A stretch of DNA of 64,000 nt, taken from Mayamaea pseudoterrestris. Lineage: Eukaryota. A program made the position numbers and the translations under genes. The notes beneath the pieces were generated by a model. It saw only the letters and a program-made list of their open reading frames with translations. It did not search any database and was not told where the DNA came from. Below, one piece after another: positions 1 through 64,000 of this stretch (positions within the stretch are counted from its first letter, which is position 1; every line of letters begins with the position of its first letter). The stretch spans positions 310,001 to 374,000 of the forward strand of contig BROI01000009.1 in the NCBI GenBank assembly GCA_027923505.1. The letters are read 5' to 3'.

Positions 1-187
1 CAATGAAGGGTACTACTGGTAGATATAAATATATACCTGTATGTCTGTTTCATCTACGGTAGCTCTTGTCCCAAGAATACTTCCCTTCGCTATGTATGAT
101 ATGTATGTACGCTACGAAACTGATCAAATACTGTAATGAAAGGCAGCGCATGCAATCGAGCCACTGGGCCAATAAATTTGATATCTT

Positions 188-422
188 TCAAAGTTTTTGA
201 CAGCACTCTTTGTGCCACAGTCGACGTCCGTTGAGTATCAAAGTTTTTGGCACTACTGTTTGAGCCACAGTCGGCGTGCGTTGAAAATCAAAGTTTTTGG
301 CCCTACTGTTGGAGCGACAGTCGACGTACGTTGAGAATCAAAGTTTTTGGCACTACTGTTTGGGTCACAGTCGACGTACGTTGAAAATCAAAGGTTTTGG
401 CACTACTGTTTGAGCCACAGTC
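188..422. repeat. 50-bp tandem repeat, ~4.7 copies (consensus TCAAAGTTTTTGGCACTACTGTTTGAGCCACAGTCGACGTACGTTGAAAA)
   Basis: Units start at 188, 238, 288, 338 and 388 with exact 50-nt periodicity. They differ only by substitutions, and copy 1 is the most diverged. Confidence 0.95.
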
Positions 423-535
423 AAACTCGACTACGTGATATCCATGACCAAGGAAATGAATAATCTCGCGGACACCATCCGTTTCCCATCCACTGTCAGT
501 GTCTTTTCGACGGAGCTGCACTCCTTCGTTCATTC

Positions 536-2125
536 ATGTTATCTACCCTACTTATTTTGCTCTGCTCTTTCATTACATCGCAAATCGTTTCCAGCTCAGT
601 GAACAACACTTGTCAAATGCAGACTAATGCTGAGCTTTTCCTTGACGCCGCCAAGGGCTTCCCAGATGACGGGCTCCAAAATCATCGCAAGTACGACCAT
701 CCGCTCGTCGAGCGCTACGCTACCAAGGAAATGTCTTTGATCTGGTCGCCGGCAATGAAGTTTACGACGTGGCGAAAGCTTTGGACTGCTCTGGCCACCG
801 CTGAGCAGGAACTTGGGGTTGATATCAGTGACGAGCAGTTGGAAGTCATGCGAAGCAAGATTTATCACATAGACTGGGAGCTGGCCGAAAAGAAGGAGGC
901 AGAGTTTCGTCACGATGTCATGGGACATGTCCACGAGTTTGGAACTACCGACGGCAAGGATAATGTCGCCATGCCGGTCATACATTTGGGTGCAACTTCG
1001 TGCTACGTTGGCGACAATACCGACATTATTCAGCTACGCATGGCACTGGAATTAGTTCAGAGGAAAATTGTCAAGGTCATTTACACGCTTAAACAATTCG
1101 CCGTCAAGTTTAAGGACATGCCGACGCTGGGATTTACGCACTTTCAGCCGGCGCAGTTGACTACAGTTGGTAAGCGAGCGACGCTTTGGATGCAGGACCT
1201 ATTGATGGACTTGGAGCGGGTCACGCAGGAAATTGAAACGCTTCCCATGCGTGGCGTCAAGGGAACGACTGGAACGCAGGCATCATTCCTCGACCTGTTT
1301 GATGGTGATCATGAAAAAGTCAAGCTGTTGAATAAGCGAGTCTGCGCGCTCATGGGCTTTGACCGAGCGATTGCTGTCTCGGGTCAAACCTATACTCGCA
1401 AGATCGACTTTTATATTTTGAGCGTTCTCAGTGGTATTGCACAAAGTGCGTACAAGATGTGCGCCGATATTCGATTGCTAGCGAACCTCAAGGAAGTCGA
1501 GGAACCATTTGCCAAAACGCAGATTGGCAGTAGCGCCATGGCCTACAAGCGCAACCCCATGCGATCGGAGCGTGTGTGCTCATTGGCGCGCTACGTTATG
1601 GGCTTGCCCGATGGTGCAGGACACACACATGCGAACCAGTGGTTTGAACGTACACTGGACGACTCGGCGATTCGACGCATCATTTTGCCCGAAGGTTTTT
1701 TAGCGGTGGACGTCATCTTGGGACTCTTGGAGAACATTAGTGATGGCCTGCATGTGTGGCCAGAAGTCGTTCGTTCGCACGTCATGGCGGAGCTTCCGTT
1801 TATGGCGACAGAAAACATTTTGATGGAGTGTGTTAAGGCGGGAGGCGATCGCCAAGAGCTGCATGAACTTATCCGACAACATTCCATGGAAGCTGGTGCG
1901 GTCGTCAAGGGCCAAGGCAAGCCTAATGATTTGCTGGATCGCATTAACAGAGACCCGGCATTCAAGGCTATTCATGATAGACTTGAAACAATGGTGGATC
2001 CTCATCGTTTCATTGGTCGGGCACCGGAGCAAGTAGATGAGTTTGTCGCGGAAGAAGTTGACCGAATCCTTGAGCGGCACGCGAACCTTTTGACGATTGC
2101 AAATGTTGACGACGTTAATGTGTAG
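536..2125 (+). CDS. ADSL: Adenylosuccinate lyase (eukaryotic ADE13/ADSL type)
   Basis: Contains RHDVMGHV, HLGATSCYVGDN, GFTHFQPAQLTTVGKR, the fumarase-superfamily signature GSSAMAYKRNPMRSE, and QWFERTLDDSA. Alternative start at ATG 617. Confidence 0.97.
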   Translation: MLSTLLILLCSFITSQIVSSSVNNTCQMQTNAELFLDAAKGFPDDGLQNHRKYDHPLVERYATKEMSLIWSPAMKFTTWRKLWTALATAEQELGVDISDEQLEVMRSKIYHIDWELAEKKEAEFRHDVMGHVHEFGTTDGKDNVAMPVIHLGATSCYVGDNTDIIQLRMALELVQRKIVKVIYTLKQFAVKFKDMPTLGFTHFQPAQLTTVGKRATLWMQDLLMDLERVTQEIETLPMRGVKGTTGTQASFLDLFDGDHEKVKLLNKRVCALMGFDRAIAVSGQTYTRKIDFYILSVLSGIAQSAYKMCADIRLLANLKEVEEPFAKTQIGSSAMAYKRNPMRSERVCSLARYVMGLPDGAGHTHANQWFERTLDDSAIRRIILPEGFLAVDVILGLLENISDGLHVWPEVVRSHVMAELPFMATENILMECVKAGGDRQELHELIRQHSMEAGAVVKGQGKPNDLLDRINRDPAFKAIHDRLETMVDPHRFIGRAPEQVDEFVAEEVDRILERHANLLTIANVDDVNV

Positions 2126-2214
2126 TGGCTTTTGCTATCTTGTTTGTTTATCTACAGAGATCCTCCGTTCTCCGTTCTCTATTAGAAGATTGAAGTTGTT
2201 AAACAGCTTTACAT

Positions 2215-2682
2215 TTAGTTGAAACATTTATCGTCATCAGTTTCATCTCGCGAGCCCCTCAGCAATTGTATCTGGACAGAAAGCTCCTGTGAAGTGATCA
2301 GGCCATCCGCCCTTAGTACCACCTCCTTCTCTCTTATCAAAATAGTACAAGGGAGCTTTCCTATGTCGAACTTTGATCCGAGTCTCGGAAATTGATTCAT
2401 GTCAATGCGCAGCATTCGAAGTGATTGATCAAGTTGAGCAAGACTCTCCAATTCTTGCGCCTGTATCTTGCATGGACCACAATAACCAGAGGTAAAAGCT
2501 AGTAAAACCATTTCATGCTTCTCGAACGACTCTATCATCTCCTCTAGGTTCTTGAATGTGACATGCTGCCGTCTCGCTCCAAGAGAGGAACGAATCGGAG
2601 CCTTGTGAAAGGCCTTGCTTCTAAAGGCGCTGACAGATGAGTATACATTGTATGTAGCACAAAGTCTCGCTAGGAGGTTCAT
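2215..2682 (-). CDS. Thioredoxin, probably plastid-targeted
   Basis: Active site YCGPC and downstream FDIGKLPCTIL (cis-Pro motif). Starting from ATG 2682, the leader ends in VSA-F. The ORF extends to 2739. Confidence 0.85.
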   Translation of the reverse strand: MNLLARLCATYNVYSSVSAFRSKAFHKAPIRSSLGARRQHVTFKNLEEMIESFEKHEMVLLAFTSGYCGPCKIQAQELESLAQLDQSLRMLRIDMNQFPRLGSKFDIGKLPCTILIREKEVVLRADGLITSQELSVQIQLLRGSRDETDDDKCFN

Positions 2683-2967
2683 TTTCACATAGGCAAAAGC
2701 GCTGTTGGTAATTGGCTCTGTAAGAAAGCGACTCGTCATTCATTGCGTTGACGTTCGTCAAAGGGTCGCAGTGATTCGCTTCGAGAAGCTCAATGGCCTT
2801 GCGACAGGCTTCCACGACGTCGATCGACCCATCATCGACGCTGCACCTTCGTACCGGTAACTGTAGTAGCGTTTGAACCTACATTCGTGCTTCGTGATAG
2901 TTGCAATGTAGTACTGGCCAAAAATATAAAGTAATATAAAGGTTTACAGGTATTGGTACATAAATAA

Positions 2968-3804
2968 TCACGAAGCATGCGATGAAGACCGTGAGCGATG
3001 CTTCTTGCGAAAAGGTGAGGGACCGTGTCGACATTCACCGTCAGCCCCAATCCTTCGACTTTCTTTTCGATCGTTCTTTCTTTGCTTCCTATTGCTCTTT
3101 CCATCTAACTTGTCAACATGTCGTCGCCTTCGCTCCTCTTTTCGCAGGCGTTTGGCTACTTCTTCGCCGCCATCAAGACTACCGTCGGCCTTTACTTCTG
3201 CTTTGAACAAGTCTTGGCCACGTTGCAAAGAGAATTCGTTTTTTAAATCCATTTCATGGTATGCATGCCCCGGAGCAGTGGAGACTGGTGCAGCGTCTTC
3301 CTTTGACTGTAAATGCTTGGGCAAGCGATACTTTTCAACGTGATCCACGCGAAGCGATCGTCCACAAACATCGGCTCCAACCAAGTTATCAATGGCCAAA
3401 ACACAAGATCTCGCATCTTCGTACTTTAAAAAACAGAAGCCTTTGCTTTTGCCAGTAGCTTCGTCCCGAGCCATGTTTATGTCGTCAATTTCGCCAAATT
3501 GGCTCATGACGCAAATCACATCACCTTCCGTCAAGGAGTGATCAAGATTTCCAACATGAACCCAAGCAGATTGGAGATACTTTTGATGCCAAGACGCCTG
3601 CAATTAGAATCGAAAGACCTTTGTAAGATTCTCATCCGTGATCTGTAAGCTTTCACCAAGAAGATGCACCTTTCGTTGCTGGCTTGCGTTCGCTGACTTC
3701 TGCCTTGCTGTCATCACAAACAATACGCTACTCACCGAAGTTCCCGCCAATCCTCGCTCGAGCTCTTGTTCGTTTATTTTTTGTATCTCTCGAATGTTGT
3801 TCAT
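2968..3804 (-). CDS. RBMX2: RRM splicing factor RBMX2/Ist3/Snu17 (RES complex); 2 exons, intron 3598-3735
   Basis: The spliced product MNNIREIQKINEQELERGLAGTS|ASWHQKYLQSAWVHVGNL...TEGDVICVMSQFGE...KSKGFCFLKYEDARSCVLAIDNL...LRVDHV matches the family. The GTGAG...TTGCAG intron restores the frame. Confidence 0.93.
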
Positions 3805-4094
3805 GCTTTTGCTGTTGCTTACTTCGGAATCCACGCAGCTACCGGTAGTAGAATAGCAAGAGTGGAACGAAAAAGTGTGGATGACGCAAAATCCGTCGTC
3901 TCACCGCGACGTTTCTGATGTGTCGGAGCGGTTCTTGTGTGGAAGAATCATACCGGTATTAATATTGAATCGATTTCACAATCGCATGGGATCGACGCGA
4001 AGCCACAGCAGCTTCCATCGATCGTCAGACTGGAACCATCATCATTCAACTGTTTGCTTTGGTGCATATTCCAGTTGGTTCTACATCGAGTAGA

Positions 4095-5597
4095 ATGACG
4101 CCATTGTTGTATGGTCTAGAATCTAGCAAGACAACTATCGAGGAAATTAGTCATGCTCAAATTCATCGCGTGTTACTCGAAGGAGGTGTCCAACCAGTCC
4201 GAGCGACGCCTTCGTTTCAAGACTTTGCCGAGTCACTTGATCTTCGCCAGCCTCTGAAATTCATATCTAACATTTCAGCCGATTTGCAACCTTGTTCATC
4301 CTCTGGGTGCTTGATTGTCACATGCATTATTCAATCTGCCTACAGAGACTCTCTCTGCGTTGCTATGAAGGAACATCGGTCGCTGGACCCGGCAAAGAGT
4401 CTTCTCATTAGTCTACATGACAAGATTCGTTCCCTTATACCGAGTCGCATTGATCTTCACGATCAGCTTTCGGATCATATTCGCGAACGCAAAAAGAAGG
4501 GCGTTCTCATTCGGATTATCACAGCCGCGCAGGCACTTGAGCAACTTGAGAGCGAAGCGCGTGCGGAAACGACGAATGCATGGATTTCAGTCGCACATAA
4601 ATTGGTTGATGAAGGGCTCGACTCGAGCATGACGGAAATCACTGAGGAAGGTCGGGGATTGGATATTTCTGATTCTTTTCTGATTACTAGCGTCATGTAC
4701 CTCTTGCTCAAGGCTGAATTGTGCGAGCAAGATAAGCAAGAATTTTACCTCGCTCGACAGGCCAAATACATCCTTGATCATGGACTGGATATGGAGAGGA
4801 GTCATTTCATCGGACGATTCGGTGAGCTGTCCATCGCTTCTGCGCCTGATACTCGTAAATGGATTGAAACCGTTGTCAAAAGGGCAACTCCTGATATCAA
4901 GGCAAAATTGAAGAATTCGAGCGCTGCTCGACACGACTTGGTGTACAGTAGCTGGATTAGTGACCTTTTGTTTGCGGATGAACAACTCAATTTACCCGAA
5001 GTGTTTGCGCTTGATTTGAACGGATTGAAAGGAATCCGAGAGGTCACTCGAATAGCCGCTGCTGGATCGGCCTTAGCTTTGCACGCCTGCAACGCCGCTG
5101 GCAAGTCCGCGTCCATTTTAGAAGAGCCTGATGACGATGCCGTCTATCGATGTCGGGCTGCCATGGTATTAGTGATGAACGAACGACATGGAAAAAGTCA
5201 AATAGAATATGAATCGATTGTTTCGGCACACGTGGTGGCCTTGGCCAAGGTTTGGAATCCGATGTTGGACTCTTCGGCTGTAAACATGCTTCGTAGTCGC
5301 ACGCTTAAGGTTTTGCGAGGAGAAGATGCTGTGATTCGCGTGCTCGAGGGAAGAGTCAGCACTGCGTTTGGTGAGATTGTGATCCAAGAAAGCAGGGAGC
5401 AGTTGGCAACTATTACGAAAACAGGCAGAAACGACACTCTTGCTTCTATCGAAGCCACATTTAGCAAGTATGGCATGGTCTTTTATGCCTCTGATCTTGC
5501 ATTGGCGGCTTCTACGGCATACAAGATTGTCGACTTATGCTGGCGGGTTTTCGCGGCCCAGCTTCTCGAGCCTATGATACTGCAAGTGCTCGAGTAA
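4095..5597 (+). CDS. T-complex protein 11 (Tcp11/SOK1)-like helical protein
   Basis: Long ORF. IIQSAYRDSL and LNLPEVFALDLNGL resemble the Tcp11 motifs 'KAFWD' and 'PETL.LD..RL'. The family call is tentative. Confidence 0.55.
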   Translation: MTPLLYGLESSKTTIEEISHAQIHRVLLEGGVQPVRATPSFQDFAESLDLRQPLKFISNISADLQPCSSSGCLIVTCIIQSAYRDSLCVAMKEHRSLDPAKSLLISLHDKIRSLIPSRIDLHDQLSDHIRERKKKGVLIRIITAAQALEQLESEARAETTNAWISVAHKLVDEGLDSSMTEITEEGRGLDISDSFLITSVMYLLLKAELCEQDKQEFYLARQAKYILDHGLDMERSHFIGRFGELSIASAPDTRKWIETVVKRATPDIKAKLKNSSAARHDLVYSSWISDLLFADEQLNLPEVFALDLNGLKGIREVTRIAAAGSALALHACNAAGKSASILEEPDDDAVYRCRAAMVLVMNERHGKSQIEYESIVSAHVVALAKVWNPMLDSSAVNMLRSRTLKVLRGEDAVIRVLEGRVSTAFGEIVIQESREQLATITKTGRNDTLASIEATFSKYGMVFYASDLALAASTAYKIVDLCWRVFAAQLLEPMILQVLE

Positions 5598-5650
5598 TGA
5601 TCACGTGCATGCACGACCTTTAATGTATGTTTAAATCAATATTATCGCTT

Positions 5651-6460
5651 TCAATGAATATCAAAGCATTCTATAACCACTTGAGCTTGTCTAGTATTAA
5701 GCTTGAGGACACTCGTCCCAGCCGGTACGTCTCGTAGTAAGTCAAAAGAGAGCGACCGCAACCTTTCATGCCAACTGGGTAGCAACGATTTCTTGTCCGC
5801 ATAAGATGCGCAAGAGAGAGTTGCTGAACCCGTCGCAGGTATCTTGCAAATGAACAAAGCTGCATACGTTGCTTGCTCATCGGTCGATCTCTTTGACACA
5901 GAATTTGCATGTACATAGCCAAGAGCTTGGCCGCTCCCATTGCTTGGAACTAATACAACATCACCCTCTGCCCAATCTAATGGCTGTCGGGATTCCTCTT
6001 CCTGCTGCGAACCAACAATTCCTACGGGTCCAATCGATTGAAGAATTCCAGGTAGTCGTTTTACGTAAATAAATCGATGACTTGACCCAAACTCAAGCAT
6101 CGGCTCAGCCTGCAATGGTAGCGTCCATTCCCAGAGTGAGACATCTTCCTGACGTTTCAAGAGTCGACGATCTTGGTTGCGCTGCAATGGGCGTTTACTC
6201 TTGTGCACCTCAAGAGCCTTGGCAATGGGCAGAGGAACATCCTCTTTGGTAATTATACCGCACGCACCGCAGTCACAGATTCCAAGCATTGGTGAGTTTG
6301 ACGCAAAAGTCATGGATGTCAAGAAGATGCTGTTGGACTGTACGTCAACTTCCGAATATCTTTCATCAATCGATATCATCGTTGGTTGTACCGATAAGTC
6401 GCTCTTCGTCGCGTCAGCTTCTCTCTGAGACAGGTCATAATCGGTGTTTGTGGCGCTCAT
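5651..6460 (-). CDS. Hypothetical protein (269 aa)
   Basis: ATG-initiated open frame that converges on the Tcp11-like gene. It has a CDCGAC motif but no family was recognised. Confidence 0.6.
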   Translation of the reverse strand: MSATNTDYDLSQREADATKSDLSVQPTMISIDERYSEVDVQSNSIFLTSMTFASNSPMLGICDCGACGIITKEDVPLPIAKALEVHKSKRPLQRNQDRRLLKRQEDVSLWEWTLPLQAEPMLEFGSSHRFIYVKRLPGILQSIGPVGIVGSQQEEESRQPLDWAEGDVVLVPSNGSGQALGYVHANSVSKRSTDEQATYAALFICKIPATGSATLSCASYADKKSLLPSWHERLRSLSFDLLRDVPAGTSVLKLNTRQAQVVIECFDIH

Positions 6461-7044
6461 AGTTTAATCAATGACTTCAACAAAGTTGTGTATACACGCT
6501 GTATTCTGTGTTGCACTTGAGGGATGATGGCCAAAACTGGTCGCAACACCCACGACTTCGATGGCGCCGAGGCACCGGGTCTGACTCGATTGCCTACAGA
6601 CCGTATCATATGCAGTACAGTAGCTAACCACATGGTTGTTATGTTGTTCTTTCGTTTGACTCTGCCATATATCGGCAGGGATAAGATCGACTGGATCAAC
6701 GGTGGCACAAGTCCATTCGGCTTGGCGGATTACAAGTTGGTCAAATTATATGCCTTTTCAACATCTATAGGGACTACCGATGTAAACATGTCCCGCGGCA
6801 TTGGATCAACTGATTGCATTAAAGCTTGCGGCATTGGCGTAGGCGCCTACTAGTCTGTTATGAGCTGAAATATGTGGCCATGGCTTTTAAACCTGGCGCC
6901 TACTGTATTGGAAGAGTACCACGAATGGGTGCTTTTCCAATTTTGCTCCTATCACGAATAAGTTCAAACTATTGAGAGATCATCATGCATAAGTTTCGTT
7001 CATATTGAAGCATACGCCAGAAATAACAATAATTGCCATCGCTA

Positions 7045-9941
7045 TCAGATCAAGCCTGAGCTGCTCACATTCCCAGTGCTAACAACCTTCAAAAACGGAT
7101 ACGTCCGTGACATGCGGGAAAGAATGAGAAGTTGCTGCTGCACGCTGACGGGCCCTCGCTCACCTGCTAATTCGGCAAGGTCCTCTGACATGCTTCGAAT
7201 TGTTTCCGATCGAAAGCGGCGTCGCTCTTTCCAAAGAATTTGGCGCGCACCATGCAAAAGCAACATCAGCATGCCAAGGTCGTCGGGATTAAGCACCGTC
7301 GACGACAGTGGCAAGTGCTTATATTCTCGTTTCTGCCGCTCAGGGAGAGGAGGCGGTTGGGGTGGATTGTCGCGCATGACGAGAAGTCGCTCGACGTCTG
7401 TCAAAATGCTGCGCAGTGCAGCGTATGTGTCTTCGCGGCTCTTTCCTATCTTAAGCAATGCGAAGTATAAAAAATGGAAAACCCGAGAAAAGGCATAGAC
7501 GAGCATGGCGACGGGTGTAACAGCGGCAACATTCATGTTAATGTCGTTTGCTGCAAACAAAGAACAAATTTAGCGAGACAATATTCCATTGTTGGAGCAA
7601 CGCAACACACGCACACTCTTAGCGCATCCTTACCCGACATCATCTGATCGATTGCCTCAAGGGCGTTTAACATTTCCTTCTTCATGTACTGCATCTCTAT
7701 AAACGACATTTGAATGACCTGTTGTTTGAGAGATAAAAACGCAAATTGAGACAGGAACTGATATATGGACGGGTGGGTCGCTACCGAACAAGTCGGCTTC
7801 GTTGCATGATACCGGTAGGTATCATCAAGCCTGACTTTCGCACAAACACAACTCTGTATTTACCTTGTTTATTTCGTAAAATGTCTTCATCGACTCAACC
7901 TTTTGTTTTTCAATAAGAGTCACGTCCATTTTGGCGGCAAGTGCATCCCTTTTATCCAACGGCAGGTCCGGATAATTCTCATCTGATCAAGTAGATATAT
8001 ACCACGTCAAAAAGAAAAAGTGCTTCGAGTACCCAATGTAAATAGCAACGTACCTAACCAGTTCCGAATCATCTTCTTCAAGCTTTCAATCGCCTCTAAA
8101 CGAGCTTCGCGATCCGAGAATGGCGCTCTGCCTTTCCAAAGTTCTTGAATTATGGCGGCAATGGGCTCCTGTATTCGTTCGCGGCAAAAATGTCTTACTT
8201 TCTGTGTCAGCTGCCGGTACGTTGCTTTGGCATTGTTGTTCCGCAGAAGCTGATAACCCAAATAGCTAATAACCGGACCGGCACTAGCCATTACGAACCA
8301 GTTTCTTCGAATCCAGGAAGGTGGCTGGAGCTTGTCTAGTCGTCGTCGTCGTTGCATGTTCATAATAGGCTCCATTACCTCCACAAGCTCCGATACCTCT
8401 ACAATCATTGCCGGCAGGTCGATAACGATAACCTCGGTGTGTTCGTCATTAGGACCCTCCGTAAGTCCAACCGGCGATGTCGTCACACTCGCCCAGCAAG
8501 GAATCGCAGATGATTTAGCAGCTGGAACAAAGAAATCTTCCCTGTCATGAGAAGAGGAGCTTGTCCAGTGGTTATCATAAGGCAGATGTTCTGCTCCACC
8601 CATGGACCGAGATAATTGCTGACGCACCAGCTTGATACCTATAACTGACCACTCCGAAAGAAATGCAGGGTCGTCAACAACAAGACCACCTCCAGCAAAC
8701 TTTTGCACAAATATATTCGCTTCAGAATGTCCACTAAAAATACTTTCAATGGTTGGCGGCAGCGCTTGCCGACCGGACGTTTCGGCTATTGCAAATTCAT
8801 CCTTGGACGCCTTTGTCTTTTGGGACACCGTCACGTCAACGTTTGAAAGGGTCCTTGTACGAGAGCGGCCTGCATCTTGATGTTTCTCGGCGTCGGCTGT
8901 AAAACCATCGAACCCAGAGACAGCCGCCCACTGTCCGCCATCGCCTAGTACGCCCCACTGAGCAACACCCTTGTGCCACCCAGCACGTAAGAGATGAGTT
9001 TGCAGCTCTCCAATACTGGCACATCGACGAGCTAAGATAGCTTGAATTTGAGCAACTTTGCGACCCACTGCCTGATGGTTGTAGCCACCAGGTCGCATCC
9101 AAACTCCTGGCCCGGCTTCCAGCCAGCTAAGCAATGGCCGCTCCCACCGCTCACTCCAAAATCTCAGTGAATTATGAAGCTCGACAGCTTCATCCAATGC
9201 CAAGTCACGCAGTGCTCGTACCGTACCTTCTGCAATTTGAGACGCTGTCTCTGCCGAGGACACAAATGGAGGATGTACGTTTGCCGGCAAGTCGTTGATT
9301 CGATTGTCCTTGTGCGGTGTACATGTTGCGGTCCAACTGTCGTCCATGTCATTATAAGCCTGTACTCCGTCGGCAGAGGTTGAACGGACTAAGTGATAGC
9401 TACTTTGGGGATGTGACATGGTCTGTGGCACTAGAGTCAGCAATGAACGTATCGCAGATACTGACGAGGAGGACTGATGTGAGTGTCGCCCACGCACGTG
9501 CTCGTATGGATTCTTGAACATGATCGCCAACTCCCGCGCCGAAATACTTGAGCTGCGTTTCAAAGCGGATCTTCTCGGAGTCTCGAGATTGGACAATCTA
9601 GCACTATAAAAATCATCCTGCGTCGCCGAGAGATAGGAGTCCCAGTTTCGCTTGGTGGATCGGAAGGACTTGCTGCCAAACAAGTTCACTGAACCGTCCG
9701 TGTACAGCGCGTTAGAGACCATGTCAGCGATAGATGAGTACGCGTCTTCAGCTGCTCCTTTTATTTTATCGTTGGCATACTTCCAGTATGAATCATTCGA
9801 GGCATGGCGAAATACTTCGCTGCTTGTTTCGGCCCTCGAAGCAGTCGAATTCGATGGCTTCATTGATGCATTGACTTGTCTTTTTCCATGCGTCCAATCC
9901 GACACACTTGACACCATATCATGTAGCTTTGTTAATACCAT
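7045..9941 (-). CDS. NCA2 (nuclear control of ATPase 2)-like mitochondrial membrane protein; 4 exons (9941-8054, 7982-7864, 7718-7634, 7550-7045)
   Basis: Three GT-AG introns join the frames into ...VIQMSFIEMQYMKKEMLNALEAIDQMMSANDINMNVAAVTP... GMLMLLLH, which fits the NCA2 C-terminal pattern. PSWIRRNW precedes a TM helix. Confidence 0.78.
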
Positions 9942-10263
9942 GATATATCGTATTTTCGGCTAAGGCAGAAGTATGGTTTCGGCTTCACTGTCAGGTGGAT
10001 ATCGATTGACATCCGTATTGTACCGTAGCAAGGTTTGCCATGTTCATCATGGCTGTCACATATGTGCCGGTACGACTGTTATAAGCAGTCATCTTGAGTC
10101 ACAACGAGTCACTTCAGATTCTCCAAGCAGTCATTTTTTGTCGATGTTCATATTATCATAGTGACCGTGAAAAGATCATGACGAAAGCCCTCGTCAAAGT
10201 GAATCACCTGCTTCACCATGACCAACAATATTATTACGACGGAGGAAAATTGCATTGGCGACG

Positions 10264-12322
10264 ATGGAGTCACGCTTAGAGGACCTGACCCAACTGCGAG
10301 ATCGAATGCAGGTACGTTTCGCCAAAAATGGACAGCGAATGGAGATAGACCGCCGCGAAAGCCAAAATTCTGACTGTGAACCTAACGATGCAGTGCTCAT
10401 TTTTCCCACATCAAGCTCGACGACACTCGAAAGGAATTGCAACGAATGATGAAAAAGAATATTGGTCGTCCTCGCGAGTCGCTCGAAGGAATCGCAGAGA
10501 AGATTGCGTAAGTTGCTATGCTTTGCTTGACTGTCGTCCAAGCAACAGAATTTACCGACGAATGCCTTACAAATGCCGTTGCCCTTTTCCGTAGCCAACT
10601 CGAACGCGACCGCACCATTCATGCTATGCCTCTTGCAATGGAAAAGAAATTTTGAAGGAAATTTTCAAGGCAGAGAATAATAAGCGCACCATTGAAGAGC
10701 TTCACGCTCAGGACGAGCGTATCAAGGCTGGGAAGGCTCGCGTTGCCGAGATGCCTGTCTCATTACAGACTATGCGACATGAAATTGATACGCTACGTGC
10801 CGAAGTCCTTTTTACTAGAACTGCTGTTCAAGTGCGTTGTAGCAAGGAGCCGCTCCTTGGCATGAAACTGGCATGCCCGACCGAAAAGGTTGGTGGCTTG
10901 ATTGGACGGAGGGAACAAACTTTAAACAACTCATGAAGCAGGCGTCTTTTCGTATGGAAGTAGTCGACTCGGAGATTCGACTTTGGATGCGGGCTGCAGT
11001 CAGTATCAGTAAACTAATTGAGGCGAGGAATGAAGAGCTTGATCAGAAGCCAGCGCTGGCAGCATACTTGACTGCGCGTATAATCACCCTGCTGCAATCG
11101 CTGCAGGCAAAGCACCCAAACGTACACATTCATCTGCCGCGAAACCGATCAAAAGTGATTTTAAGAGGCAGTGATGAAGACATTGCGGCCATTATGCAGG
11201 AGCTCGCCACGATGAACTCAAAGAAATGACGTTGCTGCTGGCGAGTTATCAGGCTGCGTGCATTATTGGCAAAGGAGGTCAGACGATTAATAGGCTAATA
11301 GAGCAGCATCAAAATACAATTAAGGTCAATGACAAGTGTGACGAGGAGTCGACGTTGACGCTAGCTGGGTTTGATGCCAACGTCCAGCTTGCGCACGACG
11401 AGATTCCAAATTTGCTGATACGCGCGAGGGCGTAGAATCTGTTGAGATCAATCAAGCGGCAAAATTCATTCTACTCAAGAATTATGGGATCCTTATGAAA
11501 GAGCTTTACAAGAAAGCCAACTTGCACGCACGTAACGTGGGCGTCGTCGTTAAACTTTGTATTGCCGGCAATTACGTTGTCACACATGGCGCGAGCAAAG
11601 ATTAGGATGCAGCAAAGATCGTTGTCTTAGCCGAAATTAATCAGTTGGAGAGAAAGAATGACTGTCGACAAGTTAATGATTCCTAGAATTATTGAAGGGG
11701 ACGGGGGGTAGTTTGAAGTCGCTCACTGAGGGTACTACGGTAGAGATCGACTTTGACACGGACAATGGAGCTTTGGCACTCATCGGAAATGAAAAGGAAG
11801 CAGTCTACAAGATCAAGTCTGCTATTAATGAAATCGTAGACCAGAACCAGATCTGTGGTGTCCATTCGCGGGCTCTCGTCCGACATTGAATACGTCATCG
11901 CTTTACTCAATGAGCATTTGTTCGGACACAATGAGATTCAAATGGTCGCTTCCCCTACAGAAGAACCAGGTACCGGGCATCGCTGGCGCAAGAGGTGCTG
12001 TCATTGATAGCCCTGGTAAAGGAGTTTGGCGAGTTAATATCGGTCAAAAGGAGTCAGCTGCGAAGAACTCCGGTGTAATCGATGAGATCAAGCTAAAACG
12101 GACTACTCGCGTCAAGCTTATGAGAAATCTCCAATGGAGTACAAGCCAGAGCCAAGTGTACAAGGCGCATGCTTTCCTCCTTTGCCTGGAACGCCTGATC
12201 GAAGTGTATTAACTGCTTTGACGAGTGAGAGTATTCCGGAAGAAGCTGGGCACGTCTTCCGACGAAGACGGAGCGTCCTGATCACTTTCCTCTCGTCGAA
12301 TTCGCAGCACCACCCGCGATAA
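10264..12322 (+). pseudogene. Degraded gene for a coiled-coil + multi-KH-domain (vigilin-like) RNA-binding protein
   Basis: KH GxxG loops lie in different frames (KVGGLIG, AACIIGKGGQTINRL, MIPRII..GGSLKSL, VPGIAGARGAVI). There are at least 5 frameshifts and an in-frame TAG at 11603-11605. Two canonical introns remain (10312-10415, 10508-10594). Confidence 0.8.
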
Positions 12323-12926
12323 TTCGTACACATTAATTAACCATTCTGATGGCCATACTCCTGTATTTGGTTTTTTACAACGTACTGGGGGCACCGCAGC
12401 AAACAACTTCGCGACTGCATCAAGCCATTTGACATCCTTTGCACAGTCTACCATAGCTGAATACATGCTTCAACACGAGTATCATCCGTTACGCTCGCAC
12501 GGAAAACACTTACGCGAGGCTGTCGGTATGCATTATCTTCAAGCAACGAGATGGTCAGGAAGTGCGATGAGCTGCTTGACTGGCCAAGAAGGGAATATCA
12601 CTTTCTGCATGGCCCCAAAGTGTCGTAGTATCCAGGCTGCTCGTGTAGGTGCCCATTTGTCATTTTGACACAACAATTGATTAAGAACGGCTTCCTACGT
12701 TTAGTCGCACCGCTCGCAAGTCGCAGAGTCGAGGGACGTTGGTGACAAGGAGACTACGGTAATAGGCGCCAGCCAAGCATCTTGCAGTTCATGACATAAA
12801 GCATTTGAAGCAGGTCACTGGATCAGCAGTGAACGATATATGGATCTCTTGCATTTTTCCGAATACGTTGTCAAGGCCAACCCAAAAGTATAAGCATCAA
12901 AGAACAATTTAGTGTTAATGGATCAG

Positions 12927-14711
12927 TTACACATTAACCGAATGATTCTTGTTGTCCAATTGCGCCAAGTACTCTTCACTACCAAGGTGCAATAGATTAC
13001 TGCTTTTTTCTAGGACCATGTCCTTTAATTCGAGCTGGTATTCCATCATCTTTCGCCGAAGTTCTGGCCGACTAGTTGATAAGACGCGAACCGCCAGCAA
13101 ACCTGCATTCATGGCGTTTCCGATCGCGACAGTGGCAACGGGTATCCCGCGAGGCATTTGCACAATGCTGTAGAGTGAGTCGACGCCGCTAAGCGTCGAC
13201 GTCCTGACGGGCACACCGATGACTGGAAGAGGCGTCATTGAGGCTAACATGCCAGGTAGATGAGCCGCACCTCCCGCGCCGGCAACAATGACACGTAGTC
13301 CACGTGCTTCAGCAGTTCTGCTGTACTCCATGAGCTTGTCAGGAGTCCGATGCGCTGATACAATATCGACTTCGAAAGCGACTCCAAACTTCTTCAGTAC
13401 GTCCACAGCCGCACTCATAGTGGGTAAGTCGCTATCAGATCCCATGACGATGCCGACAAGTGGTATAGATTCAAGTGTACCGCCAGGTAACAGTGTTTTG
13501 GGTATAGCTTCTAGCGCCAAAAGCTCGCCGAGAAATCCATCGATCTCCGCGTGCGAATGCCCAGTCAAGTTGATGTGTCCCATTTTCCTGCCAGCTACAT
13601 AAGATTTCGAGTACCAATGGACGACCGCCCTAGGCATATGCATGGCTGCGTTCGTACTCTTAATCGTGTCTTCCATTGTGCCAGAACGGGAGCCCAGTAT
13701 ATTGACCATCGCAGCAGCTTCAACCACCATTTCCGTGGAACCCAACGGTAAACCACAGACTGCTCGTAAATGATTTTCGAACTGACTAGTGACGCATGCG
13801 TCTTGAGTGTAATGTCCGGTATTATGCGGCCGTGGCGCGACTTCGTTCATCAAGACTTGTCCAGTCATTGTCACAAACATCTCAACACCAAAGACCCCTG
13901 CCGCTCCGTCACCCAGTGAGTCAACAGTCTTCACCGCAAGTGCTTGCGCCTCTTCCCGAACTGATGCAGACACGCCTCTGGCAGGGCACAGGACGACGCG
14001 GCAAACGGAGTCCTGTTGGATTGCATTGACGCAGGGATACGAGGATGTCATCTGGTTCGTCTCACAACTGCGCACCACCATGACCGCAATTTCGCTAGCA
14101 AAGTCGATCCATCCTTCCGCATACAAGTCGAGAGACTCGTCATATATATCCTTTATGCCTAGTTCAATCAATGCTGCAGCGATACTTTCCTGGTCGTCAG
14201 TTTTAAGAACAGCATTTCCACGTCCATCATATCCGCCACGGCGCGCTTTAAGCATGAGCGGGAGTCCGAGACGTTTGGCTGCTTCTTGTATGCCAGCAAT
14301 TGATTTGCACTCTACAAAACTGGGCAGTGGAATGGAGTGCTGTGCGAAGTGCATCTTCTGCTTGTACTTGTCCTGTATAATATGCAAGACGCGTGACGAC
14401 GGCCGAACTTTGATCCCGTTTCCTTCCAATTCTTCAAGTGCCTCGACATTCACATGCTCAATTTCGACCGTCAACACATCAGCGTCATTTGCAAACTCCT
14501 TGATCTTCTCTGCACTTTGAAGGGATCCTTCCATGATGCAATGTGAAGGAACGGTGTTGGCGGATGGACAATTTGTTCCAGACGGATCAAGAAATCTCAT
14601 GGCAATGTTAAGACGCGGTGCTTCCAGCGCCATCATGCGCCCCAGCTGACCGCCACCGATACAGGCGACGCGAATGGGCTTGTCAAGGGATAAACTTTCC
14701 ATGGCAGGCAT
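12927..14711 (-). CDS. ADE2: Phosphoribosylaminoimidazole carboxylase, PurK-PurE fusion (ADE2 type)
   Basis: The PurK ATP-grasp part has [28 protein letters not shown] and GRKMGH. The PurE part has [28 protein letters not shown] and [14 protein letters not shown]. Confidence 0.97.
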
Positions 14712-15095
14712 ATAAAACACTTGCTATGAAAGAAGCAGACAAGGAGCTTGCCTGTCGAACACAGATTATTTAGTGGTTGTCGGGTCGATGGTCCATGTCA
14801 TGTTGTCGCACCGTGGTTCTTAACTGCATTGTCGCAACGCAACTCCAAGCTAACCCATCAACTGTAAGTCCAAACATACGACACAATACTACGGATCTCG
14901 CAGCTGGCTGCTGAGCGCAGTGCCATGGCAAGTGCATATATAATTCAAGTACTTTTTATTCTATTAAAATATTTGATCGTTGCTGCACACTTAAAGGTCA
15001 CGCATATGAACGTGCTATGTAAACAAGCTGCGACTTCGAAACAGCAGGAGGCCTATCGTATTCTGTGTTGTTGGATATCTACCAAATTTACTATT

Positions 15096-16252
15096 CTAAT
15101 CACCTCCAACGCGCCGGACCTTGTCCAAAACACCGGCGTTCCCCATGACATCACTCAGTCGCCCAGTGCGAGATGCAGTATCGCCAGTGGCCAGGTTCCG
15201 TCCGCTCGCATATCCTCCCTGCCGCAAAGTAGGGTCTGCTTCGTAAGCTGCCTGGCCTTGAGCGGCCTCGTGTATGTTTCGCTTGCGTCGCTCGTCCATC
15301 TCCTTTCGCAACCAATGCTCTGCAATTGCCAGCATCGTTGCCGGGTGGTTCTGGGCTTGTAGCTGCTGGTGAAGTTCGAGATCCTGAATCTTTCCTTGCC
15401 ATCCACAACTGCCTTGATCGGTCAAGTAATACAGATGCGACGCCCAAGCGTTTAAGCCGTCGAAGATATGAGTTGCATAGATGATTGTCGCTCCTCGCTC
15501 ATCAGACTCGCGGACCAACCATCGCAACAAATCCTGTCGGACGCAAACATCCAAACTCGTCGTCACCTCGTCGAGCAGCAACACTTTGAACGGACGAATA
15601 AGTCCAAGGAAAATTTGCACGCGTCTCCGTTGACCGTCGCTCAACTGATGCATCCTCCAATTAACATCAATTCCAAGCATGTCCAAGAGCTCCTCCCGCC
15701 TTTCCGGGTAACTGGCCTGCAGCTTCTCCATCATATTGCTCACAGCTATATCAGCCATAAGCGGGACAGCAGATCCTACAAAAGCAACCGTTCGCATGCC
15801 CCAATCACAGTCCAAATAAGCGCGATGAAAATTGAGTCTTGTGTCGTGAAAGGCATTCAAACCAAGGACCTTTACCTCGCTATCATTGGCGCGTGCCAAG
15901 TGACGACCAGCAAGAATCTTCATAAGCGTCGATTTGCCTATAGAAGATAAGAATATAGTTGAGTAAAACGAATTGTTAGTGTGCAGGCTTTCCGTCGTGA
16001 AAAGTCATGAGTTTTGCAAAAACTTCGCTCACCTGACCCATTGGCACCAATCAACAGGCACCTAGAGCCCTTTGTGAGCTGCAAGCCACAGTTCTTGAGA
16101 ACAACTTTATGGTCTATCGTATCCAAAGTGCTCTGTCCTGCACTCGTCGCGTAGCTGAAAGTTAAATTCTTCACATCAATTGCGTAGTCGCCATATTCAG
16201 GAATGTCTGGTAGCGGCTTGACCTGGAGAGCAGCAGTGTTTGTGCCCGTCAT
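15096..16252 (-). CDS. Soluble ABC ATPase, ABCI/CAF16-like; 2 exons, intron 15938-16032
   Basis: Walker A GANGSG|KST is split by the intron. Also present are the LSDGQRRRVQ signature, Walker B LLLDE and the H-loop YATHIFDGL. There is no TM domain. Confidence 0.92.
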
Positions 16253-16456
16253 GTTGCCGCTGGCAAAGGTAAATGTGGTCAGTAGGTTTCAACCTTCAAA
16301 CTATGAACGAACACCGGCTAACACGATCTGCCTGCTCACTGTCATCGTTTCTGACTACCCTCCTCATTCAAGGGCCGGAGGAACGTGACAAAATCGAGAA
16401 GCGAAAGCATCGTCATGTGCGAGGTGGACTCCTTTTTAAATTAAAAAAACGGACGC

Positions 16457-16470
16457 ACGTCATGACGTCA
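16457..16470. promoter_or_regulatory. Overlapping TGACGT/CRE (bZIP-type) palindromes in a divergent promoter
   Basis: ACGTCATGACGT (perfect 12-bp palindrome, 16457-16468) overlaps TGACGTCA (16463-16470), between the divergent ABCI and DUF2061 genes. Confidence 0.45.
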
Positions 16471-16718
16471 CTGTGACGCGATCACGAGGTCTAAATTTCG
16501 GCGTCTCGGCGTTCCGGTCCGATGCCTTGCAATAACAAACACGACCTCGTTCGACGCAGGGGAGATGAGGTTCATTCGTGCCGCGCAAAGGAGTACTTCC
16601 GCTTATGTAGCGTAGAATTCCTACCGCGCTCCACGCCGAGGAAGCAAGTTCGATAACGACCATCGAACAACTTTCACTTTCGATCGAGCACGTTGCCATT
16701 GGACCTCATCGCTATCGA

Positions 16719-17489
16719 ATGACAATGAAGACTCTATCTTTATTTCTATTTCTTGTTGTAACTACATCATTGCTGCATGTGTCAGAGAGCTTTTCCGCTC
16801 GTGCACCCATGACAATGGTGTCGCTTCGATTGCCATCGTTTGGCAGATCGACCCACTTGAACATTGCATCGACGGCCGATGACAACATTTCTACGAGGTA
16901 CCTCCGAGAGATTGAAAAGAAGGAAGCTGTACTATCTAAACGTCGAGAAGAAGCCATGGCAAAGCTTAGCCAATATGAGGAAACGCTAAGTAAATTATCG
17001 GAGAAGAAGGCGGAATACTTGGCAGCGTCGCAAGTGGCTGAATTGCCGGACGGTGGCTCCTTTTCGGAAACGACAATGCGTAGCGTCGTCAAGGCATTTC
17101 TTTGGCGCATCGTGGCGGGAAGCATTACGTTTGTCGCGACATTGCAGTTTACTGGGAGTGTTACCTCGGCTATACAAGTTGTCATGGGTGATTTCTTTTC
17201 CAAGGCTTTTACCATGTTCCTTGGAGAACGGTTAATGAACAGAAGTCAAGCAGGTCGTAAGAAGGGAAGTGATGCCGCTGGAAGATCTCTGGCTAAGGCT
17301 TTGATTTGGAGGCTGTTTGCTATCTGCAACACCCTCTGCCTGGCAGTCTTTGTCACCAAGGACATGAATGCTGCCGCCAAGGTAGCGTCGGTTGACGCTC
17401 TCATCAAGACGGCGCTTATGTTTTTCTACGAAAGGGTTTGGGCCAGGATCAATTGGGGGAAAGAGTTTCTTATTGACTTTGCAATATAA
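16719..17489 (+). CDS. Plastid-targeted membrane protein with two DUF2061-like domains
   Basis: Signal peptide with SES-FSA cleavage site, transit peptide and coiled coil. Repeated RS(V/L)xKAxxWR motifs (RSVVKAFLWR, RSLAKALIWR) and C-terminal YERVWARINWG. Confidence 0.85.
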   Translation: MTMKTLSLFLFLVVTTSLLHVSESFSARAPMTMVSLRLPSFGRSTHLNIASTADDNISTRYLREIEKKEAVLSKRREEAMAKLSQYEETLSKLSEKKAEYLAASQVAELPDGGSFSETTMRSVVKAFLWRIVAGSITFVATLQFTGSVTSAIQVVMGDFFSKAFTMFLGERLMNRSQAGRKKGSDAAGRSLAKALIWRLFAICNTLCLAVFVTKDMNAAAKVASVDALIKTALMFFYERVWARINWGKEFLIDFAI

Positions 17490-17945
17490 GGAGATACTTT
17501 GAAGAGTTTGAGTGTGTGGTTGCCTGCATTTGGTTGAGCGCGATTGGGAGGCGTGCGCTACAAATTTTAATTGCAATATAATTCGCTTATGCGTTAGTGG
17601 AGTTGTGCATTATTGATATAGGATTTGAATAACATAATGGTCCAGGTCGCCACAGGCACGTCGGATAGCGTAAACTCGTACATCGCATCACATAGCCTCC
17701 CCGACCAAATCAAATTTCCCAAGCAGATCGAAACTAGCCACACTCTTCTAGGGCAATCGTTTCGCGAACATTCCGTATAATAATGTCATCGGATGGTTCA
17801 GCGAGAAAGCTATCATCGCCCACAATACACATTATGATGATTTAAATGCAGATAGATCGCGCGATTACTATGTTTCGGTATGTGCTGAGTGTTCGCGTCA
17901 CCTCGCAATGTGTTATGTACAATATGTCGCTTATCTGCGTGATGC

Positions 17946-19182
17946 CTATCCCATGACACCAATAGAGCCGTTGTAATTTTGATGGACCATGACAGGTTGG
18001 CCCTGCACTTCAATTTCTGTTTCGATTTCAAGCACGAAATGAGTCACGGAGGCACCGTCCGATCCAACCGGCGACACTCGGACTACACATTTTGGCATGT
18101 CCTTGGCCGAGTTCATCTTGATGGCTTGCAGATGCAGACTGCTCAGCGTGAAGTTATTGTCCTTGGAATGAAGCGTGGCTGCTGCGGCGTCATCAAAGAA
18201 AATCTCGTGCAACGGTTGGCCAAGAGCGGTAGTGGACGGAATGCCCGTCATGCGCGAGTATGCCGCGTTGACGTGAACAACCGAATACGGCGCAAAGCCT
18301 AGGACGACGACACTGTATAGAATGAAAAAAAGGAAACTGTAAGACGTACCCTCGTAAACCTTGTAAATCATTTGTTCGGCGGTAACATGATACATACCGA
18401 GCTTGGTTGCTGAGCGCAAGGGCGCTGCCCAAGTTTACAACCGAGGTCTTGTTTCCGTTAGCAGATTTTGTTGCCGCTGCCATATCGTCACCTCCGTCTT
18501 GGATGCTGCCATCACCACCCTCCTCGCTATCAGAAATGGAGCTAGCTGAATTGTAAGCATCCTCGCTTGGACTGTTGCATTCGTTGCCTTGGTCCGGTCG
18601 AATACTTCTCGTGTTTAAGGAAACATCGGCGGCGGACGAACCACTTTTTTCGTAGACGCGGCTGGTGGAGGTGAGCAGGGACGACATCATAGTGTGCCAG
18701 TAATCAGTCTCAAATGGAGACGAGTATTTTGTAGGTAGCAAAAAGGGCGACTCTTTAACGTCGTAGGCTCGGATGAGAGTCACTTGGCTCAAATCAACCG
18801 TCTTACCCGCCTCGGACAAAAGACAAGGCATATCGCCGCATAGTTTTTTATACGGCAAGTTTCCTTGGCGCATGTCTTGCTTCGCAGTATGTGCCGCGTA
18901 GTTTCGCAACATGACCTTCTGTTTCTTTCCCGTTGGGCAAGGCGAATGAATAATTGGAGTGTAACGCTTCTTGTTAGATGGACCGTTTCCCATGTCGATC
19001 TTGGAAGGAACTTGCTCGTTGCTTTCACCCTTGTTAGAAAATTCCTCGTTGTCACCCGAGTAGCCGTGTGTGGAGGCGTTGGTGGACGATCGTGTCGCGG
19101 ACTTGCTGTCGCGTGAGCTGTTCATTGCGCTGGCGCTGCAGGACGATCCACCCATGAGGCGGAGTGAGAGTTGGGAGACCAT
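17946..19182 (-). CDS. Low-complexity protein with C-terminal PAS-like domain; 2 exons, intron 18313-18397
   Basis: The spliced segment ALALSNQAR|VVVLGFAPYSVVHVNAAYSRMTG...ALGQPL...VRVSPV...VTHFVL has the PAS pattern. Confidence 0.72.
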
Positions 19183-19721
19183 TTTTAATGATTTAATATG
19201 GAGAGAGGCGATCGAGTTGCTGGGATTGGTTGTTGGTTTTGTGTGTTAAGGATGGCAAGCGACGACCAAGAATGGTGTTCAACAATTCGTGCGGCTCCTT
19301 CGACGTGGTTTGATGTTCCGTTCGTCATTGCCTTTTCACGATCGTATTCCGAACTTCAATGCGAAACGATAGGTGAAACTTCAATGATGTCATGAGAGGG
19401 CTTCGCTTTAATGAGTGAGCAGAATGACGGTCGGCTTCGCTGTCCACAGCAACTGACGCGACACATTCCATGCAGGGTCCTAGCTATCCATGCATATCCA
19501 AAAAACCATGATTTCTTAATTGAATAGAGTACTCGTAGTGTATTACGGATGCAAGAAACATAGTTTGTACTAAATAATAGATTAGTACCAAGTTTTATGT
19601 ACAAACCAATGTTTCTGTAGTATGTAAGCACCGCTACATACCAGCAGCAACTCAAACTCAATGCCCTTCGACGATTACTGGCGCGTGTGATACCACGGCG
19701 ATTCTCAGCAAAAAAAGCTTT

Positions 19722-20501
19722 TTAACCAAAGTCAAAGCTTGGTTCAGTCGTCGCTTGACCGCAAGGTAAAATGTTAGTTGGAGAACGGCATCTGACCGAC
19801 GACCCGCGCATTGACTGACTGGCATTCCCTACTGCCATGAAAGCATTAATAGAAGTTTCGAAAACCACGGGCGGAGGACATCGCAAGATGCGTATGATAT
19901 CGATGAGAGAGTCGCCCAATCGACGAATCGGAGTCCAGTTGGCAAGAACGACAGCAGAATCCCCAATCAAATGGTTGCTGTGACCTCGCTCCGCGCAGGC
20001 CCAAACCCCCGCTTGCAATTCGTGCAATTCGTCCGTGATGACAATCGATTCAACTCGACGCGTTACTATAGAGTTTGCTGCATATTGTAGGTAATGAGGA
20101 TCTGGGATTACTGGAGAGTAATCAATTGGCATGACTTTCGGCGGGCGATGAGGATATGCCCTGGGAACAAGCAAATGAACCTGCGCTCCAACGTCGGATA
20201 TGTATAAAATCAGCTCGGATGGACATATTCCATGACGCAATAAGCAATTCTCATAAGCGTAGGAGCCATCTCGCGTCTGTCGCCAGCCTTGCGCATCCAC
20301 CAAATACTTCAAGTCGCGACGCAGACAAATTTCTCCGGGCGACGACGTGTTTAAAACTCGGACTCGCTTTAATGATCGCGCCAAACTATTTATAGCTTCT
20401 TCATCGCTTCCATTTACCGAAGTTGCAGCATCATCAGTTTCGTCCATTCGTCTTTTCTGTTGGCAAGACGCGCAACCTCTTGCCATAGGTGTTCGCAGCA
20501 T
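19722..20501 (-). CDS. UBC-fold (E2-variant/RWD-like) protein
   Basis: Has EICLRRDL, VPRAYPHRPPKV and WTPIRRL motifs of the E2 fold. No HPN or catalytic-Cys motif is evident. Confidence 0.6.
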   Translation of the reverse strand: MLRTPMARGCASCQQKRRMDETDDAATSVNGSDEEAINSLARSLKRVRVLNTSSPGEICLRRDLKYLVDAQGWRQTRDGSYAYENCLLRHGICPSELILYISDVGAQVHLLVPRAYPHRPPKVMPIDYSPVIPDPHYLQYAANSIVTRRVESIVITDELHELQAGVWACAERGHSNHLIGDSAVVLANWTPIRRLGDSLIDIIRILRCPPPVVFETSINAFMAVGNASQSMRGSSVRCRSPTNILPCGQATTEPSFDFG

Positions 20502-21026
20502 GGTCAAGGATCCGATGTTGCCGGCCGAACTTGTCGTCGGGCTGCGGCTGTTCAAAATTTGTGATCGCAGTCAATAATACCACGAATAAGTTACCGGTAG
20601 AGCGCTGCGAGATGGTTCCACTACCGTAGAAAAGGCAAACAGCGGATCGCAGACAATGAGCGCAAAATCAAACAAATCCGCAACGACTGGTATCCCCAGC
20701 TGTAAGTATTCACAAATCCAGCTATGTCATTAGTTTATAGTCAGTACATATACGGAGTACATACATTCTGCTGCGATCGCCAAGCCAAATAGTCAGCATT
20801 TGATCAACATTAGATGTGCACTGGTTTGCCGACAGAAATGCTTCTACGTGGATTGGCTATGTCAACAACAATCCAATCCTTTTACGAATGGCTGTATAAA
20901 TGTGTAGTGCTTTCGACTTGTAAGCAGTTGCATAACCTCCACAATTCCATCTTCCTAGTCGACGCTCGTGTGCATACAGCTGTCAACAGAATGTTAGTAG
21001 TAAAAGACGTGTTGGAAGTCGGGTTT

Positions 21027-21683
21027 TCATTTCTCATTTGTCTTTGCCTTGTCTACGGGCAGCATCTCCACCTTGTAGCGATCAAATGTGGCTGCTTGTC
21101 CAGTGCGATTTCCGTCATCATCGTACACATTGAAAAAGAGTATACGCTGCACCAGAAAGCGTTCTCCGTCCTTGTTTTGCCGAATAGATTGGGGAATGAT
21201 CGTCCAACCATGATTCAGTACATGTTGAACAAGTAAATTTCTGTCCTCACTCAGGACTCCTTCAGGAGCTGATTTCCTGCTCGGGGACTGGACAAACTCT
21301 TCCTCAGTGTATCCAAAACATATTAGGCCAGCTTTGTTCGCGTAGTTGTAGATTGGGTCGACCTGTGTGCCATGTGAAACGACGACGTATTGTTCGTTGG
21401 AATGAACGTTTTCAGGACCAGCGACTGACATTTCCTCGTACAAGCTTTTTCCATAGAACTTTTGTAACGAATTGGAGACGCATCTGATCCATTCACTTGG
21501 CTCATCCACCTTTCCTGGTGACGTTGCATGAAGACACGATGATGCCGGTACGCGCGAAAGTTCGGCTACTTGTATCGCGTTTGCAATTGAAAGAGGTCTT
21601 GGCAGCAATCGTAATCGTCTGAGATACCAAGCATCAACAATAGCCACTGCTGTGATCCAGATGCAAATGGCGAATGTCAACAT
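21027..21683 (-). CDS. Stand-alone MEKHLA-domain protein with N-terminal signal peptide
   Basis: VVVSHGTQVDPIYNYANKAGLICFGY...PSRKSA...IRQNKDGERF...GQAATF is the MEKHLA pattern. The leader is MLTFAICIWITAVAIVDA-W. Confidence 0.88.
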   Translation of the reverse strand: MLTFAICIWITAVAIVDAWYLRRLRLLPRPLSIANAIQVAELSRVPASSCLHATSPGKVDEPSEWIRCVSNSLQKFYGKSLYEEMSVAGPENVHSNEQYVVVSHGTQVDPIYNYANKAGLICFGYTEEEFVQSPSRKSAPEGVLSEDRNLLVQHVLNHGWTIIPQSIRQNKDGERFLVQRILFFNVYDDDGNRTGQAATFDRYKVEMLPVDKAKTNEK

Positions 21684-22190
21684 GATTGTGATGGTCGATG
21701 AGACACTCACACCGAGACGTGAAAAGATCCAACAGTGAGATGTTAGTTTGCGTTTCTGAGTGGCGGAACGTGCGTCAGCCATCGAAAATCGGATCGGCTC
21801 ATCACACAGCCGTCACAAACGCCGCCTGCCTGCAAGTACACCGCTTCGGACAGGATAGGAACTTGCTGATCAACTGCACATTGTATGCATGCCAGCCACA
21901 TCATCGTACGAACACTGCAACGGTATCTGAGCTACAGTAATAAACAAGTGGCTATGGAGATTTAAGTTCAGTTGGCAGCTAAACGCAAATGCTTCGTCAC
22001 AGCAGGCTGATTTCGATAACGATACCTATACCTACATGGTGGCTTGACGACTATAGACGTGAAAAGCTGCCCAGTGCATATATGGAAATTTCTATTATGG
22101 TGTGTATGTCGTCTCAAACATCGGAAATGGCATTTCAATCAGGGGACGACCGCAACAGGCATGCACTTTACGTGCCGATTGGTGAGCATC

Positions 22191-23029
22191 TTACTCGATA
22201 CGTCCTTCCTTTACGGTGTCGTCGTCATCATCATCGCCTTCTTGACCGGCTGCAATTGCTTGTAAAGGGTTATCTTCGAGCCACTGCTTGTAACTGTTTG
22301 TCCGACGCATGGTGATAATGATGCGAGATCTTCGAAGCTCGCGACCAGATTGGCTTGTGGTTGATGATCGAAACCTCATCGATACATTTTGTGAAAAAGT
22401 GTCTGGAGAGGATGGATCGGCAGGGTTAATTTGCTGCTGGAGAGGGCCGCCAGTATTAGCCATCGAAGGTGACTCGACCATCGGTTGGATCGCCACTTTT
22501 CGTCGTTTTGGCTCGACGGAAACGTACGACGTTTGAACTCTGACACCATTGCAGCACAAATAGCGAACGTGAGTCAACAATCAGCATGGTTAGTATTCAT
22601 GATGCCCATTGGTTAACCGTACCTTACAATTGTAGCCAACTTGGATCGTTCGAGCAAGTGAGCGGCGTCAACAGCGGAAACAATGGCACCTTCGAGGGCA
22701 GACAAGTCAATTTCCTCATCAGTCACGAGAAATTTTCTTGATAGATTAAAAAAGGCCGCGGGTCCTTTGGATGCGCTCACGGCAATGACTTGTCGAGTCG
22801 ACCGAGAGTCTTCGGGAGTTGAAGGTGTAGTACTTTCCGATAATTGGTCGCGTCGGGAAGATAATATGCTACTGCTTTGGTTTCTTTGAAGTGGTTCGTC
22901 TAAATGATGATTCGGTGAAGCTGCAGATTTGTTAAGGGATGGATTGACTGTGTCATCGTATGTCGGCGCGGTTGTCTGTGATGCCTCATATTGACGGATC
23001 GGTATTTTGGTGTATTCTGCTGTTGACAT
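22191..23029 (-). CDS. Alba-like DNA/RNA-binding protein; 2 exons, intron 22540-22622
   Basis: IAVSASKGPAAFFNLSRKFL...IDLSALEGAIVSAVDAAHLL...R|VQTSY...SRIIITM corresponds to the Alba fold. Confidence 0.8.
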
Positions 23030-23398
23030 GCTACTAGAAAGTGAGGCGATCTCGACACTTGACTTGGTCGCAAAATTGGTGGCAGAAAAGGCAAACTGAA
23101 CAAATGTTTAATATGCACAGCTGTCTTCCGACATACTTGGTGGAGCCGTGATAATTATTTCTGCTCCGAGTTCCGTGTCCGCCAGTCCGATAACTGGTTA
23201 AGGACGCGAAACACCACCTGAGACCGGGCCTAAAACCGGAACGTTTCCCAGGGTGGTGCAGGGTAGGAGAGCTGAAGGACTTCGCCTTTCGACTGAATGT
23301 AGATCGTCGCCTGTACGGTTGAAGAAATCTGGATGAGAAGTGCTTGGAACGAACAATGCTTTGATGGGTAGTTGAACTCGCAAGATCGCGTAAACTGA

Positions 23399-23406
23399 TG
23401 ACGTCA
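23399..23406. promoter_or_regulatory. TGACGTCA (CRE/bZIP) palindrome in the Alba/kinase divergent promoter
   Basis: Exact 8-mer about 190 bp upstream of the kinase ATG. A single 8-mer can occur by chance. Confidence 0.3.
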
Positions 23407-23591
23407 CAAGTATTTGACACGATTCATTTCGCTCCCGTTTAGCTCTATGTAGCCTTAAACATGCATGCATACATAAGGATGATACTCACTGGATTGAAAA
23501 CGCGCCGAAGCGGTGGCTTGTTGCCGAGCATTTCGCATTCCAGTTCGAAGAAGACGACGCGTATGTACAGTTCCATTTCCAAAGTTCCACT

Positions 23592-24906
23592 ATGGACGAG
23601 TTTGCCTTCATACTCAACTCATCCGCGACTTTTGATGACTTAGTGGCCAATGGAGAGGCAAGTCCACCGCTTCCTTTTGATCGAGCAACGATGGGACTTG
23701 CGGAGCGTGTAGATGCCTCCGTTTATAATCCGGTCACTCATGCCGCCCTCGAGGTTACCAATATAATTTACGAACGACACCCCGATGGAAGACCGCCTGA
23801 TAGAGCTTACTGGGTCGGTAGAAAGCTAAAAAAGTGTATTTTTGGTGTCGTCAAAGAGTGCACCGTGCTGAGATTCCGCAATGATATGAATGTTCCTTGG
23901 GAAGTGACTCCTGCCAAGGCAGCCGTCAAGATCATGTCTTGGCAAAAGATTAGCGAGCTCAAGCATATTGAAGACCCTCAACAGGAGGTGGCGGCTATGC
24001 AATTTATAAGCAAAGAGATTCAGCATCCTCATGTGATGGGAGTACTGGATATTTTGTACGATGACGAGTATCTCCTCATGTTCATGCCCTTTTGTTCGTC
24101 GGGCGACCTTTTTGGATTCGTCCAGCAAGCTGGCCGTTTTCCGGAGCAAATGGGCAGGTATTGGTTTAGGCAAATACTTGAGGTAAGTCACAATGGAGCG
24201 TCTTTTCAGCGCGAGTTGCAAACCGCAGCTCATCATCTACTTTTCTACTTCAGGGGTTATCACACTTGCAACGTATGGGAGTATGCCATCGTGACATGTC
24301 GTTAGAAAACAGTGAGTGGGTTGTTGTGATATTTGTTTCGTATTTGTGTAAATTATCCATGCGCAACGTCCTCACCCTTTGATCGCCGCAGTTTTAGTCG
24401 ACGAGTACAAAACTTCGGTCATTATTGACCTCGGAATGTGCTTACGCGTGCCGTACGCTTCGGACGACGGAAGTCCGACACCATCGACCGTCTCGGCTGG
24501 AACATTAAGGCGACTCATTCGGCCCATGATACCATGCGGCAAACCTAACTACATTTCGCCAGAAGTGCTAAAAAGTGAACAGCCATTTGATGGATTCAGT
24601 ATTGACCTCTGGTCCTCTGGTGTCATTTTATTCATTATGCTGGTTGGCTTACCCCCCTGGGAGTTTGCCCGCGAAGAAGATCCTCGGTATCGCATGGTGT
24701 CGCGAGGTGGCTTGGAGCAAATGCTCATTAGCTGGGGCCGCCCTATAAGCCACCAAGCCGCCGATCTTTTGCAAAGAATGCTCCGTGAAGACCCTCGTGA
24801 TCGTCTATCGTTACTAGAAATTAAAGATCACGACTGGGTCAAATACGACGACCCTCCGGTGCAGTCAAACGTGCGATTGGAAGCGAACGAGGGATGGCGC
24901 GGATAG
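23592..24906 (+). CDS. Ser/Thr protein kinase (CAMK-like); 3 exons, introns 24183-24253 and 24312-24391
   Basis: Contains AVK, spliced CHRDMSLEN|ILVD, IIDLGM, CGKPNYISPE and DLWSSGVILF. Confidence 0.93.
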
Positions 24907-24982
24907 GCTTAAAAGGTACTTAATTGCTCGCTGACACGCAGCACTAACATTAAAGATGATATCGAAACAAACTTACGTGCTA

Positions 24983-25555
24983 TTAGCCAAAAAGTCTCCA
25001 GTCTTTGATTTCCAGACTGGAAAGAATTGTTTGAAAAGTCGCGCTATAAGCATGGTCACCATTCTCCTGCTGATTTAGACAGCATGGTGTCGACAGTGTC
25101 AACAAGAGATCAGTAGCGACCGAAGGTAAACGAATGACGCAAATCTCAACTTGGACCCGGCGTTCCTCCTGTTGTCGGGGAATTTCGTTTATATCAACGG
25201 CACGTCCCATTTTGACTCGTTGAAACCCATAGCCGCAACCAATGATAGCCGATTCAGGCAAGCCTCTGACAGTCCCTGTATCTATAGCAAATGTAAATTC
25301 CATATCCTCCTGTTTGCTTTCGTTGATGTTGCATAGATCAATCCAACTGTTCCGGGCTGCTTCCTGAAAGTTTAGCGAAGCATCGTGCTCCAGGCATTCT
25401 AACACAAAGAGCGCGTCGCGGGCACTGTCAAGCCAGCATTCCTGGTTATCTGGAACTTGTCGAATTAAAGCAAGGTCTTGGTATTGTATTGGCAGGCTTA
25501 CTTGAACAGCTCCTCCAAATAGTTGCCGAGGAATGGGTGGATGGGCGGTCGCCAT
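24983..25555 (-). CDS. MOG1: Ran guanine-nucleotide release factor Mog1
   Basis: Contains RQLFGGA, DLALIRQVPDNQE, IRLPSVATDLLLTL and C-terminal SLEIKDWRLFG. Confidence 0.9.
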   Translation of the reverse strand: MATAHPPIPRQLFGGAVQVSLPIQYQDLALIRQVPDNQECWLDSARDALFVLECLEHDASLNFQEAARNSWIDLCNINESKQEDMEFTFAIDTGTVRGLPESAIIGCGYGFQRVKMGRAVDINEIPRQQEERRVQVEICVIRLPSVATDLLLTLSTPCCLNQQENGDHAYSATFQTILSSLEIKDWRLFG

Positions 25556-25673
25556 GGTCGATCAATTCGTTGCATCGCGTGTGAGCAGATCCAATTTCGG
25601 CGCGGGATTCAAAGTGTCTTACCGGTTATCATCGTCACACTTTGGCGTCGTCGACCACCAAATTCTGTCGAAG

Positions 25674-25697
25674 CCATCAACCCATCAACCCATCAAC
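25674..25697. repeat. (CCATCAAC)x3 microsatellite
   Basis: Three exact 8-nt copies lie in the ~200-bp divergent gap between MOG1 and the PPR-methyltransferase gene. Confidence 0.85.
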
Positions 25698-25756
25698 CAA
25701 AAGCTCGCCCGTTGTTCGTTCTAATCCTGCTTTTAGGTTCGTACAACAACAAAGAC

Positions 25757-27943
25757 ATGTCTTTTCAGGGTCTTTTTGAATCTGTCAAGAAGCGGAGGAA
25801 AGAAAAGACGCAACAGCCGCCAGCTAAAGGGCATCAGCATCGTCAGATTGACAGTGAACTCGAGAAGAATCTGCAAGGAGTGAGGCAGCCGCTGTATGCG
25901 CAGAGCAGTACGGTAAAGCATTTGACAGAGGACAAGAAAGACAACGCAGGACTTAAACACAATGGGAAGATACTATCAAGCAACAAGAGGAAGAGGCAAC
26001 CAGTCTCACAAGAAGCTCGTGCTCTCTCGGCGCAACTAAAGGATCTATCGCGGCATAAGCGACTCGATCAAGTGTTGCAGCTCTATTGGAACGCCGAGGA
26101 TCGAGACGCACATCATGCATGCATGGTAATCGATTGCTGCGCGCGCTGTGGGGACGTCTCGGAAGCGGAACGCGTTTTTGACGAAGCTATGCTTCGAAGG
26201 GACACGAGTTTTTCCAACATTGAAATGCACACGGCCTTGCTCAAAGCGTATGCGCACTCTGGACTGATGGTCAAGGCTGATGCGCTGTTTGCCCGCATGT
26301 GCGAGCGACAAAGTCGCATATTTCCCAATGTTAGAACGTTAAATACACTGCTGCGAGGTTGCCTTTGGACGGCGGCGTGCCTCCATGAAAATGTTGTCAT
26401 TGGAGGTGTTGTGACAAGTGAAATGGCTTGGAAATCGTACGTGAGCAAATCTGGCCAAGTTACGCTGGATTGTTCTTCTTATGAATACTCGATATCGCTA
26501 CTATGTCAGGCCCTTCGGGTGCAAGATGCAATGGACCGCATCGAGATGTTCATGAAGCGCTACGAGATCTCTTTCAAGGGCAAGGCTGGCTTCCGTGGAG
26601 GCGATCATACGTCGCTAGAAACACTTGCTGTCGTATATTTGTCGTTGGCCAAAGCGTTTGGACTTTTGGGACGCTGGAATGATACGTGGACGGCATGCCA
26701 AAGGGTACTAAGTGCCACCGACGGCTCCAGGGCTCGACTTGTGGTGGCATCGACGAGCAATGTTGCCGTAAGCGAAGCAAGACTTAAACAAACAACCGGC
26801 GGTAAACGGTCTTGGAACAGCGCGTCCGATGGTTCTTCACAAAGAACAGCTTCAAACTCGTCTTTTCGCGCGCATCGCTTATCAGAGCTGGAGTGGGAAG
26901 CGAGGACAATTCTCAAGCTGCGCACGGATGGTGTAATAAATCGTATTTCACATGAGTCGCTAGCGTCGTGTCTTTTGACGCGCCTTCTTTACTTCTCTGG
27001 AGGCGGTACGACTGATTTAAACTCGACGGCCACGAAGCTTGATGCTGTAAATGACAGGACAACGCAGCAACGAAGCCTTCTCGCTCCTGCTTGGTACAGC
27101 TTTGGCTTATGTACTTTGGTGGACATGCATTCTCGTGGTTTCACGCAAACTGGGATGACCCCGGACCCTCAAGAAATTTACAAGCTTTTTCGACTAGACG
27201 AAGATATGAAAAGAATCATCCGTGACGATGGTCGCGTTGATTTTAACAATCTATTCTCGGACGGAAGTCAGCCAATCGACCTTGAACTTGGTAGTGGTTT
27301 CGGTGAGTGGATTGCGAAACAGGCTCAAACAAATCCATTGAGAAATTACATTGCAGTGGAGCTTCGAGCGGATCGTGTGTCTCATATTTTATGCAAACTG
27401 TCTTTGCTGCTGGGACTTCGCAATGTTTGCGTCGTTGGATCGGATTGCGCAAAGTTTTTTCGGATGCACATGCCGCCCGCGAGAATTTCAAATGTTTATG
27501 TTAATCATCCGGAGCCACCAACGCAGACATTGGGTGACAATGCCAATGATTTGAATGCCATTATGAATGGCGGATCCGAACCTGCTCACATGCTTTGTAG
27601 TTCAACATTGATTGCCGTCGCTGTAGCATTGAAACCAGGTGGGAAGATCGTCATCATATCTGACAATCGCTGGTATTCTCGACTGCTTTGCGCAACAATG
27701 GTGAAAGTGAATCGAAGGAATAAGTGTCGTTTAATGGCCTGCTCGTTACCTGAAGCGAAAGATATCGGATTGCAGTTCGTGGAACACTTCAACGACGGTG
27801 CCACACTATACCAAACTGTGACTACGAGCAACGCAAAGGATGGCAGAATGGGAGAAACCTGGTTTGATCGTCTCTGGCAAACGGGAGCTGGACGACATGC
27901 AGAAAGATTGACGCGATTTGTAGTCATAGTGACGAAAATATAA
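25757..27943 (+). CDS. PPR-repeat protein fused to a TrmB/Trm8-like (guanine-N7) methyltransferase domain
   Basis: PPR motifs include HACMVIDCCARCGDVSEAERVFDE, MHTALLKAYAHSGLMVKADALFARM and PNVRTLNTLLRGC. The C-terminal domain has LELGSGFGEW, AVELRADRV, NHPEP, LKPGGKIVIISDN and TWFDRLW. Confidence 0.87.
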   Translation: MSFQGLFESVKKRRKEKTQQPPAKGHQHRQIDSELEKNLQGVRQPLYAQSSTVKHLTEDKKDNAGLKHNGKILSSNKRKRQPVSQEARALSAQLKDLSRHKRLDQVLQLYWNAEDRDAHHACMVIDCCARCGDVSEAERVFDEAMLRRDTSFSNIEMHTALLKAYAHSGLMVKADALFARMCERQSRIFPNVRTLNTLLRGCLWTAACLHENVVIGGVVTSEMAWKSYVSKSGQVTLDCSSYEYSISLLCQALRVQDAMDRIEMFMKRYEISFKGKAGFRGGDHTSLETLAVVYLSLAKAFGLLGRWNDTWTACQRVLSATDGSRARLVVASTSNVAVSEARLKQTTGGKRSWNSASDGSSQRTASNSSFRAHRLSELEWEARTILKLRTDGVINRISHESLASCLLTRLLYFSGGGTTDLNSTATKLDAVNDRTTQQRSLLAPAWYSFGLCTLVDMHSRGFTQTGMTPDPQEIYKLFRLDEDMKRIIRDDGRVDFNNLFSDGSQPIDLELGSGFGEWIAKQAQTNPLRNYIAVELRADRVSHILCKLSLLLGLRNVCVVGSDCAKFFRMHMPPARISNVYVNHPEPPTQTLGDNANDLNAIMNGGSEPAHMLCSSTLIAVAVALKPGGKIVIISDNRWYSRLLCATMVKVNRRNKCRLMACSLPEAKDIGLQFVEHFNDGATLYQTVTTSNAKDGRMGETWFDRLWQTGAGRHAERLTRFVVIVTKI

Positions 27944-27967
27944 TTCAAGATTTATCGCAACCAAGAT

Positions 27968-29770
27968 CTACGCTCCTCCAAACCAGTTACGGCACCTTGT
28001 CGTGTACAAATCACGTCGTTCGAGCTCTAATGCCGCTCTTTCGCTTTCCAGCAAACCCTCTACATCATCTAATCTACCAAGGCGGTTCTCGAGCTTTTTC
28101 AATCTCAAATTCAAAATTTCGGCCATAATTTTGCTAATCGTTTTTTCGCCACGTTTCGCTTCTTGTAAAGCCTGGTAGGCCACCAACCCAGCCACGCCAT
28201 TTCGTTGCGCACATGCTAAATTACCCATAGACTCAGCACGTAGCGCTGCTTCGACTACAACATTCACAACCTTTGCATCGCTCCTGTCAAGAATGTCCTG
28301 AAGAAACGCTTGCTGCAGCGATAGTTTTGACTTGGCATCATCATCCTCGAATTCAGCGGGCGTATGTTTTAACTCAGTCATTTCACTCTTCAAAGAAGTC
28401 ACCTCTGGCGTAATAGGTCGTTCTGCGAAAGTATCAGCAATGGGCATGGCTAAAAATTGTCGCTCACAATCGGTGGACGTCACCCCATGCCCAACCGCCT
28501 TTGCTACAGCATCCCAGTCGATGACTGGGTCAAATGCCGAAGATGATGCGTCAAGGAGCTTCCGACGCTTGCACGATTCCTCCACTACAATATGAAGCAA
28601 CTCATACTGGAGTGGTTCGCTCCATCGGTACTTGGCCTTGCTTTCCTGCAGCGTAATAGGTGTTGGGGCGGAGTCGTTTAAAGCAAGGTCATTTATAAGC
28701 CCGTACGCCGTCAAAAAGTTATAAAGTCTCGTCAAGCTACCAACATCGCCAGGAATGGACCTACGAATCATGGTCGTCGTGACATAACGGCCGCCGAGCT
28801 TGTTGGACATGTCTATCATCCGGTTGCGGCTGGCAAGGTAGGACTTCTCATTGCGATGAAATGCGCTGCCATCGAACCATTCAAAGAGTATAGATTGTTC
28901 TAGATCCGACACATCTTGTGCCTTAAACCATTCGGGCCACTTACTTTTAGCCTTCATTTCCGTGTCAAGTTGCATCGCATTGTCGTCTGAACTCCCAATA
29001 GTCAATCCTGGTTGTGCATGCTGTCGCCACTGCGAATCAGGTTTGACCATGAGAGGGACTACTTCAGGGAGTGACCTGGATGAAGGAGTACCGGAGCAAG
29101 CAACCGCTGCTGGAACAAGGCTATTTGAAGAACCATATGCTGCTGACAAAGCTGAATCAATCTGTAATGTGAGCGTAGGAGCAGAAACGGCTGGAATCGC
29201 AGCTTGTATTGTAGCATCAACAACCATTTCCTTTCCATCCAGTCCTTCCTTTGAAAGTGCCGCTCCAGAATAATCCTTTTGCTGCGAGACTGCATCATTC
29301 TGCTGTGTCAGTTGGCCTTCCGTAGCCTCGTTCACCCCGTCGCCATCCGTGCCTCCACCTCGAATGCGCTCCGCCTCTCCTAGCTTGCTTTCCTCCATGG
29401 GCCAGTGCCGATTGCATGCATAGCATTGAAGCCTCTCGGGAAGCATCTTATCAACATCTGCTGGGAGAACAACTTGTTGGATTTCTGTAACAATCATGCC
29501 TGCCAAGGTCTTGTCGCGCGAGGGTCGAACGACAGAGTCCAATCCTGGAAGTTGGCAGTTCCGTTCGCTCGCATCCATTGCAGCTTTCATAAGTTCAAGA
29601 GAAACCTTTGGCAGTCTTAATGCTCCTTCGTGCACGACATGTCGTACTTTCTCGCCTTTGACCCCGTACAGGCCGGTGAGAATACTTGTGGGGTTCATTC
29701 CTGCCGTTTCGTCGCGCAACAGTGGATGTTGCTTTTCCTGCTGGCCGGTTTCGCCACCAGACGACTGCAT
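27968..29770 (-). CDS. SWI/SNF subunit SWI3/SMARCC-like
   Basis: SWIRM domain (PEWF...LEQSILFEWF...YLASRNRMI...GDVGSLTRLYNFLTAYGLIN), SANT domain (DWDAVAKAVG...DCERQFLAMPI) and C-terminal coiled coil (LKKLENRL...LESERAALE). Confidence 0.9.
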   Translation of the reverse strand: MQSSGGETGQQEKQHPLLRDETAGMNPTSILTGLYGVKGEKVRHVVHEGALRLPKVSLELMKAAMDASERNCQLPGLDSVVRPSRDKTLAGMIVTEIQQVVLPADVDKMLPERLQCYACNRHWPMEESKLGEAERIRGGGTDGDGVNEATEGQLTQQNDAVSQQKDYSGAALSKEGLDGKEMVVDATIQAAIPAVSAPTLTLQIDSALSAAYGSSNSLVPAAVACSGTPSSRSLPEVVPLMVKPDSQWRQHAQPGLTIGSSDDNAMQLDTEMKAKSKWPEWFKAQDVSDLEQSILFEWFDGSAFHRNEKSYLASRNRMIDMSNKLGGRYVTTTMIRRSIPGDVGSLTRLYNFLTAYGLINDLALNDSAPTPITLQESKAKYRWSEPLQYELLHIVVEESCKRRKLLDASSSAFDPVIDWDAVAKAVGHGVTSTDCERQFLAMPIADTFAERPITPEVTSLKSEMTELKHTPAEFEDDDAKSKLSLQQAFLQDILDRSDAKVVNVVVEAALRAESMGNLACAQRNGVAGLVAYQALQEAKRGEKTISKIMAEILNLRLKKLENRLGRLDDVEGLLESERAALELERRDLYTTRCRNWFGGA

Positions 29771-30075
29771 GATTTACTTGGTACTCGTTCTGTCGCTGGC
29801 TGTACTTGTCTATATGACTGTATAAAAGTACTTGTGATGGACGAACGCGAATTAATGCGAGGGTCGACGACAACCTCAGCGCGGTACACAAAACCCCGCG
29901 CCAGCGCGCCAAGTCATGAGCCAGAAACACTTTCAGCTACGTTGACCGTATACCGGAACATACGATACCCATGCTGCCTATCATACAATCCATTCGCCGG
30001 TTGCTTCGGTAAATGGCCGGCAAGCAGGTTTACTGGGAAACATATGGCTTACTCATTATTTTAAATCGCTTTTGA

Positions 30076-31683
30076 CTAGCTGGCCGCGATGACTGGCTCG
30101 GGAGCAACTTCTTTATCAGTTTCAAAGTCATACCCTTCAAGCATATTCCAAGTATCACGTGACGCATATTCAAGAATAAACTCCTTTATAGCAATCTTGT
30201 CCTCCTTTGAGTAGTAGTGGCGATAAATTTTGCCGGGAACCCACGCTACGCCAAGACCAATCAACGGCAGCTCTAAAAATTTCAATACCTTGTCGCGCGC
30301 CCGTTCAAAGTTTTCGTATTCGTGGTAATGCATGTAAAGAACTTCAAGGTTCATTTCATGCGTAGTGTAGAATGCCATGTTGTGCCACTGAACGTACTTG
30401 AAGAACTCGTTGAAGCACGGGATTTTGCGAAGCTTTTGCTTCAGAGGATTATCCAAATAGCGTGTCTCAAACAAATGGCTCGTTTCGTCGCTCCGAGCGC
30501 ACCATTTCTGAAAGCCAGTCGCATTTTTGGGATATTTGTCAACGTACTTCGTGTTGCCTTCCGCCTGCTGCTCGTTGAACTCCAAATGGAAACGAGCGAC
30601 CGTGTTATCGAGAGGATGGCGGAATATGTGGATAGCCTTGGTAACCAAGTTGGGGTCGTAAATGGTGTCAACAATCTCCACTCCGTGTTTGCCATGGACA
30701 GCTCTAGTCCCACTCAAGCACCCTCTCATGAATGACCGAGGCGTCTCGAACAATAATTTATATGGTCCACAGGTACTGCAGAAGCCAGTGCAATGTGTCT
30801 TGGTCAAAATGTGCTCAGGCATGTTAGTGTACCGCCCGCGAATGAGTTCTAGAAAAGGCCCTTGCTCGCCGACGGAGCCCTCAATGGCCTGCGTGCTTGG
30901 TAAATCCTTAATGTCTCCCTCGCCTGCATAGTTGGTCGCCGTCGTCGTGTTCGACGCTTCCCGGGTCATGTGAATGGTAAACGAGGTGCCGCTATTGGGA
31001 AAGCTCATTAACCAAGCGATTTTTGGATGAGTTATGTTGCCTCGAATGACTTTTATATCTGGCGCGATGGTAACGTTTGGTTGACTATTCTTGGCGGTGG
31101 TAGCGTCAGGTGGATCCTCGTCAGTGCTGCTGCCATCGGTTTCGATATCCGTATCTCTAAAACGAAGACTATCTTCTTGTAAGTCCTCATCCTCCGACAT
31201 TTCTTCTTCTTCTTCTTCGTCATCATCATCATCATTATTGGCGTCTTTTTCGTCAGCGTTGCCTTTCGTTTCGTCCTCTTCGTCTATCGGGGCGTTGGCG
31301 TCTCCAAAACTCTCAGCAAAGTCTTCCTTTTCTCCTCCTTCTCCACTTTCATCGTCCACGTCCGAAATCTCGTCTTGGTGGTCATTCTCAGTGATGTCTG
31401 CTTGCTCGTTCAGCTTATCGTTCCTGCCCTCTTGTGCACGCCCATTGACTTGTGAAGACTGTAACTGACGCTTGTCTTTTTCACCACTAACGTCCTTTGG
31501 TATCCGTTGTAAATTATTCGAGGATTTCGCTGCATTGACAGAAAAGGTACAGTCCAAGCTGAACATTATTAACGAAGCCAGCACCATCAGCAGAATGAAC
31601 CAAACGGATGTGGGAGGAGGTGATGGACGCAGTGTGTTCCTATATCGCCGAGTTTCGCTCGTCTTCTCGTTATGTTCCACCAT
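30076..31683 (-). CDS. Sulfotransferase-like type II membrane protein with acidic stalk
   Basis: PAPS-binding-loop-like WLMSFPNSGTS, LTKTHC and IHIFRHPLDN..ARF motifs. N-terminal TM helix and an Asp/Glu-rich linker. Confidence 0.78.
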   Translation of the reverse strand: MVEHNEKTSETRRYRNTLRPSPPPTSVWFILLMVLASLIMFSLDCTFSVNAAKSSNNLQRIPKDVSGEKDKRQLQSSQVNGRAQEGRNDKLNEQADITENDHQDEISDVDDESGEGGEKEDFAESFGDANAPIDEEDETKGNADEKDANNDDDDDEEEEEEMSEDEDLQEDSLRFRDTDIETDGSSTDEDPPDATTAKNSQPNVTIAPDIKVIRGNITHPKIAWLMSFPNSGTSFTIHMTREASNTTTATNYAGEGDIKDLPSTQAIEGSVGEQGPFLELIRGRYTNMPEHILTKTHCTGFCSTCGPYKLLFETPRSFMRGCLSGTRAVHGKHGVEIVDTIYDPNLVTKAIHIFRHPLDNTVARFHLEFNEQQAEGNTKYVDKYPKNATGFQKWCARSDETSHLFETRYLDNPLKQKLRKIPCFNEFFKYVQWHNMAFYTTHEMNLEVLYMHYHEYENFERARDKVLKFLELPLIGLGVAWVPGKIYRHYYSKEDKIAIKEFILEYASRDTWNMLEGYDFETDKEVAPEPVIAAS

Positions 31684-31952
31684 TTGCCTAAAACTGCTTA
31701 TGCCTGGCAGTGTATCAACTGGTACTTTTGCTAAAGTGGACAGAGTTTGAATCGTCAAAATCCCATGGCGGATTGGCAGTAGATGTGCCGGCGTGCTCGC
31801 ATGTCGCTCTGGTTCTTGTCGTTATCATTAACACTACGACACCATCGACGGCCCACAACCATTGACTCGTACTTGTACCTTCACCATGACGCAATTTACA
31901 TTCCTTCTGTGGCTTTGATCGAGATTACTGCTCCCGTCATATCAATGTAAAA

Positions 31953-33233
31953 ATGCCTCCATCTGGAGATCTTGAATCGTCTGATCCAGCCGTTGTGCGC
32001 GCGTGGCTGCCTCCTAAGCAACTGGCACTACTTGACCAATTTCTCTTGGAGCTGCGTTTGGGCCGATTATCCGCAAGCGCCTGCAATTCTTCGGAACGCC
32101 ACGACTCAGCAAGTGATAGACGTCTTGTGACGCATAGAACCGTCGATTTACTCAGACATGTCATTGGAAGTACGCGATGGAAGAATCCTGCACAAGTATT
32201 GTGCCTTTTGCGTGGAATTGGACGAGATCTTCACGCGGCTGGCGGGTTTAGAGAACCGGCCATTGGCAACGTTGTGCGACGCGTCATGGCAGCAGTACGA
32301 GAGGAAGCATTACGAGAAGGAGAAGACAATGCTGACAATATAGCTTCAACGAACAGTGCGGGTGGTAGACTGTCGCTGCAGAGCATGCTGTGGGCATTGC
32401 CGCGGAGTAGTAGCAAGGGAGGAACTTCTACCGGCCAACGCAGTGAGTATCAGTTACAAGAATCGTTTGCAGGAGAATCATCCAAATTGGCATTGACAGC
32501 GACGCAATACCCAGCTGCCTACTATTCGTCGACTCGATCAGACCTGAAGCAGGCGGTCATGGAAGCTATTCAAGAAATTCTCACCGACCTTGAAGATTTG
32601 TACAAAAACATCAACGAGCAGGCAAGTAACCATGTCCATGCTGACGAAATTATCTTGACATATGGATACAGTAAAAGCGTGGAATTGTTTTTAAAGGCGG
32701 CGGCCAAGAAGCGGAAGTTCCAGGTTTTTGTCTGCGAAGGAGCTCCCGGTTACGGCGGACACGGCATGGCCAAGTCGCTTGCCGATGCTGGAATCAACAC
32801 TGTGCTTATTCAAGATGCCGCAACCTTTGCCGTTATGGCGCGAGTTAACAAAGTTTTGATTTCGGCACATGCTGTCCTTGCTAATGGTGGTTTAGTGGCG
32901 AGAAGTTTTTGCAATGTGGTGGCGTTAGCCGCGCAATATCATAGTGTTCCTGTCGTTTGCGTCACTGGCATGTACAAGCTTTGCCCCATGTATCCACACG
33001 AGGGACAGGATACGCTTAATGATTTGATAAGTCCAAATGTGGTAGTTGACTACGTGAGCATGCGCGACAAATTAATGGCCGATGTGGAGTATATCGCACC
33101 TCTCCATGACTACATCAAGCCGGAGCACATCAGCGTCTACGTGACAAATATGGGAACATTCCAGCCGTCATTCATCTATCGATTGCTGGCTGAGTATTAT
33201 CATGCCGATGACTGGAGGTCTTTCGAGTATTAA
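31953..33233 (+). CDS. EIF2B2: Translation initiation factor eIF2B beta subunit
   Basis: Contains AIGNVVRRV, HVHADEIILTYGYSKSVELFL, DAATFAVMARVNKVLI, HAVLANGGL and PSFIYRLLAEYYH. Confidence 0.94.
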   Translation: MPPSGDLESSDPAVVRAWLPPKQLALLDQFLLELRLGRLSASACNSSERHDSASDRRLVTHRTVDLLRHVIGSTRWKNPAQVLCLLRGIGRDLHAAGGFREPAIGNVVRRVMAAVREEALREGEDNADNIASTNSAGGRLSLQSMLWALPRSSSKGGTSTGQRSEYQLQESFAGESSKLALTATQYPAAYYSSTRSDLKQAVMEAIQEILTDLEDLYKNINEQASNHVHADEIILTYGYSKSVELFLKAAAKKRKFQVFVCEGAPGYGGHGMAKSLADAGINTVLIQDAATFAVMARVNKVLISAHAVLANGGLVARSFCNVVALAAQYHSVPVVCVTGMYKLCPMYPHEGQDTLNDLISPNVVVDYVSMRDKLMADVEYIAPLHDYIKPEHISVYVTNMGTFQPSFIYRLLAEYYHADDWRSFEY

Positions 33234-33387
33234 AAATATGTAGAGGTAAAGCAGGCAAGACTTGGTATGTGAATAGATTTTTGCAGTAGTAAATAGTTTT
33301 AACTGCAGAGGCTGCACACCGCAGCAAAGATATTTTGCCAGCTGCCGGTATAGAGAAGAATAGAACGAAAAAGACCATACTAATCCA

Positions 33388-35070
33388 CTACTCTTCTGCC
33401 GAAATTTCCTCCGAGTCGTCGTCATCTCCTTCTCTTGAATGCAGATCTTCCTCTGTTTCAACATCACTTTTATTTACAGTCTCGCTTCCATACCGATCAA
33501 CCCATTTGTAGTCTATTCGTGAATAGTCGATTCCCATACCATCTGTCCGCAGCTGTGGCGTGAACAGTCGGTGCATGATTCCAGTGTTGACAAACTTGCA
33601 AAGGTGCCCCTCCATGGTATGTTCCTTGACATTGACGCCGAGAATCTTCATCAGCGCATCGGGATTTCGCACGCCACCAAGTCCATAGGTTGCTTCTTCC
33701 CGTTTATCCCAGCTCGATGGGTCCTCGCCAGGCAGCAAGTGGACAATGCCGAGCAATCGTCTCATTCCAGCCACTCCAGCACCCTCGAATGCTGCCGCAT
33801 TCTCCCAAAACGTCGGAACGTTCTTTCGCTTCTTTATATTCTCCTCATTCTCTTGATAGTAGTGAAAGGCGACGCTATTTTCAATTGCGTAAAAGTCATA
33901 ACCGACAGTCCATCCCCGAATTGCAATGGACATTTCTTCTCCGCTAAATACCATTGGTTGGTAAATGTCGTAAGGAACATTCACGACAAAGTGGCCACGC
34001 GAGAAGCTAAAGCCTGCGCTCCACCAAGGGTGGAGTTGTGGGCTGCCAGTTACAGTTGGAGGTGACTCTGGCTGAACGCTATGGTGAATGTGGTAATGCT
34101 GCTCCGATTTTTTCCAGTAACTGTTGCACATGATGGGTCGACCATACTTGACAACATTGCCTTGTTCGTCCAGTGCACCCGCCACATCCGACAGGTAGGT
34201 GCTGAGGACGGCCATTTCGTTACCAGTTGATTCAATTTCCAGAATTAGTGACTGGTCCCAGTGCTTGCCAAACGCCAAGTGAGCGTCCGCTTGTGCGGCA
34301 TAGTATTCGCCGCGGTAAAGCCGATGTCCGACATGTCGAGCAGGAACGGGTCCGACGCTTTCGCGGGCGTCCATGGTGATGACATCGATCAAGTGCTGGT
34401 AACGACAGAGTGCTTGGTTTGGATCTTCGTCACAGGGTCGAATTGGCATGTCGCAAGAAACATCAACGCTAGACACAATCTGGTCAACGACGCCAACACG
34501 AATCCGTTCCGGAAAGGAAGCTCGGCCGTAAAGGTACTCAATTGTTTCTCGGCACTGGAAGTCGCGATATGAAGCAATCGTCATGAAAATGGTGCGTTGA
34601 TGTGTCGGGCAGTCGGCACCACGAAGAATGCTGCCGTGTGCATCGGGCACAGAACAAGTTCCCACTTGCATGGCTAATCCTCTTTCCATCAGTTGTTGAT
34701 TGTGCAGCGGTTTTGACCAGAACTTTGGGACTTGCCATTTAATTTTGGGGCTGGCTGGATGGTCAATCGTTTCAAACTCCTCCGCGTGTAAATCAGCCGG
34801 CCATCGCGAGATTGGAAGAGTATAAGGTTGGTGTCGCATGAAAATCTCCTCCGATATCTCGAGACCAAGCTCTCGAGCATTTCTATTCAAATCTACCATG
34901 CTGATTACGGCAACGTTGCTGACAATGTAGGCACAGAGCACAAAAGCTGAAAGAGTAGCAGCGAGACGATTCTGTGAAAGTACCCATGGAGGTGCGGGTG
35001 TCGATGAAGAACAGGCTTGTCGTTTCTTCTGCTCCTTGACATTATGCAATGACGGTAGTATGGATTCCAT
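33388..35070 (-). CDS. GT60-family alpha-GlcNAc transferase (Skp1-Hyp GlcNAc transferase/Gnt-like), membrane-anchored
   Basis: Contains TIFMTIASYRD..C, GPVPARH, LYRGEYYAAQADAH, WSAGFSFSRG and FSGEEMSIAIRGWTVGYDFY. There is an N-terminal TM helix. Confidence 0.88.
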   Translation of the reverse strand: MESILPSLHNVKEQKKRQACSSSTPAPPWVLSQNRLAATLSAFVLCAYIVSNVAVISMVDLNRNARELGLEISEEIFMRHQPYTLPISRWPADLHAEEFETIDHPASPKIKWQVPKFWSKPLHNQQLMERGLAMQVGTCSVPDAHGSILRGADCPTHQRTIFMTIASYRDFQCRETIEYLYGRASFPERIRVGVVDQIVSSVDVSCDMPIRPCDEDPNQALCRYQHLIDVITMDARESVGPVPARHVGHRLYRGEYYAAQADAHLAFGKHWDQSLILEIESTGNEMAVLSTYLSDVAGALDEQGNVVKYGRPIMCNSYWKKSEQHYHIHHSVQPESPPTVTGSPQLHPWWSAGFSFSRGHFVVNVPYDIYQPMVFSGEEMSIAIRGWTVGYDFYAIENSVAFHYYQENEENIKKRKNVPTFWENAAAFEGAGVAGMRRLLGIVHLLPGEDPSSWDKREEATYGLGGVRNPDALMKILGVNVKEHTMEGHLCKFVNTGIMHRLFTPQLRTDGMGIDYSRIDYKWVDRYGSETVNKSDVETEEDLHSREGDDDDSEEISAEE

Positions 35071-35361
35071 CGCATTACCAGTAGTCAATAAATAATGGCA
35101 GAGCTTGCAGGTATATTAGGATGTCTGATATGTACATACATACGGTATATGGACTACTGAAGCGACTCATCGGCGACCTGTCATGGCTCGCTCGAAAGCG
35201 AATGCCACGCTCGCTCGCAGTTTTCACTAACGCAGTCGTTTGACTAACCGGGCTCGCTCGATCGACCAACTACCCGGAACGAGCACAGGTTATTTTTTAT
35301 TGCTCGGTAGTATACCACGGGTTCTCAAACCAAGTCCAACTGCATTGTGTGTAGACTGTGA

Positions 35362-35397
35362 ATGCTACACTGCCTCCGTATGCTACACTGCCTCCGT
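35362..35397. repeat. Perfect 18-bp tandem duplication (ATGCTACACTGCCTCCGT)x2
   Basis: Exact adjacent copies at 35362-35379 and 35380-35397, intergenic. Confidence 0.92.
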
Positions 35398-35596
35398 GTC
35401 CATGCTAAGGCTTAGCCAAGTATCGGTAGCATGAAAGCCACGCTATCGAAAGTAACCAAAAATGTGTCAGGCCTTCGCCTCTAGAACTATGGTAACAAAT
35501 TAGTATATGGAAGCACGATCAGCATACGGTAATGAAAATGCTTGCGATAACTCATGTTCCTGATAAAGGATGATTTATTTGTTGTGTTCAGGCTCA

Positions 35597-37291
35597 TTAA
35601 TCACCCTTGCCACAAAGACCGCCTGTATGATGTGTCTCGCCAGCAGCCATGGCCATGAGACTTTGAATTGTCATGAGAACGGCCGACAGCGCGACCACTC
35701 CGCCAATCGAGAATGCAATGAGCGAGTTTCGGCCCGACTTGTTCATGAGGTAGGTCAAACCAACTTGTCCAATGTAAGTGGTAACAAAACCCATAATGCC
35801 AAGGAGTATGGCGTATTCTGGGAGGAGCAAGCCGAAAACAATGAACGACGTTGTTGCCGTGAAACTTGTGAACAGGATCATGACGGCCGAGCACGCCGAA
35901 CTAACCTTTGGATGGACACCCATGGCTAGCATCAGTGGCCCCTTGACAATACCACCGCCAACGCCAAACATGCCAGCAAAGAAGCCAGCCGCCGCGCAGA
36001 TAATCGGGTAGACAATCGTCGCCCGCTCGTCCCACTTAATATCACCTTCAAGAAATTCGAAACCAACTGCAATCTTACGGTAATGCTTCTTGACGAGATA
36101 GCTGCGAGCATAAAAGGAAATGGCAACAATCCACACCAGCATGAACACGTTGGCCATCCAGAATCCATTGGACCCGCACCGAATTCCAAGGGGCGATTTA
36201 AAAGCTCCACCACCTTTCAGTAAATTAACCATCAAGACAACGACAAAGAGCGCGACCAAAATCTTTATATTAGCCATTGGCATTTTTCTCTCGTCTTCTA
36301 AAATTAGCTGGAGTTCCTTGTGCAGGTCGGACGGAAGCTCTCCAACATGTTCGTCGTGTTCGGCTCGTTCTTCGTCGTCCTCACGCGTTTCAACATTCTT
36401 TAGCAAACTCTCTTCCGCTTCATCGTCGTCATCCTCGTGCATTTTGGCCGCTAACTTGGTCAATTCGCTCTCTTGTTCAGCCTTCATTGCTTTGGTTTCC
36501 TTCTTGTACATTTTGACAGCCTTGGTGAGTGTCTCCCAGGAAGTAAATGTGAGGAGAGCGACGAGCAATAAAATAAGCAGTGTTTCGGGTAGAATTTTGT
36601 TTAAAAAGGCGCCAATGAGAGCACCGGCGATGGTGAGTGGCTCCATTACAAGAATGAGGTCCCAGTCGACGAGCGGCCGGTTAGCATCGGGATGCCGCTT
36701 TGGAATGTTCAAAATTGTATTCGCGATGGCCCCTCCTAAAACTGTCACATTTGAAAGGGGAATACCTTGCTTTGGAGAGAAGTGCATAACTAACAAGTAC
36801 ACAGGAACAAGTATCCCTGCATGGTGTAAAATCGAAAGCAAGTGAGTTAGAAAAGCCAGAGTGCAGAATTTAACTTGTTCACGGATATAATCTCATGAAT
36901 ACTAATTTCAACACAAAAGAGTAGACCAAGCCACAATATACATTGACTCACCTCCTCCACCGACTCCACCACCAGCTGCAATCATCAGTCCAATGGTGGC
37001 GAAAAAGAAACCCCAATAATCCGAGCTGTCGAGCGGAAATAATGGCTTGTGTGCCTCGTTAATGACTTGATGGTGGTAGTGTGTCGTCGAATTCAAGACA
37101 CTATCAATCAGCTTTCTTCCTGTAGGGAACGAAAAGTCGTCACTTTCAGAGCCTTTCGAGAATTGGTGAATGGCGCAGCATGCGCATGCGATTGCCACTG
37201 CCACAAGGAATGCCCAAGGCACAACCAATTTTGCAAAGCTGTCATCAATCTTGTGAGCTTTGTTATCTTCATTACGAACAACTTGCTGCAT
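35597..37291 (-). CDS. TauE/SafE (sulfite exporter) family membrane protein; 2 exons, intron 36817-36951
   Basis: The spliced motif AAGGGVGGG|GILVP, RHPDANRPLVDWDLILVMEP, and a second repeat AGMFGVGGGIVKGPLML. Confidence 0.92.
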
Positions 37292-37598
37292 GATCAACAA
37301 GCGATTCCTTCTATAGTTATATATAGACTTGAAACAAATGCGAGATCCAGGTGAATGAAGCAAAGTTAATCGGCCACGAGACCCACGATTCAGTTTTGGC
37401 TGCACGAAAAATATTGTGTCGTAACGTGACCACAGAGTAAACTCGCAACGTGACTCATGGATCACGCTCGCCAAGGCATCGCCCAATTGGTGCGCCACGG
37501 AGAAACGCAACCGTTCAACATGCCGACCATGGCGTGAAACAAAAGGCCAAAACAACGCTGCTAGTAGGATCCTGGGAATCTACTATAAAAATTGATAC

Positions 37599-40500
37599 AT
37601 GTGGGAAGTCTTCGATTACCATCCTCCACCGCCGCTCCGAAGGGGACCCACGAGGAGAATTAGACCTCCACCAAGATGCCACTACGAGGCCGACTCAATT
37701 GATGAAGATTTTGTCATCACGCCTCGAACGCAACGGCGAAGATATCGACAAAGGGGCCGCCAGGTTAGCGATAGATATCATACGCCAAGTGAGCGATCTA
37801 AAAATAGCTTTCATCCGACGTTTGGATTTGATGGTGCCGAAGTCTTTTCCGTCTCGCCGGTCGAACGGCTATCAAAGCAAGTATACGCTGCCGCGCCACC
37901 AGATGACGGCACAGACACCAGCAAGGATAATGCAGAGGAGGAGGAAGAATCTTCTTTCACCGGCGATCCCGCATATGTGACGGCTACCAGGCATCAAGGC
38001 TTTCCCATTTCCCTGGACGGCTGCGTCTTTGGTGCGGGCGGCGTGATACTTGACACTATTGAGGACTTTACAGCCAGTAAAATACGTCGAAACAATGGAA
38101 GCAACAATCGATTTGAGCAAAGACAAGTCTTTAATGTGGAGAAACAATCACTTGCCATGGAACGACTTGACGAGCAAACAGTAGACAAACAAAGGCTTGA
38201 CGATGCTTTGGATATGGCGTCGGAAAATTTAATGATGAACAATGTGTCGACGACAAATTTGCCGCGAGTACTCAGTCTAGATATGCTAGAAGAAGAAGAC
38301 TTGCGACGGACCTTGGTCAAACAAGACAATGCCACGTCTTACGTGCCTCCTCGACACGAAACCCCGTCCGCCAATTGCAGCGCTGCATCAATTCACACAA
38401 TTCACAGTACGCCCATGACGCCCACCACTCTCCGATCTCCCAACGAGAGCTTTAATGATTATGAAGAGGACTGTTTAAGGAGCACTGATCGTCCCATTAC
38501 CCCAACCCGCATGCGATCACCAGCAAATAGTGTGCGGCTTGAACCGAAGGACAATGGGCCGCCAGCAGCTTTATCGTCCATGGTGCGCCAACGACAACTC
38601 CACATTTTAACGAGCCTCAGCCCAGTCGACGCTCCAGAAAACACGCATATTAACGACGAGGAAAACTATATCAAGCTCCCGGATGCTCCGCCGCAATTAA
38701 GAATTCGCATTCCACGGGACGATGAATCTTTGAGCAGAGAGAGCTACCTTCACGAATGTGATGCTGCGAGCAGTGAGGAATCAGATTGGGACCATGCTCA
38801 AACGCAAGCAAGCTATTCACCCGATCAGATTGCATCATCCGCTTCGGCGGAAGAAAATTTGCCATGCAAAGCAAGCGATTCCACATTTGAAAACTTCGAT
38901 GCTCTTTCTGATGCTGATTCTGATTCGCCTCCGCGGTTTGAAAAAGGGGAAATGTTTCATTATAAGCAGTACCCTTCCGTCGAAGAACTCGAGGGTACTG
39001 CTACCTTACTCGAGAAGCTTGCATCGGCGCCATCATCGAAGGAACTGCACGACGCCAGAGCTTATCTTGCGAAAATGGCAAAAACTCCTTCACCCAAGGA
39101 GTTAACCGACGTTCGGAGTTTTTTCGAACACTTTTTGGAGCCACAACCATCCCCGCGAAAGGATGGTTTGTCACCTGCCGGCTTGACTTTAGAATCATCT
39201 ACGTCAACCACCTTACCTAGTCCTGAAAGCACTCTTAGTCATGAATGCGACCGGAGTCATTCCGCCCTGAAACAGCACGACAATACCTACATTCTGGATG
39301 AGATTGTCGCATACACTTCTCATGTAAATGAGCCGAATGTTCGGCAATCTATTGGATTACAAAGGAGCACCTTTCTCGAGTCTGGTTGGCCTCTTGAGGA
39401 CGATGCACAGCAAGTATACAAGCGCAGCTCTTCCACAATACCCAGTCTCGATTGCGACGTCTCTCCGCAGCAGGTTCGTCATCAATCGCGAGACCCATCT
39501 TTTCTCGACAGTTCACACCGAAGCTTGTCAATTGTCGGCCCCGCTACATCACATCATAGCATAACATTAGCTGATGATTCAAATCCAAGCCTCGCTTCAA
39601 ATGACTGCCACGAATACACACGGCATGATGATGTTTCTCTCCGTCAAAATGATCAACTGGCCTGTGACCTGCAACGCAACATGCGACAGGATGGCTGTAA
39701 TCCCATACATTTTAACAATCGCTCAAGCATAGTCAACATGGGTGCTCAGTCGGAACGCGAGATTTCTCGTAAGAAGCGGCGGACACGATCACCGTCGCTA
39801 ACATTTCAAGAGAAGCATCGGGCTCGCCACTCCCTGAAGTCTTGCAATATCCCGATTGGTCGTTCGTCACGCACTTTTGTCGAAACGTGTGCCATTCACG
39901 GAATGAATCATACGAAAGGAACATCTGCTCGTCATACGAAATTCAATTATTATCCATTATATGACGACGACGGTGCTTCGACAATGGGATATGATGAAGA
40001 TGTGAATGGTAATTGTCATGACGCGCTCCCGAGTATTGCGGACTGCGAAATACTTCCCGTTGACAGCGCCGAACCGAGGAAGAAGCTGCCGCATCACAAG
40101 AGGTACAAAAGGAATTTAGACGACGACTTAGCTAATCACTATGCGAACGGCATGCGGAAATCGCTCCAGACACTACAAATGCACCACATGCGAGACGATC
40201 TTTGTGAATTACAAGATGAAAGAGCGTGGCCTGCGCTTTACAATCCCCTGTCGGCGAATAGGCATAGTAACAGATATGCAGCTCCGTCGGCTTGGCCGCA
40301 AGCTCAACCGCCTCGACGACATACTACCAAAGGCGAGTTATGTCTAGATGGCCTCATCGAGATTTACAGCGAAGATTCATCGTTGGACCTCCGAATGCCT
40401 CGCTCCTTTTCAACGTACGTTCCACATTATCAGGGTCATAGCAGAGCAATGCAGTCAGATGACATTGGGACATTTGACTATCAGTTGCGTCGAACGGACA

Positions 40501-43500
40501 GGAATGCTGCTGCAGTGAAAGATGATCTCATTGAAATTATTAGCACTGCCGAATCTTCAATAGGCGATCGACGACAATCTGCACGTAAATTAAGGAGAAG
40601 TATTAATTTCCCTCCTTTCGGTGAGCTTCCTAATATACCGGAGGTTGACGACGATGAACCTGATGCGGAGCTTTTGCGACGGAAACGAGAATTACGTCAT
40701 GCGATTTGTACGTCGCATTTGCCAGCGGTTCGAGATACAATCTTTTTAAATCGTAATCCGGAACGAATATTTCGTTACCCCAGAAAAGGCGGACCAGAAG
40801 AACAGCGTCGACAAGACTTGCTGCAGTCTGACAGCAGCGCAACCTGGCTGGCACTAGAGAGCTCAGACGGAAGTACCGTTTCAAGACAGCAGCCGATGTC
40901 GTGTCGCATGGGTGGCCCTGAATCGCTTCTACAAAAAAAGATGAGTTTTCCAACTTTGCAATGCCCAGCCTCCCAGCGACCAAGTCCCCCAAAGGGAAAT
41001 CCTCGTCTTCTAGTCAACAATGATGATAAGGGGATTGATGATTCTTCCTTGCGGGAGGTGTCATCGTCGGCGGCGGCATCGTGTGCTTTCATTCCTCGTC
41101 TGCATGCATCGCCGCCTAGACCCGACAAACAGAAACGGCAAAGCAAAGATTGTGAAGCTTCGTACTACATTCGACCGGCATGCAAAAGTGAAAGGGAGGA
41201 TGCTCCAGGAGTACTTCTACATGTTACGGCTCCTCTCTACCAAGCTATCGATAGATGTGAGGTCGAAGCATCAACTGACAACCAAATTGACTCCGACTCG
41301 ACCATTCATCTGGAAATTCCAGCCATTTCGTCTGATGAAACGGGACACAAGGAAGCGAGCGACACGAAGCAGTATCTTGAGTCATCGGTCAGCTGTCCGC
41401 TTGTACTTCATGATGCCTTTGCAGAAATTTCCGAAAGTTCCGATACGCATGCAGCCGATGGTCGTCTGCTGGAGAGTTTACCTCCTTCTACTTTTGCCGT
41501 ACCAGACGCAGCGATCAATGTTCCCACGGCACTTGTGACGAACGCATGCAAAGACAGAGAACGAGAAGAGTTGGGGGACACATGGTCAGATGAAGTAGGC
41601 CACTCAAATATCTCCAGCATCTTTCGTGGCGGGACTAAAGAGCGTTACGGAAAGTGCAATTCACCGCTCAATGCGGCAGGAGAAGGAACGTTTGAGAATC
41701 CACTTTCTGTACCAGATGATCACTTCGAAACCACCCAAAATAATTCCCGGCGCACCGCCACTGATGCGAGGCAGTCTATTGGCGATTCAGAGAATCGGAC
41801 GCGCCTGGAACGCCAAGTCTTCGACCAAGCGCGTAGTGCCGGTATTGTGTTGCTACAGCCCAGCATAACCATATACGCAGGTAATATACCACCTGAAACA
41901 GCATCTTCGAAACACTCGAGTAAAGGCACAACGGAGCCCGAAAAACTCCGTCCGGATGCTATCAACGTCCAACACCAAGCAAGTGAGCTATCAAGCGATG
42001 CACAAACGATTATTTTAATTGAAGACCTTGGTTCACACGAAGAGCAGCTTTCTCCGAGCAATGACCGCTCATCACTAACGCCAACGATCATGACAACTTG
42101 TTCATCTGAAGCTAAGGAACCAAGTCCGACAACTATAACTGAAAAACTAGGCGAGCAGAAGCAAGGGCCTTCCATACTTACAGATCTAGATCGTCAAGTT
42201 TCCAAAATTGACGAAGTTCTTTGTCGAGCCGTCAAATCGATGACAGTGCGGCCTCCGTATGTAAACGCAACTTCACGGATGCACAAGATGCAAAATTATA
42301 ATATATTCGAAGACAGCGATGATAACGATGGAATGACCGACGAGCTGAGTAAACTGGCTGACTCCCAGGATATGTTACGGCAGGAACTCGAAAATATTCA
42401 AAATTTGTATGAACCTTATCTCGCTGCGACCACAACAAACATTTTGGGCGGAACCAAAAAAGGCGAGTCTGAGAGAAGTATACAACGGACTAACTTTACG
42501 CCATATGCTGTGTCGGAGCTTAATGGAAGTGGTTGCAATGAGGGCATTCATCACGGACGAACGACTCCGCGCGACGGGTACATTACAGCCTTTGAGGTCA
42601 ATGATCAGTCACCACTCTATACGTATACTGCAGAGGATCGGACGATAAGACCAGCAAAGTGCCATACGCTAACAATGCCCAAGCTTAACGATTCCCCTGA
42701 AGAGGCACATTGCTCAAATCTCATTGACGAGAGAGTAATCAGATCGACGGAATTGGCCATTCTCCACAGCCGCCTTGAAGAGGATGTGGAACTGATTCAC
42801 CTTGAAAACCCTCAATTGCATACGGGTGACTGCGCAGAAGAGATAGAAGTAGTTTTTGTGGAAAACAACTTTTTGGCTGACGAATTTTTTCGCTTTGGGG
42901 AGGCACAAGGCATGGTGTTTGACTGGATACGCGGTCGGTCCGACGATGAGTTGACGCCACAACAACCGAAAGAAAACTCACACGAAATGAAACGGTGCCT
43001 GGCCCAATCGCCTTGCATTCGTCTGCCATGCACAAACACCTGTCGAAGCGCTACTCGCGAAGATGTTTTCAACAACGGGACCCAAGAGCTTGGCATTGAG
43101 CACGTCAATGTAGCGGATGTTAGGCTACAAAAGCCGCCAGCCAAGCTCTCGCTGCGATCTGACGTAGAAGGGACTGTATCGGGAAAGTACTCGCAAGGGG
43201 TCGATTTTGCAGATGCTATTGAGAGTCCACGTAAAAACATGCAACAAGCCGCTGCTAACTGTAAAGGCATATCGCCAAATGTTGAGCGAGAGATAATTTC
43301 ATTACTCCACATTGAAGATCCGGTCGACACGCCAAAATTTCGCAATCTTTGTAGCACTGGTGCTTTGCAGATTGCCCCTTATTACTCGATGTCGTACAGT
43401 CGAAGCCGAACGGGGCTGGACCCACAAGATTGCATGGTAGTACGTCGGCCTGTGCGGACGGGCTCGGACCCTCCAGCAACTTCAACTAATGAAATATGGC

Positions 43501-44606
43501 AGTCGGCGACACCTTGTGACTCGGCGGCCACTAGCGCGTCAATATCATCCGATTCTGAGGACACGACCATTCGATCGTCTCTCTACGCATCTTCATCGCC
43601 TTCGTCAAGCGGTCGAGCTACTGGAGTAGCATGTGCTGATACAGACTCTATTGAACTGAATAGGAGGATTGAGGCCATTTTAAACCGATCTACCGACATC
43701 TCCCATCAGTCATCGCGGGCCCTTCCGGACGCAATGAACCAGGATGCTTACAAACAAGGATCTGCCATATTTAGCAAAAACATGCCGTTAGATACGCGAC
43801 TGGGCCGCAGCGATGTTTCGGACGAAAAGCATGACCTGAAGGACTTGATCTTTAGTAAAAATACCTCGGCGAGCAGTGGCTTCGCTATCAGCAATGCGAC
43901 CAGTGACGTATCGGATTTGCTCTCTTTACACGACGGCAAAACTAGCCAGTTACCATTTCTTGCCAACGCTGAGATTGAAGCCGATTTCTCGACGCACGTT
44001 ATCGAACTGAGCACTTGCAAGAAGACAGAGGACATGCAGTATAATAGGGCGCATGGCGGAGGAGTGCGAATGAGTGGCGATATGAATCAACAAATCGACT
44101 ACACTATGCATCGCCACCAAAGGCGCTCCGAGAAATATCCAACAAACGCCGACTCTCTCTGGTACCACCGGACGAAAAAGGTCAAAAGCACTACTGAAGC
44201 TACTTCGCCTGTGTACAAGCAAGGCGAGAACGAGGCACATCAAAAAGTCCATGACGTCTTCAAATCGCCACGAATGGCAAATATGAAAGTGACGGGATGG
44301 AACTTGATGAAAAAGGCTGCTATCGCGATTCGAAGCGTGGAGCTAGGACGCAAGCCCGTCGACAAGGCCGACACTTGCCCTTCAAACGTTAAGGAAGCAG
44401 TCTCGGTGCACAAGGCAGGCGAGTGCAGCAAAGCAATCCAAGTGAATGAAGCTACAGAGGCGCTTCCATCTACCTTCTTTTTTGTTTCGCTGCAACCGTC
44501 GGTATCGCAGTCATTTGATGTTTCACCAAGAGACGCAAGCCATCCTTGTGCGACCGCTTTTTCACGCGACAAGTCCAATTTTGACTTTCCCGATTTGCTT
44601 GCGTAG
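37599..44606 (+). CDS. Very large low-complexity hypothetical protein (2335 aa, single ORF)
   Basis: 7 kb stop-free frame from an ATG. Rich in Ser, Asp, Glu and Pro. No signal peptide, TM segment or domain was recognised. Confidence 0.85.
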   Translation: MWEVFDYHPPPPLRRGPTRRIRPPPRCHYEADSIDEDFVITPRTQRRRYRQRGRQVSDRYHTPSERSKNSFHPTFGFDGAEVFSVSPVERLSKQVYAAAPPDDGTDTSKDNAEEEEESSFTGDPAYVTATRHQGFPISLDGCVFGAGGVILDTIEDFTASKIRRNNGSNNRFEQRQVFNVEKQSLAMERLDEQTVDKQRLDDALDMASENLMMNNVSTTNLPRVLSLDMLEEEDLRRTLVKQDNATSYVPPRHETPSANCSAASIHTIHSTPMTPTTLRSPNESFNDYEEDCLRSTDRPITPTRMRSPANSVRLEPKDNGPPAALSSMVRQRQLHILTSLSPVDAPENTHINDEENYIKLPDAPPQLRIRIPRDDESLSRESYLHECDAASSEESDWDHAQTQASYSPDQIASSASAEENLPCKASDSTFENFDALSDADSDSPPRFEKGEMFHYKQYPSVEELEGTATLLEKLASAPSSKELHDARAYLAKMAKTPSPKELTDVRSFFEHFLEPQPSPRKDGLSPAGLTLESSTSTTLPSPESTLSHECDRSHSALKQHDNTYILDEIVAYTSHVNEPNVRQSIGLQRSTFLESGWPLEDDAQQVYKRSSSTIPSLDCDVSPQQVRHQSRDPSFLDSSHRSLSIVGPATSHHSITLADDSNPSLASNDCHEYTRHDDVSLRQNDQLACDLQRNMRQDGCNPIHFNNRSSIVNMGAQSEREISRKKRRTRSPSLTFQEKHRARHSLKSCNIPIGRSSRTFVETCAIHGMNHTKGTSARHTKFNYYPLYDDDGASTMGYDEDVNGNCHDALPSIADCEILPVDSAEPRKKLPHHKRYKRNLDDDLANHYANGMRKSLQTLQMHHMRDDLCELQDERAWPALYNPLSANRHSNRYAAPSAWPQAQPPRRHTTKGELCLDGLIEIYSEDSSLDLRMPRSFSTYVPHYQGHSRAMQSDDIGTFDYQLRRTDRNAAAVKDDLIEIISTAESSIGDRRQSARKLRRSINFPPFGELPNIPEVDDDEPDAELLRRKRELRHAICTSHLPAVRDTIFLNRNPERIFRYPRKGGPEEQRRQDLLQSDSSATWLALESSDGSTVSRQQPMSCRMGGPESLLQKKMSFPTLQCPASQRPSPPKGNPRLLVNNDDKGIDDSSLREVSSSAAASCAFIPRLHASPPRPDKQKRQSKDCEASYYIRPACKSEREDAPGVLLHVTAPLYQAIDRCEVEASTDNQIDSDSTIHLEIPAISSDETGHKEASDTKQYLESSVSCPLVLHDAFAEISESSDTHAADGRLLESLPPSTFAVPDAAINVPTALVTNACKDREREELGDTWSDEVGHSNISSIFRGGTKERYGKCNSPLNAAGEGTFENPLSVPDDHFETTQNNSRRTATDARQSIGDSENRTRLERQVFDQARSAGIVLLQPSITIYAGNIPPETASSKHSSKGTTEPEKLRPDAINVQHQASELSSDAQTIILIEDLGSHEEQLSPSNDRSSLTPTIMTTCSSEAKEPSPTTITEKLGEQKQGPSILTDLDRQVSKIDEVLCRAVKSMTVRPPYVNATSRMHKMQNYNIFEDSDDNDGMTDELSKLADSQDMLRQELENIQNLYEPYLAATTTNILGGTKKGESERSIQRTNFTPYAVSELNGSGCNEGIHHGRTTPRDGYITAFEVNDQSPLYTYTAEDRTIRPAKCHTLTMPKLNDSPEEAHCSNLIDERVIRSTELAILHSRLEEDVELIHLENPQLHTGDCAEEIEVVFVENNFLADEFFRFGEAQGMVFDWIRGRSDDELTPQQPKENSHEMKRCLAQSPCIRLPCTNTCRSATREDVFNNGTQELGIEHVNVADVRLQKPPAKLSLRSDVEGTVSGKYSQGVDFADAIESPRKNMQQAAANCKGISPNVEREIISLLHIEDPVDTPKFRNLCSTGALQIAPYYSMSYSRSRTGLDPQDCMVVRRPVRTGSDPPATSTNEIWQSATPCDSAATSASISSDSEDTTIRSSLYASSSPSSSGRATGVACADTDSIELNRRIEAILNRSTDISHQSSRALPDAMNQDAYKQGSAIFSKNMPLDTRLGRSDVSDEKHDLKDLIFSKNTSASSGFAISNATSDVSDLLSLHDGKTSQLPFLANAEIEADFSTHVIELSTCKKTEDMQYNRAHGGGVRMSGDMNQQIDYTMHRHQRRSEKYPTNADSLWYHRTKKVKSTTEATSPVYKQGENEAHQKVHDVFKSPRMANMKVTGWNLMKKAAIAIRSVELGRKPVDKADTCPSNVKEAVSVHKAGECSKAIQVNEATEALPSTFFFVSLQPSVSQSFDVSPRDASHPCATAFSRDKSNFDFPDLLA

Positions 44607-44883
44607 TATTTGTCGCTACTAAACACACATCTAGCTAGATTGAACAGTTATACAATTTTTAGGTAAAAAAAGTGAGGAATTGGCTTGCAAGCAATAGCAA
44701 AAGATATTGCGACAACTTCTTTGAGTTGCCATGCGACGTGACTCGACAACCGCAAGTGATGCGGTGACGACTGACGACGCCCCTCTCCCACCGCCATGAT
44801 GTCAATTCACTGTCAGTAACGAGGCATCACTCGCACGTATACTTGTTGTGTGAGGTTGTAGCTGTCGGCTGATTCTAATAAGC

Positions 44884-46362
44884 ATGGGGAAGAAAGCCAA
44901 GACAAAGAAGGGAGCCCAGCGAGCGCTGAATCGTAGAGTCGATGAATCCATTCGGCCGCCACCACCACCTCCATTGGACGAAGAGGTGAGCTGCCCGCCT
45001 GTGCTCGTTTGACAGCATCAGACGTTAGATTCAGTCATCAGTCTTCGTTATTGACTGCAATGTTTCACTCATCTAATCTTATCGTTACTTGTCACTAGAT
45101 TGGATCGTTGGCACTTCTCCCAGAACCCAAAGTTCCTGGCGGAAAATTTAAAGTGCTCGACACAGACAAGCAAGGCTACGACGACGGCGGCGTTGCCGAT
45201 CTGACTTTACTCATTGACTTGGATGATCGCGTCCTTCGTCGCAAGCGCGGCGAGAATGATTATTTTGCAGCAGTCAAGTCGAACATTCTTCCGCGCGTTA
45301 CCAACGGCCAACTAGCGCAACTTTCCCGTCGCGACCAAAAGGTGCAATTGGCAACCCTCCTCTTTTCGGATGGAGATGTCAATGCGGACGACGATGAAGA
45401 CTCCGACACGCCGTGCGAAGTCTACGTTGATACGACGGATCAGGGTGACGATGACAAGAAGCAGCGAAGAATGGCCAGACTTGCCAAGGCCAAGCAGTCG
45501 TTGAAACTTAGCTTTTACCTCAGCGAACCAGCCTGTGCGGCCATGAGTCTTACGGAGATTAGCAAACGAACTTTACTTTGCTACGGAAAGGAAGGAGCGG
45601 AAGCAGCATTTAGATGTGCGCATAAGGCATTGCAAATGGCTGGTAACGGTTACTATGATAATGATCTCATTTTGATGGAGGTATGTTGTGATTGGTTTTG
45701 CATTTGCATCGTCGTCACACGCAGTAGACTCATGCTATCTTGTCTTTCCCGAGTCTTAGGCGGAAGAAGAACCAAAGGAACCAAAATATGAAACAAACGC
45801 CACCTATCCTGGCCTCTCACACCCGACTAGTCTCAAATACATTCCGGCGCGAGCGTCCATGTTGTGCAAGCGCGCCGCCTATCTCCACGCGGGAAACGCC
45901 TTGCATGCACAGGGCAAATATGCCGAAGCTCGTGAGTACTACGAAAAGACACTTCCACTGCTGGAACCGGAGCCACGGTCTTGCCGCATTGATTGGGAGC
46001 GTAGTGCGGCGTTGATTAACATTGGTGATACGCATAGTCGGGAGGACAACTACGAGCTTGCGAGCAAATACTACGACAAGGCGGAGCAGTTCGGCAAAGA
46101 CCACTTAGTAGTTGAGGATGGTAACCACACGGAAGGAAAGGGCATTGTTGTGGTGACCAAGAAGGCACGGGCTGCTGCTTTGAAACGAGCCGGCAAGGAG
46201 GAGGAAGCAAAGTCAATGTGGCGAGAGGTTTTGACGCTTTCGGCGGAATTCGCGGAGCTCATGGCAAGTGACAAAACTGAGATGAAGAAGGAAATTGAGA
46301 ATGGTGGAGCGAACCCAGCGCAAGGCGATGTGCATGTTTCGGAAAATGTAATTGCGGCGTAA
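44884..46362 (+). CDS. TPR-containing protein; 3 exons, introns 44986-45098 and 45681-45759
   Basis: The spliced frame is continuous from MGKKAKTKK. TPR motifs are AAYLHAGNALHAQGKYAEAREYYEKTL and AALINIGDTHSREDNYELASKYYDKA. Confidence 0.85.
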
Positions 46363-46449
46363 GTTGATTTTCATTATTAACAGTAACACGCTTTGTTAGC
46401 ATTTTACAATTAAGTAGTAAGTCGCTCCATGGCGTAGCGGAGCGTCTGT

Positions 46450-48035
46450 TTAGACATCAACAACGTTTGAACCAGCAGGAGGAAAGAGCTCGGCGTAAAT
46501 TTTGGGGCCCATTAGCGCCGTTCCAACGCCCGTGCAACAGATTAAGTAAATCCAGACCGACGACCAACCAAACGCTTCCTGGAGCGGACCAACCGCCAAG
46601 AGTCCAATCGACGCGGTGATAGCGCCGCACCCATTGATCAATCCAGTTACAGTTCCCAACGACTTGCTGCTCCCGCGGACCGAAGGATGAGACGCCAAAT
46701 CGGCCGCAACGGCCGAGGTAATAATATTATTTGGTCCGCCGACCAGAATACCCATGCATCCTAGCATAGCCAAGAGCAGCATCGGATTCATCCCCGCCTC
46801 GGAGAACTTGGCGAAAATGCCCAAAAAGACCATGAGGAGGCACATGAAGACGCCAATCACCACGGCGCGGCGGCCACCACAGATATCGGAGACCATACCG
46901 ACAATGATACCTCCCGGCATCATACCCACAGAGTAAAGAGACGCAATGAGATTAGCCGTGACAGGAGAAAATGATTTGCCAAGAAAGTACGGAAGCCAGA
47001 AGAATAAGCAGTAGTTGGTAAGCTTGAAGAAGCCAAAAGCAAGCGCATACTGCGCCACCATTGGAATGCGAAACGCGCCCATGTATGAAATGGCTTGTGG
47101 ACCTTCATCCGCTTCCATAATTTCACCCTGCTCTGCCATGGCCTTGCGTTTCGCCTCCATCTTATCCTGCCGAATTCTAACTTCTGGCGTAATGATGCCA
47201 ACATTGGCAGGGTCAGCAACGAGCTGCATGGTGAGAAACGCCCAAGCAATATTTGTCAAAGCAGGGATAAGCAAGGCCCACCAGTAAACGAGGCCGGCAC
47301 CCAAGACCCAAGCGGTACAAAGCGCTGCCGCAACGTCACCACAGTACTGGTGACAAGTCCATAGACCAAATATAGTGCCTCGCTTCTTGATTGATTCTTT
47401 GTCGCAGAACCAGTTGCCCATTACGGCCGTACCGACAGGGCCGCCCGTTGCTTGGAAGAATCCAAACAAAAAGTACGTTCCGAGCATAAGTGAGTCACCA
47501 AGGACGGTCGAGTAGTGCTCAATCCCCATCCAAATGAGCAAGTTAATGAACAGCAAGCAAGCACCCGACCCAAAGAGCCCAATGGCGAGAATGGTCGTTG
47601 GGTTGAAGGTATCACCAAGCTTGCCATTGATAATATTTCCGGCAGCATAGGTTGCCATGAATACTGTGTCCATTTCACTGAGCACGAGGGCTGTGTACCC
47701 CGCCTCCGTTTCGAGCTGCTGCTTGACAGTCGAGTAGCACTTGCGGCTAAAGTGCGCCTGTAGCGAAAAGACAAATCAATCAGCAACGTTGCGCCGGTTA
47801 CCTTGGGGTGGCAGTTGGAGCACACAGGTCACTGCCTTACCATGAAATATCCTCCGAACGTTATGAAAAAGGCCCATCTGTACGCAGTACGAAGGATCAT
47901 GTGATCAAGTGAGAGGATGTATGCTTCATACGACGTCGCATAATGCAACCAACTAACTCACGGCTGATATTTCTTGAGGCGGCGAAAGTTCTCTATCTCA
48001 TCGTCTCCACGGACGAGTGGCTTAGTTTCACTCAT
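46450..48035 (-). CDS. MFS sugar-phosphate/glycerol-3-phosphate exchanger (SLC37/GlpT family); 3 exons, introns 47878-47961 and 47758-47840
   Basis: Spliced GYFM|AHFSRK, then VMGNWF, RGTIFGLWTCH, FFKLTNYCLFFWLP, GGPNNIITSAVAADL and TVTGLINGCG. Confidence 0.92.
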
Positions 48036-48484
48036 GACTCTAAAATTGGTTTGTCTCGCAAAGCAACAGAACCAGTGGTTTAAAAGAGCGAGAGTAAAAA
48101 ATTATGAAGGCAGCAGGGAAAGGTTCGTCTTTGGCTCCATGCCATCTGCAGAAATGCGGTGGAGGCGATCTTCGTCTCCTGTCCAGCAGCCAATCAAAAG
48201 CAGTACCGGTACGAGACTAGATTGGATCTCATCGTAAGAGTCTGACTCGGCTGCGTGGTGCAAAAAGTAAGATTCTAAAAACCTGTACCGGTACGATGTC
48301 ATCGGTGACGATCTTCGCCCACTATAACATCGACGGCCATGATGACAAGCTGTTTATCTTGCGTCGAGCGGTCCGCCACGTTTAATCACGACCGTTTCAC
48401 TGCGCATTGCGTAATCGATCACCTATTGTAGCTATATACTCTCAAGTGCAGTTCGCGGTGCTTTGACGATTGGCACGGCGAAGG

Positions 48485-49976
48485 ATGTCGAGAGGCTTAC
48501 CTTCCGCATCCAGAACCAAAATGAAAGATTACGTGTTGGCCATGGCACCTTTGCTCATCCCTACCATGCTTATAATAACTCTCTTGCAAAGTCCGCTACC
48601 AATTTTCAAGCAATGGATCGACCATTTTTCTGGAATGCCAATAGCTCGAGGAGCCGACGACGAAGCTGATTCGTTGGATACAATCGGTTCGCAACTTTTA
48701 GCACACGTAATTGTTGCCTTGTTCGGTTTTATCGCTACAAACAAGCTAGTCCCACACATTAAGCAGTACAATTTAAGAAAGGGCATAGCAGGAAAAGATC
48801 TTGGAAAACGAGGGACCGTTACCGCTGATGAGCCAATGTGAGTTACCTACAAGGTACAAGCATATATGATAGTTGATTCTTGCTGTCTTGGGTTTTTGCA
48901 CATTCGCTCACGCATGCACTTCTTCTTCAAGCCCTGAAGCCTTGGGGATTGTGCCTGGTGCTGTCTTCCTTGTTTGTCTCATTTTTTGCTTGGTTGGATA
49001 CGCCGCGTCACACCCATCAAAATTACTTGACGTAAATTCGGCACTGCTGTCAATTTGCTTCATGCTCTTTCTTGGATTCACTGATGACGTATTGGACTGG
49101 CCATGGCGATACAAGTTGTTTCTTCCAACTGTTGCATCTTTACCTCTACTATGCTGCTACACGGGAAGCACGTCGATTGTTATACCGATCCAAATGCGAT
49201 CCCTGCTATGGAAGGATGGGAGCGGTACAGCACTTGGAGATGCGCTTGGTCGACTCATGATAGTGATTGATGCCAATGCCGATGGCGCGCTTGTTGATCT
49301 TCGATATCTCTACTTCATGTACATGGGAATGCTGGCTGTCTTTTGCACCAATGCAATTAACATTTACGCCGGAATTAATGGGTTGGAGGCTGGACAGAGT
49401 TACGTCATTGGGTGCGCCATTTTGGTGCACAATCTCATTGAATTACATTTTGGACACATGCCTGAGAATCACTTGTTCTCTACTATGATCATGCTATCGT
49501 TTGTTGGTGTGACGGCTGGTTTACTTCGGCACAATTGGTACCCCGCATCGGTGTTCGTTGGTGACACATATTGCTACTTTGCCGGCATGACGTTCGCAGT
49601 TGTTGCTATCCTGGGACATTTTAGCAAGACACTGCTGCTCTTTTTTATCCCCCAGATTATCAACTTCCTGTATTCCGTCCCACAATTGTTCCACATGGTC
49701 CCATGTCCGAGGCACCGACTGCCTCATTTTAATCCGTTGACTGGCAAAATGAGCGCAAGCACATTCAAATGCAAGCCAGGCCAGTATAAGTGGTTGAAAC
49801 GACATGCAGATGACACGGAAGCCCCTAATATGACAGTTATTTGTCTGTGTCTCCGGTTGCTAGGCCCAATGACCGAACAAGATCTTTGTTTGGTGCTCCT
49901 TGCGCTGCAGGCGGTGTGCTGTGCCTTTGGTTTCTTTTGCCGATATTGCCTGGCGTATGTTATATTTGAATCATAA
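48485..49976 (+). CDS. ALG7: UDP-GlcNAc:dolichyl-phosphate GlcNAc-1-phosphate transferase; 2 exons, intron 48838-48931
   Basis: Contains GKDLGK, spliced [50 protein letters not shown] and PCPRHRLP. The start may be ATG 48485 or 48521. Confidence 0.96.
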
Positions 49977-50251
49977 TTTGACTATATATAAACAACAATG
50001 TAATTCTTACGTTGCAGCTGAATTAGTACTTTCTTTTGACAACGATGCAATATATAACATTTCGGTGCTTACCGCACGAATCTTATCACATTCACAGCTT
50101 TGATCGCCAGGACAACGCACGTAATGGCTACGCGCGCTGGTCCCTGCTTCGGACTACATGACCTCTCGAGTCGGCACTTAACAACTACAAAGTACCGTTC
50201 GCAACGCCGATGAGCGCATATAATGAAATGTTGAACATTCTGCCATTATCA

Positions 50252-51142
50252 TTACGATAGTCTGTGAAACACAAAATTGCAGCTCCTCATTTCTCCGGTC
50301 TGAAACCACGCCTTTAAATGTTCATGTTCAGCCGGCACATCGACAACACCGTTCATCAGCGTCAACAACCACACAGAGTGACTGGCCACTGCAACATGCT
50401 TCTCATTGCGAAGAGCTAGCCATTCTAAAAACTCGTAAGCACGCTCAGCCACTTGCCACTGGGTTTCTCGGTGGTCGACTTGAAATATGGCGTCTTCGTT
50501 AGATTTAAGGAGGGCGAAATCGACTTGCGGGAACTCCATGGCCTGCAAGTCTACAGGTCGTCGCTTGTCACAAAGATGTATGCCAGTTTGCTCGCGCACC
50601 ATTTCATGAGCTATGAAAGGAATGTCATTTTGTAAATCTGCAAACGCGAGTAAGCCAGTTTGGAGGGCGCGGCAGTGAGGGCTGAGTACAACCAGTTGTG
50701 GTGGATGGGAAAGCGTTTTAACTCGGTCTTCTCGCAACAAAAGTGCCTGCTGTCGGCCCTTTTCAGTCAAAGGAGCGTCCATTAATTCGGGTGCCATGTA
50801 AGGATTTGCCGGAATGTCAGCAAACTGCATCCATTGGTGACCAGAAGCGGCAGCCTTGTCGGCGAAAAGGTTGTGAAAGCCTTGTCCATGTCGAACAAGA
50901 TGCACTGTAACTTGATGCAACGGTGAGTCTGGATTTAAATTGATGTCGTCGTCAATGGGATACGCCGAAACGATGAGTGGCTTGGACCGAAAAGCCTGGA
51001 AAACGTCATCCATCCCGGTGAGATGCTCCGCCGACTCTTTCTGTGCGAGCGCCATAGTCACTTCATCAAGTTTAGCTTTAAAAGCCATCGAAGTAATTTC
51101 GCTGTTGGCGTTGACAATGAGTCCACCGTTGGGCATCCGCAT
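50252..51142 (-). CDS. Histidine phosphatase / phosphoglycerate mutase-like protein
   Basis: Contains LVRHGQGFHN, DAPLTEKGRQQA, SPHCRALQT, CDKRR and VASH. The start codon is uncertain. Confidence 0.9.
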   Translation of the reverse strand: MRMPNGGLIVNANSEITSMAFKAKLDEVTMALAQKESAEHLTGMDDVFQAFRSKPLIVSAYPIDDDINLNPDSPLHQVTVHLVRHGQGFHNLFADKAAASGHQWMQFADIPANPYMAPELMDAPLTEKGRQQALLLREDRVKTLSHPPQLVVLSPHCRALQTGLLAFADLQNDIPFIAHEMVREQTGIHLCDKRRPVDLQAMEFPQVDFALLKSNEDAIFQVDHRETQWQVAERAYEFLEWLALRNEKHVAVASHSVWLLTLMNGVVDVPAEHEHLKAWFQTGEMRSCNFVFHRLS

Positions 51143-51512
51143 TAGTACAAGTTGCCGGCCGGACGAGGTGGTGGCTGTTGTTGGTCGTACGTCTGCATGA
51201 ACGCAATGCACGTTATTACTGCAGCTGTTTCGTACGATCAATAGTTCATGAATGTCAGAATGTCAATTGTGACCTTTCACACGGCATCATGCAGCGATGC
51301 GGTTGCTCGGCTTTTGCTAGATAATGCGGTACATAAAATACTAACTGACAGTAAGCAATGCTATATGCACTGCTGCCTATATATAACATGCCTTTAGCGA
51401 CCCTTTTCGTTACGTTGTACCTACTATGTTGCTGCACACGCAGGCCAATCCTGCACAGTCCACATCCAAGAAGCTTGAGCTATCCCATCTGCCATCTATA
51501 GCCTGCAGAAAA

Positions 51513-52625
51513 TCATCTACCATAGCGAGCACGCTTAGCCGCCCGCTCTTCCGCAGTGTTGATTTCTCGCAGTGTCTGCGACGCCTTCTTTCGAGCCTTG
51601 ATTTCAGTAATCTCAAACCACTCATTCCTCAAGGGATCCAATTCGAGAAAACGTCCACCCGAAGATTTTACTCTGTCAACTAGTTCCTGGCTGATGGCCG
51701 TTTTTTCTGCTTTGGAAGCAGCAATGTAGCGAGGCTGAATATCCTCTTTCATCGCAAGGTACCGCTTGTTACCAACGTGATGGTTCGAGCGTCCACCTCT
51801 TCCAAGCAAAACGTCCTCCTCCAACGGAACAAGGTACTCTTTAACCGCTGTCTCTCGTCGCATTCTTTTACCAAATGAAGGATTCGAATTATGTGCAGTA
51901 ACATTCCCTGTGCTACTCCTACAGGTTACAGCTTCTGGCACCGACAAGACTTGCTCGGGTAAGGACGACTCCGTTCTCGATAAAAGTAAATTCTTCTCTT
52001 GCGACTTCTCTTGCTCAACACTAGTAGATCTTGTAGTCCGAGGTGGTATTGGCATTGGAAACTTTGGAAGGTCTGCTTCATAAAGAGCGTTCCAGTCAAT
52101 CCCTTTCGTCCCATTCGGCGCTGCGGCGGTTGAATTGTCTTCGGAACGAAAGACGATAGCAGGATCGACTTCGACATGAGACGGAGCGAGAGCCGGCGCC
52201 CAATCTTTACTTTCAAAAACACCGGGAATCAGTTTATGCGATCCAGTTGACGAACTGCGGGCCGTCTTGAGCGAGCCCAGGGATTGAAACATTTTCAAAA
52301 AATCTTGCGATTCGCTCGATTTTGCCAAACGGTCCAGTTCGTCCGAGTCGCCATGTTTTAGCGCCATTTCAATCTTTGCTAATTCTCCACTTCTAAATAG
52401 CTCTGGAAACTCAGTTGCAGCAGACCCGCTCTCACAAAGTGATCGGAAGGCGTCCGCACTCTTGAACAGCGACGCAGGGGTCTTCAAATCGGAACAACCA
52501 GAGTCGGGCATTAGCGCCAAAGCCTTGCAGTTGATCTCCTTTGCTACATTCTCTGTTGGCTCTCTATTTAACGGAGGCTGCATATTGTCGATATCAGCTT
52601 TGTTTGTCAATGAAGTATCCGTCAT
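51513..52625 (-). CDS. DUF6824-domain protein (diatom-expanded family)
   Basis: C-terminal DVLLGRGGRSNHHVGNKRY...IS..LVDRVKSSGGRFL...W......ARKKASQTLRE. Confidence 0.88.
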   Translation of the reverse strand: MTDTSLTNKADIDNMQPPLNREPTENVAKEINCKALALMPDSGCSDLKTPASLFKSADAFRSLCESGSAATEFPELFRSGELAKIEMALKHGDSDELDRLAKSSESQDFLKMFQSLGSLKTARSSSTGSHKLIPGVFESKDWAPALAPSHVEVDPAIVFRSEDNSTAAAPNGTKGIDWNALYEADLPKFPMPIPPRTTRSTSVEQEKSQEKNLLLSRTESSLPEQVLSVPEAVTCRSSTGNVTAHNSNPSFGKRMRRETAVKEYLVPLEEDVLLGRGGRSNHHVGNKRYLAMKEDIQPRYIAASKAEKTAISQELVDRVKSSGGRFLELDPLRNEWFEITEIKARKKASQTLREINTAEERAAKRARYGR

Positions 52626-52938
52626 TATTGCAAAGCTTGCTGTCACACGCTGTTTGTGTGATTGGTCGCCTGAAATTTACCACGCGGCATCGCTGCGAGA
52701 AGCGAAGGAAGTCAGACGAACAATTCCAAACGTGGACGAGCGTGAAGCGGCACTAAAATATCCTGAAACCGTTCTGTTACTGTACTGGTTCCAAACTACG
52801 TCGCACCATCACCCTCAGCGTCTGCGAGCCAAGGCCAGACATTCGCGCCCGAGCACCATCCAGAGTTTCATTTCTTTGAACAAGTTGATATGAAAGCGGT
52901 CCAACAAACTAGCAACCGAAAATATACATCAAGCGACC

Positions 52939-55671
52939 ATGAGAATTCAAATAACGCCCTGGGAGATCATACAGACATCGTTGAATATAGATTATCTAAA
53001 GAGACCGAGAAAGGAAGGCTGCAATAGTGATTCTAATGGATCACTCAACCCATCCGCATCTTTCCCCGTTGCTGCGTGTTTTGTTCACCGTCAGCATGCT
53101 CCTTACAGCCTTCAAAAGAAGGCTAGAAAGTTAAAGGTCCATAGTAATTTGTCTCTTGGTCGTCTTGATGATGTTCCGCCTGTATTGGCCGTTACTTTAA
53201 GTCACAATATTGCCATTTTTGGAAGCAGTCGAAACCGTCCTGACGACGAGAACTTAAAGGAAATTGCCCACTTGCAATACAGCAGCCAACACAATCAACC
53301 AAAAAGCTTTCTAAGTGAAGCATCTTCAAAATCGATGCGTATGATTCCTGCCATGTTTGATGACCGCCACGATCGCGTGTATGCGTTGCAAGCTGATCAA
53401 TGCCGACTCGTCAGTTGGAAAGCTTCGACTGGCGGACCTGATCTCGACGCTGTCAGTGTAAAACTGCGAAGCGCGGCGGCTAGTCTGTCGTTCATCAATA
53501 TGCCTGTTGGACCCTCGCTCGTATATGGATCGTGTGCCGATGGGTCCTTGTTCCTTGCGAGAATAAAACGGGAGGCGACTGGAGCCGACACATGGCTAGT
53601 GGAGTATCTGCCAACAGCACCTATCATCACCAACGGGACAGCGAATAGTCGAATTCATGTACACACTTGCATGCATTTAGAGTGCTTAACTTTTGATCAT
53701 CAAAACACGACTGGCGACAAACGAAAACCAAGAGCGATTACGACATATGGCAATGACGCATCAACAACAATCCATTCACCAACCATTTTGATCTATCAAG
53801 CGTTTCTCGAGTCGAATAAAATCGATTTGTGTTTACAAAAGCGCATACTGACCACTTCAATTGTTCGTTGCTCTCGAGTTGAGCCTTTTGTGAGTGGTGA
53901 AGCTGATTGTCGGATAAAAACTGCGCTTGTGCCCTTGGTAGTCGGCAGCGTCAGAGCGTCGGCAACAGTAACCGGCATACAGTCGCTTAGCGGGACGCAG
54001 ACGAACGGGGCATCGCATTTGGATTTGGCATTACTCGTAAAAGCAAAGGCAGATCTAGTGGAAAGCGATTGCTGTTTTGTTTGCGTCACTCTTGAGGATG
54101 CAACTCGAGGTCCCTCGTACATTCTGCCTTCGGACGTAACTCATGTGGGTGCGGTTGGCACGGATTATCTGGTAGCAGCGACTGCAAAGGATTTGTTTCT
54201 GTATGACAGAAACAGGGGAGCGAGATTGTATACATGTACTCTGGATTTCATCAAGACAGGCCATATATTTACGTTGGTCAGCGACGAGGCTTCGGACCGA
54301 TTCGCTGTAGTTTTTTCCGAAGGCGAGACACTTTGCGTGGCAACTTCATCGATACGGCATGGATTCAGGTTTCCACAGCCCGTCGGAATGACTCTAGCGG
54401 AAACTCTTGCGGCAACAGTGAACACGCCCTTGCAGCATCTTCCCAGCTTTCCAGCTAAATCTTATGAACTTGCAAATGGTTTTTGTGAACAACATCAATG
54501 CTGCGAAGCTTTGGAGAAAGCCATAGGTGTTTTACAAACAGCGCTCGATGATGTCCGATACGAAACGAGGGAATTAATGGACGAATCGCACCTGCTACAT
54601 GCTTTTCACCCAAAGCTTCTAGCTTATCCCGCTCACGACACAGATGTTAAAGGTGATGATTTGTTAGCGATTATATCCAATTCTTCTTACTTACTATTCT
54701 CACGTTGTTTATTGCGTTCAATAGAAGCTAACGACGAGAAAATACCGAAGACGACGGCAACTTTGGGCGAAACGAATCGCATTTTTGGCAATGGCCACGG
54801 ATGTTTTCATAGCGGCGAAAAGATACAAAAGCTTTCGTCTCTATCGAAGTCGATATTAAAGGCGTTAAAGACACCATTGCCTTCTAACTTCGTGGAAGTT
54901 GCCGCGAAGAAATGCGTTGAGCTTCTACTTTTGGAAGGCCGTAAACGAAATACCATTTCCAGCGATGCGCTTCAGTTGTTATGCGGTCTGATTGCGACAC
55001 ATCACACTTCAGCGCGGAGGTGTCTGGAAGGAGACGCCTTTTTACACTTATTAAACGTATTGAGGGTAAGCAGTTTTGAAGTTTCATTACGAGGCTTGAT
55101 ACTTCAGGTGTTGAAACAGCCGGATGTTTCCGAGCTCCACATGGTCGGCATGATTCAGTTCTGTATACAAAATGTGCCGGGCTTCAGCTCACACAAAACA
55201 CCTTCCAAGGCCAAAGCTATGGCATCAGCCGCTTTGAGCTCCCTTTTTAAATTTTTTGATTCATTACTGAGCTACTCCGCCGTAAATGATGCACTGCTTA
55301 GAGCCGCAGCCAAGACAGTTCTTAACCAAGATGAATGCTATACCGCGATCCGGCTTTTAATTGCGTTTATGTCGGGAAGATTTCGAAACAAAATCCTTCG
55401 ACAGGATCGTCGCTCTCGTGCTATGCAGTGGATTGGTATTCTCATTGAGGTGATGGGAGAAACAATGCCAGGCAAGAGCAGACTAGGACCTGTGCAGCGG
55501 TTGATAATCGCCGAAATCAAAGGCATTGAAAGCATGCTCTCTATGAAGATGCTTGTCGATGAACGTGTTATTGCGCTTGCTACTTCCGACTTGCAAGTTG
55601 GCGGAGCTTTGGCCAAGCCAGCGATATTGCAGCAACAGCCTCCCTACCTGATTGAACGTGTTGTCTTCTAA
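52939..55671 (+). CDS. Large hypothetical protein, possibly NOL11/Utp8-like (beta-rich N-half, helical C-half)
   Basis: 910-aa ORF. C-terminal PDVSE, AMQWIGILIE and PYLIERVVF resemble NOL11/Utp8 C-terminal motifs. The gene itself is well supported but the family call is tentative. Confidence 0.55.
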   Translation: MRIQITPWEIIQTSLNIDYLKRPRKEGCNSDSNGSLNPSASFPVAACFVHRQHAPYSLQKKARKLKVHSNLSLGRLDDVPPVLAVTLSHNIAIFGSSRNRPDDENLKEIAHLQYSSQHNQPKSFLSEASSKSMRMIPAMFDDRHDRVYALQADQCRLVSWKASTGGPDLDAVSVKLRSAAASLSFINMPVGPSLVYGSCADGSLFLARIKREATGADTWLVEYLPTAPIITNGTANSRIHVHTCMHLECLTFDHQNTTGDKRKPRAITTYGNDASTTIHSPTILIYQAFLESNKIDLCLQKRILTTSIVRCSRVEPFVSGEADCRIKTALVPLVVGSVRASATVTGIQSLSGTQTNGASHLDLALLVKAKADLVESDCCFVCVTLEDATRGPSYILPSDVTHVGAVGTDYLVAATAKDLFLYDRNRGARLYTCTLDFIKTGHIFTLVSDEASDRFAVVFSEGETLCVATSSIRHGFRFPQPVGMTLAETLAATVNTPLQHLPSFPAKSYELANGFCEQHQCCEALEKAIGVLQTALDDVRYETRELMDESHLLHAFHPKLLAYPAHDTDVKGDDLLAIISNSSYLLFSRCLLRSIEANDEKIPKTTATLGETNRIFGNGHGCFHSGEKIQKLSSLSKSILKALKTPLPSNFVEVAAKKCVELLLLEGRKRNTISSDALQLLCGLIATHHTSARRCLEGDAFLHLLNVLRVSSFEVSLRGLILQVLKQPDVSELHMVGMIQFCIQNVPGFSSHKTPSKAKAMASAALSSLFKFFDSLLSYSAVNDALLRAAAKTVLNQDECYTAIRLLIAFMSGRFRNKILRQDRRSRAMQWIGILIEVMGETMPGKSRLGPVQRLIIAEIKGIESMLSMKMLVDERVIALATSDLQVGGALAKPAILQQQPPYLIERVVF

Positions 55672-55732
55672 ATAGCTGAAGTGATTAAGATAGCGCTATT
55701 CTAGCTATGTCAATAGAACGTAACACAGTAAT

Positions 55733-57568
55733 TTAACCTTCAATATGGTGCGAGTTGGCCTTGTGTTTCGGCTCAAATTGGAAATTTACAGGCACAGGCC
55801 CAAGAAGGATTTCTGAAATCTTGATCCAATCTGAGCACTGGCTGGAAAGAAAAAGTGTCTCCAGATCGTTCCTTCCTTGCATATATTTGGGAGGTCGCAG
55901 ATTCATTCCGCAGCTGACTGTCTCCAGCATACCCACCGGAACATATCGGTGAAGGAAGGACATCCACTCCAGCAGGAAGCGCCTGCAATTGTTAACGCCT
56001 TGCTGATCACTTCCCCAATGCTCGAGACCGAATCGGACAAACTCTTTCAGTATATCGAGGCGCTCGCTGGCACTTATGTCCCAATGTCTTTGCTCCTTGA
56101 TCTCAGTAGGTAACCATGGTTTTATTAAAGCTCCTCTTCCCAGCATAGCACAAGTCGACAAGCCCTCACGAGCCACATTCTGTTCGTAGTCGACGTACGT
56201 GTATATGTCTCCATTGCCAATCAAAGGAATACGAGGCAAGGCGCTGTCCTGACTAGCAGCAACTTTTGCAATGTAATCCCAGTCAGCTTCCTTCGAGTAG
56301 CGTTGAAGCCGTGATCGTCCATGAACCATGATGGCGCCGATTCCATCGAGTCCCCAGCTCTGTATTCTAGGAACCAAAGTATGAGCAATCGGTTTGACCG
56401 TATCCCAACCAGTGCGCATTTTCACCGTCACGGGGCAGGTCAAGGCGGCAGTAACGCCCTGCAAAGACGGTTTGAGCCGGTTTTCGCGAAGCATTAGACA
56501 CGCACCCGCGCCCTTGTTACAGATTAAGTCAAGAGGGCAACCAAGATTCAAATCGACAAAATCTACTTTTGCATGCGCTTCAATGAGCTCGCAGGCTCGT
56601 GTAAATTGATCAAGATAACCAGCAGCCAGTTGTACACCAAAGACATCTTCCTCGGGGTGGCGCTTGAGCAAAGCCCATTCTTGCGGCTTGCCCTCAAGAA
56701 TACTAGTAGCAACAGCCATTTCACCGCACGTAATGTCGGCACCAAAACGCTTCATGACACGTCGAAACGGCAAATTGCCGACTGTCGTCAGCGGCGCTAT
56801 GTACACCTTGTTTGAAAAATCTACCAGCTTGCGCTTGGTTGGAAGCGGCGCCATATGCAACTTGCTGCATGAATCAGCTTCAACAGCATTCTTTGCCGTC
56901 GATTCTACGTCCTCTATGTGCTCAAGAGCAGCAGCAGCAGCATCTTGATTCCTTGCTTCCCCCTCCTTGGTTTCAAAGTGTCGCTTGCATTTGAAAACGT
57001 AGTTGTTTCGGCGAAGCTGCTGTTGGACATTCTTGTCCAACAAATTCATGACTGGCTTCGGCTGTGAAGTGACCTCCTTTATTAAATTCTCGCCAGTGCT
57101 CATGTTGACGTGCGACGACCCGAGTCGACACATGACTCCGTGGCAACATTTGCCATGCACATTGAAGTTGGGACATCCACCTTCTACTTCCTTGATATCA
57201 TCCGGTCGATTCGCCAAGTATGCTTTAACGTCATGACTGAAACGACAAGAATCGCCGTAGGTGCAAGATCCTCCGTTCAAAACAGCAGCGCATAACTTCT
57301 CAGCTTGGTCGATACGCTTGTCGCGCGGCCGCTTCTTATTCATGCCTCGCTGTTTTTTCTTCTTGCCTTTCTTGTCTGAGCGAGAATCTTTTGTGTCTCT
57401 GTCATCCGGTTGCCGACCGACGGTGTCGCCATTGGTGGCAGAAAGTGAAGGCAGAACGGCGGATCGCGCCGTAAGAACATACTCAGGTTTAACTTTGAGG
57501 GAGAATAAGTCGTCGTTGTCAGCCGCGTTGGGGTTCGCCATGTCAATGGTATCGCTGTCTAGTTGCAT
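55733..57568 (-). CDS. DUS3: tRNA-dihydrouridine(47) synthase with CCCH zinc fingers
   Basis: Contains KVKPEYV, RGMNKKR, two CCCH fingers, APLTTVGNLPFRR, DLNLGCP, HGRSRLQRYSKEADW and GLEHWGSD. Confidence 0.95.
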   Translation of the reverse strand: MQLDSDTIDMANPNAADNDDLFSLKVKPEYVLTARSAVLPSLSATNGDTVGRQPDDRDTKDSRSDKKGKKKKQRGMNKKRPRDKRIDQAEKLCAAVLNGGSCTYGDSCRFSHDVKAYLANRPDDIKEVEGGCPNFNVHGKCCHGVMCRLGSSHVNMSTGENLIKEVTSQPKPVMNLLDKNVQQQLRRNNYVFKCKRHFETKEGEARNQDAAAAALEHIEDVESTAKNAVEADSCSKLHMAPLPTKRKLVDFSNKVYIAPLTTVGNLPFRRVMKRFGADITCGEMAVATSILEGKPQEWALLKRHPEEDVFGVQLAAGYLDQFTRACELIEAHAKVDFVDLNLGCPLDLICNKGAGACLMLRENRLKPSLQGVTAALTCPVTVKMRTGWDTVKPIAHTLVPRIQSWGLDGIGAIMVHGRSRLQRYSKEADWDYIAKVAASQDSALPRIPLIGNGDIYTYVDYEQNVAREGLSTCAMLGRGALIKPWLPTEIKEQRHWDISASERLDILKEFVRFGLEHWGSDQQGVNNCRRFLLEWMSFLHRYVPVGMLETVSCGMNLRPPKYMQGRNDLETLFLSSQCSDWIKISEILLGPVPVNFQFEPKHKANSHHIEG

Positions 57569-57934
57569 CGTCTGAGGAAAAAGTCTGCGTCGGATGGAGT
57601 GTTGCGCGTTATGAAGCGATCCAGTCGACGTGGACTTTGGTTGGTTACGACGTGCAAGCGACATGAGTGAATATCGGTGCGACAAATGAAACGGTCATGG
57701 TAGTGGAATCATGATCTGAACCTGAAACAGCGCCATGAATGGAGATGCAACGTAGCATGTAGCTACTCCTATGCCAGTTATGCTACAGCATAATATGAAA
57801 CAGTGAGATACATGAGCTGGCTTTGCCAAATGCCCAGCAGAGATTGGTTCAGAGCTATCAACGGTCGACCGGTCGGTTACAACTTTTTATTTACCACATG
57901 CCGGAGCTATCATTATAAACAACAATCAAAAAGC

Positions 57935-58897
57935 CTACATATCTTTCAAATTTTCCAATTCCTGCGCCAAGTAAGTCATTCGCTTCTTCATGACTCGCAG
58001 CGCCGCAAAAACAATCTCCTCAGCGTCCATGGCACCCGTCGACTCGACCGTAAATACAAACCTGTCCGTCGACTGTGTCACGGAAACAAAGTCGTCATCC
58101 TCCTTGCGAACCTTCATGGCTTGCTGGGCGTACATCAAGTCCTCCGTGTACGTGCAAATGTCCCAGGCATTGTCGACCGCTCGCAATTCACCCGTGGCGC
58201 CATCAATTTCCAAAATCTTGTCGGGACAAACCTGGACAAGCTCCTTTTTCTGATCCATGGACAGAGTGGCCAGTTGCTCGTGGTTAATGTGAATGATTGG
58301 CCAAAAGCGGTAAGTGGCAACAGCGACTGGGCACCACTTGGCGTGCTCCTTGGAAATGCCGAGTCTAGCAATCGCCTTGAATTTGAGTCGCTGTCCGGGT
58401 CCAATCTTAACAATGGATATTCCCTCGTCTTGTGATTCATCCTGCTCATCCTGCGATAGGAAATGTGCTGGTTGTACTTGGTCATTGAGTGACAGCAAGT
58501 CTGTGCTGGTGACAGTTTTGGGCGCGAATAATTCGTCATCGGAGGAGACCGGGTATGATACATCGAGCTCAAACTCGACCGAGCATCTTGGGCAGCGCTC
58601 GTAGCAGACGCAGTCTCGATGACTGAGAAAAACCTCTTGGCAATCGACCGCTTTGAGAGAGTCGCCTAGCTGATATCGCAGCGGAATCAATCCAAGGCGA
58701 TGCGCAATGTATTCGTCGTTCAAGACAGTCGAATTCTCGTGGAACTCGACCAAGTCAATGGCTAGAGTCGGCACTTCTGCAATCATGGTCCGACGCAAGG
58801 CGTTGGCCATGGATGTATCGGTTTCCGATAGGATGAACTTCATTTCGTGTGGATTGACGGAGAGGACTTCGACTTTTGGGAAGCGTTGGTGAGGCAT
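57935..58897 (-). CDS. RPB3: RNA polymerase II subunit RPB3
   Basis: Contains ANALRRTMIAEVPTLAIDLV, DEYIAHRLGLIPL, Zn-binding CVC...CPRCSVEFELDV, KEHAKWCP and FTVESTG. Confidence 0.97.
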   Translation of the reverse strand: MPHQRFPKVEVLSVNPHEMKFILSETDTSMANALRRTMIAEVPTLAIDLVEFHENSTVLNDEYIAHRLGLIPLRYQLGDSLKAVDCQEVFLSHRDCVCYERCPRCSVEFELDVSYPVSSDDELFAPKTVTSTDLLSLNDQVQPAHFLSQDEQDESQDEGISIVKIGPGQRLKFKAIARLGISKEHAKWCPVAVATYRFWPIIHINHEQLATLSMDQKKELVQVCPDKILEIDGATGELRAVDNAWDICTYTEDLMYAQQAMKVRKEDDDFVSVTQSTDRFVFTVESTGAMDAEEIVFAALRVMKKRMTYLAQELENLKDM

Positions 58898-59211
58898 CTT
58901 TCGTCGTGAGTAGGAAGGGTAAAATAGCTACGGTAGCAAAACTATTCAGAGAATATTGAGCAGCGCAGCGTTTTGTAAAGACTGTTTGCCTCTCGCATGT
59001 ACGTTGTTCAAGTACTCGTACACGGAAGGTTCGTCATGGTCGAAACGAATGATGATCTATTCTCGCTGTCTGGACGCCGTACGTTTAGTCGATCGAGTCG
59101 AAGATCCGAGCTGCGAGCTTCTCGTTTTCACCATGAGCACACCTCGGCGAATCTGACAATCTGAGTCCATCCTCCTCCTTCTTGTTGCGTTCATCAGCTT
59201 GTGTTACCCCA

Positions 59212-59819
59212 ATGTTTCCATACACTGCTAGCGGAAGCTTGCGCTCGTTTCGCAGTGCTCAAATCTACGGTGAGTTTCTGTTGCTCGCTGATCATGATAC
59301 AGATTACAGGTGATGATAATATTATGACTACGCGTTGCGCTCATTGGAAGCAAGTCGAAGGAGTCCGGATCGTCGTCTCACATCTCAATTCACATTCCTT
59401 CCTTTGAACATCAAATCACAGCGCGTCGATCAGCATCGCGCAAGACTATTCTTGAAGCCGATACTGGGCCATGGGCGACGCGCATTCATCATACTGCCAT
59501 GGTCCTACTTGGGGTAGGGGCACCAATCTATTATTTCGTGCCCGATACCATGAGTGATACAAAGTTGAACAAGGCTTTTGGAGTCGCTGTTTCTGGGTTT
59601 ATTGCGTTCCACTCATGGATTGGACTCAACTATGTTGCCGCCGACTATGTGCCAAAAGTTAGCAAGGCACTTTTGCCGCCCACACGGTTTGCCATTGCTG
59701 GCATGTGTGCAATCACGTTTTTGGGCATGGCCAAGGCGTCAGTGTACAGTCCAGGTGGACTAAAGGGGATTATCAAGGGCCCATGGTCGACGAAAAAGAG
59801 CAAAGACGCTGAGTTTTGA
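59212..59819 (+). CDS. SDH4: Succinate dehydrogenase cytochrome b small subunit (SDH4/CybS); 2 exons, intron 59270-59421
   Basis: HSWIGLNYVAADYVP carries the heme His and the DY motif. An Arg/Ser-rich mitochondrial presequence MFPYTASGSLRSFRSAQIY|ARRSAS is joined in frame by a GTGAG...CACAG intron. Confidence 0.85.
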
Positions 59820-59888
59820 TCGAATATAGAAATCGTCCTCGTACAGCAATATAACGTACAGTACTAATTCATCGTAGTTTAAAAGTTT

Positions 59889-60623
59889 CTACTGTTGCTT
59901 CCTCCTTCTTTGAATTTCCTTTAAATAATAGCGGCATTTGGTATAGACATTGCCCATCACTGGCCTTGCGTACCTCCAGACAAACTGCAAGAGTCGATTC
60001 ACATGCTGTGTAACGGGGTGTAGCATCCGTTGCAAGAATTGAACGTCAAGCATGACACGCTCGTATAGTTCGCGAAATGATTCCTTCAAAACACCCTGCA
60101 ACGTATCAGGGACTGGTCTTGGCGTCGTCAACGCCGTGGCGCTCGTGTCGACTGCAGAAATGCTTGGCTCTGCCGCTAAAGTTCCACCAATATCCACACC
60201 AGAATCCTTCAATTGTCGCTCCAGCAAACTCTTATGGACTAAGAATTCTTCTCGTTCCTTCTCCAATAGCTCCTTCTGTTTTCGCATTCGTTCAATCTCC
60301 TTGTCCAATTCGGCTGCCAACTCTGGGTGCTTGGCGAGAATTGCGTTCATTTCATCCTCGAGGCTCAAGCATCTTCTGGCTCCTTCCAGCAAGTCCTGCC
60401 GACTAGCAGATGATGCATTATCATCTTGATGTACAATGTCGAAGCCGCGTTCAGCACATATTTGTCGTAATTCACCATCCGATAGTCGATCCAAGTAGTC
60501 GTTTACCAGGACGGGGACGGCAGCGTCGTCGAGATTGTCGAATGCGGATTCTTGATTTACAGTTTCTTGACCTTGCGAGCACACAAAGAGCATAAAGAAG
60601 CACAAAACTAAGGCATTAAACAT
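59889..60623 (-). CDS. Hypothetical secretory-pathway protein with SAP/HeH-like motif and coiled coil
   Basis: Signal peptide MFNALVLCFFMLFVCSQG, the motif LDRLSDGELRQICAERGF...SRQDLL, and a heptad region. Confidence 0.7.
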   Translation of the reverse strand: MFNALVLCFFMLFVCSQGQETVNQESAFDNLDDAAVPVLVNDYLDRLSDGELRQICAERGFDIVHQDDNASSASRQDLLEGARRCLSLEDEMNAILAKHPELAAELDKEIERMRKQKELLEKEREEFLVHKSLLERQLKDSGVDIGGTLAAEPSISAVDTSATALTTPRPVPDTLQGVLKESFRELYERVMLDVQFLQRMLHPVTQHVNRLLQFVWRYARPVMGNVYTKCRYYLKEIQRRRKQQ

Positions 60624-60886
60624 TGTAATGGCAGAGACTGAGCTTGGTCGTGCGAAAATTGAAATGAGCGGCTTAGATTGCAAGACCAACTTGTCGAGGA
60701 AATTGAATTGACAGTGGATTTCGATTGTACTACAAAGAAGACAGTGAATTGCCTTTTCAAACGCGCTAGCGCAGTTCCAGGAAAAGTGAGTTGCTCTGCA
60801 AAAATGTGTCGTCGCGCAACGACGCACAGATGAAGAACATAAGCTCACAACAAAGAATTCCGCTGCGTGTTACGAGTACCCTTGCA

Positions 60887-62623
60887 ATGAACTTTGTCAA
60901 GTGCTCGAGTGTTCGTCGGGTTACCAGTTACCAGCGTCTATCGGTCCTTCGGTCGACGAACCACACTGCGACGAGCTGTAATGATGCTGATGGCGGAACT
61001 TTGATTCATAACGACGCACCAACTAATTATACCATCGCGACGGTTTCTAATAATGCAAGTGACGGTAGTAGCGAACCATGGAAGACTTTGCTTGAAATGC
61101 CTGCTCGAGCCGCCTGGAGAGTTTCTGATCCGCATCAGCCAATCGCGCTGGAGCTTGCCCAGCGACAGCTCTTTCAGCGCACAAAGGGACACTACAACCA
61201 AACACTCAAGCATTTAAAACAGGTTCACGAATCCGTGATTCAATCGCATAAAGATTTGGCGATTCGAAGACACCGCGAGCGCTTACGGACGATGCAGTCT
61301 GAGGGATCCAACGCAGACAAGCGGAAAGACTCCAAACATCAACCCGTCTTGTACGGACCCGAGGAAACGTTGGCGTCCATCAGGTTTCGATTGTATCCAA
61401 ATTTTTCAATTGTCAAACGCGTGTTGCTTGAGGCTAAGAGTTTGTTGGGATCTGGCTTTGCTCGTGATGCTAAACGGTGGCATCCGAAGCAAATTCTCGA
61501 TTTTGGAATCGGATGTGGTAGCGCATCGTTGGCAGCATTAAACGTATGGGACGACGATCAGATCGAATGGATCCATGGCGTGGACCCTTCAGAGGCAATG
61601 AGAGGCGGGGCAGCTGCGATTTTCGAATCTTATTGTCAAGAGATGCATAAACAACGCACCGATCAACATCCTCCACGACTCACGCTAGGGGCTCACCTGT
61701 CTTCCGAGATCGCTCCTCCATCTTTTGATTTGGTATTATTTACTCATACGGCAACGGAGCTTCCTTATGGTTCCTCTATACTGGCAGCAGCTGCAGTTTG
61801 CTGGGATAAATTAAAACCTAATGGGCTGTTCGTCATGATTGAACCAGGAACGCCCGATGGGTTTAGCTCGATTCGAATGGTTCGCAACATGCTGTTGGAT
61901 TGCGTCAACACAAGTGTCGAAAACAAAGGAGCAGGTAATCGAGAAGCATGTTGCATAATTGCTCCATGTACACATAGTGGGTCCTGTCCGATGGAGCAGT
62001 ACTCGACCAATTCGAAAATTTTTACTCAGATGGACGTTACAGATGCGAATGCGGATGCGGACTCACAGGCATTAAACGATACAATTCAAGACCGCGAGGG
62101 CATTAATGGGATTAGGAAAGGGTTTTGTAGTTTTGTTCAAACAATGCCAGGCCATGGTGGGGCTACAAGAGGAGAGAAATTTTCTTACCTTGTAGCACAG
62201 AAGCGTGGCGGATGTGATTATGAAGCGATTGCGGAGGTGACTCCCTATGACGGACTTGCAAAGGCCTTGCAGGAGGGCCTCAACGCTTCCGCTGATGATA
62301 AACTATTGGCGCGATCTCTCGAGCGAGCAATTGGCATGGAAGAGAATTACCTCGACTCTGATGATGACGACCTTAGATTGGAGGTAATGCGCGGGGACAT
62401 GAATCGAAGCAGGTTTGGTCGCATTGTACGCTCGCCTTTGAAAAAGAAGGGACACATACACATTGAGTACTGCTGTAGTCCCGGACGCATTGAACGACAC
62501 TTAATTAGTAAGAGTATGTCTGCCCGGGCTCCCGGTATCTTTGCCGCTGCACGAAAGGCTCGATGGGGCGGGTTCTGGCCACTTACGCCCTCGAGCAGAG
62601 GAGGCCATGAAGTACCCGTATAG
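60887..62623 (+). CDS. RSM22: Mitoribosome small-subunit assembly methyltransferase-like Rsm22/METTL17
   Basis: Contains ILDFGIGCGSA, IEPGTPDGF, IIAPCTHSGSCP, FCSFVQ, EKFSY, GRIVRSPLKKKGH and ARKARWG. Confidence 0.92.
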   Translation: MNFVKCSSVRRVTSYQRLSVLRSTNHTATSCNDADGGTLIHNDAPTNYTIATVSNNASDGSSEPWKTLLEMPARAAWRVSDPHQPIALELAQRQLFQRTKGHYNQTLKHLKQVHESVIQSHKDLAIRRHRERLRTMQSEGSNADKRKDSKHQPVLYGPEETLASIRFRLYPNFSIVKRVLLEAKSLLGSGFARDAKRWHPKQILDFGIGCGSASLAALNVWDDDQIEWIHGVDPSEAMRGGAAAIFESYCQEMHKQRTDQHPPRLTLGAHLSSEIAPPSFDLVLFTHTATELPYGSSILAAAAVCWDKLKPNGLFVMIEPGTPDGFSSIRMVRNMLLDCVNTSVENKGAGNREACCIIAPCTHSGSCPMEQYSTNSKIFTQMDVTDANADADSQALNDTIQDREGINGIRKGFCSFVQTMPGHGGATRGEKFSYLVAQKRGGCDYEAIAEVTPYDGLAKALQEGLNASADDKLLARSLERAIGMEENYLDSDDDDLRLEVMRGDMNRSRFGRIVRSPLKKKGHIHIEYCCSPGRIERHLISKSMSARAPGIFAAARKARWGGFWPLTPSSRGGHEVPV

Positions 62624-62672
62624 GTCTTAAATATATATGCTTATTTGTTACTCTATCTTGTAGATGCAACGA

Positions 62673-64000
62673 TCAATGTTGTTCTAGCTTCGTTTTCCAA
62701 ACCGGTGGATAATACTTGACCATGGAAAAAACAGGCTTGATTGGCACTTTGAAATCAGAAAGCGGCTTCTCAGGCGTTGCTGGTCTCGTCATTGTCGGAG
62801 AGCTCGGTCCACTCAATTGCACCTCCACCCTTTGTCGCGGCATTCCGTCCCATGGGATGTCATAAATTATGTTATGATAGTCGAAGCTGTGCACCGGATC
62901 GCTCCAGCCAATCAGATTATCATCAATGCAATCGACATCGCACGCCAACAGTGGAAATGGCAACCCAAAGCTCCGAATCTGAGGAATGTATAGATTAATG
63001 CCATCGTTGCTTGAGAAATCAATGTGTTGATTTTGGTTGGCCGCCTCATAAACGCCTCGAACCCAGGAGAGACTGAAATTTACAATTCCGGTCCCGAAGA
63101 AAAAGACAATAAAGAGAGCCGCAACAATGCACGCCGTCCATCCGTAAAGAATCGTGAGAGCCTCCTGTGTACCTCGCATCCATGTCAACCCTTCCGGTTG
63201 TAGACGTGGGGTTGGCGGAAATGAAAATCCGTCATATGAGCGCCAAGACTGAGAGCAAAAGACTACTGCAGCCTCCTGGGTGACCGTAATGGACTGCAGA
63301 CTTGGCACATTTGGAGGTGCTAAAATATTGACATAAGTTGCTGGCGCAACATACGTAGAATTTACCGAATCGCATACATTGTCGTAGGGGAATTGTGCCC
63401 ATGCATACGCTGACACGAGGAAGTAGGCAACCACCGCCCCGGAAAAGAAATATCGACGGCTGAAGGAGGCAAGTTCAGAACCTAGCTCAGGATTCCATCC
63501 CCAAATTCTCATTAAACAATACTTATCAGCACAGTACTGTACAATTAAGATGGCGAAACCGAAAAAGAATGTCGTTGGAAACCTGCAGATCGACGAGCAA
63601 CGATCATTGTGATCAGAGATTGCGCATTGTCTTGGAATGCGCATCTTAGCCATTACTTACAAGCTGCTATAGAAAAAACATACAAACAAAATCTTTGTCA
63701 TATCCGTGTAACGCTCTCCAAGATTGTAGTATGTGCCTTGAAAGAATGAGTTCATCGTCTCTTGAGTGCGACATCGCGGAGCAAAAAAATGCTTTTGAAT
63801 GTTACCCCAAAGATCAAGCAGTCGAAGAGCAGGGACGAGCCACAGCTCGCTCCAAAGAATGGAGTTTATCTGCGGTAACACATCTGGAGTCCGATACGCG
63901 GTTAAGACAAAACATTGTCGCGGCATGTACAAGAGGAAGAACAGCTTTACATCAATTCTACTTACCTAATCGACCCGGCGCAACCGTACTTGTAAATGGA
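62673..64000 (-). CDS. 3' part of a multipass membrane protein of the OSCA/TMEM63-TMC-anoctamin-like superfamily; introns 63884-63965 and 63583-63660; 5' end outside the window
   Basis: Spliced TQETMNSFFQGTYYNLGERYTDMTKILFVCFFYSSL|FPTTFFFGFAILIVQYCADKYCLMRIW, followed by further TM helices. Confidence 0.65.

Follow-up and report, generated by a model that had tools for sequence, protein, structure and literature searches.

Proteins that join a PPR tract to a TGM domain were named the PPR-TGM subfamily by Manna and Barth in 2013, with diatom members included (PMC4029402). Dictyostelium PtcE, Phaeodactylum tricornutum XP_002177626, and Thalassiosira oceanica EJK76724 are among the proteins assigned to it; reported sizes range from 406 to 1884 aa with about three to seven PPR motifs, and the predicted activity is formation of m7G at G46 (PMC4029402). 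The 2013 papers on PPR-TGM proteins are in silico work only, and the subfamily has since been cited as a PPR class in a 2026 review (PMC12787238) and a 2023 preprint. Our literature search returned no paper reporting the activity, SAM binding, substrate, or localisation of any PPR-TGM protein.

Other described enzymes share parts of this design. PRORP fuses a short PPR tract to an enzyme acting on tRNA, and its PPR domain binds pre-tRNA without canonical base-reading positions (PMC5689006). Catalytic subunits of the Trm8/METTL1 type need an extra RNA-binding or stabilising scaffold (PMC6320965), which in Trm8-Trm82 and METTL1-WDR4 is a separate WD40 protein.

Here, we analysed a 64,000-nucleotide stretch of a Mayamaea pseudoterrestris contig (the window), in which an earlier note had singled out one gene as the best candidate for an uncharacterised system. 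If this is taken to mean an unknown architecture, the designation has to be withdrawn, since the PPR-TGM class, diatom members included, was published in 2013 (PMC4029402). The predicted protein combines a PPR tract with a C-terminal TGM domain in a single polypeptide, its 728 aa lie within the reported size range, and it shares weak organelle-targeting signals with the diatom members listed in that source. Judged by its sequence, the gene is a further diatom PPR-TGM member, with no difference in kind. A P-E-P-P signature, the loss of a basic segment, and conserved code positions, described below, were not found in the text of PMC4029402, the supplementary alignments of which may show the first two.

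Gene structure and transcript evidence

The gene occupies positions 25757 to 27943 of the + strand, stop codon included, as a complete intronless coding sequence. Translation of this interval runs through 728 aa to the stop codon in one frame without a break, and the best relatives span 100% of the query. The start at ATG 25757 is backed by an N-terminal M-x-F-x-x-x-F motif that is kept in relatives. A longer TTG-initiated frame from 25523 was dropped because it overlaps the start region of the divergent Mog1 gene and because relatives begin at M-x-F.

Four sequencing runs of one study, their type not stated, contained no splice joint inside the gene. Two of them, X3 and X4, were treated as RNA-derived because their contigs are joined at two GT..AG sites in the neighbouring kinase gene. 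Contigs from X3 and X4 cover both halves of the PPR-TGM gene in pieces, and among the contigs listed none bridges positions 26446 to 26890. The single frame without a stop and the full-length relatives indicate that the PPR and methyltransferase parts are one polypeptide; together with the lack of splice joints in the four runs, they bear out the fusion proposed earlier.

Relatives and spread of the fusion

All 120 relatives listed carry the Pfam family PF02390, and nearly all of them also carry PPR families. Those named are the diatoms Fistulifera, Cylindrotheca, Epithemia, Pseudo-nitzschia, and Nitzschia, at 37 to 41% identity, and two MMETSP transcripts marked "complete" hold both domains. 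Distant representatives had PF02390 in 38 of 38 cases and PPR above cut-off in 16 of 38; some pass PPR_long, as does P0253 with 48.1 bits (cut-off 27). By these sequence matches, the fusion is conserved over diatoms and other protists.

A search with the methyltransferase part alone gave 47 eukaryote-like matches at 30 to 51% identity, many on short contigs, and did not reach bacterial TrmB among them. The short stand-alone methyltransferase matches are probably fragments. When the genomes of 185,579 prokaryotic species were scanned for the N-[HYF]-P-E-P-P type, 48 pattern matches appeared and none was confirmed by tblastn. The patterns came from a seven-sequence alignment, and the scan covers two patterns only, not the published claim of a chlamydial origin by horizontal transfer; it therefore argues only weakly for a lack of the P-E-P-P type in prokaryotes.

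The N-terminal region

Residues 1 to 84 (25757 to 26008, + strand) begin with M-x-F-x-x-x-F and a short predicted helix (aa 4 to 18), followed by a disordered K/R-rich stretch, with pLDDT below 50 over aa 22 to 67 of the structure model. NLS-like clusters lie at aa 11 to 17 (KKRRKEK) and 77 to 81 (KRKRQ). The M-x-F-x-x-x-F start is present in 51 of the 120 relatives listed. All 51 have K/R clusters, the median number of acidic residues in their first 40 aa is 5, and none has a signal-peptide-like hydrophobic stretch. Such a stretch is required for plastid import in diatoms. On these simple composition counts, made without a trained predictor, the N terminus looks more like an NLS than an organelle presequence or a signal peptide. 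The earlier description of a basic, NLS-like N terminus agrees with its K/R-rich composition, the inclusion of acidic residues, and the absence of a signal-peptide-like stretch.

The PPR tract and the linker

The PPR tract spans aa 85 to 268 (26009 to 26560, + strand) and is modelled as five helical hairpins at residues 85 to 112, 118 to 146, 155 to 182, 192 to 232 (with a beta-hairpin insert), and 239 to 268. The first reading, four to five PPR-like repeats at about 26010 to 26550 (aa 85 to 265), comes close to this. Pfam scored PPR_2 at 37.8 bits (cut-off 30) and PPR at 35.1 bits (cut-off 25) in two stretches. The tract matches designer PPR proteins with E 3e-14, and residues 86 to 290 of the model superpose on a designed five-repeat PPR protein (4ozs) with Z 14.3 and rmsd 3.1 over 171 of 175 residues. 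TPR repeats were ruled out as an alternative, no TPR family being found by Pfam at E ≤ 1. Both Pfam families anticipated for the fusion, PPR and Methyltransf_4, are above cut-off.

The designer-PPR alignments and the model helices served to assign base-reading positions by eye. Eight of the nine positions inferred in this way are conserved at 90% or more among 89 aligned relatives, and four are invariant; the inferred code residues include S91, D117, T159, N191, N196, and D238. The predicted RNA reading of repeats 1 to 4 is roughly 5'-G-?-A-U-3'. Two of the repeats carry Cys and Glu, residues outside the commonly used PPR code. Given the conservation of the inferred code positions, the RNA ligand appears to be constrained. 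The tract is short, as in PRORP, but differs from it in the high conservation of these inferred positions and in a PPR_long (PF17177) score under the cut-off (14.9 against 27 bits). The partner domain differs as well, the PRORP catalytic domain being a metallonuclease and the present one a predicted methyltransferase.

A further helical region, aa 269 to 399 (26561 to 26953, + strand), joins the tract to the methyltransferase through long helices at residues 284 to 303, 307 to 338, and 359 to 390, with a disordered loop at 342 to 355. No Pfam family scored above threshold over aa 269 to 399.

The methyltransferase domain

The C-terminal part, aa 400 to 728 (26954 to 27940, + strand), is modelled as a methyltransferase domain of the TrmB class I SAM type, about 330 aa long and with insertions relative to the roughly 200-aa bacterial enzyme. 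Pfam Methyltransf_4 (PF02390) matched aa 505 to 587 with 61.7 bits (cut-off 24; E 7.6e-17), a match confined to profile positions 2 to 83 of 173, which leaves the second half of the domain uncovered. In the structure model of the whole protein (pLDDT 86.6; pTM 0.86) the TrmB fold is complete, and residues 400 to 728 superpose on E. coli TrmB 3dxz with Z 19.7 and rmsd 3.4 over 195 of 200 residues. Across E. coli, B. subtilis, and S. pneumoniae TrmB, Z was 18.5 to 19.7 with 195 to 200 of 200 to 208 residues aligned, and the model range was 399/400 to 728 in six of the eight TrmB structure rows. METTL1/Trm8 structures, which share the fold, scored lower (Z 15.1 to 16.6), and other methyltransferases reached at most 14.2, with rRNA methyltransferases such as KamB/NpmA-type entries at about 14. 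The best Foldseek match was 3dxy (E 5.6e-9). Bacterial TrmB (3DXX/3DXY/3DXZ; B. subtilis 2FCA/7NYB) is the best fold match, and the catalytic domain lies nearer to the bacterial type than to Trm8/METTL1. ESM Atlas look-alikes belonged to PF02390 clusters only, with scores of 0.90 to 0.91.

Profile alignment with hhalign related the domain to E. coli TrmB with a probability of 95.5% (E 1.6e-8), the alignment ending at aa 644 and being weakly supported over aa 588 to 620. The NCBIfam TrmB equivalogs matched with only the first half of each model and scored 45.4 against a cut-off of 112.65 (TIGR00091) and 40.2 against 132 (NF001080). Because these scores are far under cut-off, functional equivalence with TrmB is not established. 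Collectively, the Pfam score, the fold ranking, and the hhalign result sustain the earlier assignment to the TrmB-type class I SAM domains, and the protein is probably an RNA guanine-N7 methyltransferase of this kind.

Active-site motifs and their conservation

SAM-binding motif I, E510-L-G-S-G-F-G516 (27284 to 27304, + strand), aligns with EIGFGMG of E. coli TrmB, and all 120 relatives listed share E510, G512, G514, and G516. The same holds for E535, the acidic residue of motif II, which hhalign places by pairing AVE with TrmB IEV. Every motif quoted in the earlier note was found: LELGSGFG from aa 509, AVE at 533 to 535, HPEP at 584 to 587, LKPGG at 624 to 628, SD at 635 to 636, and TWFD at 701 to 704, as well as the basic clusters KKRRKEK and KRKRQ.

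H-P-E-P-P at aa 584 to 588 (27506 to 27520, + strand) replaces TrmB F-P-D-P-W, with E586 as the hhalign counterpart of E. coli D144. The substitution that had been pointed out is there, but it is no defect of this copy, Glu being fixed across the clade: P585, E586, P587, and P588 are each found in 120 of the 120 relatives listed, and P-E-P in 95 of 95 wider representatives covering the site. By this conservation, HPEP is a clade signature and not the lesion of a single copy. The equivalent of D144 hydrogen-bonds the SAM adenine (PMC10130221, PMC6320965), and Glu would therefore be a conservative change. Ala at D144 of E. coli TrmB, as at D180, T217, and E220, lowers activity to below 10% (PMC10130221). 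The proposed guanine-positioning catalytic centre is the later T179/D180 pair (A. aeolicus T132-D133; PMC10130221, PMC6320965).

The counterpart of that pair lies in S635-D636-N637 (27659 to 27667, + strand), where hhalign pairs ISDNRWY with ATDWEPY; D636 is kept in 119 and T/S635 in 118 of the 120 relatives listed. Beyond the end of the hhalign alignment, T701-W-F-D-R-L-W707 (27857 to 27877, + strand) was matched by eye as the likely counterpart of TrmB T217-K-F-E220, and F703, D704, and S/T701 each occur in 119 of 120 relatives listed. The near-complete conservation of the mapped residues (119 to 120 of 120) argues for an active enzyme.

The TrmB basic segment HKARHNKRR is missing. The segment that hhalign aligns with it is devoid of K/R, and a clade-specific P-P-T-Q ... 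E-P-x-H-M-L loop replaces it; across the 120 relatives, the median K/R count over the 12 residues after PEP is 0, versus 5 in E. coli TrmB. H151, R154, and R155, which E. coli TrmB requires for activity (PMC10130221) and for tRNA binding, have no visible counterpart in the uncertain alignment of this loop, where invariant H611 might correspond to H151. The RNA-binding mode must therefore differ from that of TrmB, and the target could differ too. Overall, the protein retains three TrmB features (motif I, the Glu of motif II, and T/S-D) and probably a fourth, T-x-F-acid, but differs from the bacterial enzyme in the Glu of P-E-P, the lost H151/R154/R155 positions, the domain insertions, and about 400 extra N-terminal residues that include the PPR tract.

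Proposed function

Our preferred reading, to which we assign a probability of about 0.5, is that of an active, m7G-forming PPR-TGM enzyme whose array and basic N terminus dock the RNA, most likely tRNA at G46, and which in diatoms acts outside organelles. The PPR/helical array (aa 85 to 399) and the K/R-rich N terminus would supply the RNA docking that H-K-A-R-H-N-K-R-R provides in TrmB, a role for the array comparable to that of Trm82/WDR4 for Trm8/METTL1. In place of the separate WD40 scaffold, there would thus be a putative covalently fused helical repeat array. The earlier suggestion that the array could replace the Trm82 partner is in line with the absence of the basic segment, as is the idea that it makes up for an RNA-binding element that was lost. 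The RNA target would be conserved and structured, and tRNA at G46, as predicted by Manna and Barth, would be the most likely one. The diatom protein is placed in the nucleus or cytosol because its N terminus is devoid of presequence or signal-peptide character. This placement conflicts with the 2026 review, which states that PPR-TGMs are "predominantly targeted to mitochondria" (PMC12787238).

Alternative readings

The enzyme may instead be organellar, a bacterial-type TrmB that makes m7G46 on organelle-encoded tRNAs in mitochondria or plastid, with separate Trm8/Trm82 serving cytosolic tRNAs. We consider this unlikely for the diatom protein. The fold is closer to bacterial TrmB (Z 18.5 to 19.7) than to Trm8/METTL1 (Z 15.1 to 16.6), most PPR proteins act in organelles (PMC4029402), Dictyostelium PtcE is predicted to be mitochondrial, and the review just quoted regards PPR-TGMs as mostly mitochondrial (PMC12787238). 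However, the first 40 aa contain five acidic residues, the M-x-F-x-x-x-F motif is conserved, not variable, and a signal-peptide-like stretch occurs in none of the 51 relatives with the M-x-F start. In addition, Mitoprot gave 23% and 1% for the two diatom proteins listed, and the subfamily has members in Entamoeba, whose mitosomes are without a genome (PMC4029402). A Picozoa member in the cluster of one distant representative points the same way.

A second alternative takes the proposal of the earlier note in full and concerns the target: the PPR tract would read a short RNA base by base and steer methylation away from tRNA G46 to a different guanine, in an organellar anticodon loop, rRNA, or another RNA. 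Conservation of eight of the nine inferred code positions at 90% or more among 89 relatives, four of them invariant, would suit such reading, as would the replacement of the basic tRNA-binding segment of TrmB by an invariant clade-specific loop and the scores of the TrmB equivalog models under cut-off. Moreover, no gene has been identified for the m7G found in the anticodons of tRNAs from mitochondria and chloroplasts (PMC6320965). The tract comprises only about five repeats, though, two of them with Cys/Glu outside the common code, and 4 to 5 nucleotides offer little specificity. The short PPR tract of PRORP binds tRNA by shape via non-canonical positions (PMC5689006), and the fold match to TrmB ranks ahead of those to rRNA methyltransferases such as KamB/NpmA-type entries (Z about 14). 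Base-by-base targeting of a guanine other than G46 seems doubtful to us.

In a broader and similarly tentative version, the P-E-P-P clade would be a neofunctionalised branch of the TrmB fold, confined to eukaryotes and stripped of the basic tRNA-binding segment, in which invariant residues of the PPR code choose a non-G46 guanine (organellar anticodon position 34/36, as discussed in PMC6320965, or nuclear/nucleolar RNA) or which replaces Trm8/Trm82 in diatoms; we hold this to be improbable. Finally, a catalytically dead methyltransferase-like domain, retained as an RNA-binding or scaffolding module, would accord with the replaced PDP Asp, the lost basic segment, and a Pfam match to only the first half of the profile, but is very improbable given that Asp to Glu retains the carboxylate, that motif I, E535, and E586 are kept in 120 of 120 relatives and D636, F703, and D704 in all but one of them, and that the confident structure model shows the whole TrmB fold.

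Implications

The architecture of the M. pseudoterrestris protein adds nothing new to the PPR-TGM subfamily. Three features of the clade suggest concrete mutants, namely Glu where P-D-P has Asp, the missing basic segment, and the conservation of code positions, and genome editing in diatoms makes a knockout feasible. If shown to methylate RNA through its repeats, the enzyme would be the first PPR protein directing base methylation and a natural fusion of a repeat array to an RNA-modifying enzyme.

A PPR tract and a complete TrmB fold in one reading frame

The gene at 25757-27943 (+) is one uninterrupted frame of 728 codons plus a stop, in a window of ~48% G+C. Its product combines pentatricopeptide-type (PPR) repeats with a TrmB-type tRNA guanine-N7 methyltransferase (TGM) domain. 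Pfam profiles above their cut-offs were Methyltransf_4 (PF02390; aa 505-587, E 7.6e-17, 61.7 bits versus 24), PPR_2 (37.8 bits versus 30), and PPR (35.1 bits versus 25, two stretches), and the search of the 728-aa protein returned no TPR family at E <= 1. This confirmed the single-frame fusion and the PPR rather than TPR nature of the repeats proposed in the earlier note, whose quoted motifs were all found where it had placed them. Among solved structures, sequence matches were to designer PPR proteins (E ~3e-14) and S. pneumoniae TrmB (E 1.5e-5, aa 493-587).

An AlphaFold2 model built from 89 relatives (mean pLDDT 86.6, pTM 0.86; pLDDT <50 only at aa 1-3, 22-67, 342-355, and 692-694) comprises five helical hairpins at aa 85-268, the fourth with a small beta-hairpin insert, longer helices as far as aa 390, and an alpha/beta domain from ~aa 400. 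The designed five-repeat PPR protein 4ozs aligned 171 of its 175 residues onto model residues 86-290 (Z 14.3, rmsd 3.1), in line with the four to five repeats counted earlier. Foldseek against the PDB ranked TrmB of E. coli, B. subtilis, and S. pneumoniae on top (E 5.6e-9 to 6e-8, TM by target 0.63-0.73), followed by METTL1 and Trm8. Upon renewed structural comparison of these candidates, TrmB chains yielded Z 18.5-19.7 and rmsd 2.8-3.9, METTL1/Trm8 Z 15.1-16.6, and other methyltransferases Z <= 14.2. The TrmB alignments covered model residues 399/400-728 in six of eight rows, the other two beginning at 248 and 250. Since these chains align 195-200 of their 200-208 residues, the model predicts a whole TrmB fold, despite Pfam and NCBIfam TrmB-type profiles matching only the first half of the domain. 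Scores against the NCBIfam TrmB equivalog models (45.4 and 40.2 bits) fell below both cut-offs (112.65 and 132).

A word-indexed search with this protein retrieved 190 proteins at E <= 0.001. PF02390 was present in all 120 relatives listed and PPR families in nearly all of these. The best listed relatives share 56-66% identity across 100% of the query. Identity is 37-41% for those with an organism name, all of them diatoms (Fistulifera solaris, Cylindrotheca closterium, Epithemia, Pseudo-nitzschia, and Nitzschia). Two of the listed relatives come from MMETSP as transcripts marked complete. The fusion is thus conserved and, in relatives, transcribed as a single unit.

The N-terminus does not resemble an organellar targeting signal

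An M-x-F-x-x-x-hydrophobic start occurs in 51 of the 120 listed relatives, with near variants in others. The first 40 residues of these 51 proteins contain a median of 5 acidic and 9 basic residues; all 51 have K/R clusters within the first 130 residues, and none has a signal-peptide-like hydrophobic stretch. Plastid import in diatoms needs a signal peptide. Judged by these composition counts, the N-terminus appears unlike either a mitochondrial presequence or a plastid-import signal peptide, in line with its earlier description as NLS-like. This reading agrees with the weak organelle-targeting scores reported for the diatom members of the family (Mitoprot, 1% and 23%; PMC4029402), but disagrees with the general statement of a 2026 review that PPR-TGMs are mostly mitochondrial (PMC12787238). 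The latter would favor an organellar tRNA enzyme, against which both the N-terminus and the Mitoprot values argue.

Putative code positions of the PPR tract are conserved

With the repeat register set by eye from alignments to designer PPR proteins and the model helices, positions 5/35 of the five repeats are S91/D117, C122/N154, T159/N191, N196/D238, and E243. Across 89 relatives, N154 is the only one of these nine positions that varies; the other eight reach 90% conservation or more, four of them without exception (p ~4e-5 for enrichment over the region, by a rough hypergeometric count). Under the PPR code in common use, the reading would be G for repeat 1, A for repeat 3, and U for repeat 4; repeats 2 and 5 are non-canonical. 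Such conservation is suggestive of a conserved RNA ligand, within a register set by eye. It would also befit a truly sequence-guided enzyme with a target other than tRNA G46; however, the short PPR tract of PRORP, itself a tRNA enzyme, can bind by shape via other positions (PMC5689006), which together with the by-eye register weakens that explanation.

Putative active-site residues are retained and the segment behind P-E-P is replaced

Alignment of the family profile to E. coli TrmB (trmB from NC_000913; probability 95.5%, E 1.6e-8; query 490-644 to TrmB 50-188) paired LELGSGFG with LEIGFGMG, AVELR with GIEVH, NHPEPP with FFPDPW (E586 at D144), and ISDNRWY with ATDWEPY (D636 at D180), whereas T701-W-F-D704 was matched by eye to T217-K-F-E220. 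Alanine at R26, D144, H151, R154, R155, D180, T217, or E220 lowers E. coli TrmB activity to <10%; the D144 equivalent hydrogen-bonds the SAM adenine N6, and D180/T179 are proposed to position guanine (PMC10130221). The D180 equivalent of A. aeolicus, Asp133, has been named the catalytic center (PMC6320965). Residues E510, G512, G514, G516, E535, and P585-E586-P587-P588 were found in 120/120 listed relatives, and D636, F703, and D704 in 119/120. Of a further 97 representatives, 95 extend over the P-E-P site (94 PEPP, one PEPV; PDP in none) and two are fragments short of it. Because PEP occurs in 120/120 listed relatives and 95/95 further representatives, the HPEP of the earlier note is a fixed, conservative signature of the whole clade and not a lesion. 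A dead methyltransferase domain is improbable, given the conserved SAM- and guanine-binding residues and the intact D636, the proposed catalytic center.

To judge from the alignments, the real difference from TrmB lies in the segment after this motif. E. coli TrmB has W-H-K-A-R-H-N-K-R-R behind P-D-P (5 K/R in the next 12 residues), whereas the clade has P-T-Q ... E-P-x-H-M-L instead (median of 0 K/R in the 12 residues after PEP), with P588, Q590, E608, and H611 invariant.

Beyond its folds, their fusion, and its conserved SAM- and guanine-binding residues, the protein is probably an active SAM-dependent guanine-N7 RNA methyltransferase. The helical array and basic N-terminus would take over the RNA docking that TrmB owes to its basic segment, lost here, and may functionally substitute for a Trm82-type helper. 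The most likely target would be tRNA G46, outside organelles.

Genomic context and expression

The neighbors are ordinary eukaryotic nuclear genes. A protein-kinase gene (Pkinase) lies upstream; a Mog1 (Ran-interacting) gene (24983-25555, -; 190 aa) is head to head with the PPR-TGM gene, and a SWIRM/SWIRM-associated (SWI3-like) gene (27968-29770, -; 600 aa) is tail to tail with it. The start codons of the Mog1 and PPR-TGM genes are ~200 bases apart, so they probably have a common bidirectional promoter region. Only 24 bases separate the SWIRM and PPR-TGM stop codons, and the 3′ untranslated regions must therefore overlap. A single 4316-base contig of run X1 covers both of these genes.

X1 to X4 are four sequencing runs of one study, with the library kind not stated. 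X3 and X4 contigs contain two GT..AG joints, 24180/24252 (71 bases skipped) and 24311/24392 (80 bases), which are two short introns of the kinase gene; both runs were therefore taken as RNA-derived. Their contigs span 25699-27739 piecemeal and at low depth, with no joint within the PPR-TGM gene and no contig bridging 26446-26890 among the matches listed. This fits an expressed, intronless gene, the piecemeal coverage falling short of proof of one transcript in M. pseudoterrestris. All four runs show many single-base differences from the window, together with a few small indels, at 25666-25800 and scattered to 30307, which looks like allelic or strain variation. X2 has an 8-base deletion at 25674, directly upstream of the PPR-TGM start codon; its numerous 1-base deletions may be read errors.

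Family distribution and published record

The architecture, presented as uncharacterized in the earlier note, was named PPR-TGM by Manna and Barth in 2013 (BMC Res Notes 6:525, PMC4029402) and defined as 3 to 7 PPR motifs followed by a C-terminal bacterial-like tRNA guanine-N7 methyltransferase domain. Their 22 proteins came from slime moulds, Entamoeba, Perkinsus, chlorophytes, cryptophytes, one haptophyte, and two diatoms (Thalassiosira oceanica and Phaeodactylum tricornutum); m7G46 formation was predicted and a chlamydial origin of the TGM domain argued.

When aa 470-728 were searched against the whole library with phmmer, 946 representatives reached E <= 0.001, of which 349 reached <= 1e-10 and 103 <= 1e-30. 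Among those ranked lower (E 1e-30 and weaker), the 38 that are more than mere fragments were scanned for domains; all 38 have PF02390, and PPR exceeds its cut-off in 16. Two of the 38 (P0252 and P0257) carry CCCH zinc fingers with PPR, like a chlorophyte subgroup of the 2013 set (PMC4029402), and in one (P0237) the zinc finger is of the C2H2-jaz double-stranded-RNA kind and PPR profiles gave no match. Some P-E-P-P-type methyltransferases hence bear RNA-binding modules other than PPR. The 90% cluster of P0225, another distant representative, includes a 364-aa member labeled Picozoa, a group not known to have plastids. The family therefore extends to a lineage absent from the 2013 list. A pattern scan for the clade motifs in prokaryotes (one genome each, 185,579 species) gave 48 matches, none confirmed as a relative, which tentatively points to the P-E-P-P type being eukaryotic.

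The evidence in the 2013 report is wholly in silico (PMC4029402), and the Dictyostelium member PtcE is likewise a prediction (PMC3753752); the 2026 review (PMC12787238) and a 2023 preprint cite PPR-TGM among the established classes of PPR proteins. With the architecture already in print, novelty is low: the observations of the earlier note stood and its interpretation did so in part, but its claim to novelty did not. The remaining interest is that our literature search found no experimental study of any PPR-TGM member, and that the clade-wide sequence changes supply specific tests.
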